Source: Dictyostelium discoideum (lineage: Eukaryota). Taken from it: DNA of 64,000 nt. The translations under genes were made by a program, and so were the position numbers. Location: assembly GCA_000004695.1 (NCBI GenBank), contig CM000152.2, positions 3,456,001-3,520,000 of the forward strand, written 5' to 3'. The notes below the pieces were generated by a model. That model had not been told where the DNA came from and ran no database searches. It saw nothing but the letters and a program-made list of their open reading frames with translations. Of the stretch, positions 1 through 64,000 are shown in pieces. Position 1 is the stretch's first letter. Every line of letters begins with the position of its first letter.

Positions 1-18
1 ATTTATTTATTTATATAT

Positions 19-736
19 TTATATATTTATATATTTACTTACATTAATATTTAAATTTGTATAAGATGGTTCATGAGGAACATTATCACCAATTAATACA
101 AATGCTTTTGAAGTATGAGATGACCAAGATAATTGTTTTGCTTTTAGCAATGCATATTCATATGCTTCTGGACAATCACCTCCACTAGTTCTTGGAATCT
201 CTTTAATGAATGTTATAATATCACTTTCTTTTGAAGTTAAATCTAAAGTTTTAATTAAATTTTCACCATCACAATAATCTCCTAATCCCATTATACCAAT
301 TTTAATATTTGGTATATCTTTAATTAAACATTTAACAGTTTTTGTAACTTCTTTTCTTACATTTTCAATAATTGGATACATACTACCAGTTGTATCAAAA
401 CAAAACATAATTTCAACATCTGATGTAATTGATTCATTATTTTCAATAAATGATTTTAATAATCTATCATTTTCATCTTGAATTTCTTTTTCTTTTCTCT
501 TTTTTTCTTCTAAATAATTTGATGGTGATGATGTTGTTGTTGTTGTTGTTGTTGTTGTAGTTGGTGGAATTATAATTTCTTCAATTAATTTCATTTCAAC
601 CATATCACCATTATTTAATACACTTTGTAAAGATGATGAATTATTCAATTCAATTTCATTCTTTGATAAAACTATTCCATTAACTGATTTACTTTCTAAA
701 CCATCAATAACCTCTTGTAATGAATTTTTAATTTGG
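19..736 (-). CDS. Exon 2 of ubiquitin-like + vWA domain protein (von Willebrand A domain, MIDAS-like DTTGS)
   Basis: ORF 19..648 contains MFCFDTTGSM...GLGDYCDGE...GGDCPEAYEYAL, a vWA fold with a DxTxS metal site. The reading frame continues upstream to the acceptor ...ttttaaaacag|CC at 736/737. The 88-nt AT-rich intron spans 737-824. Stop is at 19-21. Confidence 0.75.
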
Positions 737-824
737 CTGTTTTAAAAAAATAAAATAATAATAAGATATGAGTGTTAGTAAATAAATAAATAAATAAAAA
801 GAGTAAATATGTATTTATAATTAC

Positions 825-1138
825 AATTTCAAAGTTGATATTTTTAATCCTTCATTATTTGGAACAAGAATTGGATATGATTTATCAAGATATTGAATTG
901 TTAATTTGAATTCTTTAATAATGATCATATGAACTGTACTCTCTGTTTTAATACCACATGCTCCAATCGTGTTTTTACTTGTACTATTTGATAAAACATC
1001 ACCAGCATATATTAATGAAAATTGAAATACTTTTTGACCTGATCTTTCTGCAACTTTATTGTATAATACATCAATTCCATCTTCTCTTTGAACATCCAAT
1101 GAAAATGTTATTGTTGAAGTTTTAACTAAAATTAACAT
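825..1138 (-). CDS. Exon 1 of ubiquitin-like + vWA domain protein (Ubl domain; start ATG at 1136-1138)
   Basis: ORF 821..1138 translates MLILVKTSTITF...IYAGDVL...KESTVHMII, the ubiquitin beta-grasp pattern (compare MQIFVKT...LIFAGKQL...KESTLHLVL). A minus-strand GTAATT donor lies just 5' of the in-frame stop and leaves phase 2 (tt), which matches the acceptor at 737. Confidence 0.75.
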
Positions 1139-1914
1139 TTTAAATATATTTATATATAATTTTTTTTTTTTTTTGTTAATATTAAATTTTATTTTAATAG
1201 TTGTTTAAATTAAAATATTAATTTTTTTTTTTTTTTACCTTTAAATAATAAAAAAAAAAAAAAAAAAAAATCTATTTATATGAAATTTTTTCTTTGAAAT
1301 TTTTTCTTTTTTTCTTTTTTTTTTTTTTTAGTTCCTTTGATTATTAATTTTTAATTCAAAAAAATAAATTATTGAAAATGTAAAGAGGTGTTTCCAAAAT
1401 TAGGATAATTATTTTTGATTTACTATTTACTTATTTTTTTGATTATTATTGATTATTACTATTTTTTTTTAAAAAAAGAAAAAAAAAAAAAAAAACCTTA
1501 GAAAAATTAAAATTAAAAATAAAAATATGGAAATAAAATTCCAAAAACTAAAAAATAAAAACAGTTATTTTTAAAAAAAAATTAAATTTAAAATAAAAAT
1601 AAATGTTTATGATTCAGTGGTAGTTTAATCACCTGACAATAACTTTATTTAAATTTGTTAGTTATTGCATAAGTGTAAATTATTATTGGTGGGAAAAAAT
1701 TTAAACCTCAAAAAAAAAAAAAAAATAAAAAATAAAAAAAAAAAAAAACCAACACAAAAAAAAAAAAAAAAAATAAAATGGAAATTTAATTTTTTTTTTT
1801 TTTTTTTTTTTTTTTCACCGATCAGTAAATACAATTGTTAACACATATAGAAATTTTAAAATTTTATCTTTATTTCTAAAAAAAAATAACAATAACATAT
1901 TGATAAAGTAAAAT

Positions 1915-1963
1915 ATGGTTAACCCTCAAGTAATTGGTTATATTGGTGCAGCAGTTGCATCAT
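1915..1963 (+). CDS. Exon 1 of TMEM144-like multi-pass membrane protein (MVNPQVIGYIGAAVAS-)
   Basis: ATG at 1915, GTATGT donor at 1964. Spliced N-terminus ...GYIGAAVASLFFGSNYVPVKNY resembles the conserved TMEM144 N-terminus (...GY.A...S.LFFGSNFVPVKK). Confidence 0.65.
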
Positions 1964-1969
1964 GTATGT

Positions 1970-2007
<38 letters not shown>

Positions 2008-2083
2008 CATATATCTTTGAATTAAACACTAACTTATCTACTTTTTTTTTTTTTTTTTTTTTTTTTTTATTTCTTCTTTATAG

Positions 2084-2104
2084 TATTTTTTGGTTCAAAT
2101 TATG
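2084..2104 (+). CDS. Exon 2 (21-nt micro-exon, LFFGSNY) of TMEM144-like gene
   Basis: Poly-T tract + tatag acceptor at 2083; GTATGT donor at 2105. Phase is consistent with exons 1 and 3. Confidence 0.6.
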
Positions 2105-2428
2105 GTATGTATTTTTTATTTTTTTATTTTTTTTTAATTTTATTTTCAAAATTATAAAACTCATTTAACTAATCAAACCTATTTATTTATTTCAAAAACG
2201 CAACCCCTAAAAAAAAAAAAAAAAAAAAAAATGACAATGTCAATTGATTACCTGGTATCCCAAATGCCACGATTTTTTTTTTTTTTCATTTTTTTTTTAT
2301 TTTTATTTTTATTTTTATTTTTATTTTTTATTTTGCCTGGAAAAAAAAAAAAAAAAAAATGAAATTTCGCCAACAATCAAAAATCATCAAAAATAATCAA
2401 ACATATATTATTAATTATTTAATTATGA

Positions 2429-2477
<49 letters not shown>

Positions 2478-2478
2478 G

Positions 2479-3485
2479 TTCCAGTAAAGAATTATCCAAC
2501 AGGTAATGGTTTAGCATTTACATGGGTAATGAGTGTTGGTACATTAGTAGTTGCATATTGTGCAATGTTTATATCAAAAGATTATATATTTGACCCATGG
2601 GGATTATTAGGTGGTACATTATGGTCAATTGGTAATTTTTGCGTTATTCCAATTGTAAAAACCATTGGTATTGGTCTTGGTTTATTGTTATGGTGTTGTT
2701 CAAGTATTATCACAGGTTATTTCACAGGTAAATTCGGATGGTTTGGAATAGACAAACAAAAGGTATCACATCCAGCATTAAATTGGATTGGTTTCGCATG
2801 TATTGTAGCGGCTGTAATTTTCTTCTTTTTCATTGAACCTACAATCGAAGAGAAAGACGAACATTCCTACTCATCAATTGTAGACGACTCGGAAATTGGT
2901 AATAACGGAATCGACAACAATGGCTATAACTCAATTAATAACAACAACAATAATGGAAATAATAAACGTAGAAGTGGGGCATTTAATAAGCAGCCAAAGA
3001 AATCCATTTTTGAGAGAATGCCACCACCATATAATACAATATTGGGCATAGTTTTATCAGTTTTCTCTGGTATTATGTATGGTGTTAATATGGTACCAAT
3101 GCAATTATGGAAACAAAGTAACGTGGATGCATCACCACTATCATTTGTATTTTGTCATTTCTCTGGTATCTTTTTAGCAAATACCGCTGTGTTTATAGTT
3201 TATTCAATTATTGTACGTCCACCACAAATTTTCCCACAAACTATTTTCCCTTCATTTTTCTCTGGTTTACTTTGGGGTATTGCAAATGTTGGTCTAATGG
3301 TTGCAACTCAAAACTTGGGTTATACAATTGGTTTTCCAATGGGTTCTGGTGGTCCAATGATTGTATCTTCACTTTGGAGTGTTTTTTATTTCCGTGAAAT
3401 TCAAGGTGTAAAAAATTTATTAATTTTATTAATATCATTTATATTCCTTGGTGCTGGTATTACAATTTTAGCTTTATCTCACTAA
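2479..3485 (+). CDS. Exon 3 of TMEM144-like ~10-TM protein
   Basis: ORF 2529..3485 (318 aa) is highly hydrophobic with multiple TM helices. The frame extends back to the aaatag acceptor at 2478 (VPVKNYPTGNG...). Stop TAA at 3483-3485. Confidence 0.8.
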
Positions 3486-3591
3486 TAAATAATAATAGTA
3501 ATAATAATAATAATAAAAATAAAATAAAACTATAAAAAAATATTGTAATTATTGTTTTTTTTATTTTTATTTATTTTATTTTTATTTTGTT

Positions 3592-4062
3592 TTATTTATT
3601 AATTAAATTCATTGTAAAATCAGAACCTTTTTCTAACCACATAATAGAATAACGAGAAGCTTTATCAATTGATTCTTTTAATAAATGTTCCTTTTCACGT
3701 GAGAATTTCTTTAAAACAAAGTTTGAACGAATTTCACCAGCATTTGGAACACCAACACCAAATTTTATACGTGAAAACTTTTCAGTACCTAAACGAGAGA
3801 TAACACTCTCAATACCTTTTTGACCTGCGCTACCACCTTTAGTTCTCATTTTAATTACACCAATATCTGTGGAAATATCATCAACTAATACTAAAATATT
3901 TTGAAGTGGTACATTATATTTCTGTTGAATCGTTCTTAATGGATTACCACTTGCATTCATATATGTCATTGGTTTTAAAAGTATAACTTGATTAATTACT
4001 TTTTTTGGTTTTTTAATTGAACTTAAATCAATTTCTTCTTCTTCTTCTTCTTTTTCTTCTTT

Positions 4063-4127
<65 letters not shown>

Positions 4128-4622
4128 GAATATTTACAGGTGATTCTTGTGTAGTATTAGTAGTAGTTGTTGATGTTGATGATAATTCTTGTTCTTGTTG
4201 TTTAATAAATTGATTTTTAAGTAATTCAAGTTGTTTTGAATGATTTAACTTTTTTTCATTACGATTTGATTCTCTTTGTTTACTTGATAATTTTTCATCC
4301 AATTTTAAATATACAGTTGTGTAGAGAGAATGTTTGGCATTTTGATCCAAATTACAATCAAGTAATTCACAAAGATGATCGATTGCAGAGAAACCAATAT
4401 TATGTCTTGTATTTACATACTCTGTACCAGGATTACCTAAACCAACAATAATATATCTATTCTTTACTTTAACTGGTTCACTTGGTTCTGATGTTTTAAT
4501 TAATGTTGGATCTAATGTTTTTTCAATAATAAATTGACTACTTGGTATATATTTTGGTATAGTCTTCATATTAGTTGTTAACATTGATATAAATTTTTGA
4601 TTTTTAATAATATTATTTTGAG

Positions 4623-4694
<72 letters not shown>

Positions 4695-4950
4695 GGTGTT
4701 GTTGGTGTGGTGATTTTAAAGTTTCATTTTCAATTGACGATATTGGTATAAAAGATTGTGGTGCTAAATTATTATTATCATTATGAATTATGTTTGGAGT
4801 GATGGTACAATAGTTTGATTTTTTGAAATTATTATTATTATTATTATTATTATTGTTCACATTTAATAGAATTGAATTCAAGGGTGGAGAATAAAATTTT
4901 AATAAACCTTTTCTATTATTATTATTTCTTAGGATAAATAGTGATTTCAT
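3592..4950 (-). CDS. Peptidyl-tRNA hydrolase (Pth/PTRH1 family) with long poly-Q/poly-N insertions
   Basis: Contains RYIIVGLGNPGTEYVNTRHNIGF, MTYMNASGNPL and GGSAGQKGIES, which are canonical Pth motifs (GLGNPG.EY..TRHN.GF). Two (CAA)n tracts give poly-Q runs of about 30 residues. Single exon. Confidence 0.85.
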
Positions 4951-5196
4951 TATTTTATTAATAGTTCCACTATTATTTACTAAACTATTAATAACTTTAC
5001 TAATTGAATATAAATAAATAAAAACAAATAAATAATAAACTAATATGTGGTAGTACAGTTTAAAAATTTTTTTTTTTTTATTTTAAAATTTTAATTTATT
5101 TTATTTTTTGGTTTTAAAATATTTTAATTAAATTTACAGCAAAAACAAAAAAAAAAAAAAAAAAAAAAATCAAATAATTCGTTTCACACACTTTTT

Positions 5197-5229
<33 letters not shown>

Positions 5230-5451
5230 TATTTTTTTGGTGTTTTGTTATTTTTTTTTTTTTATTTTTTTAATTTTTTTTTTTTTTTTTTTTTTTTCAA
5301 CCTTCAACTGCACTTGTAAAGTGAATTTCAACAATTTTAAATTAAATATTTTTTTTTTATAGGAATTTATTGGTGGTCAACGTAAAAAAAAAAACAAAAA
5401 AAACAAACAAGTTAACATATATATATATATATTCATATAGAAAAGAAAAGA

Positions 5452-5470
5452 CATGTCAAAGAGTGTATTT
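5452..5470 (+). CDS. Exon 1 of cleavage stimulation factor 64 kDa subunit (CstF-64/CSTF2) orthologue (MSKSVF-)
   Basis: ATG at 5452, GTAAGT donor at 5471. Splicing gives ...[11 protein letters not shown], matching the CstF-64 N-terminus [15 protein letters not shown]. Confidence 0.8.
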
Positions 5471-5702
5471 GGTAAGTTTTAAAAGAAAAAAAAAATATTA
5501 TGAACCACTGACCCACACGTAATTGGATTAGTAGTAATAAAATTTCAAAAATTAATTAAAATCTACAAACTATATATGTTAATAACATTAATAATTTCTT
5601 ATTTTTTCTTATTTTTTTTCATCTTATAATTATAAAATATTTTATTATTTATAATATTATTTTATAAATAATATTGTTTTCTAAATATTGTTTTATTTTA
5701 TT

Positions 5703-5705
5703 TTA

Positions 5706-5799
<94 letters not shown>

Positions 5800-5800
5800 T
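5703..5800. repeat. (ATT)n microsatellite, about 33 units, inside CstF-64 intron 1
   Basis: Direct observation. Confidence 0.95.
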
Positions 5801-5825
5801 TTGTTTTTTTTTTTATTTTTATTAG

Positions 5826-6010
5826 TTGGAAATATTCCATACGAAGCAAATGAAAAAGATTTAATTGAAATATTTTCAGGTGTTGGTAAAGTTGTTTCAT
5901 TTAGATTATTAGAAGATAAAGATTCAAAAAAATCTAAAGGTTATGGTTTTTGTGAATATGAAAATGTTGATAATGCATTATCAGCAATTAGAAATTATAT
6001 GTTGTTTACT
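5826..6010 (+). CDS. Exon 2 of CstF-64 orthologue (RRM domain)
   Basis: [57 protein letters not shown] is near-identical in pattern to the human CstF-64 RRM ([56 protein letters not shown]). The 355-nt intron 1 carries an (ATT)n~33 microsatellite. GTAAAT donor at 6011. Confidence 0.8.
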
Positions 6011-6638
6011 GTAAATAAAAAAGAAAAAAAAAAAAATATATATATAGTTTAAGACACACAACAGAGATTGACAGCAAATCTTTTGACAGAAACGATTTAT
6101 ATACCATTTTTATGTTTTGTCGCAAAAGAGATGTCAATATCAATATTATCAACACCCACTCATATGAAATATAAATTTATGAATGCGTATTATTTTCTTC
6201 TTTTATCAATTAGAAATTGATTATCCACCTCCTCCTCTTCCCACCATGATTATCATGATTATAATGATTATCATCTCAATTTTCAATCAATAATATAAAT
6301 GAATTTCTTTATTGTATGAATGATATCAATTTTTTTTTGCATTATGATTTCATACAAGATTCATATTTTATTTTTCCCTTAATTGGGAATGTAATTTATA
6401 TTATAAAAAGACTAGAGAGAAAAAGGACAGGTGGAGAAAAAAAATAAATTGATAAAAGAGAAAATAGAAGGGAGTTGCATTTATTCATCTTTTTATATTC
6501 ATATGGGTGAGAGAGATTATTGTATATATGGGTATCTACTTTATTTTCCTTTTTTATTTTCCTTTTTTATTTTCCTTTTTTATTTTATTTTTATTTTTTT
6601 ATTTTTTTTTTTTCTAAATTACACTAAATAATATAGAG

Positions 6639-8060
6639 TTTGGTAATAGAGTACTTAGGGTATCATATGCAGATAATGAAAAAGCAAGTGAAATGCAAAT
6701 GTTAATGCAACAACAAATGGGAAATACAGGTGGTCAAATGATACCAAATGATCCAAGAATTCAACATGGTGCTCAAAATCAACAACAAAACCAGCAACAA
6801 CAACAGAATCAACAACAACAAAATCAGCAACAATGGAGAGGAAATGATATACAGCAACAACAACAACAACAACAACAACAACATATTAATCAACAACAAA
6901 ATCAACAACAACAAAATCAACAACAAAATCAACAACAACAACAACAACAATTATCACCACAACAAACAAAGAATGCAATACAAAATATTATAGAAAGTAC
7001 AAATCCAGCTCAATTATTTGAAATGTTGAGTAATATGAAAAGTTTTGTTCAACATCAACCAGATCAAGCAATATCTATACTGATTAATTATCCTCAAATG
7101 GGTTTAGCATTACTTCATGCTCAAGTAGTTTTAGGTATGATTTCTCAAAATGCTGCCACTCAAATTTTATTAAGTAATCCAAAGAATCAACAACCACAAC
7201 AACAACAACAACAACAACAACCACAACCACAACAACAACCACAACCACAAAACTTTAATCAATCACCAACAATGTATAATAATCAAAATAATAATCAAAT
7301 GATGGGAATGCAACAAGGTAATATGGGAGGTCCGCAAGGTAATCAAATGATGGGTATGGGTGGTAATAATATGGGTATGGGTGTTGGTGCTGTCAATAAT
7401 GGCCCACAAACTAATCAAATGATGGGTGGTAATAATATGGGTATGGGTGGTCCACAAGGTGGTAATATGGGTAATAATATGAATAATATGGGTAATAATA
7501 TGGGTGGTAATAATATGGGTAATAATATGAATAATATGGGTAATATGGGTAATATGGGTAATATGGGTAATATGGGTAATATGGGCAACATGGGTAATAT
7601 GGGTAATATGGGTAATATGAATATGGGTAGTATGGGTAATAATAATATGAATAATATGAACCAACAACAACGACAACAACAACAACAACAACAACAAGGT
7701 GGAAATAATATGAATATGGGTAATATGGGTAATAATATGAATAATATGAATATGAATAATAATATGAATAATAATATGAATAATAATATGAATAATATGA
7801 ATAATATGAATAATATGATGAATAATATGAATAATATGGGTAATATGGGTAATATGATGAATCAACAACAACAAGGTGGTAGTATCCCACCTCCACCTGG
7901 TTTATCACCTGTTGCAATGGCAAGTTGGAATCAATTAGGTGATAAATATAAACAATTCGCAAGTTATGTTTTAAGTCTCACCCAACAACAAATTGATCAA
8001 GTTCCTGAGAGTCAAAGACCTCAAATCATTAAAATCAGACAACAATTTGGTAGAAATTAA
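6639..8060 (+). CDS. Exon 3 of CstF-64 orthologue (hinge domain, Gly/Asn/Met repeat region, conserved C-terminal domain)
   Basis: FGNRVLRVSYADNEK matches the end of the RRM. PAQLFEMLSNMKSFVQHQPDQAISILINYPQMGLALLHAQVVLGMI is the CstF-64 hinge. The C-terminus QQQIDQVPESQRPQIIKIRQQ matches the conserved C-terminal domain (LT.DQI..LPPEQRQSIL.LKEQI). ORF 6693..8060. Confidence 0.85.
   Translation, partial: FGNRVLRVSYADNEKASEMQMLMQQQMGNTGGQMIPNDPRIQHGAQNQQQNQQQQQNQQQQNQQQWRGNDIQQQQQQQQQQHINQQQNQQQQNQQQNQQQQQQQLSPQQTKNAIQNIIESTNPAQLFEMLSNMKSFVQHQPDQAISILINYPQMGLALLHAQVVLGMISQNAATQILLSNPKNQQPQQQQQQQQPQPQQQPQPQNFNQSPTMYNNQNNNQMMGMQQGNMGGPQGNQMMGMGGNNMGMGVGAVNNGPQTNQMMGGNNMGMGGPQGGNMGNNMNNMGNNMGGNNMGNNMNNMGNMGNMGNMGNMGNMGNMGNMGNMGNMNMGSMGNNNMNNMNQQQRQQQQQQQQGGNNMNMGNMGNNMNNMNMNNNMNNNMNNNMNNMNNMNNMMNNMNNMGNMGNMMNQQQQGGSIPPPPGLSPVAMASWNQLGDKYKQFASYVLSLTQQQIDQVPESQRPQIIKIRQQFGRN
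7540..7625. repeat. (GGTAATATG)n 9-nt coding minisatellite (GNM peptide repeat) within CstF-64
   Basis: ggtaatatgggtaatatgggtaatatg..., about 9 units with one synonymous variant (ggcaacatg). Confidence 0.9.
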
Positions 8061-8215
8061 AAATAAATAAATAAAAAAAAAAAATAATAAAAATTAAACT
8101 ATAGATCTTTAAAAAAAAAAAAAAAAAAGATAAATTTATTAAAAATATTAATTATGACAAAACAAACTGTCACATTTTATTTTATTGTTTTGTTTTTTTA
8201 TTATTATTATTATTA

Positions 8216-8569
8216 TTATAATTTAATATTAAAACCAAATTTATGAAAAAGTTGATCTTTTTCAATTGAACTATAATTTAAAGAAATAATTATTGATAAA
8301 CTTTTACCACTGGTTTTATTCCTTATGAAATCCAAGTTTTGAGGATGGTGGTTAGTTATACAATTAACCAATTCTGAATATAATATTCTTTTACAAATAA
8401 CACTACAACTATTTTTCAATAAATACAATTGAAATAATATTAAAGCTCTGTCACAAAAAACTTGATTATCTAATTTCTTACCATTACTTTGAAAATTAAA
8501 TAAATTGAAAAATTTATAATTTTTAAATTTACCAATACCAAATACCAATTCTAGTGAATAATTTTCAAA

Positions 8570-8647
<78 letters not shown>

Positions 8648-10556
8648 TGAATTATTATTATTAATTGATAATTTTATAAAATTTTCTAATAATTTAAAGA
8701 AAGAATTATTTGGTGGCCATTCTATTGTTAAAAAATTTAAATTTAATAAAATCGAATTTATTAATTTAAAATTATAATTTAAACAAATTTCTAATAAAGA
8801 ATTTGTTTGTTTAACTTTAGTTAATTTTAAAATTTTTTTTAATAATTTTAAATTTCCAATCTCTAAACAATCTTTAAAAATTTGATAGAAAATATGATCG
8901 GGTGTAGTTTTTATTATATTTAAAGAGTTTTTATTGAAATCCATATAATCTGGAATACTTGATGGTAAATTTGATTTTGTGGGATGATAATTGATTGAAT
9001 AATAATTATTTAAGAAATGATTTAATTTCAAATCAAAGAAATTTGTAATTTTTGAAATGTTTTCAATGTATTTTTTCCTTTTGATTGGATTTAATGGTAA
9101 TTTTCTATTATTTACAATATGGAATAATGATCTATTAAAATTTTCATATTTTATAATTTTATTATTAATAATTGGTAAAACTAAATCGAATAGGTATTGA
9201 TAACCATTATGTTTATCAGTTGGTAATGATTTAAATAATAGGTCTAAATAAAGTTTTAAAGATTCTTCTTGATGATTCTCTTCATTGCCACCAAGGTACA
9301 TTTCACCAATGTTTATCATGAATGTTACCATCTTCTCAAAACCTAAATCAACCGCTTCAAGTAATCTCATTTTGTCGAATCCAAAAGCAACTAAATAAAA
9401 TCCAAACAATTCTAAATTTTCATTCATAACTTTACATCTAAAGAAATCTATATTAATCAATTGAGAATTCAATAAAAGATGATTATTAAAATCAGATTCT
9501 TTATCTCTAATACATTTATATTTGAATATAATATTATTCTTCATTTTATCCAATGATAAATTATTTCTATTTAATAATTCTAAAACATAATCTGAATAAT
9601 ATGGACCATTAACTGTAACTGATGATTTTTGATTAATTGTAAATAATTCATCTGATACAACTTTTTCAACCATAACCTTATATAATGGTAACATTAAATC
9701 ATCAGTACCATTAAATATACTAATATCAATTTCTAAATTTCTTAATGTATTAATTGAAATTTTAAATCCATAAATTTCAATTATTGATAATTGTATATTA
9801 TTATTATTACAATTTGTTGTAGTTGCAGTTGGTGTCCAAATAAATTTTGATAAAATTAATTTTAATATTTCTAAATTATTCATTCTAATAGTTGTATTTA
9901 TTAGACGTGAGAAATTGAAACCATTACAATTTGAAATTGTATTTTTAAAGAAAGAATATTGTCTTGGTTTTGGTTTATCTTGTGTTTGAGGATTACAAAG
10001 TTCTAAATTTTTAAAAATTCTATCAGGTAAAAGACTAAAGAATGCAGAAATTAATTGATTATTTGATTGAGTTTTATTAATTGATTCAATGATATTATTG
10101 AAAATAAAAGTGTCTGTAAACTCTTTGAAAAAGGTTATTCTATATTTTAAATTACCATTTTCATCAAATTCAAATAAATAATTAAACATTTTCATTGACA
10201 TTTCTGTTGTTGCTTTTTTAAAGAAATTTTCAATCCAATCAGTTTTACATTCTTCATATATTCCTCCTACTCCTCCTCCTACTCCTTCTTTTTCAATTAT
10301 ATTATTTATATTGGTTTCTTTTAAAATATATTCTAAAATCTCTACATTAACACCATTTTCAATAATTAAAATTTGAATATATTTATTTATAGTTTTTGCA
10401 TTTAATTCTTTTAATTTTATTGAAAATGTATTAATAAATTCTATAAATGTTGATAAATCTAAATCTTTCCATTCTAATAATAATTCAAAATCTTTGGAAT
10501 TAAATTCAACATAATATTTATAAATATCATTTATTTCAATATTATCATTATTATTA

Positions 10557-10645
<89 letters not shown>

Positions 10646-10870
10646 TAAATTATTTGAATTATTATTATTAATAAATTTTGAAAAAAGATTTAATTTTTCT
10701 ATTAACAGTTGTTTATTTCTTGTTTTTATTATAAAGTCCAGTGGAGCATCATAAAAACTATATCTTATGTATTTTAATTTTTTATTGGAAATTTTAATTT
10801 CATGAAAAATTTTTATCCTTAGATATTTATTTCTATATATGATTAAAAATAGATCTGTTTTATTACTCAT
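8216..10870 (-). CDS. Large hypothetical protein (~884 aa) with poly-N tracts; lineage-specific family
   Basis: Long minus ORF (track 8216..11029). The real start is probably ATG at 10870 (MSNKTDLFLIIYRNKYLRIKIFHEI...). The track's poly-F N-terminus comes from translating the upstream poly-A. No recognisable domain. It is paralogous to the fragmented ORFs at 21222-23301 (YLRIKIFHEIKISNKKLKYI vs YIRKINFNYIFEKKIKYMI). Confidence 0.65.
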
Positions 10871-10934
10871 TCTTATACCAAAAAAAAAAATAAAAAAAAA
10901 TAAAAATAAAAAAAAACTAAAAATAAAAAAAAAA

Positions 10935-10976
<42 letters not shown>

Positions 10977-11319
10977 TTTCTAACCAAAGTTGAGAAAAAA
11001 ATAAAAAAAAAAATTTGGCTACCAATCAATCACGTGTAATCACTTTCGGAATTAATTTACAATAAAATGATTTTTCATTATCTTCACTAGTGCAATCAAA
11101 TTTTTTTTTTTTTAAAAAGTTCAAAATATTTTTTTTATATTTTATTTTTTTTTTTTTTTTATTTTTGATATGATTATTACAAAAAACAGAAATTCATTTA
11201 CAAGTTGGATATTTTTTTTAAGGTTTATCGTTATTTTTTTTTTTTTTTTTTTTTTTTTGTTTTTTTTTTTTTTTTTTTTTTTTTTCTATTTTTTTTATTT
11301 AGATTTCTAAAAATAAAAA

Positions 11320-11407
11320 ATGAAAGTATTATTTTATTGTTGTATATTATTATTATTTGCTAATTTATTAATATTGGTTACTAGTGTAAAATTAAAAGAT
11401 GGCGAAT
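11320..11407 (+). CDS. Exon 1 (signal peptide) of LRR / EGF-like / type-I transmembrane surface glycoprotein
   Basis: ATG at 11320. MKVLFYCCILLLFANLLILVTSVKLKDGE is a hydrophobic signal peptide. Donor GTGTGT at 11408; this boundary is tentative. Confidence 0.45.
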
Positions 11408-11487
11408 GTGTGTATATCTCTTTATTTTATTTTATTATTTTTTTATATCATTTTTATTAATTAATTTTTTTTTTTTTTAATATAAAG

Positions 11488-11611
11488 ATGTTTGTTCTTT
11501 TAATTTATTTTCAAAACTACATATGTTGGGGAATGTAGCTACTGTGGGTGATTATTATGATTTTTGTAATTCAGGTAGATTGACTTGTAGTAATGATACT
11601 GCCACATATTT
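11488..11611 (+). CDS. Exon 2 of LRR/EGF-like surface protein
   Basis: Acceptor ataaag at 11487; open frame VCSFNLFSKLHMLGNVATVGDYYDFCNSGRLTCSNDTATY; GTAAGA donor at 11612. Confidence 0.5.
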
Positions 11612-11714
11612 GTAAGATTATATTTATTTTTATTTTATTTATTTTTATTTATTTTTATTGATTTATTTATATTTATTTATTTATTATTATTTTATTATTT
11701 TTTTTATACCTTAG

Positions 11715-12137
11715 GAATTTAAATACAAATTTTACTTCAATTGTTTATGATGACATATCATGTTATACAAGTTTGAGTAATTTGGACTTTACAAATGTAA
11801 TTTTAACTCCAAATATTATTGGAACTCCACCTCAAGTTGGTGTTACATCATATAAAATTAATTTTTATAGTTGCTATGATTTAGGTTTTTATGATGTAAT
11901 ATCTCTTCCAACAAGAGAAGTTCATATTTTAAATTTAATAGAACCATTAAAAACAAATATAACATTATCATCACTATCTTTAGTAAATAATATTGAAATG
12001 TATGAATACTATAGCCCACTTAAATCTTTTCTTTTCCCATATATTATAAATGATTTAAAACACAATATTCCACTTAATGTTATGTTTTTATATGTTTCAA
12101 ACGTACCAAATTTTACATATATAAACCCATCAAATAT
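11715..12137 (+). CDS. Exon 3 of LRR/EGF-like surface protein
   Basis: Acceptor ccttag at 11714. Open frame covers ORF 11773..12141. GTAAGT donor at 12138. Confidence 0.65.
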
Positions 12138-12231
12138 GTAAGTATAAAAAATAAATTTTAAAAATAAAAATAAAAATAAAAATAAAATAAATAAATAATA
12201 ATAAATTAATAAATAAATAAATAAATATTAG

Positions 12232-12381
12232 ACAAATTACATTAGGTCATGGGTTTGATAGAGAATCACTTTTAAATTTTGAAGATTTAACACACATCAA
12301 CAGATCTTTTTCTCTTATGTTCAAAGTTTTAGATGGGTCAATTCAATTCCCTTTCAAAAAGGCAAAAAATTGTCTATCAAT
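12232..12381 (+). CDS. Exon 4 of LRR/EGF-like surface protein (3' boundary tentative)
   Basis: Acceptor atattag at 12231. Frame IQITLGHGFDRESLLNFEDLTHINRSF.... A weak GTTTGT donor at 12382 is needed to keep frame with exon 5. Confidence 0.4.
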
Positions 12382-12460
12382 GTTTGTTTTCTTTTAATTA
12401 TATATTCATTGTTTTTCTTTTTATAATTTTAAATTTATTAATTAAATTAAAATTTAATAG

Positions 12461-12610
12461 GTCAATAACTACATACTTTGATACACCAAATGATTATATT
12501 GATATGAGCAACATTGAAACTCAATTAATACAATTTTCAAATGTGTCATCTTCATTTTCGGTCAATGGAAATCTACCATTTAAAAACTTTAATTTAAAAA
12601 CAAAATCATT
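12461..12610 (+). CDS. Exon 5 of LRR/EGF-like surface protein
   Basis: Acceptor aatttaatag at 12460. Frame matches ORF 12333..12614 (SITTYFDTPNDY...NLPFKNFNLKTKS). GTAAGG donor at 12611. Confidence 0.55.
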
Positions 12611-12632
12611 GTAAGGATTCTTTTTTTTTTTT

Positions 12633-12668
<36 letters not shown>

Positions 12669-12702
12669 CTAATCAATCCTTTTTTTATTTATTTTTTATT
12701 AG

Positions 12703-12828
12703 TAAGTTCAATAATGGTAAATTGAATTCAATACCATTTTTTCAATATTTAACTATTTTAGATTTAGCAGAAAATCAAATAAATTCAGCACTTGGTAAAA
12801 TGGGTGATTATGGTTCATTTAATACATT
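12703..12828 (+). CDS. Exon 6 of LRR/EGF-like surface protein (LRR-like)
   Basis: Acceptor ttttattag at 12702; KFNNGKLNSIPFFQYLTILDLAENQINSALGKMGDYGSFNT; GTAAAC donor at 12829. Confidence 0.55.
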
Positions 12829-12917
12829 GTAAACTTTTTTTTTTTAAATTTTATTTTTTTTTTTTTTTATTTATAAATCTAACAATGTTTTTTTTTTTAT
12901 TATTATTAATAAAATAG

Positions 12918-13117
12918 ATTACTTTCAAAAAATAATTTAACAGGCACACTTGATCAATCGTATTGTTCTTTATCTACATTTGATTTCTCAAATAATTCAC
13001 TATCTGGTCCCATTCCATTATGTTTTGCTTGTTTTTTACCATATTCAGAATTAGCATCTTCAAAATTAAAAACTAAATTAATTGGAAATAATTTTGATAG
13101 TTACACACCTCCATCTT
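12918..13117 (+). CDS. Exon 7 of LRR/EGF-like surface protein (LRR: LDQSYCSLSTFDFSNNSLSGPIP)
   Basis: Acceptor aaaatag at 12917. The LRR consensus LxxLxLSNNxLSGxIP is present. GTAAGA donor at 13118. Confidence 0.6.
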
Positions 13118-13196
13118 GTAAGAATTTCTATGATATATTAATTTTAAAATCTTATTTATATTAATATTGATTTTTTTAATTTTATTTTTTAAATAG

Positions 13197-15121
13197 TCTG
13201 TAATATTATACCAAATTTAAAATCAAATGGAAATAATCAATACATATTATATGGAGATTATGTTGGTACAAGTTTAACTACAATAACTTCAACCTCTATA
13301 TATTGGACATTTAAAAACTATACTTATTTTACAGGTACTTTAAGTGGAACTGCTCCATTAGTTTTTAATATAACCTATAGTGAGATTGGAAAATCATTTT
13401 TTTTATTTACAACCCCAACACCGCCAAATGTAACATATGTTGAACAAACAAATGATTCACCTAATCATTTCCAATTTATTGGTACTTATTTTAACTATAA
13501 TATATCCACTATAGAAATTAAAATTGGTGATAGAATTTGTAATGTACAATCTTCAACATTTTATCAAATTAATTGCTACGTTGATAATGCATTCGCTTCA
13601 AATGAAAAAGATTTAATAACTAGAATTAAAGTTGGTGAACAAATTTCACAAATTACTATAACCCCATATCAAAACAATACTATAATACCATGTGATAGTG
13701 ATTGTAGTAATGGTATTTGCTATACTAATAATGGTACATGTATTGGGTGTCCTTCAAATTGTAATAATGGTAAATGCAATCCTACACTTGGTAAATGTGT
13801 TTGTAATTCAGATTATATTGGTTCAGATTGTTCAATTCCATTACAATATCTAACATCAATTGTACCAATTATTTCAAATTCAGAAGGAACAGTTCAATTA
13901 TTTGGTTTATTTGGTAATGTTAATGATGGTATCTCTATTGAGATTGGTGGAAGAAATTGTAATATTACTTTTATTAATAGTCAAACTATTAATTGTACAT
14001 TAAATGGAGGTAGTGGTTTAGTATCTGTAAATGTTACACAAAATGGTTATACTTGGTTTAAAAAGAATTATTTCAATTATATAATTCCAATTCAAAATTG
14101 TCCAAACAATTGTAATTCTGATAAAACATCTGCTAGTGGTGGTGGTGGTACTTGTGATACAAATATTGGACAATGTATTTGTAAAAATGGATTTGTTGGT
14201 ATTGATTGTTCACCACAAGCTCAAGAAACTATAATTCCAATTTCAAATTCTTCAGTGAATTTAACAACAGGAGTTTCAAAAATTACAAATGAACAAACCA
14301 ATTTTGAAATTAAAGTTATAGCATTATTAGAAATTGATTTAAATGGTAATACAGTTTTAAATCATCCACTTGTAAATAATTGGAATATTGATGAAAATGA
14401 ATCAACAAAACAAGGTCAATATGCATTTTCTCAATTATTAGATACAAATAAAAATTGTAAAGTAGTTACAATTATTGAAGAAGTTTCAAAGGATACTCAA
14501 TATTCATTTGCAGGTGTTAATTTCTTAGTATTTGCAAATTCTTTAAAATTAACTATATCAATTAATAACTATACCTTTATTAGTTCATTAAATTCATTAC
14601 AACTTCAAATTGAATCATTGGTTAGTATTTTACCAACAACAACTACTACAAATAAAGAAAATAGTTGTAAAAATGATGAATCATCATCAAATACTACAAG
14701 TATTGATACATCTGGAATTACAACAGATACAATATTGAATTATATTACAATTGAAAAAAATAATAAAATCTTTACAGGTAGATTCATAAATAAATTATTA
14801 TCAGATGGTAGACCAACATTTTTCTCATCCCAAGTAGTAAATAGAAATAATGAATCCTTAATAATTGGTTTAGATCTTTCTCATTGTTCGAATTGTGTTA
14901 TTGACCCAGATTTCTCAGTATTGGTTTCAAGTTCATTTAAAACAACAACGACAACAGATTGTGAGATAAACAACAAAAATAATTGGAAAATCCCTGTTGC
15001 TGTAGTAATTAGTGTTGTTGGATTTTCAATGATTGTTTTAATATCAATGATAATTTTTAAGAAACATAGAACTCTTATAAAAGTTAAAGTTTTAACAGCA
15101 ATTAAATTAACAAAAAGATAA
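13197..15121 (+). CDS. Exon 8 (large 3' exon) of LRR/EGF-like surface protein: Cys-rich EGF-like modules, a probable IPT/TIG-like region, and a C-terminal TM anchor
   Basis: I checked the frame by hand from 13199 and found it stop-free through CDSDCSNGICYTNNGTCIGCPSNCNNGKCNPTLGKCVCNSDYIGSDCS and CPNNCNSDK...CDTNIGQCICKNGFVGIDCS. It ends with the TM segment IPVAVVISVVGFSMIVLISMIIF and basic KKHRTL. Stop at 15119-15121. The ORF track shows only the last 288 codons (14255..15121). Confidence 0.75.
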
Positions 15122-15531
15122 AATGATTTGTGTCAATACAAAAAAAAAAAAAAATAAAAAAAAAAATAATAATGATAAGTTTTCCAGTTTTTATGGAATT
15201 TCTTTAATTTTAAGGTCGGAACGAACACATATATATATATATATATATATATGGGTGTGATTTTTTTTTTTTTTTATTGCAATAATTTTTTTTTTTTTTT
15301 TTTTTTTTTTTTACTAAAAACACTAACAAAACAAAATTGATCGTTTGTTGTGAATAAAAAAAAAAATTAAAAAATTAAAAAATTTTATAATTAATGGCAC
15401 TAAAGATCTAAAGATGCAACACTTATCGGATTTGAATTGATTAAAATTTTGTTTTTTGGTCAAAAAATTTGGCGGAAAAAATAAAAAAAAAAGGTTTGGT
15501 TGTTGTTGTTGTTGTTGTCGTTTTTTTTTTT

Positions 15532-17130
15532 TCAAGTTTCATGTTCAACAACCGCAGCATGAAAGTAGGAACTTATGGGTCGTCTCGATGGTGAAGCAGA
15601 CCATGTATTTGAAGATATATGATATTTGAAATGAGTTGTGCTTCTATCACCAACCAGATATATAATATTTTGTTCGGAAGGTGGATAAGATTCATCTTTT
15701 CCAATTGTCATTGAAAAACCGAATCTCATGGTGGTAATTGGTGGATAGGCTAAATGATGAATTTCAAAGTTATATAAATTTAAAGTGAAAAATGAATCAA
15801 TGGTTATAATGAAAAAATTTTCACCATCAAAGCAAACACCTTCAATTCTATTTTCGCTTTTATCTAATTTGTCGTAGAGTACTTTGATTTTGTTTGTTTT
15901 TAAATCTAAAACTTCGATATTGTTGATGATTGAGAAATAAGATTCTTCTTTGGTTTTATTTGTGCCACCTATAATATACAAACTATCATTATGTAAAATG
16001 GTGAAACAATAATAACGTGGATGAATTAAAGATACCAATGTTGTAAAATGTAATGAACCATTTTGTGTAAATGTACACTTTTCGATTTTGGCTGATGTTT
16101 GATTAAATTTAACACCACCAATTAAATAGATGCAATTGTTTTTCTTGTCATAGGTTGCCGACATTGAAGAACCTCCACCATTGGGAATACTGCCTCCATT
16201 TTCCCATTTATTTGTATGTATATTAAACTTTTCGTAGGTTTCTAAACTATCATTTCCACCAAAAATATAGATTATACCATTTGCCAATACACCAGCATCC
16301 GCAACACATGCACGCTTATGTTTTGTGGGTGGCATGAAGGACCATTCATCTTTGTATGGAGTATATTTCACACATCTAGAAAGATGTAGTTTATCTTCCA
16401 TACCACACAAAAAGAAAATTGATTTTACTTTACAAACTGGATCTTCAAAATTTGGTGGTCTACGTGGAGCATTTGCAATTTGTTCCGATACTTCAACTTT
16501 TGTTTCACCATCTAAAGGTAAATGTTGATTTTCCATTTGAGATCTGGAAATAAAAGCCTTGAGGTTGTTTTTGCCCATAGATTGATTAATTTCATCTTCA
16601 CCAGGAGTTTTATCAAGTGCTTCAACTCCAGTTTTAAGATTATCACCACCTTTTGTTTCACCATCTAAAGGTAAATGTTGATTTTCCATTTGAGATTTGG
16701 AAATAAGAGCCTTGAGGTTGTTTTGGCCCATAGATTGATTAATTTCATCTTCACCAGGAGTTTTATCAAGTGCTTCAACTCCAGTTTTAAGATTATCACC
16801 ACCTTTTGTTTCAGAATCAACAGATTGCTGTTGTTTTGTATTGAAAACAGCATTGATTCGTATTATTGATGTTTCGGTTGTTGTTTTATGTGGTGTATGT
16901 TGTGAGTTTTCTTGTTTTATTTGTCTGGAGGAGATATTTGAGGTTTGTTGTTGTTGTTGTTTTTGTTGTTGTTGTTGTTGTTCTTGTTCTTGTTGTCGTT
17001 GTTGTTCTTGTTGTCGTTGTTGTTCTTGATGTCGTAGTCTGGGGGATATATTTGAGGGTTGTTGTTGTTCTTGTTGTTGCTCTTGATGTCGTAGTTGTTC
17101 TTGTTCTTGTTGTAGTTCTTGTTGTAGTTC

Positions 17131-17201
<71 letters not shown>

Positions 17202-18408
17202 CTTGCGTTTTTTCGTTAACTACATTATTTGATTTTTGTTTTTCATAATCGGACGATTGAGAAGATGATGGTAAGACTGGTTTAATGTTTTGGGATGGTA
17301 ACTGTTGAGAAATATATGTTGGTGAAGATTCTGGTGTTGATGTTGTAGTTGCTGTTGGTGTTGGTGTTGATATTGGTGTTGATATTGGTGTTGATATTGA
17401 TGTTAATGTTGATGTTGATGTTGGTGTTGTCGATAATGATGATTCTGATTCCAATGACGATTCAGATTGTGAATTTTCTATTGCTTTTAAAGCACATTCA
17501 CAATCTTCAATAGAATTATTAGAACAATTACAAGTATAAGTTACGAATAATTTACCAAATAGTTTAGTGATTTCATCGGCGGTCTCTTTATTAAAATATA
17601 GTTTATTATGGTGTGTGTCTTTAATTTTTTTTTTTTCGGAATTATATTTATCTATTGTTGGTTCGATGGAACTAATATTACTTATGAAATTTGCAATTTG
17701 GTAAATGTTAAAGTCTGTTTGTCCCAAGGACTTTTCCAACTCTACATGGTCTTTGATTTGCTCATATTTTAATTTCAATTGTTCATAAAAGAATGAGAAT
17801 GTACTATCACTCTTTTGAACTGCTAACTCTATTTGCTTTTTAATTTTATACTCACCCATTTGCACTGATTTTAAAATAACTATGGTTTTTGCTTGAACTG
17901 ATTCCATTTGTTTTTCAGTGTCGTTTTTTAAAATGTCTCTCAGATTTTCAATTTCTTTCGTTAAACTTTCTATATCTTTTTTTAGTGAGGCTGCTGATTC
18001 ACATATTTTCTTTGCAGTGGTTTTTATTATTTCCCTATATTTTTCATCGTCTGGAATTGCAAATGTATGACCATTGTGATTTGTTATAACGCATGTTTGA
18101 CATACTGGAACAGTGCACATTTTGCAAACACTAAAATAAACTTGATTTGCATGTATGTGGCACGGATTAGTTTTTGATTTTACATCATCCACAAGCTGCT
18201 TTAAAAATGTATCGGTTGAATATTTTTTAACATCCACATAGCAATGCGGGCATTTAAAGGTTATCTTTGAAGACCCATCGCTCTCCTTCGCTTTATTTAC
18301 ACACTTTAAACATACACGATGTTTGCACGGTTTAAGTATTTGAGGTTCTATATTTAAGTCCAAACAGACCGGACATAACGTTACAGAACTCATATTCATT
18401 ACTTTCAA
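15532..18408 (-). CDS. RING finger / B-box / coiled-coil / Kelch-repeat protein (TRIM-like RBCC architecture), 958 aa
   Basis: N-terminal C3HC4 RING (CPVCLDL...CKHRVCLKC...CPHC). B-box-like CHIHANQVYFSVCKMCTVPVCQTCVITNHNGH. A long predicted coiled coil follows. The C-terminus carries Kelch-type blades (IYIFGG, IYLIGG, LYIIGG). The middle part holds a poly-Q/(TTG)n tract and a perfect 51-aa tandem duplication. Single exon. Confidence 0.8.
16501..16806. repeat. Two tandem copies of a 153-nt unit inside the TRIM-like CDS (encodes a 51-aa repeat GETKGGDNLKTGVEALDKTPGEDEINQSMG.NNLKA.IS.SQMENQHLPLD)
   Basis: 16501-16653 and 16654-16806 are identical except for about 4 substitutions; period 153 = 3 x 51, so the frame is preserved. 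Confidence 0.9.
16920..17210. repeat. (TTG)n/(CAA)n microsatellite-rich tract (poly-Q/Glu-Gln region of the TRIM-like protein)
   Basis: Long runs of ttgttgttg... seen directly. Confidence 0.9.
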
Positions 18409-18815
18409 TATTTATTTTATTATATCTATTATTGTTATTGTCGCTATTTTTATTATTTATTAAATTTTTATTGTTGTTTTTAGTCGGTACTATTATTATT
18501 ATTATTATTATTACTATTATTAAAAAATCAGGTTCTGGTTGGAATTAAAAAAATTTAATATTAACGTTAATTTTAAAAATTAATAAATATCAATAAAAAA
18601 AAAAAAATAAAAAATAAAAAAAAATAAAAAAAAAATAAAAAAAATTAAAAAATGAAATTAAAAAATCAATAAAAAAAAAAAAAAACCGATTTGTAAAAAT
18701 ACTTTTATAATAATAAATTTTAATTGAAATATATGGGCTGGAAGTTATTTCTATATTATCATAATACCTAAGGATAATTTATTAATATATAATTTTTATA
18801 GAGATATCATATGGG

Positions 18816-18840
<25 letters not shown>

Positions 18841-18863
<23 letters not shown>

Positions 18864-19863
18864 CTCTGAATATAAATACTATTATTATCCACCTACATGA
18901 CTAATTTGTTTTTTTTAATTAATTTTTATTACTATTTATTATTTTAGAAATTCTATTTTCAAAATTGATTAATAGAGTTTTTTTTTTAAAAAAAAAAAAA
19001 AATCTGATCAAACCTTATATTTCTTTTATATATATTGAAAAAAATGTTTGATTTATTATTTATTAAAAAAAAAAAAGAAAAAAAAAAAAATGTGTGGGTG
19101 ATAGAAAAAAAAAAAAAATAAAAAAAAAAAAAATTAAAAAAAAAATCAATTAATTTTTTTTAAGTCAACTCAAAAATTAAAAAAAAAAAAACTACATAAT
19201 ATTTCAAAGAAAAAGAAATAGATTATATCTATTAAATTGAAGTTAAACTCAAAAAAATAAATTTGAGAGGTCTTATTTTATTATTTTTATTTTTTAATTT
19301 TAGTTTTGATTGATATTTTAATATTTAAAATTAAATAATTTTTTTTTGGATAATTATTTTTGTTTTCTTGTTTCTTTGTTGGATACTTTCATTAATAAAT
19401 TTATATAAGATTTATTAAATATGAAATTAATTTTGAAAAAAAACACAATTGTTAATTGTTAATTGTGTCATTAGTTTAGTTTTTAAGAGTTTTGGAGTTC
19501 TTGAGGTTTCAACATTTTCAATTGTTTCAATATAGCCAAAGTTGTATTTTCTTGTTATAGAAATAAAATAAATCTTTATATGGAATTTAATTAGAAATTG
19601 AAAATTCCAAATGAAGATTTTTAATTTATTTATTTCATTTTTATTTATTTATTTTATAATGATTAACACCATTATTATTATTATTATAATTTTTATTATT
19701 ATTATTATTTTCTATAAAATAGATATGGGGATATACAAAGAATAAAGATGGACATTATTGTTTTTTATTTTTATTTAATTTAAAATACCAATTGGTGTTA
19801 ATTATATTAGATAAATAAATAATTTTCTTTCTAAATATGGTGGTAAAAAAACAAAAAAAAAAA

Positions 19864-19894
<31 letters not shown>

Positions 19895-20205
19895 TACACA
19901 TATGTCTCCAAAAAAAACAAAAAAATTTTTTATAAAAAAATCAGGACTTAATTTTATAACAAAAACTATCCCACTGAAAAAATATAAGTATCCCACTTAA
20001 TTTATATATTTTTTTTTAATTTTTTTTGATTTTTTTTTTTTTTGTAAAATTAAGTCTTCCTTAATAAAATTTATTTTTAGTTTTCCAATTGTTCCATTTT
20101 AATTCTGCAGCATTACATTTTTGAATTTCGATTTAATCTTTGATTTTAATGAGTTTGGAAATAATTAATAAGTATACTTATTTTTTTTTTTTTTTTTTTT
20201 TTTTT
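18841..20205. repeat. Copy 1 of a tandemly duplicated AT-rich block (segments Y-Z-W; no embedded gene)
   Basis: aatactattatccacctacatgac (about 18878) matches 20351. ggataattatttttgttttc...ttcattaataaatttat (about 19349) matches 20688. tatcccacttaa appears twice (about 19965 and 19990) and again at 20988/21009. attacatttttgaatttcgatttaatctttgattttaatgagtttggaaataat (about 20111) matches 21160-21225. Identity is roughly 80-90% with indels. Confidence 0.7.
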
Positions 20206-20206
20206 A

Positions 20207-21221
<1,015 letters not shown>

Positions 21222-21245
<24 letters not shown>

Positions 21246-23300
21246 GTATAAAAAATTAATTAATTTTGAATTTCCACTTTTTACAACTTTACGACAAATA
21301 TTAATATCATTATATTGGAATAAATTATTTAAAGCATGATAACTTGTAAATAAAATTGAATTACCAATTAAAATATTTGCATTAATTTTAAATCCAATTG
21401 AATTAATTAAGTCTAGTAATTGATTAAGTATTACATTTGTTAATCTTGTTTTACCATATGTGTAGATATATTTTAAAATTAATTCAATTACTGATATGTT
21501 TCTATCAATAAATGATTGTTCTTCATCTTCAAAATAAAATGTTTGTTGATTATCATTAAATGAACCATCACATTTAAATAATTGAATAATTGTTTCTAAA
21601 AATTCAATTATTTTAATTAAATCTTCATTTGTACCAGTATCGAATTTCTTTAATAATTCAATAGAAACCTTTGGATTGAATTGACACTTTGTTGAAATGA
21701 ATGGGTGAAATGAACTTGAACATGCAATTATAAATAAATTAATATCAACATTAAGATAAGCATGTTCAATTAAAATATTCAATATTTTACCATCACTACC
21801 AAATCTTTCTAAACTTTTATAATCATTAAATTCAATTGAATATTTAATTGATTTTTCAATCCAATAATATTTATCAACCAATAATAATTTCTTGTAATCA
21901 ATTATAATTCTTTTAAAAAATATTGATTTTATAATTTTAATAATTTTATTTTTAATTCCTTCAATTTTAATTAAAGTTATTGATTTTTCATTTTCTTTTA
22001 TATTAATATTATTAAATTCATTTAAAAATTTAAAATAATTTTTATACCCATATAATGAAAAAATTGATTTAATTTCTTTATTTATAATTTTAAAAATTTC
22101 AATACCTTCGAAATTTAATTTTTCAATTTCAATTAAATAAAAAATTATACCAAATAAATTAATTAATTGTTTTTCCCAATTTTCATTTTTATTTCCATTA
22201 TTATTATAATTATTATTTTGATAAATTAAATTTGAAATTAATTTTAAAAATGTCTCTTTATTTTTTAAAGTGAATAAAACATTTTTTTTAATTTTAATAA
22301 ATAATCTTAAAAATAAATTAAATTTAATACCAAATAAATTTGAAATTTTAATTGTAAATTTATTTGGTGTTGGGATTTTATTTTTAAGAAATACTTTTAA
22401 TTAATTTATTATTTGATGTTGATGAAAGTGCAAAATTAATTGACTTTTCATTTAATTTTAAAAATGTAAAATTAAATTTTTTATTTTTATTTTTATTATT
22501 TTTATTATTTTTATTATGATTTTTAAAAAATTTTGAAATTGTTTCAAATGTACCATATTTTAAAATTAAATCAATTAATGATTGAAATGATATTTTATTA
22601 TTAATTGTTAATAGTTCATCATTTATTAAATCATTTATTAATAATTGTGAAATTAATGAATTATTTATGAATTTTAAATTATTATAAATTATATTTATAT
22701 GTTTATTATTATTATAAAATAAAATTAACATTTTTTGATTATTTTCATTTATTGGTTGAATAATTTGAAAGAATTTAATGAAATAATATAAAATATTATT
22801 ATTATTATTATTATTAAAATTATTAAGATTATTTGGATTATAATTATCTTAATCCAAATCAAATTTAAAATTAAATGATGGATTATTTGATTTTATAATT
22901 TTATCAAATAGTAATTGATATTGATTATTGTTTACCATCCATTCAAATTTAATATCATCATATTTTAAATTATTTTTTATTGTTGATATTTCTAATATTT
23001 TATTATTATCAATCATATATTTAATTTTTTTTTCAAAAATATAATTAAAATTTATTTTTCTAATATAACAATTACCCATTACCAATTTATATAATATATA
23101 CATATCTCTAATTTGATGATTCTTATTTTTATTATTATTATCAATTAATATTAATTCATTATTTATTTGAATACTATGATTAAATGAATATTTAATGTTT
23201 GTTGTGGATGTATTATAAATTGACAAATTATTCTTATTAATAAAATTTAGAACCAAATCATTCGATAAAAGATAATGATTGGTTATTTTTGAAATTACCA

Positions 23301-23301
<1 letters not shown>
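21222..23301 (-). pseudogene. Fragmented paralogue of the 8216-10870 hypothetical-protein gene; likely a pseudogene or a gene needing non-obvious introns
   Basis: Three collinear minus ORFs (22849..23301, 22384..22731, 21222..21881) are each ended by stops. The first shares a clear motif run with the N-terminus of the 8216-10870 protein (ILYKLVMGNCYIRKINFNYIFEKKIKYMI...IKFEWMVNNNQYQLLFDKI vs LIIYRNKYLRIKIFHEIKISNKKLKYI...FELLLEWKDLDLSTFIEF). Total coding length (about 480 aa) is far shorter than the intact paralogue. Confidence 0.45.
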
Positions 23302-23346
<45 letters not shown>

Positions 23347-24038
23347 CTATATTTTCTTTTTTTTTATTATTATGAGGATGGAATGGTTGAAAAAAATAAA
23401 TTTTATATTAAAATTTATAAAAAAATTTTATTTTTATTAACAATGACACATATGTAAAAAAAAAAAAAAAATTGTTTTATTATTATTATTATAAAAAAAA
23501 AAAATTAAAAAAAAAAAAAAAATAATAATAATAATTTCAAAAAAATTAATTTTAAATGATGCAATGCACTAATGTGGTAATGGAATTATACGAATCATTT
23601 TTTAACACTCTATTCAATGACTGTTTTTTTTTTAATATATCACTTTCAAGTTGTAAAAAAAAAAACCCCTAAAAAAATAAAAAAAAAATAAAAAAATAAT
23701 CTCTTTTTATATTTTTTGTGTGTGCTCAGTGTTAGACTGAGACAAATATTGCATCAATTCTAAAAATAATATTCATTTTTTGTTTTTTTTTTGAATCAAT
23801 ATTGACCATAAAAAAAAAAATTTTTTTTTTAATATTATTAATTTTAGAAAAAAAAAAAAAAAAACAGGAGATATTATTTAAATTTATTAAAAAAAAAATT
23901 TTGAACGCAACTATAAATAACAATTAAAAATACCCTTTTTTTTTTTTATTAAAAAAATTATAACAATATTTTTTTTTTAAGTTTACTTTTTTTTTTTTTT
24001 TTTTTTTTTAATTTTTACATTTTTTTTTTTTTTTTTTT

Positions 24039-24317
24039 TTAACCATAATTTAGAAATTCTGGATTTGCTTCATAGAAATTATTCAATAATTCAATTTGTG
24101 TATCTTCTATTTCATAGAGTTTAAAATTGATATATTCATTTTCTGAAACCTCTTGATTTTCTATAATTTCTTGATTTTTTAGATCATCTTTTATTTTAAT
24201 TATAAATTTATAATTATAAAAATTTTTAAATTTTGTTTTATTATATTGACACAATATTTTTGATCTTGATATTTTTCTTTTGAAAAAATTTTTAATATTT
24301 TTATTTCTAGAGACCAT
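24039..24317 (-). CDS. Small ORF (92 aa) of unknown function; possibly a lone small gene or a 5' exon
   Basis: ATG in reasonable context (caaagccATGG). Lys-rich product MVSRNKNIKNFFKRK.... No homology that I recognise. Confidence 0.25.
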   Translation of the reverse strand: MVSRNKNIKNFFKRKISRSKILCQYNKTKFKNFYNYKFIIKIKDDLKNQEIIENQEVSENEYINFKLYEIEDTQIELLNNFYEANPEFLNYG

Positions 24318-24682
24318 GGCTTTGAATTTAAAACTATAGTATTTTTGAAAAAAAAAATAAAATAAAAAATAAAATAATTAACAAAAAAATTAAATATTAA
24401 ATATTAAATTTAATTTAAAAATTTAAAGTTTACAATTATTATTTTTATTTTTTGTTTAATGTTTATTTAAAAAATTATTATTGTTATTATTATTATTTAT
24501 ACTTTTTTTAAAAAAGAAAAAAAAAAAAAAATAAAAAAAAAAAATAAAAAAAAAAAAGAAAAAATTGAACCTATTTTTACATTGATATAAAAATATCTTC
24601 AAAGAAAAGGAAAAAAATACAATAATGCATTGTCAACAATATTATGTCGGTTTCATTAAAATTATAACAATACACACTTGGA

Positions 24683-24714
<32 letters not shown>

Positions 24715-24835
24715 AAGCAATTATTCAAGAATAACAATATATTAAAATAGAATTTGTAAATTAATTGATTTTGAATAAAAAAAGAAAATAAAAAATAAAT
24801 AAAAAATAAAAAAAAAAAAATTATGTTTAAGATGT

Positions 24836-24935
24836 NNNNNNNNNNNNNNNNNNNNNNNNNNNNNNNNNNNNNNNNNNNNNNNNNNNNNNNNNNNNNNNNN
24901 NNNNNNNNNNNNNNNNNNNNNNNNNNNNNNNNNNN
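24836..24935. other. Assembly gap (100 N)
   Basis: Run of exactly 100 n characters. Confidence 1.
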
Positions 24936-25216
24936 AAATGATGTTCTGAGGAAACCTAACAACTAAAATAAAAAAAAATCTTTTTTTTTTCAGGAATACT
25001 TTGCACCATAGTCTAAAATTGGAATTTTATTTAATATGATAATGTAGATCTTAATCAAGATTAAATATAACAAAATCTTTTATGAAAAAAATGAAAAATA
25101 TGTTACTAAAAAAATAAAAAAAAAATAATAAAAAAAAAATAATATAAAAAAAATAAAAAAATTGAAATTAATTAATTTCAATTTTTTAGATTAATTTTTG
25201 CACTTTTTTTAAAAAT

Positions 25217-25248
<32 letters not shown>

Positions 25249-25318
25249 GATTTTAAAAAAAACAACCCAACCCCACAGCGATAATAAATAAAAACTATAT
25301 AAAAACAATCAAATAATA

Positions 25319-25829
25319 ATGGCATCATTTAATACTATATTGAAAGTATTTGGAGGTGCCATTGGTGGTGCATTGATTTATTATATAATTACTACTGGCA
25401 ATAATAATAATAATAATGGCAATAGTAATAATAATAATAACAATAGCAATAACACAGAAGAACATCAAAATACAGATAATACAAGTGGATTAACATCAAG
25501 TGGCAGGAGTGGTAGAAGAGCATTAGTCAATAGTATAAATAATAGTAGTAGTGATATTGGATCCATACATAATTTAATAGATTTATTACAAAATACATTA
25601 ATAGAATATATTTTAACACAAGAAACATCACATGTAATCACACTCGATAGTCAAGCAACACTCGATTATGCATTAATGAGAATGAATGAAAGTAATGTTA
25701 CATCCTTACCAATTGTAGACCTTCAACATAAAAAATACATTGGAATGTTATCAATCGTAGATATCGCTACATTTTTAGGTCAATTCCCAAGTGTAGAATC
25801 TCCAAATACACCAGTTGGTGAAGTTTTAA
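25319..25829 (+). CDS. Exon 1 of CBS-domain pair protein (N-terminal TM/hydrophobic segment, poly-N linker, first CBS domain)
   Basis: ILKVFGGAIGGALIYYIITT is hydrophobic. HVITLDSQATLDYALMRMNESNVTSLPIVDLQHKKYIGMLSIVDIATFL fits the CBS consensus. GTAAGT donor at 25830. Confidence 0.75.
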
Positions 25830-25910
25830 GTAAGTATTAACTAATACACACACACACATATATATATATATAATTAATAATTAACTCTTTATTTTTTTTA
25901 AAAAAAAAAA

Positions 25911-26516
25911 GAATATAATAGAGAACCATTTTTACCACTATTTGTAAATTCACCAATTCAATTATTAATACATATAATGACCCATCAATTACAAGTACCA
26001 ATTATGTCAAATGAAACGATTGTAGTTGATATTGTTTCAAGATTGAATGTAATTAAATTTATAAATGAAAATATTGATGAATTAGGTAGTAAGGCAAATT
26101 CATCAGTTAGAAGTTTAGGATTATTGTCAAAAGAGATATTTTCAATCGATATGGATTCACGTGTAATCGATGCGATTAATTTATTAAATTCTGAACAAAT
26201 TACAGAGTTGGCTGTAATTGATAAAGATGGTAAATTAATTGGAACTTTCTCTCCATCAGATTTAAGAAAGCTATCAATCTATTCCTTCAATCAATGTTAT
26301 GAACCAATTAGTAAATTCATTAAATTCCCACCACAAGATCAATTGATTTTAGTTAGTCCTTCTTCAACTTTAAAAGCAACAATTAGAAAATTTGTTGATA
26401 ATAATGCTCAAATTTGTTGGATTGTTGATAATCAATTAAAACCAATTTCAAGTATTACTCAATTAAGTTTAATGAAATTCTTTTTAAATTTATCAACTTC
26501 TGTAATTGCTGATTAA
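25911..26516 (+). CDS. Exon 2 of CBS-domain pair protein (second CBS domain)
   Basis: Acceptor after the A-run at 25909-25910, phase-consistent with exon 1. IFSIDMDSRVIDAINLLNSEQITELAVIDKDGKLIGTFSPSDLRKL is a CBS motif. ORF 25977..26516. The acceptor position is uncertain by a few nt. Confidence 0.7.
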   Translation, partial: EYNREPFLPLFVNSPIQLLIHIMTHQLQVPIMSNETIVVDIVSRLNVIKFINENIDELGSKANSSVRSLGLLSKEIFSIDMDSRVIDAINLLNSEQITELAVIDKDGKLIGTFSPSDLRKLSIYSFNQCYEPISKFIKFPPQDQLILVSPSSTLKATIRKFVDNNAQICWIVDNQLKPISSITQLSLMKFFLNLSTSVIAD

Positions 26517-26589
26517 AAAAATAAATAAAAAAAAATAAAAAAAAAATAAAAAAAAAAATAAAAAAAATAAAAAAATGAACAATAATAAA

Positions 26590-26624
<35 letters not shown>

Positions 26625-26655
26625 TAATTAAATAATTATATACATATATTTAATA

Positions 26656-26697
<42 letters not shown>

Positions 26698-27316
26698 ATA
26701 AGAATAAGAAATTTCTTATTCTTTTTTTATTTTTATTTTTTTAATTTATTTTTTTATTTTTATTTTTATTTTTATTTTTTTCATTTTAAAACAACCCAAA
26801 AAAAAAAAAAAAAAAAAAAAAATGAAAACACGATATAAATTAGTTTTTGTTTAAAAAAAAAAATTTTAATTTTTTTATTTTTTTTTTATTTTTGAATATA
26901 GACAAACCTAAAGAAAAAAAAAAAAAATCATTTTTCAGAAAAAAAAAAAAAAAAAAAAAAAGATAAACGAATCCCTTCTTTTTTTTTTTTTTTCTTCTTC
27001 TTTTTTTCTATATACCTAAATAAATAAATAAAATAACATAAATAAATAAATAAATAAATAAAAAAAGGTTGACGTTATAATTTTATAATAAACTTTTTTT
27101 TAGGGAAAAAATAACCACCCACTCTATAGCACTATAGCATAATAAATATTTATTTATCACACAAAGATAAATAAACTCACCCACCCACTCACCCACCTAC
27201 CCATTCATTTTCAATTTACACTCACACAGCCATACTCATACTCTGCTCTTTAAAGAAATTAATTTTTTTTTTTTAGAGATAGAGTTTTTTGTGTGGAAAT
27301 TTAAAGTCATTCTTTA

Positions 27317-27682
27317 ATGTTATATAACAATAGTGCGTTAGTCACACATTTTTCGATGGTAACACTAAATAAAAGAACATTAGTTCAATATATGCAAATT
27401 ATAGGTATTTTAGGTGTAATTAATTTACTTCTATCACTTTATATGGCATTTGGTGACATTGAAAGTGGAACATGTGATATCAATGCAACCCTATCCTGTA
27501 CATCAGTAATCAAAAGTGAATATGGCAAAATATTTGGTGTACCAGTTTCATACTATGGTATCACTTGGAATCTAGTTTTACTCTATTGTATTTGGAGAAT
27601 TTATTTAGAAGATAAAGTACCAGCATTTGTAACAACAATTTTCATTTGGTGTTCAATTGGTATTGGTTTTGTATTTTATTTT
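27317..27682 (+). CDS. Exon 1 of VKOR (vitamin K epoxide reductase)-family protein fused to a thioredoxin-like domain
   Basis: TM helices plus a loop cysteine pair (GTCDINATLSCTSVIKSEYGKIFGVPVSYYG) typical of VKOR. GTATGT donor at 27683. Confidence 0.7.
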
Positions 27683-27687
27683 GTATG

Positions 27688-27723
<36 letters not shown>

Positions 27724-27795
27724 AAATATATATAATAACATTATTACTAACATTAATATATTATTATTATTTATTATTTATTATTTATTATTTAG

Positions 27796-28404
27796 ATTGC
27801 AGCAGAATTAATAATTGGTAAAATTTGTCCATTTTGTACATTAGTTCATATTATTAATGTAGCATTAATGTATTTAGTATTTCAAGTTTATTGTCAACTT
27901 AAATCACCACCACCATTATTTTTAGTAGCAAATTCATTGAAATCATTCATTGTGACAGTATTATTAGTGCATTTAATGTTAATATTATTTGTTAATGGTG
28001 GTAATACAAATGGTGGTGTTGGTGGTGGTATCATAATTAATGGTATTAATAAAAAGATAACAAATGAATCATTTTCACAATGTTTAACAAGAATGAATAT
28101 GGTAATGTTTGGTTCATCTTCATGTGGTGCATGTATGAATCAAAAGAAATTATTCATGTTACCAGGTAAAGATGAAACTGAATCACCATGGCATTATATT
28201 AAGTTTATCGAATGTCAAGATAGTGATAGAAACTTTAAAGAGGAATGTGAAAAATGGGGTATCAAACGTTACCCAACTTGGCATAAATTTGAAAATGATT
28301 ATAAATCCTCAGAAAATAAAATTTTAGAAACTCATTCAGGTGTTATGGGCATTGCTGAACTTTCAAAAATGTCGGGTTGTCAATATCCTCTTAAAGGTTC
28401 GTAA
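27796..28404 (+). CDS. Exon 2 of VKOR-thioredoxin-like fusion (active-site CPFC in a TM helix; C-terminal Trx-like CGAC)
   Basis: Acceptor ttatttag at 27795. IIGKICPFCTLVHIIN is the VKOR CXXC redox centre at the start of a TM helix. SSCGACMNQKKLF...KRYPTWHKF is the soluble thioredoxin-like module found fused to VKOR in bacteria and plants (LTO1-type). Stop at 28402-28404; a further short 3' exon (28497-28567) cannot be excluded. Confidence 0.7.
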   Translation: MAAELIIGKICPFCTLVHIINVALMYLVFQVYCQLKSPPPLFLVANSLKSFIVTVLLVHLMLILFVNGGNTNGGVGGGIIINGINKKITNESFSQCLTRMNMVMFGSSSCGACMNQKKLFMLPGKDETESPWHYIKFIECQDSDRNFKEECEKWGIKRYPTWHKFENDYKSSENKILETHSGVMGIAELSKMSGCQYPLKGS

Positions 28405-28693
28405 TAAATCTAACAAATAATAATAACAATACATATAAAGAATCCATTTTTTAATTAATATATTTTATTAACTTTATTTTTTTTTTTTTTATATAGAAAA
28501 TAATTCAAATGAAAATGAAAATAATGATAATGATAATGAAAAAGATAAAATTATTAATAGAAATTAATAAAAAAAATAAATAAAAAAAAAGTAAATTAAT
28601 TTAATATAATAAAATTTAAATTTACAATATTTTTTTATATATTGTAATTGTCGTAATAATAATAATAATAATAATAATTTCTTATTTATTATT

Positions 28694-31600
28694 TTAAAAA
28701 TTCTTTTCATTTTCTTTATGAAAATCAGTTTGATATTTAACTAATTTACTGAATTTTGAATTTTTAGTATTAATTAAATTAATTGGTGTATCATATTCTA
28801 TTAATTCACCTTTATCGACAACAGCGATTTTAGTACTATCAATGATTGTGTCGAGTCTATGTGCAATTGTTAGCATTGTACAATCATTGAAATTTTCAAG
28901 TAAAGTTTGTTTAATTAAATCACCTGTTACATAATCTATACCAGAGGTAGCTTCATCCATTAGGACTACTTTAGAATTCTTTAAAATTGTTCTTGATAAA
29001 CAAAGTAATTGCTTTTGACCAAACGATAAACCGTCACCACCTTCTTCTATCATAGTTTCTAATTTTAATGGCATTGATGAAATTGTTGATTTTAATTTAA
29101 CCTTTTCTAAAGCTACCCAAATTTCACTATCAGTGTATTTATTAAATGGATCGATATTTAAACGAATAGTACCAGAGAAAATGAATGGATCTTGTGGGAC
29201 AATACCAAGTGAACTTCTTAAATCGTGTAATCCAATCTTTGAAATGTCAATACCATCAATTAAAATTGAACCTTTAGAACATTCAACCATACGGAATAAA
29301 CTTATACCAACGGTACTCTTACCTGCACCAGTTCTACCAACAATACCAATATGATCATTTGAATTGATTTTAAATGATAAATTTTTTAAACTTGGTTCTG
29401 AAGTTGGACGATATCTAATTTCAACATCTCTAAATTCAATTTCACCTTTAGATGGCCATTTTTCATTTAAATTAATCATATTTTCTTCTCCTTCTTCTTC
29501 ATTATCAATTGTAAATCTATTACCTTCTTTTGGAGTATTTATATAACTTTCAATTCTTTCAACTGAATTCATTTTAACTTCAAGTTCTACAAATTGTCTA
29601 ACAGCCCAATTTAAATAGGTACACATTCCAATTGCAGTTGTAACAGATAAAACAGAGAAACCAGCATTTGAATTGAATAAGGAGAAGAAAGCAGTTAAGA
29701 AAACAACTAAAGCAGAGATAAATTCTAAACGTACACCAATCCATCTATGAATTGAAAAACTATAATAGAATAAACGTAAATTAATATTGATATGATCTTG
29801 CATCATTGAAATGAATCTATTTTGTTGTTGATAGCTTCTAATTGTAACCAAACCATTAAAAGTCTCTTGTAACAATGAGAAGATTGGACTTCTTGTAATT
29901 GATTCATATCTTTTTAAATCCCTTGATGATACAGCATAAATATTCTTTATAATATTATAAACTATAATTAACACTAAAAATGGTAAACTAATTAATGGAC
30001 TAATATAAATCATAACGCAAATTGCGAAAACGACAGTCGAACCACAATAAAGTACATCAGAGAATAAATCATATAATAGTAAATCAATCTCGGCAATATC
30101 CTTACTAAATCTATTTAATATACGACCTGATGGATTCGTATCAAAGAATTGACAACTTGCAAAACCAACTGAATTCAATAATGATGTATGTAAATTCTTT
30201 GATGCTGAAAATGTAACATGTGCCAACATAAAATATCTAATTACCAATGTAACTATAAATAATCCAATGAATATTATATAATAAAATATATAGAAACTAT
30301 CTGATTTACCTTGAAGTTTATGTTGTGACCATGTTGATAACCAAAAATCTGTCATTTGGAAAATCGCTTGACTAAAGAAATAAACTACACAAGTTGCAAT
30401 AAAAAAGAATGTTGATGAACCATGTTTAAAATATTCTCTATAAACATGTAATCCAATTGCACCTTCACTTTTATCTTCTTTTACTAATAATTTTGCTTTT
30501 TCAATTAAATTTGAATCATGTTTATCACTAATAATTTCATCAATATTAATTAATTTATTTGATTCAATCAATGAATTTGATTTTTTCATTGGATTTTCAT
30601 CAATAATTTCATTTTCATCATGTTGTTGTTGTTGTTGTTGTTGTTGTTGGTTATCAATATTTAATTTCTTTGTTTTCATAATTGATTCGAAATCAATACC
30701 TTTTGATTTTAATTCTGAGTAAGTACCTTGAACTAATTTACCATTATCAACAACAACTATATGATCAGCTGATGGAATGAATTGAAGTTGATGTGTAACT
30801 AGAATACGTGTTTTATCATTCATCATACCTTGAATACAATGATTGAATAAATGAGTTGCAACTTCTGGATCAACAGCTGATAAAGGTTCATCTAAAATAT
30901 AACAATCTGAATTTGCATATAATGCACGTGCCAATGATATACGTTGTTTTTGACCACCTGATAAATTAATACCACGTTCACCAATCTCTGTTAAATCTTT
31001 AGCTGCTAATTGTAATAAATCTGGTGCGAGACAACATGCTTCAATTACTTTTTTATAACGTTCTAAATTCATTTCATTACCAAATAAAATATTCTCTCTT
31101 AATGATGTACTTAATAAAAATGATTGTTGAGTTGTAAATGAAATTTTATTTGGAGTATTAACTCTACCACTAACTTTATAAATTTCACCAATTAAACCAC
31201 TAACTAAACTAGTTTTACCACTACCAACTACACCACAAATTATTGTTAATTTACCTGCTGGTGCTTTAAAATTAATATTATTTAATAAATAAGATTCATA
31301 ATTATTATTATTATTATCATCTGTGGTTGTTGTTGTTGTTTCATATTCTTCTTCACTCTTTTCAATTAATCTTTTTTTAATTTCATTTTTATTATTATTA
31401 TTATTATTATCACCATTATTAGTTATATAATCATCATTATCTTGATTCCAATTAAAAGTACCATTATCAATTAAAATATCATCATTAATAGATTTATTAT
31501 TGAAATTTATAAATGGTTGAGTTTGAATTTCAGATAATTGTAAAAATGATTCAACTCTTTTTGCAGAAGGTATTAAACCTAATAAATTATGAATTGCTTC

Positions 31601-31975
31601 TGGTAATCTCATAATTGGTTGTCTAAGATTAACGAAAATTGTAATTGCTGTGAATGCAACTGATAATTCAATTTCATTATTAATTGAATAAACTGAAAAT
31701 GTTGAAACTAATACAACAGCATTTGTAGTTTGTGATAACATCTTTTCAAAAATTGCAAATATTACACGTCTATATAAATATTTTAATTGTAATCTTCTTT
31801 GTTCTTCAATTCTATCTAAAAATAATTTCTCCCATGCATATAATTTTAAAAATCTAATACCATTTATAAATTCCGATGTTAAATTACATCTTGTATCTGA
31901 ATATCCTAATGATAACATTAAATTTTTACTCATTTTTGATCCAAAAAATGTATTAATTGGTAATGATATAATCAT
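28694..31975 (-). CDS. ABCC transporter copy A, exon 3 (rest of TMD1, NBD1 with Walker A GVVGSGKTS / signature LSGGQKQR, TMD2, NBD2 with Walker A GRTGAGKST / LSFGQKQL)
   Basis: 1093-aa ORF. Acceptor ttaatag immediately precedes ATGATTATATCA. Full ABC hallmarks. Stop at 28694-28696. Confidence 0.9.
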   Translation of the reverse strand: MIISLPINTFFGSKMSKNLMLSLGYSDTRCNLTSEFINGIRFLKLYAWEKLFLDRIEEQRRLQLKYLYRRVIFAIFEKMLSQTTNAVVLVSTFSVYSINNEIELSVAFTAITIFVNLRQPIMRLPEAIHNLLGLIPSAKRVESFLQLSEIQTQPFINFNNKSINDDILIDNGTFNWNQDNDDYITNNGDNNNNNNKNEIKKRLIEKSEEEYETTTTTTDDNNNNNYESYLLNNINFKAPAGKLTIICGVVGSGKTSLVSGLIGEIYKVSGRVNTPNKISFTTQQSFLLSTSLRENILFGNEMNLERYKKVIEACCLAPDLLQLAAKDLTEIGERGINLSGGQKQRISLARALYANSDCYILDEPLSAVDPEVATHLFNHCIQGMMNDKTRILVTHQLQFIPSADHIVVVDNGKLVQGTYSELKSKGIDFESIMKTKKLNIDNQQQQQQQQQHDENEIIDENPMKKSNSLIESNKLINIDEIISDKHDSNLIEKAKLLVKEDKSEGAIGLHVYREYFKHGSSTFFFIATCVVYFFSQAIFQMTDFWLSTWSQHKLQGKSDSFYIFYYIIFIGLFIVTLVIRYFMLAHVTFSASKNLHTSLLNSVGFASCQFFDTNPSGRILNRFSKDIAEIDLLLYDLFSDVLYCGSTVVFAICVMIYISPLISLPFLVLIIVYNIIKNIYAVSSRDLKRYESITRSPIFSLLQETFNGLVTIRSYQQQNRFISMMQDHININLRLFYYSFSIHRWIGVRLEFISALVVFLTAFFSLFNSNAGFSVLSVTTAIGMCTYLNWAVRQFVELEVKMNSVERIESYINTPKEGNRFTIDNEEEGEENMINLNEKWPSKGEIEFRDVEIRYRPTSEPSLKNLSFKINSNDHIGIVGRTGAGKSTVGISLFRMVECSKGSILIDGIDISKIGLHDLRSSLGIVPQDPFIFSGTIRLNIDPFNKYTDSEIWVALEKVKLKSTISSMPLKLETMIEEGGDGLSFGQKQLLCLSRTILKNSKVVLMDEATSGIDYVTGDLIKQTLLENFNDCTMLTIAHRLDTIIDSTKIAVVDKGELIEYDTPINLINTKNSKFSKLVKYQTDFHKENEKNF

Positions 31976-32080
31976 CTATTAAAAAAAAAAAATAAAAAAA
32001 AAAAAATTAAATTAGTTATTAATATTTTTTGGTTTGAAAAAAAAAAAAAAGAATATACAAAAATAAAATTAAAAACTTAC

Positions 32081-32462
32081 AACACCAAAACCAACTAAAC
32101 CACTCCAACCAACTATCCAACATAATAATGCAAGTAATGCAGTAATCTGAATTGGGAATATAATAATTTCAAGATGACCAATCCAAAAGAAATCTGCAAA
32201 TAAACCAATATCAGTTGAAATTAAATTCATAATTGAACCTGAACTATATTTCTTACCACCTGAACTTGATAATTTTAACATTTTTTCATAGATTCTTTGT
32301 GAAAGTGCCCCACGGACATGTAATGAAGTCCTCATACCAAACCAATATAAAAATTGTTGTGATAATGTATAGGAAAATGTACCAACAAATAATAATACAC
32401 AATATCCTAACCCTGTTAAAAATGTTTTTTCATTTTTTGATAATTGTATATATTTTATAAAA
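32081..32462 (-). CDS. ABCC transporter copy A, exon 2 (382 nt; TMD1 helices)
   Basis: Acceptor ttttttag (minus) at 32463-32464. Frame FIKYIQLSKNEKTFLTGLGYCVLLFVGTFSYTLSQQFLYWFGMRTSLHVRGA.... GTAAGT donor at 32080. Identical in length to copy B exon 2. Confidence 0.8.
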
Positions 32463-32679
32463 CTAAAAAAAATAAATAAATAAAAAAAATTATATTAATA
32501 AATTAAAAATAGAATTTGTGACTTGGACAAAAAAAAAAAATAAAAAATAAAAAATAAAAAAAATAAACCAGGGCAAAAAAAAAAAATATGAAATTTGGGT
32601 TTTTTAAATTTCATTTTTGAAACTTAACACACCACTTATTTATAAATTTTTGAAAAAAAAAAAATAAATAAATACTTAC

Positions 32680-33068
32680 TATTTTAAACATAATGGTGAT
32701 AAAATTGAAAATATAGCACATAAAATTACAATAAAAATTGATTTTTTATTTTTTGTTACAAAATTTGTATAAATAAATTTAAGTAATGGCCATTTACTAT
32801 TACCAAAATCAATATCATCTAAAATTGGATTTGTTTTTTGAACTTTAACATCATCTGGTAAATCACAAATATCACTCATTTGAATTGGACCTCTAAAATA
32901 ACCAGTCATTAACATTCTTTGAGTCCATGAAAATGTTAATTTTGATAAAAATGATGCACTTTCTTCTGGACATGGTAGATTATAGTAATCAATTTTTTCA
33001 TCTTTTAAAATTGAATATGACAATTTCTCTTTGATCTTTTTTTTAATTTTATTAATTCTTTCAAACAT
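32680..33068 (-). CDS. ABCC/MRP-type ABC transporter, copy A, exon 1 (N-terminus, start ATG 33066-33068)
   Basis: MFERINKIKKK...YYNLPCPEESASFLSKLTFSWTQRMLMTGYFRGPIQMSDICDLPDD matches the MRP N-terminal motif (NPCPE.SASFLS..TFWW...GY..PL...DLW.L). Minus-strand GTAAGT donor at 32679. Confidence 0.85.
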
Positions 33069-33599
33069 TTTCCCTATTTTTTTGATATTTTCCGTTTAGT
33101 TTTTTGTTTTTACCAAAAAAAAAAAAAAAAAATTTGGCTTTTGTACGAAAAAAACAAAAAAAAAAAAATTCAGATATGTATTTTGGGAATTTTATGAAAA
33201 TGAAAAAAAAAATAAAAAAAAACAATTTAATACCAAAAACTGAAACAAAAACAAAAAAAAAAATAAAAAAAAAAAAAAAAATAAAAAAAATAAAATAAAA
33301 TAAAATAAATATATAAGGCAGGTTCTTGGGAATTTTTTTTTTTTTAATCTTTTAAACGCAATAAAAACGTTCTTTCTATCAAAGAACAAAAAAAAAAAAA
33401 TTTTTGAGGAAATAAAAAAAAAAGATAACTGCGAATTAATATTATTTTATAATTTTTTTTTTTTTTTAAAAAAAAATCTTTAACATTGAGAGTTTTTGTG
33501 GGAACAAAATAAAAAAAAAAAAAAAAAATTATTTGAAGGATAAAATAAATTACAAAAATATAATTTTTTTAAATTACAAAATAACAAGAAAATAATTAA

Positions 33600-33690
33600 A
33601 AATAAATCAAATAAAATCAAATAAATAAAAATAAAATAAAAAAAATAAAATAAAATAAAATAAAATAAAATAAAATAAAATAAAATAAAA
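33600..33690. repeat. (AAATAAAAT)n minisatellite, about 10 units
   Basis: aaataaaataaaataaaat... seen directly. Confidence 0.9.
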
Positions 33691-33818
33691 TAAAAAAAAA
33701 ATAAAAACTAATTTTAACTAATTGCTAAACTAATATTTGAAAAAAAAAAAATCAATGTTTTAAATCAAATAAAAAAAATAACAAAAACTTTCAACTCCCA
33801 ATGTTTTTTTGATGACAG

Positions 33819-33865
<47 letters not shown>

Positions 33866-34037
33866 AAAATGTTCTTTTCTTGAAAATTTTTTTTTTTTTT
33901 TTTATTATCATTATAGCTCCTTGATTGTATACATAATTAATAATCAAAAAAAAAAAAAATGGTGGCTCCAAAAATACTCAACTTTTGTTTTTTTCCAAAA
34001 ATCAGTTAAAAGTGATGTGTGAGTGAATGTAAAAGGG

Positions 34038-34069
<32 letters not shown>

Positions 34070-34522
34070 AGAGCAAAAATAAAAATTATTTAATAAAAGT
34101 GCGAGGGGTGTTAATCTTTTATAATATTAAATCATTCACCAAAAAAAAAAAACAAAAATAAAAAAAATAAAAATAAAAAAAAAAATAAAAATAAATTTAA
34201 TAAAAAAAAACAAAAACAATAACAGAACTGAGATATAGGGGGGGTTCTCTTGCTTTTATTTTTTTTATTTTTTTGTATTATTAATAATTTTTAATAAATA
34301 CAATTTTTATTTTTATTTTTATTTTCTCCAATGGTAAAAAAAAAAAAAAAAAAAAAAAAAAACAAAAATAGTAATACAATATTTATAAATACTCAAATTC
34401 ATATAATATTTTAATAATAATAACCCAATAAACTATAACTATTATAATTATAATTTTTAAAATAAAAATAAAAATAAAAAATAAAAAAATAAAAATAAAA
34501 ATAAAAAAAATAAAAAATTAAA

Positions 34523-34794
34523 ATGTTAGTAACATATAATGGCCATGTTGATGACAATTCAATAAATAACCAAATAATTGAAAATAATGTTCAAACAGAT
34601 GATTTAAATAATTCTTTTGATAATCATAAAGATCAAATTGAATTAAAATCATATAAAGAAACAGAAAATATAGAAACAGAAAATATAGAAACAGAAAATA
34701 AAGAAGTTGAAACAATTAATAATGAAATAATTAAAATTTCTCAAGAAATTGAGATTTCAAAATCCCAAGAAATTGATAAAACAAATAATAATAT
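34523..34794 (+). CDS. Exon 1 of acidic low-complexity protein (ETENI repeats)
   Basis: ORF 34523..34822. GTATGT donor at 34795 leaves phase 2, matching the acceptor at 34872. Confidence 0.45.
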
Positions 34795-34872
34795 GTATGT
34801 ATTCAAAATTAAAAAAAAATAAAAAAATAAAAATAAAAAATAAAATGATTCTAACTATTAATAATCTAATAG

Positions 34873-35494
34873 TAATGAACAAAATAATGATAATTTTGAA
34901 ATTCCAGAAAAAGAACTACAAGAAATTGAAGCTTGTCCTTGTAATAAAAACATTATCATTAATGATAGTAATAATTACAATGTTACTATCATTCAAAATG
35001 ATGATTCAATTGTCATAGAGAACTGTACAGATTGTGGTGATCATATTACTCCAAAAGAAGAAGAAGAAAAAGAAAAAGAAAAAGAAAAAGAAAAAGAAAA
35101 AGAAAAAGAAAAAGAAAAAGAAAAAGAAAAAGACTCAGAGGAATCACTTCAAGAGCAATGCCTTAATAAAGAAAATGAAAGTATAGATAATGATAATAAT
35201 AATAATATCATCAACAACAACAACAATGATTCTATTATAATTATTAAAGAGTCCACAGATGATAAAAAAGAAATTCCATCAATAGAATGCATTCAAAATA
35301 ATCAAAATAATCAAAATAATAATGATTCTCCAATTAACAAAGAAATTGAAGATGATAATAATAATAATATTGAAAAAGATGGAGCCGATATTCATATTAA
35401 AGAAGAACAAGTAGAAAAAGTCCAAGTAGAGGAAAAAGAAGTGGAAGAAATTCAAGTAAAGGAAATGAAAAACATCAAAATGGTCAACCAATAA
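34873..35494 (+). CDS. Exon 2 of acidic protein (CxC motifs, (EK)n encoded by (GAAAAA)n~15, poly-N/Asp)
   Basis: Acceptor aatctaatag at 34871-34872. I translated the open frame by hand to TAA at 35492-35494. The (gaaaaa)n tract at about 35057-35130 encodes EKEKEK.... Confidence 0.5.
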
Positions 35495-35759
35495 TATTAT
35501 AACAAAGAAGAATTAAAGAAGAACAAATTCAATTACATATAGAGGTTTCAAGTGATATATAAAAGAAGAGGTTAAAGATAATGCCAATTCCGTTACTTCA
35601 ACTATTGTTACTGCAACTGATGTTACAACTACAACTACTACAACTACTACTACGACCTCATCATCCAACAATTGTACAAATTCTATATCAAATACAGATA
35701 AATCCACAACAACCAATTGTCCACCGGTAGAAAATGGTGGTGATAGTGATGGTAAATTA

Positions 35760-39125
<3,366 letters not shown>

Positions 39126-39397
39126 TCAATAAATAATAATAATAATAATAATAAAAAATTAAAAATTAAAAAATAAAAAGAAAATAATTTTAATAATAAT
39201 TCTAATAATAATAGAAAGAATTAATCTATTTTAATTTTATTTATTTTAATTTTTTTTTTTTAAAAAAAAATAAGACACCATAAATACTACTAAAATTATT
39301 TTTATAATTATCATTTTTGTAATAAATTAAATTATTTAATCAGTTTTGTGTGTTTTACAAAAACTTTATTCTATTTTTACAAACTTTATTTTTGCTC

Positions 39398-39434
<37 letters not shown>

Positions 39435-39640
39435 AAAAAAATAAATCAGAATATGTTTATTTAGAATATTCTACAATTACCATAACAATAAAAGTTTATC
39501 AGAAATTATTTATCTCCAGAAAAAATGAAATAAAGTTTTAAGATCAATTAAAAAAAACCATTTTCCATATATCTCAATTTAAAATCATTTTTTAATTTTA
39601 ATAAAATTATTATTTTTATTATTATTATTATTATTATTAC

Positions 39641-39695
<55 letters not shown>

Positions 39696-39720
39696 ATAAA
39701 CTATAAATATAATATTTATT

Positions 39721-39770
39721 ATAATTTATTTTAATTTATTTTAATTTATTTTAATTTATTTTAATTTATT
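39721..39770. repeat. (TTTATTTTAA)5 minisatellite preceded by an (ATT)n tract at 39620-39700
   Basis: Direct observation. Confidence 0.9.
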
Positions 39771-40720
39771 TTTTTTTATTTTTTTTTTTTATTTTTTTAA
39801 GTTGGATCATAGATGAGAGTATGGAAATTGTCAAAAAATTATTTTTGTTTTTTGACCTTTCAAATTTGAAAAAATTAATGCAATAACTACCACCAACTAT
39901 GTTACTACCACCATCACCCCACATACCACAATATTCAATTATTAGAATTTTGTTTTTTTATTATTTTTTTTTTTATTTTTTAATTTTTATTTTTTTTTTT
40001 GCTTGTATTTTTATAGTATATTGTTGAATGATTATTTATATCTGTTCAATTTTTATTTATAAATTTATGATTTATCGATTATTTTTAGACCCTAAATCTC
40101 ATCATCAATATTTACATTGTATATTTTTTTTTTTTTATTAATTTTTTTTTTTATTTTTTTTTTTTTAAATTAATTTTGTAGTAACTACTCCCATAGTAGA
40201 AAAGAAAAATGAAAACTGTTATAACAATTTTTTAATAGAGAAAAAAAAAAGAGTGGTTGTTGTGGTGATTGATTCTACAAACCCTTTTTTTTTTTATTTT
40301 TATTTTTTTTTTTTATTTTTTATTTTTTTTTTTTTTATGGTTGACCCCTTATTGTTTGTTTCAGCTATTAAATTTTTTTTTTTTTATTTTTTTTTTTTAT
40401 TTATTTAATATAATTATATTTTAATATTTTCAATATTACTACTATATATACACAAATTAAGAAATTATAAAAAATAATATAAAAATAAATTTATATTTAA
40501 AAATAAAATAAAAAAATCCCTCTTTTCTAATTCCAAAAAATAAAAAACAATCAAAAAAAATTTTATTTTACTACCATATATATACACAAATTAATAAATT
40601 TTTTTTAAAAATAAAATAAAAATAATTTTATATTTAAAAATAAAATAAAAATATTCCTCTTTTCTAATTCCAAAAATAAAAAAAATAATCAAAAAAAAAA
40701 TAAAAAAAAAATAAAAAAAA

Positions 40721-40744
40721 ATGGAAATTAATAAAATTATTGAA

Positions 40745-40778
<34 letters not shown>

Positions 40779-41717
40779 TTATTGAAAATAATAATGATAA
40801 TAAAAAAATTATTGAAATAAATAATAATAATAATGATAATAATAAAATTATTGAAATAAATGATAATAATAATAATAATATAAAAGATAAAATTTTAAAA
40901 AAAGAAAATAAAGACTCAATTTTAATGAAACCACCACCAATATTCATTACACCAGCAAATAAAGATGATACTATTACTGTTTTTCATCAAGGTCATATTA
41001 TATCAATACCAAGAAAATTGAAAATTAATCTTAAATCAATTACTGATTGTGGTCCTGATGGTGTAATGTTTAGAGCTAAAAATGAAGATTCTAAAGAAGA
41101 AGTTATCGTAAAGAAAATATCGGTATTCTTAATGAAGGATGATAAAATGGCAAGAAAATTATTAAGAAATTTATTATTCCAAAGACATTTTCAACAACAT
41201 CCATTGGTATCAACATTCCAAAGTGTTTTCAAAAGGAAATCATCTGAAAATTATTTAATTTCAAATAAAAACAATAGAAATAATGTTAGACTACCTTTAC
41301 TACAACAAAAGGGTGATGATGATATTTATTTTGAATATCTTTTACCAGAGTTTACATTACTTCAAATGATTCATAATAAACTATTAACTGAATATAATAT
41401 AATGATTTTCTTATATCAATTATTAACCGTAGTTAAATTCATGCATTCCGCTGGTGTCATCCATAGAGATATCGATCCAAGTGCAATCACAATTGACCAA
41501 AATCAATGTTTGAAATTAACTGAATTCTATTTTTGCTTTCCTTCAAATTGTCCAGTTGATTTATTTTTCAATGATTATGATACAAGTTCATTTATTTATC
41601 GTGCTCCTGAAACAATTTGGAGAAACACAACCTATACTACTGCCATTGATGTTTGGAATATTGGTGTAATTTTCGGTGAAATGATATTAGGAAAAAGACT
41701 TTTTAAAACCCAAGATT
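40721..41717 (+). CDS. Exon 1 of CMGC/MAPK-like protein kinase-fold protein, probable pseudokinase (N-terminal KIIEINN repeats plus kinase subdomains I-X)
   Basis: Kinase-fold landmarks: Gly-loop-like DCGPDGVMF, EEVIVKKI (VAIK-like), LFQRHFQQHPLV (compare the MAPK LLRFRHENII), HRDIDPSAITID in place of HRDLKPxNILID, LKLTEFYF in place of LKIxDFG, YRAPE, DVWNIGVIFGEM. GTATGT donor at 41718. Confidence 0.75.
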
Positions 41718-41726
41718 GTATGTACA

Positions 41727-41768
<42 letters not shown>

Positions 41769-41823
41769 AAAATTTTGAATTTATTATACTAATTTTAATT
41801 TATTTTTAAAAAAAAATAAAAAG

Positions 41824-42209
41824 TTGAAGATCATTTAATTTCAATTTCAAAATTAATTGGTAATCCAACTGCTGAAGACCTTTCAATAGTTCTTAGTAAA
41901 AGTATTTTTCAATATATGGAAAAAATTCCAAAATCAACTTTAACTCCATCAGTTGGAATTAAAAGGAGATTTAAAGGTGCTAGTAAAGATCAAATTGAAT
42001 TATTACAAGGTATGCTATGTTGGGATCCAAGAAAAAGAATGACAATTGACCAATTATTAGCTCATAAATATTTTTCAACAATTCATGATGAATCAATGCA
42101 AATTAAATGTAATGAAATTTTTAATCTTAAATATTACCCAGATTTTTATAAGATGAAATCGGATTTAGTAAAAAAATCAATTGAAAATGAATTTTTAACC
42201 CCATGCTGA
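41824..42209 (+). CDS. Exon 2 of MAPK-like pseudokinase (C-lobe subdomains X-XI)
   Basis: Acceptor aaaaag at 41822-41823. EDHLISISKLIGNPTAEDLSIV...LLQGMLCWDPRKRMTIDQLLAHKYF parallels the MAPK [20 protein letters not shown]...[25 protein letters not shown]. ORF 41916..42209. Confidence 0.7.
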
Positions 42210-42344
42210 TAATTAACAATATCAACAAATAATTTTTCTTTGTACATAAAAAAAAAAAAAAAAAAAAAAATTAATTAATAAATAAATAATAAATAATTTG
42301 CACATATTTGTGTATATGTGCTGTATATATTTTTTCATTAAACA

Positions 42345-42385
<41 letters not shown>

Positions 42386-43059
42386 ATAAATTAATTTGAA
42401 TGGGAATAACAAAAATAATAATAATATTTATAAAATTATAATAAAATTAATAAAACAATGACAATAATAATTTGATTTATTTCAAAGTAAAAAAAAAATA
42501 ATTAACAATAATAAAAATATATAATTTATTATTATTAACTTAATAATAAAAATTTTATTATTCCAAACTTGCTAATTTTTTATTAATTATATTTTTTATT
42601 AATATTAATTATTTGATGTTACAATACACAACTCTGTTTAATTATTTCAGTTGTTTTTTTTTTTTTTTTTTTTTTTATTAATTAAAATTTATTTTTAGAA
42701 CATCACATAATATATAACAATAGCAAATTAAAAATCAAAGAATAATTTAATTTAATTTATTTGATATTTGATAAATGGTAGTTTTACTTGTTAAATTATA
42801 ATTTTTTATTTAATTTAATTTATTTTATTTATTTTTATTTTTTATTTTTTTTTTTTTATTATTTTCATAATTTAAGTAGTTTAATATATTTTATATGATA
42901 ATAAATTTTTATGGGTATACAGAGATACTCTACCACACCTAACCAACAGTTTATTTACAAACTTTTACTCTACCACACTTAAAAAAATCAACATAAATGT
43001 AATTATATAAATATTGAGAGATGTTTAACAATGGTATCTACTGTTTATGCATCAGCAAA

Positions 43060-43225
43060 AATATTTTCTCTCTCTCTCTCTATCCCATAAAAACACACAC
43101 ATGCTCAAAATAAATCTATATTTAAACACACTTTCTCAACTCACACTCAATTTTTCTATCTCTCTCTCTCTATCTCTGTTTCACTCACTCACTCACTCAT
43201 TCACACCCACACAAACACATAATAA
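43060..43225. repeat. CT/CA-rich low-complexity island ((TC)n, (CACT)n) in otherwise AT-rich intergenic DNA
   Basis: tctctctctctctatccc...tctctctctctctatctctgtttcactcactcactcactcattcacacccacacaaacaca. Confidence 0.8.
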
Positions 43226-43718
43226 TAAATTTGTTTTTTTTTTATTTTTTATTTTGTTTTTTTTTTATTTATATATTTTTTTTTACATTTATATTGAAAA
43301 AAAATAAAAATAGAAATAAAAAAATAATTATTTAATTAATTTTAATATAAATTTTTTTGGATGGTTGAAAAAAAAAGGTATTTATAAATCACGTGTTTAT
43401 TTTTTTATTTATCTTTTTCATTTACAAAGAGACACTATAGTAGTAGTTAATAAAATTAATTTTTTAAAAAAATTAAAAAAAAAAAAAAAAACAAAACAAA
43501 TAATTATTAAAAAAAAAAAAAAAGAAATAAGAAAAAAGAAAAAAGGGAAAAGGAAAAAAAAAAAAATTATCATTTTAAATAATATTAAAAAAAATAAAAA
43601 TTAAATAATAAAAAAAATAAAAAAATAAAAAAAAATAAAAAAATAATTAAATAATATTTAAAAAATAACAAAAATAGAAACAAAATAAATTAAATAAAAT
43701 TTAATAATAAAAAAAAAA

Positions 43719-43844
43719 ATGGTCCTCAGATATAGTTATGTTTTTAAACAACCAGTAAATTATTCTAATATTGAATTGAATGAAATTAAAAATATTAAAG
43801 ATGAAAAAGTTAGACAAAATTCTATTTTTATTAGCTATTTAAAT
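43719..43844 (+). CDS. Exon 1 of kinase C-lobe-only (kinase-like, N-lobe absent) protein
   Basis: ATG at 43719; GTAATT donor at 43845; phase 0. Confidence 0.5.
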
Positions 43845-43895
43845 GTAATTATAAAATTATTTAAAATCATTTTAATTATAAAAATTATTTAAACT

Positions 43896-43932
<37 letters not shown>

Positions 43933-43969
43933 ATTTTTATTTTTTTTTATTTTTTTTTTTTTTTTCCAG

Positions 43970-44485
43970 GGCTTATATAATTCTTTAAATGTTTTAGAAA
44001 TGGTTTCAATTTCAGGTTCATTACCTAGTAAATTGATTCAATCAATTTTTAAAATAATTTTAAGTAATTATGATTATAATGCAATTGGTAAACATTTTAA
44101 AACTGAATCAATTTTAATTGGTGAAAGTTTATTTAAATGGCCATCACCAAGAATTCAACAATTTGACCAATTTTTCTTCCAAGATTACCTTTATAGTTCA
44201 CCAGAGAATTATAAAGGTTCATTGGTTGGAGTTAATGAATACTCTATGGTTTGGACACTTGGTATTATTTTATATCAATGCTTAACTGGTGAATTACCAT
44301 TCCCAACCTATCCTAAAATTGTTAATTTCATAACAAGTAGTTCTCAAAATGTTGAGATTCCACCACAATTTTATAAACCAGAAAACTCTCTCCTTATTCA
44401 ACTCATAACGTGTTGTTTATTTAAAAATCCAGCCCAAAGAATTTCTTGGAATGAAATAGTTAATCATTCATTCTTTAAAAATTAA
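43970..44485 (+). CDS. Exon 2 of kinase-like C-lobe protein
   Basis: Acceptor tttttccag at 43968-43969. NEYSMVWTLGIILYQCLTGELPF and NPAQRISWNEIVNHSFF match kinase subdomains IX-XI (DVWSLGIILYELLTG..PF; DP..R.T..ELL.HPFF). The expected catalytic-loop and DFG positions are degenerate (KHFKTESIL, KWPS). ORF 44000..44485. Confidence 0.55.
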   Translation, partial: GLYNSLNVLEMVSISGSLPSKLIQSIFKIILSNYDYNAIGKHFKTESILIGESLFKWPSPRIQQFDQFFFQDYLYSSPENYKGSLVGVNEYSMVWTLGIILYQCLTGELPFPTYPKIVNFITSSSQNVEIPPQFYKPENSLLIQLITCCLFKNPAQRISWNEIVNHSFFKN

Positions 44486-44594
44486 AATTAATTGTACATA
44501 AATATAAAAAAAAAAAAAAAAAAACTTTAAATTTTTTAAAAACATATTTTAAAAAAAGAAATAATACAAAAAAACTTTAAATTTTCTATACATG

Positions 44595-44627
<33 letters not shown>

Positions 44628-44768
44628 AAAGAAAAAAGAAAAAAAAAAAAAAATTAATTAAAAAATAATTTTCCTTACACCTTTTATAAATAAAAAAATA
44701 CTTTTAAAACTATTTTTAATCAGCCTTTTCATTGAATAACTTTTATTTTATTTTTTTTTTTTTTTTTT

Positions 44769-47404
44769 TTACTTTTCTTTAAATAGATTATGATGATGTT
44801 TTACTAATTTACTGAATCTTGATTCTTGATTTTCAATGAGATTATTTGGTGTATCATATTCTATTAATTTACCTTTATCAATAACAGCGATTTTAGTACT
44901 ATCAATGATTGTATCGAGTCTATGTGCAATTGTTAGCATTGTACAATTTTTAAAACAATTATTAATAGTTTGTTTAATTAAATCACTTGTTACATAATCT
45001 ATACCAGAGGTAGCTTCATCCATTAGGACTACTTTAGAATTCTTTAAAATTGTTCTTGATAAACAAAGTAATTGCTTTTGACCAAACGATAAACCGTCAC
45101 CACCTTCTTCTATCATAGTTTCTAATTTTAATGGCATTGATGAAATTGTTGATTTTAATTTAACCTTTTCTAAAGCTACCCAAATTTCACTATCAGTGTA
45201 TTTATTAAATGGATCGATATTTAAACGAATAGTACCAGAGAAAATGAATGGATCTTGTGGGACAATACCAAGTGAACTTCTTAACTCGTGTAATCCAATC
45301 TTTGAAATGTCAACGCCATCAATTAAAATTGAACCTTTAGAACATTCAACCATACGAAACAAACCATTACCAATTGTACTCTTACCTGCACCAGTTCTAC
45401 CAACAATACCAATATGATCTTTTTGATTTATTTTTAATGTGAAATTTTTTAAACTTGATTCTCCTGAATGACCATATTTAATTTCAACATTTCTAAATTC
45501 AATTTCACCTTTAGTAAGCCATTTCTTTGATAATTTAAAACCATCATAATCATCATTATCAAAATCAAATTCCTCCTCTTCTTCTTCTTCTTCTTCTTGT
45601 TGTTCATTTCTGAAAAAGTTAATTTTAGAATTACCTTCTTTTGGAATATTTAAATAACTTTCAATTCTTTCAACTGAATTCATTTTAACTTCAAGTTCAA
45701 CCATTTGTCTAACTGTCCAATTTAAATAACTACACATTCCCAATGCAGTTGTAACAGATAAAACAGAGAAACCAGCATTTGAATTGAATAGGGAGAAGAA
45801 TGCAGCCAAAAAAACTACAATTGAAGAAATGAATTCCAAACGAACTGCTACCCATCTATGAACTGAAAATCCATAATATGATAAACGATGATTAGTGTTT
45901 ATACGATCTTGCATCATTGAAATGAATTTATTTTGTTGTTTATAACTTCTAATTGTAACCAATCCATTAAAAGATTCTTGTAACAATGAAAATATTGGAC
46001 TTCTTGAAATTGCTTCTAAACGTTTCAATTCTCTTGATGATTCTGTATATAATCTTTGAATGAAATAATAAATACCAATCAATAATAGAAATGGTATAAT
46101 TATTAATGGACTAATATAAATCATTATACCAATTGAAACCAGCACTGTTGAACCACAATAAAGCACATCAGAGAATAAATCGAATAATAATAAATCCACA
46201 TCACTAATATCCTTACTAAATCTATTTAATATACGACCTGATGGATTCGTATCAAAGAATTGACAACTTGCAAAACCAACCGATTTTAATAACGATTGAT
46301 GTAAATTCTTTGATGCTGAAAATGTAACATGTGCCATCATAAAATATCTAATTACCAAGAAAATTATAAAACCCACTATAAACAATAAATAAATTGATAT
46401 ATAATATTTATCTGTTTTATCAGGTATTGAACGTTGTGACCATGTTGATAACCAAAAATCTGACATTTGATAAATGATTTGGCTAATCATATAAACTATG
46501 CATGTCATAATAAACAATGGTATAGATGAACCATGTTTAAAATATTCTTTATAAACTCTTAAATTAACTGATCCTTCATTTCTATCCTCATCTACTAATA
46601 ATTTTGATCTCTCAATTAAATTTGAATCATTTTCATCACTTATAACTTCATCAATATCTATTAAATTTGAAATATTATTATTATTCTTAATACTATTATT
46701 ACTATCTTCATCACTTAAAACTATATCATTTTCTTTTTCGTGCTGTTGCTGTTGTTGTTGATTATCAATATTTAATTTCTTTGTTTTCATAATTGATTCG
46801 AAATCAATACCTTTTGATTTTAATTCTGAATAAGTACCTTGAACTAATTTACCATTATCAACAACAACTATATGATCAGCTGATGGAATGAATTGAAGTT
46901 GGTGTGTAATTAGTATACGTGTTTTATCATTCATCATACCTTGAATACAATGATTGAATAAATGAGTTGCAACTTCTGGATCAACAGCTGATAAAGGTTC
47001 ATCTAAAATATAACAATCTGAATTTGCATATAATGCACGTGCTAATGATATACGTTGTTTTTGACCACCTGATAAATTAATACCACGTTCACCAATCTCT
47101 GTTAAATCTTTAGCTGCTAATTGTAATAAATCTGGTGCGAGACAACATGCTTCAATTACTTTTTTATAACGTTCTAAATTCATTTCATTACCAAATAAAA
47201 TATTCTCTCTTAATGATGTACTTAATAAAAATGATTGTTGAGTTGTAAATGAAATTTTATTTGGAGTATTAACTCTACCACTAACTTTATAAATTTCACC
47301 AATTAAACCACTAACTAAACTAGTTTTACCACTACCAACTACACCACAAATTATTGTTAATTTACCTGCTGGTGCTTTAAAATTAATATTATTTAAAGTG
47401 TATG

Positions 47405-47467
<63 letters not shown>

Positions 47468-48065
47468 GATTACCATTACCATTACCACTACCATTACTAT
47501 CAACTTGATTCCAATTAAATGATCCATTATGAATTGAGATATCACCATCTGAATTTATATCATCATCATATTCATCTTCCTCTTCCTCCTCTCTATTAGA
47601 AGAATGATTTTGTTGAATTTCAGGAGATTTAAGAAAATCTTCAACTCTTTTTGCAATTGGAATTAAACTTTGAAGTTGTTGAATTGAATTTGGTAATCTG
47701 AGTAAAGGAATTCTTAAACTAACGAAAATGCTAATGGTTGTAAAAGCAACCTCTAATGTGATTTCATTATTAATTGAATAAACTATAAAAGTTAAAACCA
47801 AAACGATTGCATTAACAGCTTGTTTCATCATTTCAGCAAAAATCCAAAAAATCATTCTCTTATAAAGATACTTTAATTGCAATGATCTCTGCTCTTCAAT
47901 TCTATCTAAAAACAATTTTTCCCATGCATACATTTTTAAAAATCTAATACCATTTATAAATTCACTTGTTAAATTTGTTCTTTTATCTGAATATCCCATT
48001 GATTCTTTTAAATTTTTACCAATTTTTGATCCAATATATGTATTTATTGGAAATGTTATAACCAT
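44769..48065 (-). CDS. ABCC transporter copy B, exon 3 (TMD1 remainder, NBD1, TMD2, NBD2), 1098 aa
   Basis: Acceptor ttttag immediately before ATGGTTATAACA. Walker A/B and ABC signature motifs present. NBD1 (about 200 aa) and the NBD2 core are identical to copy A; the low-complexity linkers differ ((CAA)n poly-Q here vs poly-N/poly-T in copy A). Confidence 0.9.
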
Positions 48066-48138
48066 CTAAAATATAAATATATAATAATTAAATTGTTAGA
48101 AAAAGTTAAAATATATGTGTGTGTGTGTTTTTACTTAC

Positions 48139-48520
48139 AATAGCAAAACCAACTAAACCACTCCAACCAATTACCCAACATAATAATGCAAGTAATCCAA
48201 TCATTTGTGAAGAGAATGCAAATATACCCATATGTTCAATCCAAAAGAAATTTGAAATAATTCCAACGTCAACTGATAATAAATTCATAATTGAACCTGG
48301 ATTATAATTCTTTCCTCCACAAGTTGTAAGTTTTAATGTTTTTTCATAAACTTTTATTGATAAACATCCTTTAATTTCAAGTGAACTCTTCATTGCAAAC
48401 CACATTAAAAGTTGTTGAGAAAATGTATATGAAAATGATGCTATCAATAATAATATACAATATCCAATTCCAGCTAAAAATGATCTCTCTTTATTTGTTG
48501 ATTGAATAAATTGAATAAAA
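48139..48520 (-). CDS. ABCC transporter copy B, exon 2 (382 nt)
   Basis: Acceptor tttttttag (minus) at 48521-48522. FIQFIQSTNKERSFLAGIGYCILLLIASFSYTF... parallels copy A. GTAAGT donor at 48138. Confidence 0.8.
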
Positions 48521-48627
48521 CTAAAAAAATATATATATATTATAATAAATATACCATTAATACACCCACCCTTTTTATAGTTTTATTTATTATTTATTAT
48601 TATTTATTATTTATCATTATTGGTTTC

Positions 48628-48663
<36 letters not shown>

Positions 48664-48717
48664 GAAAATAAAATAAAATAAAAATATAATAAAATAATAA
48701 ATAAAATTTTATCTTAC

Positions 48718-49118
48718 TATTTTAAAGATAATGGTGATAGTATAGATAGAATGTTTGTTAGGATTTGTAAGAATATTGTTAATTTATTTCTATATAAAAA
48801 TTGTTTATAAAAATGTTTAATTAAAGGCCATCTACTATTATTATTTTTATTTAAATTAATATTATTTAATAATTGAATAGATGATTGAACTTTAATATCT
48901 TTTGGAAGATCATTGATATCACTCATTTCAAGTGGACCATTGAAATAACCAGAAATTAGCATTCTTTGAGCCCATCCAAATGTTAGCCTTGACCATAAAT
49001 TTGCATTATCCTCTGGACATGGTTGTTGATAATAATCCTTATTATTATCAAACTCTTGTGATGATAACAAAGAATAAGTTAATTTTTCTTTTATTTTATT
49101 TCTTAAGTTTTTAAGCAT
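48718..49118 (-). CDS. ABCC/MRP-type ABC transporter, copy B, exon 1 (start ATG 49116-49118: MLKNLRNKIKEKLTYS...)
   Basis: QQPCPEDNANLWSRLTFGWAQRMLISGYFNGPLEMSDINDLPKD parallels copy A exon 1. The track's poly-F N-terminus (to 49277) is a poly-A translation artefact. GTAAGA donor at 48717. Confidence 0.8.
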
Positions 49119-49141
49119 TATCAAAATAAAATAAATGAAAA

Positions 49142-49177
<36 letters not shown>

Positions 49178-49317
49178 AAAGAAAACAGGGAAAAGAAAAT
49201 TTGAAAAAAAAAAAGAAAAAAAAAATAAAAAAATAAAAAAAAAAATAAAAAAAAAAACAAAAAAATAAAAAAAACAAAATAAAAATATTTCCATTAATAG
49301 TTTTAAAACTTATTTAT

Positions 49318-49571
49318 TTATTTTGTTACTTTTTCAGTCTTTTCAAAATGTTCTGTTTTAACTCCAGTTACTGGGTCAATTACTTCTGTTTTCTTCTCGT
49401 GTTTGTAGTGATCTTTTGATTCACTATCTGCTCTGGTTGGATCTCTGTCAAAGGAGCTTTTATTTGGTAAACTTTCTACAAAGGTATTCTTTAAATCAGT
49501 GGCAACTTCTTTGATTTTTTCACCAAAAGATCTAGTAGTGTCACCAAGATCTCTTTCAGTTGTACCCACTC
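49318..49571 (-). CDS. Exon 2 of small hydrophilic protein (RVGTTERDLGDTTRSFGEKIKEVATDLKNTFVESLPNKSSFDRDPTRADSESKDHYKHEKKTEVIDPVTGVKTEHFEKTEKVTK)
   Basis: Acceptor ttttacag (minus) at 49572-49573. ORF 49318..49569. Charged and unstructured-looking, with LEA-like or stress-protein-like composition. Confidence 0.55.
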
Positions 49572-49652
49572 CTGTAAAATTATAAAAAAAAAAATTAAAA
49601 AAATTAATATAAAAAAAAAAAAATAATAAATATTAAGTAAAAGTAAACATAC

Positions 49653-49698
49653 TGCCTGTAGTTGTTTTAGTTGTTGTTGTTTTGGTTGTTTTTTCCAT
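49653..49698 (-). CDS. Exon 1 of small hydrophilic Thr/Lys-rich protein (~99 aa) (MEKTTKTTTTKTTTG-)
   Basis: ATG at 49696-49698 (minus); GTATGT donor at 49651-49652 (minus); phase 1. Confidence 0.5.
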
Positions 49699-50772
49699 TT
49701 TTTATTTATTTGTTTTGTGTATTTGGATTTTAATAAGTGTTTAATAAAAAAAAAAAAAACTATTTAAATATTAAAAAAATGAAAAATAAAAAATGAAAAA
49801 TAAAAAATAAAAATTAAAAATTAAAAATAAATTAATTTATTTTTAGTTTTTATGTTTTTTTTTTTCCATTTTTAGAAAAAAAAAAAAAAAAAAAATTCTG
49901 TGGTTTTACTTATTTGAAAAACTCTATTTTAATTAGGAAATAAACCTTTATTTGGTACTAAGCATTTTAAAGAGAGAAATGACTTTTATTTTTTATTATA
50001 AAAAATATGACTATTTGTTATTTTATTTATTTTTTTTTTTTTTTATTTTTTAATAATTTTTTAAAGTTTCTAAATTTATATTTTTTAATGGTTTATGTTT
50101 TAATTTCCAAACATTCTTTGATTTCTTTATTATTGCTTTACTTAAAATATTATACAATATTAAGTCGTTTACAACCAACACCATATATAGCATTATTAAA
50201 AGCATTGCCTTCTTTATCATTTTTTTTATTTGTAAATTTTTTTATTAAGTTTAAAAAAAAAAAGATAGTTTGAAATTACTTGTTTATTCTTTTTTAGAAT
50301 TTCCCTTATTTATTCTTTACTTTTATGTTGTTTTTTTTTATTTTTTTTTATTTTTTTTTTTAATTGTTTTAATTTCTTTGAGATTTCTTACTAATGGCCA
50401 TTTATTTATTTTTTTTTTACAAATTTAAAAATATTTATTTTAAATTAAAAAATCTTTTCAAAAAAAAAAAATAAAAATTAAAATTAAAAAAAAAAAATCT
50501 TTTCGCTCCAACAGATCCTCTGTCCAAACAAAGAAAAAAAAAAAAATTAAAAATAAAAAATAAAAAATAAAATAGTTTTTTCAATGAAAGAAAAAAAAAG
50601 GTAAATTTTAATATAATTTGAATTTGTTTATAAATAATATATTTTATTTTTTTAAAAGAAATTTGCATTTTTTTTTGTGTCTTTTTTTTTTTTCTGGATC
50701 TTTTTTTTTTTTTGGATCTTTTTTTTTTTTTTGGATTTTTTTTTTTTTTTAAAAATTAATAAGAAATGAGAT

Positions 50773-53042
50773 TTAAGAATTTTTAGCTTCTTCTCTCTTT
50801 CTACGACGTTCTTCTCTTTCTTGGTCAAGGCTTTTTGGTTCTTCTTCCAATTCTCTTTCTTTTTGGTCTCTTGCGAGGCTTCTTTCTTCTTGGCTTTTCT
50901 TACGTTCTTCTTCAAGTTTATTAGCTTCTTGTTCTAATTCTAAACGACGTTGTTCACGATCTCTTCTACGTTGTTCTTGTTCAGAGAGCATGAGATTACC
51001 ACTTGAATTTGAAGGAGAGGTATTACTGATTGGAGTTGGTGATGAGGAGGAAGGATTTGAAGGTGAGGAAGAGGAAGAGATTGGAGAGGATACTGATGGT
51101 CTATCGAGTTCTCTGGCTTTCTTTCTAGCTTCACGCTCAGCTTCAATTCTTTTGCTTTCCTCTTCGACCTCTCTCTCAATTTGTTCTTTTCTTAATCTTC
51201 TTTCTTGTTCACGTTTTCTACGTTGTTCTTCGAAACTATCTAAATCTTTTTCTTTCTTTTCTTTGAGTTCACGTTCTTCTTTTTCTTTTAATTCTCTTTC
51301 TAATCTTTCCTTTTCCTCCTTTTCGTGTTGAATTTTTTCAAGACGACGTTGCTCACGTTCAATTTCATCCCTCTCTCTTTCAAGACGACGTTGTTCACGT
51401 TCACGCTCACGCTCAAGTTCTTTCTCACGTTCACGTTCAAGTTCCTTCTCACGTTCAAGTTTTCTTTCTTCTCTATCTTTTTGTTCCTTTTCGAGACGAC
51501 GTTGTTCCTTTTCACGTTCACGTTCCTCTTTTTGACGTTTTAATTCCTTTTCACGCTCTTTATCCTCCTTTTCACGTTGTTCTTTCTCAAGACGACGTTG
51601 TTCACGTTGTTTCTCACGTTCAATTTCAGCGAGCTCCTCTTGTTCTCTCTCTTCTTTTTCACGTTGTTCTTTCTCAATACGACGTTGTTCACGTTGTTTC
51701 TCACGTTCAATCTTTTCTTGTTCTTCTTTTTCTTTAATAGCTTCTTTTTCTTCTTTTAATTTTTGTAATCTTTGTTCTCTTGTTAATTCAATTGGTTCTG
51801 TTGATGGTGATGATAATTTTTGTTCTTCTTCTTCTTGTTCTTCTTTAATTGGTTCTGGTTTTTGTTCTTGTTCTACATTATTATTTGTATTATTATTATT
51901 ATTATTATTATTATTTTCTTGATTAAATGATAATCTTTTTTGTTTTCTTTCTCTATCAATTTCTTCCAATTCTTTTTGTCTTTGAGTTTTTAATGAATCT
52001 AAACTATCAGCACTTGGACCACTTTCACCAAATTGATTAGAACCTTCCAAACTAACAGATTGACGTTTCTCTTTACGAAGACGATCAATTTCTTCCAATT
52101 CTTTTTGTCTAGTTGAACCACGTTCAGTATTACCATTATTTTGAAGGAATATATTATTTGCATTTCTTTCTTTTCTTGATCTTTCAATCTCCTCCAATTC
52201 TTTTTGTCTAGAGTTAACTCTATTTTCATTCTCTTCCTCAGTTGATGAAACTTGACTAACTGGACCTTTATTCTCTTTTCTAAGACGATCAATCTCTTCT
52301 AATTCCTTTTGTCTACTTGGTGTATTTGATGAATCATCATTATTGTTAAATGAAGAAAGGTGTCTTTCTTTACGCATTCTATTAATTTCTTCCAATTCTT
52401 TTTGTCTTTGTGAAACTGGATTTTCATCTGGTTGATTAATTGCTGCTGCTGCTTGTTGATATGATAAACTAACACTACCTCTTTTATTTATTGGTGCATT
52501 ATTATTATTGATATTACTATTACTAGTATTATTAAAACCTACTGACATTCTTTGTTGTTTCTTTTCTTCATCTTCTTGTTTTTTCTTTTTCTCTTGTTCT
52601 TCAATCTCTTTAATTCTATTCTTTAATGTACTACTATTTGGATCATTTAATTGTCTAATCTTTTGAACTTCTTCACGTTTAAATCTTTCCTCTTCTTCTT
52701 CTCTTCTTCTTCTTTCACGTGCTTCCTCTTCAATTTTCTTTCTATTCTCTTGTCTAATTCTATCTTCTTCTGCTCTTTTGGCTGCAATTGCAGGATCAAC
52801 GGCTTTCTTTGTTGGTACATTTGCACCATTTGGTGTTTTAGTTTTTATACCTTTCTTTTCTCTCTCTTTCATTAATAACTCTGTCAACTGTTCACTTGAT
52901 AATTCTTGAAGATTAAATGAAATACCATTCTTTTTAGAATATGGTGCATCTGGTGATTCTGGATATGTCTTTTTAAAATAATGATACAATTCTGATAAAT
53001 AAGTCATAATACTTCTTCTATCTAATCCACCTGGAATTAATA
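50773..53042 (-). CDS. Exon 2 of CH-domain protein: end of CH domain (LIPGGLDRRSIMTYLSELYHYF), six RQKELEEI[DE]R.RKE repeats, and a ~250-residue ER/K-rich predicted single alpha-helix/coiled-coil region
   Basis: Acceptor ctttatag (minus) at 53043-53044, phase-matched. ORF 50773..53007. The E/R/K tract is encoded at about 51200-51780. Confidence 0.8.
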
Positions 53043-53170
53043 CTATAAAGAAAAAAAAATAAAATAAAAATAAAAAAAAAAGATTTATAATTAAAATGTG
53101 TATGTTAATAAATATTTAAAATTTAAAAATAAATAAAAATTAAAATAAATAAATAAATAAAATAAATTAC

Positions 53171-53429
53171 AATAATCTGGATCTAATAAATCTGGTACAC
53201 CAAGTTTAGTAGCATGACTAAATGCCAATTCTAAATTATCTCTTTTATTTTCAGATGATAATGATTCATAACTAAATAATTTATCACCTTCATATGAATG
53301 AATTAATGCACAAAATGCCAAACCATCACCCCAAGAATCTGTAAAATTATTAACTTTAATATTTGGATAACCTTGAGTTCTAACTTGAGCCCACATTAAC
53401 AAAGCTTCTTTACCTGTTTTTACTGACAT
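53171..53429 (-). CDS. Exon 1 of calponin-homology (CH) domain protein
   Basis: GKEALLMWAQVRTQGYPNIKVNNFTDSWGDGLAFCALIHSYEGDKLFSYESLSSENKRDNLELAFSHATKLGVPDLLDPDY matches the CH-domain consensus of the EHBP1/MICAL/smoothelin type (ALL.W.Q.KT.GY..V.V.NF..SW.DGLAF.ALIH...P.L.D...L......N...AF..A...LGI..LLD.ED). GTAATT donor at 53169-53170 (minus). Confidence 0.8.
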
Positions 53430-53571
53430 TTTCTTTTTCTTTTTTTTTTTCTTACAACAATATTATTTTTTAAAATTTACAAATATTTATATATGATACT
53501 TTTTTTTTTTTTTTTTTTTTTATTACAACAATATTATTTTTTAAAATTTGGTTTAAATATATATATGAAAA

Positions 53572-53602
<31 letters not shown>

Positions 53603-54892
53603 TTGAATATATAAAATATTAATAAATAATTTAAAATAAATAAAATTAAAATTGATAGATGTGTTGTTTAAAGTTTTGGAGGGTTCTAAATATTAGTATA
53701 TCTATTTCCTTAAATGATTTAAATAGTATAATTTAAAACCTAAAGTTTTACACAAATATATTAATTAATATTAGTCTTTTGAAAAATATAAAGGAAAAAA
53801 AAAAAATTAAAAGAAAAACAAATAATGAAATAAAAAAATGAAAAAAAAAAAAAATAATAATAATAAATAATAAAAAAAACTATATATATTCAAATTATAA
53901 TGATACTGTTAAATGGAAAATTATTTATGTTGTGAATGATATTGTAAAATGGTTAACAAAAGAATAGATTTAATGTGATGTGGTAAAGCAGTTAATTTTT
54001 TTTTTTTTTTTTTTTTTTTTATAAATAAATTATTAAGTGGTGCATAAATAATTTGTGTGTAAATATGTGTGAGGGTGGGTAGGTTTGTTTATTGTGTTTT
54101 TCTTTTTTTCTATTATTATTTTTTTTACATTTCAAAATGTGTGTATTTTTTTTTTTTTTTTTTTGATTTTGTTTTTTCAACTTTCTAATCATGAATTGTA
54201 ATTATTGTTAAAAATTTTCCATTTTGAATATTTAAATACAATGTTCTGATATTCTAATAATAGACTATTGTTATAATCAATTTATAATAATTTCAGATAA
54301 TTACTTGTTATTCAATTAAAATCATCACTGCTAGTTGTATGTCAATTATCTCTTTTTTTTTTTTTTTTGTTTTTCTTTTCAATCCATTGAAAAAAAGTCG
54401 AAATATATATGATGCGAGTAGATTTACAAAGTTGTGGTGTTATCAGTTATTTCTAACTTTTTTTTTTTTTTTTTTTTTTTTTTGTGGATTTATAAAATTA
54501 CCTACTTTTTAAATTACTATTCAAAATCAAATCAAAAAAAAAAAAATATATAAAAAAAAAAAAATTCTAAATATGTTTAGAAAAATAAATAAAAATAAAA
54601 ATAAAAATAAATAAAAAACAGGTTTTTTTTTACAACGCAATAAATTTTTTTCTTTTTTTTTTTTTTTTATTTTTTTTTTTTTGTCAATCAAAAATTTTCA
54701 AATAAAATTTTCCATAAGTTTGGGTTTTTTTTTTTTTTTTTATTTAAAATAATCAAAATGATATCAAACACTGGTTCGGTGGACTAAAAAAAGCAAAGTA
54801 AAAAAAATAAAAAAAATAAAAATAAAAATTAAAATTAAAATGAAAATAAAAATAAAAATAGATTAAATAAAAGATATTATTTTTTTAAGATA

Positions 54893-54938
<46 letters not shown>

Positions 54939-54966
54939 TTTAATTATTTATTTTTTTTTTTTTTTT

Positions 54967-56376
54967 TTACATTTTCTTTAATCTTTCAAGTGAAGCATTT
55001 AATAAACCAATAAATGGTGGAGATGGTCTTTGTGGTCTTGATTTAAATTCTGGATGGAATTGGCAAGCTACATAATAATCATGATCTTTGAGTTCAACGA
55101 TTTCCATTCTAACGCCAGTAGTATCTTTACCTACAAAGTGAAGACCTTTAGCATGAATTTCATCTACGACTTCTGGATTAACTTCATAACGATGACGATG
55201 ACGTTCTTCAACGGCTTGACCAACTTTATCGACATTATAAAGTTTTGAGATTTTATTGTCAACATCGGTGAAGATGGTATCACGTGAGCCCAATCTCATT
55301 GTACCACCCATATGAGTTTTACTAACTTCTGGCATGAAAACAACGACATTCTTACCGGAACCACTAGCAGAGAATTCTTCAGAGTTTGCGTTCTCCCAAC
55401 CCATAACGTTACGAGCGTATTCGATGACAGCAATTTGCAAACCTAAACAAATTCCAAGGAATGGTTTACCAGAGGTACGAGCATAATTTGCGGTTAAAAT
55501 CATACCTTCGATACCACGATCACCAAAACCACCTGGAACCAAAATACCATGAGCACCACGTAACATTTCCCATGATTTTTTATATTCTGCAGTGGATGAG
55601 TTTTGAGTTTCTAAATTTGAAGCTTCAACCCAATCGATTACCATCTTTCTTTCAATTGCCATTGAAGCATGATCCAATGCTTTGATTACAGAGAGGTAGG
55701 CATCTGTGAGACCAGTGTATTTGCCAACCATTGCAATACGAATTGGGTTAAGACTTTCATTGGTGATTTTGTCCATACGGTCAGCTAAACCCTTCCAAGA
55801 GGCCATCCAATATGGAGTTGATTCACTTGGTGAGGTTTTACTTAAATCAACCTTTGGATTCAATTGTAAACGTCTAAGTACGAGATTTGGTAAATTTTGT
55901 TGATTGAGTAATATTGGAACACGATAAATGTTTGAAACATCATGAACACCAATGACATTATCTGGTGCAACATGACAAAATAATGAAATCTTCTTTTTGG
56001 TTTCTTCAGTCAATGGTTGAGTACTACGACATAAACAAAAATCTGGACTTAAACCCAATGAACGTAATTCACGAATTGATTGTTGTGATGGTTTGGTCTT
56101 TTGTTCACCAACTACACCCAAAACTGGAACTAATGAAACATGCATTAAACAAAAGTTTTCAACACCAACACGAAATTGAAATTGACGTAATGCTTCTGTG
56201 AATGGCATTGATTCAATATCACCAACTGTACCTCCTAATTCAATAACACATACATCTGGTGTACCTTTATCACCATCAACTGGTAAATGTGCAACTCTTT
56301 CAATCCAATTTTGAATTTCTTCTGTAATATGTGGTACAACTTGAACTGTTTTACCTAAATATTGACCTTTTCTTTC
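54967..56376 (-). CDS. ctps: CTP synthase, exon 3 (rest of the synthetase domain and the glutamine amidotransferase domain with GICLGLQ catalytic Cys motif)
   Basis: ERKGQYLGKTVQVVPHITEE...; GICLGLQIAV (GATase catalytic Cys); HPEF near the C-terminus. Acceptor ttttag (minus) at 56377-56378. ORF 54967..56208 is the 3' part. Total about 565 aa. Confidence 0.9.
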   Translation of the reverse strand, partial: ERKGQYLGKTVQVVPHITEEIQNWIERVAHLPVDGDKGTPDVCVIELGGTVGDIESMPFTEALRQFQFRVGVENFCLMHVSLVPVLGVVGEQKTKPSQQSIRELRSLGLSPDFCLCRSTQPLTEETKKKISLFCHVAPDNVIGVHDVSNIYRVPILLNQQNLPNLVLRRLQLNPKVDLSKTSPSESTPYWMASWKGLADRMDKITNESLNPIRIAMVGKYTGLTDAYLSVIKALDHASMAIERKMVIDWVEASNLETQNSSTAEYKKSWEMLRGAHGILVPGGFGDRGIEGMILTANYARTSGKPFLGICLGLQIAVIEYARNVMGWENANSEEFSASGSGKNVVVFMPEVSKTHMGGTMRLGSRDTIFTDVDNKISKLYNVDKVGQAVEERHRHRYEVNPEVVDEIHAKGLHFVGKDTTGVRMEIVELKDHDYYVACQFHPEFKSRPQRPSPPFIGLLNASLERLKKM

Positions 56377-56387
56377 CTAAAAAATTT

Positions 56388-56442
<55 letters not shown>

Positions 56443-56515
56443 ATTATTAATATTAATATTTTATAATGTAAATTCAAATAGTAATAATAATAGTAAAAAT
56501 AATAATTATACAAAC

Positions 56516-56663
56516 TTTTTCAATAACTAAATTATAAATTTTACCAGTAGTAATATTATTATCTTTACCTAAATTTACATCTAAAAATCTTTCATAATTT
56601 CCAAGATCTAAATCTACTTCACCACCATCATCTAATACAAATACTTCACCATGTTCGAATGGA
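56516..56663 (-). CDS. ctps: CTP synthase, exon 2
   Basis: [50 protein letters not shown] matches the conserved Pyr[29 protein letters not shown] block. Acceptor and GTTTGT donor are phase-consistent. Confidence 0.85.
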
Positions 56664-56765
56664 CTAAATATTTTTTAAAATTAAAAAAAAAAAAAAAAAG
56701 TTAATAATTTTATTTTCTATTTTTAACTTTTTTTTTAAATAATTATTTATTTATTTATTCCTTAC

Positions 56766-56905
56766 CTCATGGTACCAGCATCAATATTTAAATATGGATC
56801 AATTTTAATTGAGGTAACACGTAATCCCATTGATTTGAGGATCATTGCTGTACTACTGGCAATAATACCTTTACCAATACCACTTAAAACACCACCTGTA
56901 ACAAC
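56766..56905 (-). CDS. ctps: CTP synthase, exon 1
   Basis: [50 protein letters not shown] is the near-universal CTP synthase N-terminus ([42 protein letters not shown]). The real ATG is at 56903-56905; track ORF 56762..57007 over-extends. GTAAGG donor at 56764-56765 (minus). Confidence 0.9.
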
Positions 56906-57083
56906 AATATATTTCATTTTATTATTTTTATTTTTATAAATATTTTTATTGGATATTTTAAATAGTAAGCCTGAAGAAAGATATAATAAAGTATATAAAT
57001 GCTCCAAACTGCCAACCTGTTGGAAAGAAGAAGGAAAGAAAAAAATGACAAAAAAAAAAATTAAATTTTAAAAAACCTCGTTT

Positions 57084-57119
<36 letters not shown>

Positions 57120-57679
57120 TTAAAAATAAAATAATTGAAAATTAATTAAACCGAAAAACACAAACTCCGTGAAAAAAAAAATACGAAATCAAATAACCAA
57201 ATAATTTTATTTTCGGTTTTTTTTATTTTTATTTTTTTTAAACATTTTATTTTTTGGATATTATTTTTTTTTTATACATTTTTTATTTGTTAATAATGGT
57301 TTTTCATTTTATTTTTTTTTTTTAGAAAAAATAATTAATTTTTAATTTTTATTTTTGTCCAAATATTAAAAAAAAAAAAAAAAAAAAAATTTACCACACA
57401 TTACTATTAATATTTTTTTTATTTTTTTTATTATTATTTTTTTTTTTATATTTATTATTTATGATTTATCTCTTTTATAAAATGAAATATTCACTCATGT
57501 GATATTTTTTTTTGATTATGGAATTTCGAAAATTAGTCGACTGTGAAAAAAAAAAAAAGAAAATAAAAAAATAAAAAAAAAAAAAATAAAAAAAAAAAAA
57601 AAAAAAATGAATTTTTGTTTTTTTTTTTTTTCATTTCATTTTTTTTTAATATTTTCAAATCAATACATATAAATTTAAA

Positions 57680-57697
57680 ATGGGTCAAGCAAGCAAA
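57680..57697 (+). CDS. Exon 1 (MGQASK) of cytochrome b-c1 complex subunit 8 (QCR8/UQCRQ) homologue
   Basis: ATG 57680; GTATGA donor at 57698. Absent from the ORF track because the exons are short. Confidence 0.7.
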
Positions 57698-57806
57698 GTA
57701 TGATTTTATCAAATTAATCAAGAATTATAAAAGAAAGGAGAATAGAAAAATTAATTTTTTTTTTTTTTTTATTTTTTTTTTATTTTATTGATTATAATTA
57801 TTTTAG

Positions 57807-58010
57807 GTCTTTGGTAAACAAATTACATACTCAGTTTCACCATTCCAACAAAAACTTTTTGTAAACTATTTCAAAAATGCCATCCCACATTTAAGACGTG
57901 GTGTTAAAGATAACTTCTTCTGTTCAGTTCCATATTTCGCTGCTTTATATATCACTGTTAACTGGGCTAATGAAACCTACCACAACGAAATGAAAGACCA
58001 CTGGTATTAA
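57807..58010 (+). CDS. Exon 2 of QCR8/UQCRQ (ubiquinol-cytochrome c reductase 9.5-kDa subunit) homologue
   Basis: Acceptor ttattttag at 57805-57806. VFGKQITYSVSPFQQKLFVNYFKNAIPHLRRGVKDNFFCSVPYFAALYITVNWANETYHNEMKDHWY aligns with UQCRQ (ISYSLSPFEQRAFP..F.KGIPN.LRR......V.PPF..FYLVYTWG..E.E). Stop 58008-58010. Confidence 0.75.
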   Translation, partial: VFGKQITYSVSPFQQKLFVNYFKNAIPHLRRGVKDNFFCSVPYFAALYITVNWANETYHNEMKDHWY

Positions 58011-58429
58011 GTAATTTCAAAATAATAATAATAATAATAATAACAAATAAGTAATTTAATATAATATAAAAAAAAAAAAAAAATAAAAAACAAAGTCAGT
58101 AATATAATAAGGTATATATATGTATATATATATTTTTTTTTTTTTAAAATCTTAGATATTTTATATTTTTATATAAGTAATAAATAAAAAAAAAAAAAAA
58201 ATGCTTTTTATTTTTATTTTTTTTTGAACTTAATAGAAAATATATATTGTTTAGTTTTTATAGATAAGCAAGTTTAAAAAAAAATAGCAACAGAAAACAG
58301 CAGATAGAGATATTTTCATTTTTTTTTTAGTGTGGTTTTTTTTTTTTTTTTTGTTTGTGTTGTTTATTTATTTTTTTTATTATTTTTTATTTTTTTTTAA
58401 AACTGTTTGAAATGTAATATTTTTAAAAA

Positions 58430-59400
58430 ATGAATAGAAATAGTTGGTTTTGTTGCTTAATATTATTGATTATTATTTATTTGTTATCACAGATAATTAT
58501 TAATAAAATATCAAATACATTCGCTATCAAACAGCCAAAATTAAATAATATTACAGTTAATTACAATTTTAAAAATAATATTGAAATAGTGGATTTAATA
58601 TTTATTCAATATTATAATCCATTGGAAAAAGAATATATAAAAATAATAAATAACAACCATTCAGTACTTAATTATTTCACTTCAAATTTAATAAATTCAC
58701 ATAAATCATATAAAAACTTCAAAATAATTAATTTTTTAAATAATAATAATAATAATAATAAATCACCAATTTTAAAATATAATATTGAAAATAATAATAA
58801 TAATAATAATAAAATATTTAAAGATATTAGTTTTAGTAATAATAAAAATATATTTGATAAATTAATTAGTAATCATTTAATTTTAGAAATAACAAGTTTA
58901 AATGATTTAATAGATTTATTTGATTTTATAGAATTTATAGAAGGAAAAATTAAAAATAGCATAACAATATTTGGATTTTGTTTTTTAAGAGAAAATTTGG
59001 AAGAGAATATAGATAATTTCTTATCATCTCATAGAGTTTGGTCAATAAAATTTAATTATTCCTTTAATTGTAAATTAAATAATTATGAAAAATCATTTGA
59101 ATATGGTCAACTCATTCAATTAATAAAAGTTTCAGAATCATTTGATACTTTTAAATTTTATAATTATTTAGATAAATTACAATTTTATAATAATAATAAT
59201 GGTGGTAATAAAAATAATTATAATAATAAAATATTAATTCACTCATTAAGACCATTTGGTATGATAAGTAGTTTACACTTTTTAGGATACTCTTTAACAC
59301 TTTCTTTAGAATGGAATAGGACATTAATAATTGATGATAGTAAATTCTTATTTTCAAATAAATTTACAGATTTATTTCTACCAATTACAGCAAAAACAAA
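58430..59400 (+). CDS. Exon 1 of type-II membrane protein, putative fucosyltransferase-superfamily glycosyltransferase
   Basis: N-terminal signal anchor WFCCLILLIIIYLLSQIII; poly-N stem; GTAAGT donor at 59401. Confidence 0.6.
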
Positions 59401-59496
59401 GTAAGTAATTTTTTATTTTTTATTTTTTTCTTTAAAAAAAATATGTATTAATTTTTAAAAAATTATTATTATTATTATTAAAATTACCACAATAAG

Positions 59497-60337
59497 ATTT
59501 GAAAATTTTAATAATGTTGAAGAAAAGTCTGCACAAATTATTAATTTTTTAAAAAGTGAAAAGGAATATAATCATTCAAATCCAATATCGATAATAACAA
59601 ATGATTATCATGTTTATGTAGATTTTAAAAGTTGTAATGAATTTCCAAAACAATGGTTTCAAGGTGGTGATTTGTATTGTTTTAAATCTCATATTATGAA
59701 TTATATAATTAGACCAAATTATAAAATTAGAAAAATTATTGAATTACATAAATTAAATTTATTTCATAATGATAAAAATAATTATAATATTAATAATGAT
59801 GAATTAAATTGTTTAGCAATTCATATAAGGAATGGTGATAAAGTAATTGAAAATTCAATGAAAAATAAAAGTATAGTTTTAAATTATTTTCAAGATTATT
59901 TGGATTTTATTGTAAATGATAAGTATTTAAATAATGGTAGAAATTTTATTAAAAATATATTTGTAATGAGTGATAATCAAACTATATTTAATATTGATTT
60001 ACCAAATGCTCAGATTAGATATCCACAATTTAAATTTCATTATTTAAAAGATATAATCAGAGATGATAATACAACAAATTTTATAAAGTATTTAAATGAT
60101 GATAACTATGATACAAATTTAAAAACATTAAAAAATAGACCAAATTCAAATATTGGTAATGGTTTATTATCAGAGATAATAATAGCATCAGAATGTCAAT
60201 ATTTTATAGGTTCTCAAACTTCAAATGTTGCTAGACTAATAGTTGAATTAATGAATGCAAATAGAAAATCAAATCCATCTTTAAAAATAAAATTATATAA
60301 AACACTAGATAATTCATCATGGTTCGCTGATCCTTAA
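59497..60337 (+). CDS. Exon 2 of putative fucosyltransferase-like glycosyltransferase
   Basis: Acceptor caataag at 59495-59496. LAIHIRNGDKV resembles motif I (HxRRxD) of GT23/GT65/GT68 fucosyltransferases. FIGSQTSNVARL resembles their C-terminal Ser-rich motif III. Family assignment is tentative. Confidence 0.55.
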
Positions 60338-60875
60338 GGATTAAAAAATAAGAATAAAAATAAAAAAATAAAAAATAAATAAAAAATTTAAACTTTTAGA
60401 TATTATTTTTTTGATTATCAAGACTTTTGTTTTTTTTTTTTTTTTTTTATTTTTTTTTCTTGGGAATTCAGGTAAAAAAAAAAAAGTTGCACTGATTGTA
60501 ATTCAACCAAGATATTTTTTTTTTTTTTTTTCCAACTAATGAAAAAAAAAAAAAAAAAAAATGGCTTGTAAAATAAAGAAAAAATAAAATTATTTTTAGA
60601 ATTTTAAAAATTATGATAATAAAAACTAATCAACAATTTTAATTTAAAAAAAAATAAAAGTTAATGGAAAATTATTTTTTTAGTGAAGACAATAACAATT
60701 TGATCCTTATTTCTTAAGAACTTTTTATCTTTCTTTTTTAACAAAAAGAAAAGAAAAAAAAAAAAAAAAAAATTTACTTAACAATAAAAATATTTAAAAT
60801 TTTAAGTTTTTCTATTTTTAATTCTAAAAAAAAAAAAAAAAAATAAAAAATAAAATAAAATAAATATTTATAAAA

Positions 60876-60977
60876 ATGGATTCAGTTAAAATTAAATGTA
60901 AAGAAAGTTTTTCATCATTTGGTTCATTTCCCAAAGATTATCCTGTTCAACTTCAAAGAAATCTATCTCCCACAGAG
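60876..60977 (+). CDS. Exon 1 of small two-TM membrane protein
   Basis: ATG 60876 (MDSVKIKCKESF...NLSPTE); GTATAT donor at 60978. Confidence 0.5.
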
Positions 60978-60990
60978 GTATATATATAAA

Positions 60991-61022
<32 letters not shown>

Positions 61023-61096
61023 TTATTGTACAATTACTAATTTTTATTTTTATTTATTTTTTATTTTTTTATTTTTTTTTTGGTTTATAAAATTAG

Positions 61097-61759
61097 TTTG
61101 AAAGTATTATTAATAGAATTAATAATTCATGTAAATCATCATTTAATAAAGGATATTTATTATTTTTTTTAGGACCAATTGCTGGAATTGCTTTAATTAT
61201 AGTTGGTATTATTAGATGGAGAAAAATGGTCTCCGAATTTAAAGAGAAGTTTGATCATTTCGATTTTAGTGTTGGTGAACCAATTATGGATGTTACTAAT
61301 AGAGACTCATACAAACCAGACATGCCATTATTTTATTTTGTAATTGGTATTGCATTATTCTTGATTGGTAGTATTTTATTTTGCTGTTTATATTTCTTAT
61401 TTAAAAGAAAGGTGTTGGCTAAAATTGATGAAACATTAATTCCATTGAATTCAATGTATTCTCAAAGAATGATAACATTTAGTTTAAAAGATGAAAATGA
61501 AAGAAAATATATCCCAGATTATGAATATCGTATAAATAGTAATAATCGAGCGTATATGAGTAATGTTAAATTTGATAAAGATGGGAATCCATATAAAGAA
61601 ATTGAAGTTCACTACTTGTATATTACTTTCCCCCTAAATCCAATTACTACTCAAAACTATCCAACTTTTCAACCTCCAATGTATTCCATTACTCCAGGTG
61701 TTCAACCTATTAATCATCAAGAAAACCAAATTGTTGAAATGGAAGTTATTAATAATTGA
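61097..61759 (+). CDS. Exon 2 of small two-TM membrane protein (about 255 aa total), unknown function
   Basis: Acceptor aaaattag at 61095-61096. Two hydrophobic helices (LLFFLGPIAGIALIIVGII; PLFYFVIGIALFLIGSILFCCLYFLF). ORF 61226..61759. Confidence 0.6.
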   Translation, partial: FESIINRINNSCKSSFNKGYLLFFLGPIAGIALIIVGIIRWRKMVSEFKEKFDHFDFSVGEPIMDVTNRDSYKPDMPLFYFVIGIALFLIGSILFCCLYFLFKRKVLAKIDETLIPLNSMYSQRMITFSLKDENERKYIPDYEYRINSNNRAYMSNVKFDKDGNPYKEIEVHYLYITFPLNPITTQNYPTFQPPMYSITPGVQPINHQENQIVEMEVINN

Positions 61760-61765
61760 AAATAG

Positions 61766-61804
<39 letters not shown>

Positions 61805-63034
61805 ATAACTAATAAAATTTATTTATTTATTTTTTTTTTTTTTAATTTTTATTATTTTTTTTTTTTTAATTTTTATTATTTTTTTTTTTTAAATTAATAA
61901 TCTAAAAATAATGCCTTCAAGAAGGCTAACCTTCAAGAATAAGATATTTTAAAAAAAAAAAAAAAAAATTCGAATTTTTAAACAGAACATTCTGCTTTTT
62001 TTTTTAAAATTTTTTTTTTAATTTTTTTTATTTTTTTTTTAATTTTTTTTTTTCAATTTTTTTTTTGTTTTGATTCTTTTTAGGAAAATTTCATCGATAT
62101 GACACATTTGTTTAATGTTCTATCCCATTCCAATAAATTATTGTAAAAAATGAAATTTAATTAAAGTATCAGAACCAATTTAATAATAAAATACCAATTT
62201 GAAAGGGTAGAACAGAAGATGTAAAGGGGGAATAAGAAATTAGAATAATATTAAAAATAATAATCACTATGGTTAAGAATAAAATTTAACTGGTAGTAAA
62301 AAAAAAATACAAAGAAAAAAAAAAAAAAAAAAAAAAAAACCTTCTGGAAATTTTTTACTATAATTAAATATATTATTATTATTATTGTTTTAAAAATTTT
62401 TTTTATTCTGAAATCTCAAAAAGATCTGTGTGAATTTATTAAATTTTAGGAAGTAATAATAATAATAATAATATTGAAAAGTTGTTGATTCTATATTCTT
62501 TATCATGAGACATATTGATTTTTTTTTTTAATATGGAAATCGAATACTGTTTAAATAAAATTTTAATTACTACCAATAGTAATTTGTGTATTCCAAAGGG
62601 AAATTAAAAATAAAAAAAAAATAAATATAAAAAATAAAAAATAAATTAGGCATTTTACTAATTATTAATAATAATATTCAAATAAAGATATTAAAATTAT
62701 TTTAAAATTATATACAAATAAAAAAAACAAAAAAAATAATAATAAAAAAATTCTCAAATAAATAAAATAAAAATATAAATAAATAAAATAAAAAAAGATA
62801 TAAATCAAAAAAAAAAAAAATAATTCCTTTATTTTTTGAAAATTTTGGCGAGCTATATTTTAGAACACCTTCTTCGAGTTCTTTTTAATTTTTATTTTTT
62901 TTATTTTTTTTAAAAAAAGAAATTTGAGTTTTTTTTTTTTTTTTTTTTATTTTTTTTTATTTTTTATTTTTTTTTTTTTTTTCATTTTTCCATTATTTTT
63001 TGATACACATAATTTTCACATATTTTTTAAACCA

Positions 63035-63075
<41 letters not shown>

Positions 63076-63503
63076 ACACACGATAACCACACACACACAA
63101 CAACAACAACAAATAATTTTTTTTTAAAAAAAAAAAGAAATCTTGGTGTAAAGGAAAACATTAAAAAAACTAAACAATAATAATAATTATAAAAATAAAA
63201 AAAATAAAATTTTAATTTACAAAATAAAATTTTTATAAAATTTTAAAAAAAAATATAAAAAATATAAAAAAAAAAAAAAAAAAAAAAAATTTAAAATTTT
63301 TTTTTAAATAATATACTTAATAAATGATTTATTGGCAAAGTTAAAATAATAATAATTATAGTAATTTAAAAAAATAAAAAAAAACAAAAAAAAAAAAAAC
63401 CCAAACAATTTTTTTTTTTATTTTTTTTATTTTTTTTAATAAATAACACAAACAACAAAACAACAAAATAATAATATACATAAGAAAAGAATAAACAAAA
63501 AAA

Positions 63504-64000
63504 ATGAATCCATTTTGTTATACTAGTAAAGGTAGTGGTGGTGTAGTACCAAGTTTTTTATTTGATTTTACAAAACAACAACAACAGCAACAACAACAAT
63601 CATTAACTCAAACCAATAATAATAATAACAATAATAATAATAATATAAATAATATTAATAATAATAATAACAACAGTAATAACTATTCAAATCATAATAA
63701 TAATACAATTCCAATGGTAAATAACGATAATAATATAATAGGATTCGGTAATTCAGTTTTAACAGATACATTTTTAGATAATAATAAAAGGTATCAAAAA
63801 AGGTTAGAACAAAAACAATATAAACAATTACAATTAAATGATTTACCAAAGTATCTATTAGTAGAGATATTGAAACATTTGAATGATGAATATAGTAGTT
63901 GTTCAGGTGTAGCCAATACAAAACCACAAAATCCATTCTTTCACAATAATTGTTATAGCGATCAAATGACAAATGGTAAGGATGGTCAAGATAAAAAACA
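63504..64000 (+). CDS. 5' part of a gene running off the window: poly-Q/poly-N N-terminus followed by an F-box-like motif (LNDLPKYLLVEILKHLND)
   Basis: ATG at 63504. I read the frame as open to the window end. LPxxLLxEILxxL matches the F-box core. Confidence 0.55.
   Translation, partial: MNPFCYTSKGSGGVVPSFLFDFTKQQQQQQQQSLTQTNNNNNNNNNNINNINNNNNNSNNYSNHNNNTIPMVNNDNNIIGFGNSVLTDTFLDNNKRYQKRLEQKQYKQLQLNDLPKYLLVEILKHLNDEYSSCSGVANTKPQNPFFHNNCYSDQMTNGKDGQDKK

Follow-up and report, generated by a model that had tools for sequence, protein, structure and literature searches.

A Dictyostelium gene that probably encodes a TRIM-like RBCC-Kelch E3 ligase with a near-neutrally evolving repeat linker

Do slime moulds possess proteins in which the RING, the B-box and the coiled coil (RBCC) of TRIM proteins are joined to a Kelch propeller, and under what constraint do such proteins evolve? 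The tripartite motif was termed metazoan-specific in 2008 (PMC2533329), a view that changed in 2012 with the description of TRIM37-like genes from many eukaryotes, D. discoideum among them (PMC3503706). In that revision only TRIM37-like genes occur outside animals, the other TRIM subfamilies are treated as animal-specific, and Kelch is absent from the text on TRIM classification; a 2018 review on cell-autonomous defence in Dictyostelium counts just one TRIM for D. discoideum (PMC5758549). A sequence-only reading of the 64,000-nucleotide stretch of DNA analysed here (the window) had proposed an RBCC-Kelch gene and noted that the combination is usually discussed as a metazoan innovation, which mixes two separate matters, the tripartite motif and its pairing with Kelch. 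Our main reading, to which we assign a probability of roughly 0.75, is that an intact gene of a group-4 Dictyostelium, kept up by selection, encodes here a TRIM-like RBCC-Kelch E3 ligase with a linker subject to near-neutral repeat turnover.

The coding sequence is a single intron-less ORF on the minus strand that begins at the ATG at 18399, ends with a stop codon at 15532-15534 and specifies 955 aa (Table 1). The corresponding ORF list entry (15532..18408, minus strand) comprises 958 aa as it is counted from a TTG; 18399 is its first ATG, and in a three-species alignment the start Met of both orthologues is equivalent to this ATG. From N- to C-terminus the protein consists of a C3HC4 RING, one B-box2, a helical coiled-coil region of ~140 residues, a low-complexity linker of ~400 residues and a six-bladed Kelch propeller, and the order of RING, B-box, coiled coil and Kelch claimed earlier was upheld by Pfam, AlphaFold2 and Foldseek. 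The amoebozoan origin of the gene was borne out by colinear contigs from Dictyostelium citrinum and D. dimigraforme with 74-87% nucleotide identity, D. citrinum being the closest. Exact-sequence look-ups of the protein and of two proteins encoded next to it found no record. No paralogue of the gene was found in the 64 kb searched, and a tRNA scan of the window found none. The gene may already carry an automatic annotation under the UniProt/dictyBase name 'RING finger domain and kelch repeat-containing'; literature searches on this name and on DDB_G0271372 found no papers.

Table 1. Features of the RBCC-Kelch locus, in window positions; aa, residues of the 955-aa protein.
Feature	Position	Strand	Basis
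Complete single-exon CDS, RBCC-Kelch protein	15532..18399	-	ORF list; ATG aligned with orthologue starts
C3HC4 RING finger, aa 9-53	18241..18375	-	Pfam zf-C3HC4; ligands conserved in family alignment
Single B-box, type 2, aa 76-113	18061..18174	-	Pfam zf-B_box; invariant ligands
Coiled-coil region: long helix aa 119-225, return helix aa 231-259	17623..18045	-	AlphaFold2
CxC-x8-CxC motif TYTCNCSNNSIEDCEC, aa 287-302, just past coiled coil	17494..17541	-	Three-orthologue alignment
Low-complexity linker, ~400 aa	16429..17622	-	Composition, hydropathy, TRF simple repeats
S/T-rich tract in linker	17323-17472	-	TRF/composition
PolyQ/E tract in linker	16945-17202	-	TRF/composition
Full repeat, 2 x 153 + 11 nt	16497..16813	-	TRF limits; flank comparison
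Tandem unit A, aa 532-582	16654..16806	-	TRF, pairwise alignment
Tandem unit B, aa 583-633	16501..16653	-	TRF, pairwise alignment; identity with A 150/153 nt, 48/51 aa
Six-bladed Kelch beta-propeller, aa 658-955	15535..16428	-	Pfam Kelch_6, Kelch_1, Kelch_4; AlphaFold2; Foldseek

A Pfam scan matched zf-C3HC4, zf-B_box and Kelch, all above the curated cut-offs (Pfam residue ranges are given in the 958-aa numbering). The zf-C3HC4 match at residues 12-56 scored 22.3 bits (cut-off 21), a marginal value, and zf-C3HC4 was the only RING model to exceed its cut-off. All eight RING ligands (C9, C12, C25, H27, C30, C33, C50 and C53) are present with the spacing C-x2-C-x12-C-x-H-x2-C-x2-C-x16-C-x2-C, and a PDB sequence search matched the RINGs of TRIM31, TRIM21 and TRIM28. 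The zf-B_box match at residues 79-116 scored 25.6 bits (cut-off 24.1); its eight ligands (C80, H83, C92, C95, C100, C103, H108 and H111) are likewise complete, and the pattern C-x2-H-x8-C-x2-C-x4-C-x2-C-x4-H-x2-H is invariant in 8/8 aligned amoebozoan sequences. The gap between the RING and B-box2 is only 22 residues, so that B-box1 is absent.

The protein could alternatively be a scaffold or adaptor rather than a catalytic E3, with a degenerate RING that no longer engages E2. Such a loss would fit the marginal RING scores, the replacement of a zinc-ligand His by Asp in the D. citrinum RING, and the variable position after the last RING Cys, where TRIM RINGs usually carry Arg or Lys and the three orthologues have Tyr, Asn or His. 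All eight ligands are, however, retained in both the window protein and the D. dimigraforme orthologue, the dN/dS of 0.18-0.19 across RING and B-box indicates constraint, and the family alignment preserves CPVC, a motif typical of RINGs that bind E2. We consider a non-catalytic protein distinctly unlikely.

AlphaFold2 predicted a helix of 107 residues beginning directly after the B-box; pLDDT within it rises to 96, and the whole N-terminal model has a pTM of only 0.30. Foldseek matched this model best to the tripartite motif of KAP1/TRIM28 and to TRIM21 and TRIM72; for KAP1/TRIM28 and TRIM72 the sequence identity is only ~16-18%. In a single-sequence PDB search the best match was the TRIM28 RBCC (6qu1; E = 2e-7), covering residues 13-159 from the RING to the start of the coiled coil, while the profile of the amoebozoan family found its best solved match in the TRIM3 tripartite motif (8amr; E = 1.9e-18, profile positions 4-204) and also matched TRIM28 (E = 4e-17), TRIM72 (E = 9e-17) and TRIM21. 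The profile alignments to TRIM3, TRIM28 and TRIM72 are contiguous and span the RING, B-box2 and ~100 coiled-coil residues. The N-terminal part has the hallmarks of a TRIM/RBCC protein: an N-terminal C3HC4 RING with all ligands, a B-box2 directly after it and, by AlphaFold2, profile and Foldseek, a contiguous coiled coil of at least ~100 residues. The four Cys of the TYTCNCSNNSIEDCEC motif are kept in 3/3 orthologues.

This likeness might also have arisen without shared descent, if domain shuffling within Amoebozoa had put the RBCC module together independently. The Pfam TRIM_CC model gave no match to the protein, which would suit such an origin, as would the published record: TRIM37-like genes as the only ones found outside animals and a classification in which Kelch goes unmentioned (both PMC3503706), and a single TRIM named in D. 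discoideum (PMC5758549). Against it stand the contiguous RBCC profile alignments, with E values of the order of 1e-17 to 1e-18, and the order and spacing of the RBCC, which are the same across Dictyostelia and Physarum. Moreover, in a search of 1.84 billion proteins the non-amoebozoan matches whose names were checked were all animal TRIMs (TRIM2/3-like, TRIM45, TRIM56-like and RFP-like). Independent assembly is, in our view, rather unlikely.

TRIM proteins are classed by a C-terminal SPRY, NHL, filamin, FN3/COS, PHD-bromo, MATH, ARF or TM element, or by none; the C-terminus here is Kelch and belongs to none of these classes. Pfam placed Kelch_6 (54.4 bits) and Kelch_1 (46.3 bits) inside residues 707-955, and the AlphaFold2 model of the region reached a pTM of 0.77, with lower confidence for blades 5-6. 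In sequence and fold the propeller is nearest to KLHL12, KLHL20, KLHL2 and KEAP1, which are BTB-BACK-Kelch (KLHL/KEAP1) Cullin-3 adaptors: phmmer matched the Kelch domains of KLHL12, KLHL20 and KEAP1 with E 1e-14 to 1e-9, and Foldseek aligned the model to KEAP1, KLHL12, KLHL2, KLHL3 and KLHL20 with TM 0.64-0.72 over ~300 columns. The presumed role of the propeller, substrate capture for ubiquitination, is also shared. However, the six-bladed propeller is not accompanied by the N-terminal BTB/POZ and BACK domains of KLHL proteins (no Pfam match to BTB or BACK at E <= 1), and ligase function would reside in the built-in RING rather than in borrowed Cullin-3/Rbx1.

Animal TRIM-NHL proteins (class VII; TRIM2, TRIM3, TRIM32 and TRIM71) likewise combine a RING, B-box2 and long coiled coil with a six-bladed propeller for target binding, and many TRIM2/3-like proteins are among the top library matches. 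In the RBCC-Kelch protein, by contrast, Kelch replaces NHL, the filamin repeat and B-box1 are lacking, and the ~400-residue low-complexity linker separates the coiled coil from the propeller. TRIM28 differs in having two B-boxes and a PHD-bromodomain tail, and TRIM72 in its PRY-SPRY. Outside animals, TRIMs have so far been reported from one lineage, TRIM37-like subfamily A with DdTRIM (DDB_G0273381), which also supplies the one TRIM named in D. discoideum. The RBCC-Kelch protein differs from it in having no Pfam match to MATH, a family likewise missing from the 25 Pfam families that are commonest in the 111 best homologues; TRIM37 does not figure among the PDB matches listed, and the best matches are TRIM3, TRIM28, TRIM72 and TRIM21.

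Within D. discoideum, the characterised RING and six-Kelch protein KeaA (DDB_G0271500; 1207 aa) shares the N-terminal C3HC4 RING, Cys-rich middle, six C-terminal Kelch repeats and lack of BTB, and is the only experimentally studied dictyostelid protein of this general layout (PMC2920877). Pfam and Foldseek place the window protein within the layout described for KeaA, although the description of the latter includes neither a B-box nor a coiled coil (PMC2920877). As no KeaA-sized protein occurs among the 150 best RBCC matches, KeaA probably represents a distinct family.

The gene is not a one-off. Syntenic orthologues with the same architecture are present in D. dimigraforme and D. citrinum, where single-exon gene calls yielded proteins of 843 and 778 aa, respectively; at L001:9922-12453 and L002:11791-14127, they adjoin a convergent ComC-like gene. 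Pfam identified the B-box and Kelch in both and the RING at E <= 1e-3 in D. dimigraforme, with no RING match at that threshold in the D. citrinum orthologue. Upstream of the orthologue both sister species carry an RBCC-only paralogue, of which no trace was found in the window at 18409-21300. dN/dS was lowest in Kelch (0.12-0.15) and in RING and B-box (0.18-0.19), intermediate in the coiled coil (0.35-0.41) and highest in the linker (0.6-1.4), indicating that the RING/B-box and Kelch are under purifying selection and that the linker drifts near-neutrally.

Beyond the genus, B-box, coiled coil and Kelch occur together in EukProt P0003, P0006 and P0083 and in Physarum polycephalum (P0127); the Kelch of P0083 was found with an HMM built from the Kelch alignment, having been missed by phmmer and the blade HMM. 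A RING is recognisable in two of these four, P0127 and, weakly, P0006 (Pfam E 1.8e-3 to 4.1e-3, below cut-offs). They are the only Kelch-bearing proteins among the 111 best RBCC homologues scanned, and all four are non-animal. The Physarum relative and the orthologues together imply that the design is old within slime moulds.

The linker differs greatly in length between the orthologues. Q (78), S (43), E (38) and T (36) are abundant among its 398 residues, and its mean hydropathy lies below the Uversky boundary, which suggests that it is probably disordered. Both units of its tandem duplication lie where the sequence-only reading had placed them and are codon-phased, whereas the description of the 51-aa repeat as perfect, with about 4 mismatches, needed correction: the copies are near-identical, with three nucleotide and three amino acid differences. 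TRF reported a period of 153, 2.1 copies, 98% matches and a score of 613, and the match between the units is far above chance (blastn E = 7e-73); no further copy of the unit was found elsewhere in the 64 kb. Within the unit, the differences occupy nucleotides 82, 100 and 110, which are codon positions 1, 1 and 2, and all are non-synonymous (Q/K, L/F and K/R). Positive selection on the repeat was considered and rejected, as three of three is not significant and ~40% of random triplets show the same. The ends of the duplication are sharp, and the 11-nt string TGAAACAAAAG (coding strand) recurs as microhomology at three junctions: ahead of A, between A and B, and past the end of B. As synonymous differences between the units number zero, compared with a dS of 0.5-0.85 between the window and D. 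citrinum, the duplication is young relative to the D. citrinum split, in keeping with the earlier claim of a recent event that preserved the frame. It is nonetheless less notable than had been supposed: the linker is near-neutral and D. citrinum also has repeated units there, making the duplication ordinary linker turnover.

At the same place D. citrinum has an older, degenerate two-copy layout, and hence repeats arose or were reshaped at this site on more than one occasion. A 20-residue 'head' within the unit is recognisable in D. citrinum (82-83% nucleotide identity) and weakly in D. dimigraforme; given this conservation, the 153-nt unit may not be a purely neutral spacer. It is conceivable, and we take the possibility seriously without favouring it, that the two-unit layout predates the D. 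citrinum split and that the 98% identity reflects recent homogenisation, through gene conversion or through contraction and re-expansion by unequal crossing-over, rather than a first-time duplication. The two D. citrinum heads (TKGGDNLKT..TPGED) lie 144 nt apart, are only 75-79% identical and are no closer to each other than each is to the window heads (82-83%); across 230 nt, head1-tail1-head2 of D. citrinum runs colinear with unit A and the start of B (69.6%, E = 2e-27), and when the proteins of the three species are aligned, both units have D. dimigraforme segments opposite them. These linker alignments are, however, of low complexity and uncertain, and the identical tract stops precisely where the units end, bordered by 11-nt microhomology and by flanks that are unrelated, which fits a fresh whole-unit duplication better than a conversion tract. 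As the second tail is missing in D. citrinum and D. dimigraforme has no significant internal repeat, independent events are about equally parsimonious.

Tandem repeats in AT-rich Dictyostelium DNA are difficult to assemble, and the duplication might in principle be an expanded repeat created during assembly. The copies differ at three sites, whereas false doubling normally gives identical copies; the reading frame is preserved, and a colinear two-head layout occupies the same place in the independent assembly of a sister species. An assembly artefact therefore appears extremely unlikely from the sequence. A recent duplication would most likely have arisen by unequal exchange or replication slippage between the TGAAACAAAAG direct repeats 153 nt apart, and its 51 additional spacer residues most likely have little functional effect.

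By analogy with solved TRIM proteins, the RING would recruit an E2 charged with ubiquitin, the protein would dimerise through its B-box2 and long coiled coil (in TRIMs, antiparallel), and the C-terminal six-bladed Kelch propeller would bind substrate, filling the role of the NHL propeller or SPRY domain in animal TRIMs. The ~400-residue, probably disordered linker would join the two ends and evolve almost neutrally by gain and loss of simple repeats and units. The protein is probably a non-canonical TRIM-like variant. Its domain architecture, the conservation of that architecture, the selection pattern and the anatomy of the repeat are seen directly in the data, whereas ligase activity, dimerisation, Kelch as the substrate-binding part and a neutral duplication are inferences.

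The duplication is of value mainly because it illustrates cleanly how coding repeats flanked by microhomology turn over in a probably disordered linker, and it could be used as a length-polymorphism marker between strains. A more far-reaching and doubtful idea is that an RBCC-propeller E3 ligase was already present in the ancestor that Amoebozoa and animals share and survives as slime-mould RBCC-Kelch and animal TRIM-NHL-type proteins. If so, the tripartite motif joined to a six-bladed propeller would not be an animal invention, TRIMs other than TRIM37 would be far older than current surveys put them, and the TRIM lineages of Dictyostelium would number at least two instead of the one in the literature. 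Published accounts disagree on the distribution of TRIMs (PMC2533329, PMC3503706, PMC5758549), and a conserved RBCC-Kelch family alters this picture: it constitutes a second TRIM-like lineage in a genetically tractable amoeba, and a simple system in which to ask what a propeller-bearing RBCC ligase does outside animals.

The RBCC-Kelch gene is a single, uninterrupted minus-strand ORF whose first ATG, at 18399, gives a 955-aa protein; a three-species alignment placed an equivalent start Met in both orthologues, and the TTG start listed for the ORF is an artefact of the bacterial start rules of the ORF list. The gene may already have been annotated automatically in databases. A Pfam scan placed the RING, B-box and Kelch assignments of the sequence-only reading above their respective cut-offs. 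The protein has the full set of eight zinc ligands in both the RING and B-box2, with the B-box ligands invariant across an alignment of eight amoebozoan relatives; the RING-to-B-box gap of only 22 residues means that B-box1 is absent. Pfam found no BTB, BACK or MATH domains in the protein.

Residues 1-260 were modelled with AlphaFold2 (mean pLDDT 75); in the model the B-box is immediately followed by a 107-residue single helix (119-225) and a second helix (231-259). When this model was compared with the PDB using Foldseek, the top match was the KAP1/TRIM28 tripartite motif (E = 2e-7), with TRIM21 and TRIM72 next, and by sequence only, residues 13-159 matched the TRIM28 RBCC (E = 2e-7). A profile of eight amoebozoan N-termini (240 positions) matched TRIM3 (8amr; positions 4-204, E = 1.9e-18), TRIM28 (E = 4e-17), TRIM72 (E = 9e-17) and the TRIM21 RING-B-box (E = 1e-16), in single, contiguous alignments covering the RING, B-box and ~100 coiled-coil residues. 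The predicted helices and these alignments uphold the coiled coil between B-box and Kelch; the Pfam TRIM_CC model had no match in the protein. Structural and profile matches to the B-box/coiled-coil part also included Toxoplasma gondii pre-conoid ring proteins (PCR5, PDB 9ya0), PCR5 being another non-animal B-box/coiled-coil protein. Just past the coiled coil, a CxC-x8-CxC motif (TYTCNCSNNSIEDCEC), kept in all three orthologues, is a possible small metal-binding element, reminiscent of the Cys-rich region reported for KeaA. The C-terminal 300 residues matched the Kelch domains of KLHL12, KLHL20, KLHL2 and KEAP1 (E = 1e-14 to 1e-9), and their AlphaFold2 model (pTM 0.77, about 24 strands) superposes on six-bladed KEAP1/KLHL propellers (TM 0.64-0.72, about 300 columns), with blades 5 and 6 divergent and of lower model confidence. 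The architecture is that of a genuine, conserved, non-canonical TRIM-like RBCC-Kelch protein, a predicted ligase, and the earlier description stands with small corrections.

A HMMER scan of the N-terminal 307 residues against 1.84 billion representative proteins returned 167 matches at E <= 1e-3, with no self-match. The best two were short RBCC-only proteins, one each from D. dimigraforme and D. citrinum, and at both loci an orthologue of the full gene lies just downstream, with a ComC-like gene in convergent orientation beyond it, the very arrangement seen in the window. Colinear nucleotide identity between the window and both loci is 74-87% over about 20 kb, which places the source of the window among group-4 Dictyostelium, near D. 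citrinum. As no trace of the RBCC-only paralogue was found in window 18409-21300, its absence points to lineage-specific loss. Elsewhere in the window, two large ORFs share an orientation and lie ~13 kb apart; both encode two ABC transmembrane stretches and two ATPase stretches and probably represent a pair of ABC-transporter paralogues. Three other large ORFs matched no Pfam family at E <= 1e-3.

Features of the window and of the sister-species loci (L001, D. dimigraforme; L002, D. citrinum); Pfam positions follow the 958-aa numbering of the TTG-start ORF
Feature	Position	Strand	Details
RBCC-Kelch ORF	15532-18408	-	
C3HC4 RING	residues 12-56		Pfam 22.3 bits, cut-off 21
B-box	residues 79-116		Pfam 25.6 bits, cut-off 24.1
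Kelch, several models	within residues 707-955		Pfam Kelch_6 54.4 bits, Kelch_1 46.3 bits
CxC-x8-CxC motif	17494-17541		
24-nt-period repeat	17335-17429		TRF, 4 copies, 81% matches
114-nt tandem repeat	16898-17011, 17012-17125		75% identity
153-nt tandem array	16497-16813		TRF, 2.1 copies, 98% matches
Unit A	16654-16806		aa 532-582
Unit B	16501-16653		aa 583-633
ComC-like gene	14255-15121 and upstream exons	+	ComC supersandwich domain, E = 2e-57
Probable ABC-transporter ORF	28694-31975	-	1093 aa
Probable ABC-transporter ORF	44769-48065	-	1098 aa
Pfam-less ORF	8216-11029	-	937 aa
Pfam-less ORF	35760-39125	+	1121 aa
Pfam-less ORF	50773-53007	-	744 aa
D. dimigraforme orthologue	L001:9922-12453		843 aa
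D. citrinum orthologue	L002:11791-14127		778 aa
RBCC-only paralogue region	L001:8001-8651		
RBCC-only paralogue region	L002:10001-10645		

Codon-based comparison among the three orthologues gave dN/dS values of 0.18-0.19 for the RING and B-box (amino-acid identity 64-73%), 0.35-0.41 for the coiled coil (46-54%), 0.6-1.4 for the alignable part of the linker, the ~400-aa stretch from coiled coil to Kelch (33-61%), and 0.12-0.15 for the Kelch region (84-86%). The linker varies greatly in length and repeat content, D. dimigraforme carrying (PQ)n where the window and D. citrinum have polyQ. Its residue make-up (Q, S, E, T, N) points to disorder, as does its low mean hydropathy. Judged from these sequence comparisons, the gene is functional: both its ends are under constraint, and the spacer between them evolves freely. 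The linker also holds an older, degenerate 114-nt tandem repeat within a Q-rich tract, each copy with an SNIS[PS]R motif, and a 24-nt-period repeat encoding an (STPI)n-like Ser/Thr/Pro tract.

The 153-nt duplication in the linker, previously called perfect with about 4 mismatches, was correctly placed and is codon-phased, so that the reading frame is kept, but it is only near-perfect: pairwise alignment gave 150 of 153 identical nucleotides, and each of the three differences, two at first and one at a second codon position, is nonsynonymous (Q/K, L/F, K/R). No further copies of the unit were found in the 64-kb window. On the coding strand there are three copies of TGAAACAAAAG, one ahead of unit A, one where A meets B and one behind unit B, with unrelated sequence outside these copies. 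Such a footprint is expected when two 11-nt direct repeats spaced 153 nt apart undergo unequal exchange or slippage. The D. citrinum linker contains two copies of the unit's 20-residue 'head' (TKGGDNLKT...TPGED), 144 nt apart, 75-79% identical to each other and each 82-83% identical to the window heads, and D. dimigraforme has one recognisable head. These data fit an ancestral two-unit layout whose window copies were recently homogenised, for which the colinearity of unit A and the start of unit B with D. citrinum head1-tail1-head2 speaks, and they also fit independent duplications in each lineage. As the ends are sharp and microhomology-bounded, the preferred reading is that the whole unit was recently duplicated, or re-duplicated, in the lineage of the window. 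Under either history the present pair is young, as suggested earlier, since the copies have zero synonymous differences versus a dS of 0.5-0.85 to D. citrinum. An assembly artefact is unlikely, given the three differences between the copies and the colinear arrangement in D. citrinum, a sister species. Units have been gained and lost repeatedly in this region, and the duplication represents ordinary turnover of repeats within a linker predicted to be disordered.

If the protein works like TRIMs of solved structure, its RING would bind E2~Ub, dimerisation would run through B-box2 and the coiled coil, and substrates would be captured by the Kelch propeller; TRIM-NHL proteins would be the functionally closest design, with a KLHL-type propeller here in place of NHL. 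This ligase mechanism carries the caveat of marginal Pfam RING scores. Both orthologues have Pfam B-box and Kelch matches, and the D. dimigraforme orthologue also a RING; no RING was matched at E <= 1e-3 in the D. citrinum orthologue, where the RING His zinc ligand is Asp (CKDRVC versus CKHRVC), a further caveat. Arg or Lys is usual after the last RING Cys in TRIMs, whereas the three orthologues have Tyr, Asn or His, which is a third caveat.

Beyond the orthologues, a B-box and coiled coil are joined to Kelch in the EukProt proteins P0003, P0006 and P0083 and in Physarum polycephalum P0127, the last with four strong Kelch_1 repeats (E = 3e-51). By Pfam the RING is clear in P0127, weak in P0006 (E 1.8e-3 to 4.1e-3, under curated cut-offs) and unmatched in P0083; P0003 lacks the first RING Cys pair, probably through a truncated gene model. 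Among the 111 best homologues, Pfam found a B-box in 99 and a RING in 98, with C-terminal NHL in 15, filamin in 10, SPRY in 5 and Kelch in 4, all four Kelch cases being non-animal (three EukProt and Physarum). The named non-amoebozoan matches are animal TRIM2/3-like, TRIM45, TRIM56-like and RFP-like proteins. The tripartite motif has been judged exclusive to metazoans (Sardiello et al. 2008, PMC2533329); TRIM37-like genes were later reported from many eukaryotes, among them D. discoideum with one such gene, with other TRIM subfamilies treated as animal-specific and Kelch unmentioned (Marin 2012, PMC3503706). A review of cell-autonomous defence in Dictyostelium likewise credits D. discoideum with a single TRIM (Dunn et al. 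2018, PMC5758549). KeaA, a 1207-aa Dictyostelium protein, has RING, Cys-rich and six-Kelch regions, a RING-Kelch combination called uncommon, with a C. elegans example noted (Mantzouranis et al. 2010, PMC2920877). We found no description of an RBCC-Kelch family in the literature, and the architecture is of moderate interest for the early evolution of TRIMs.
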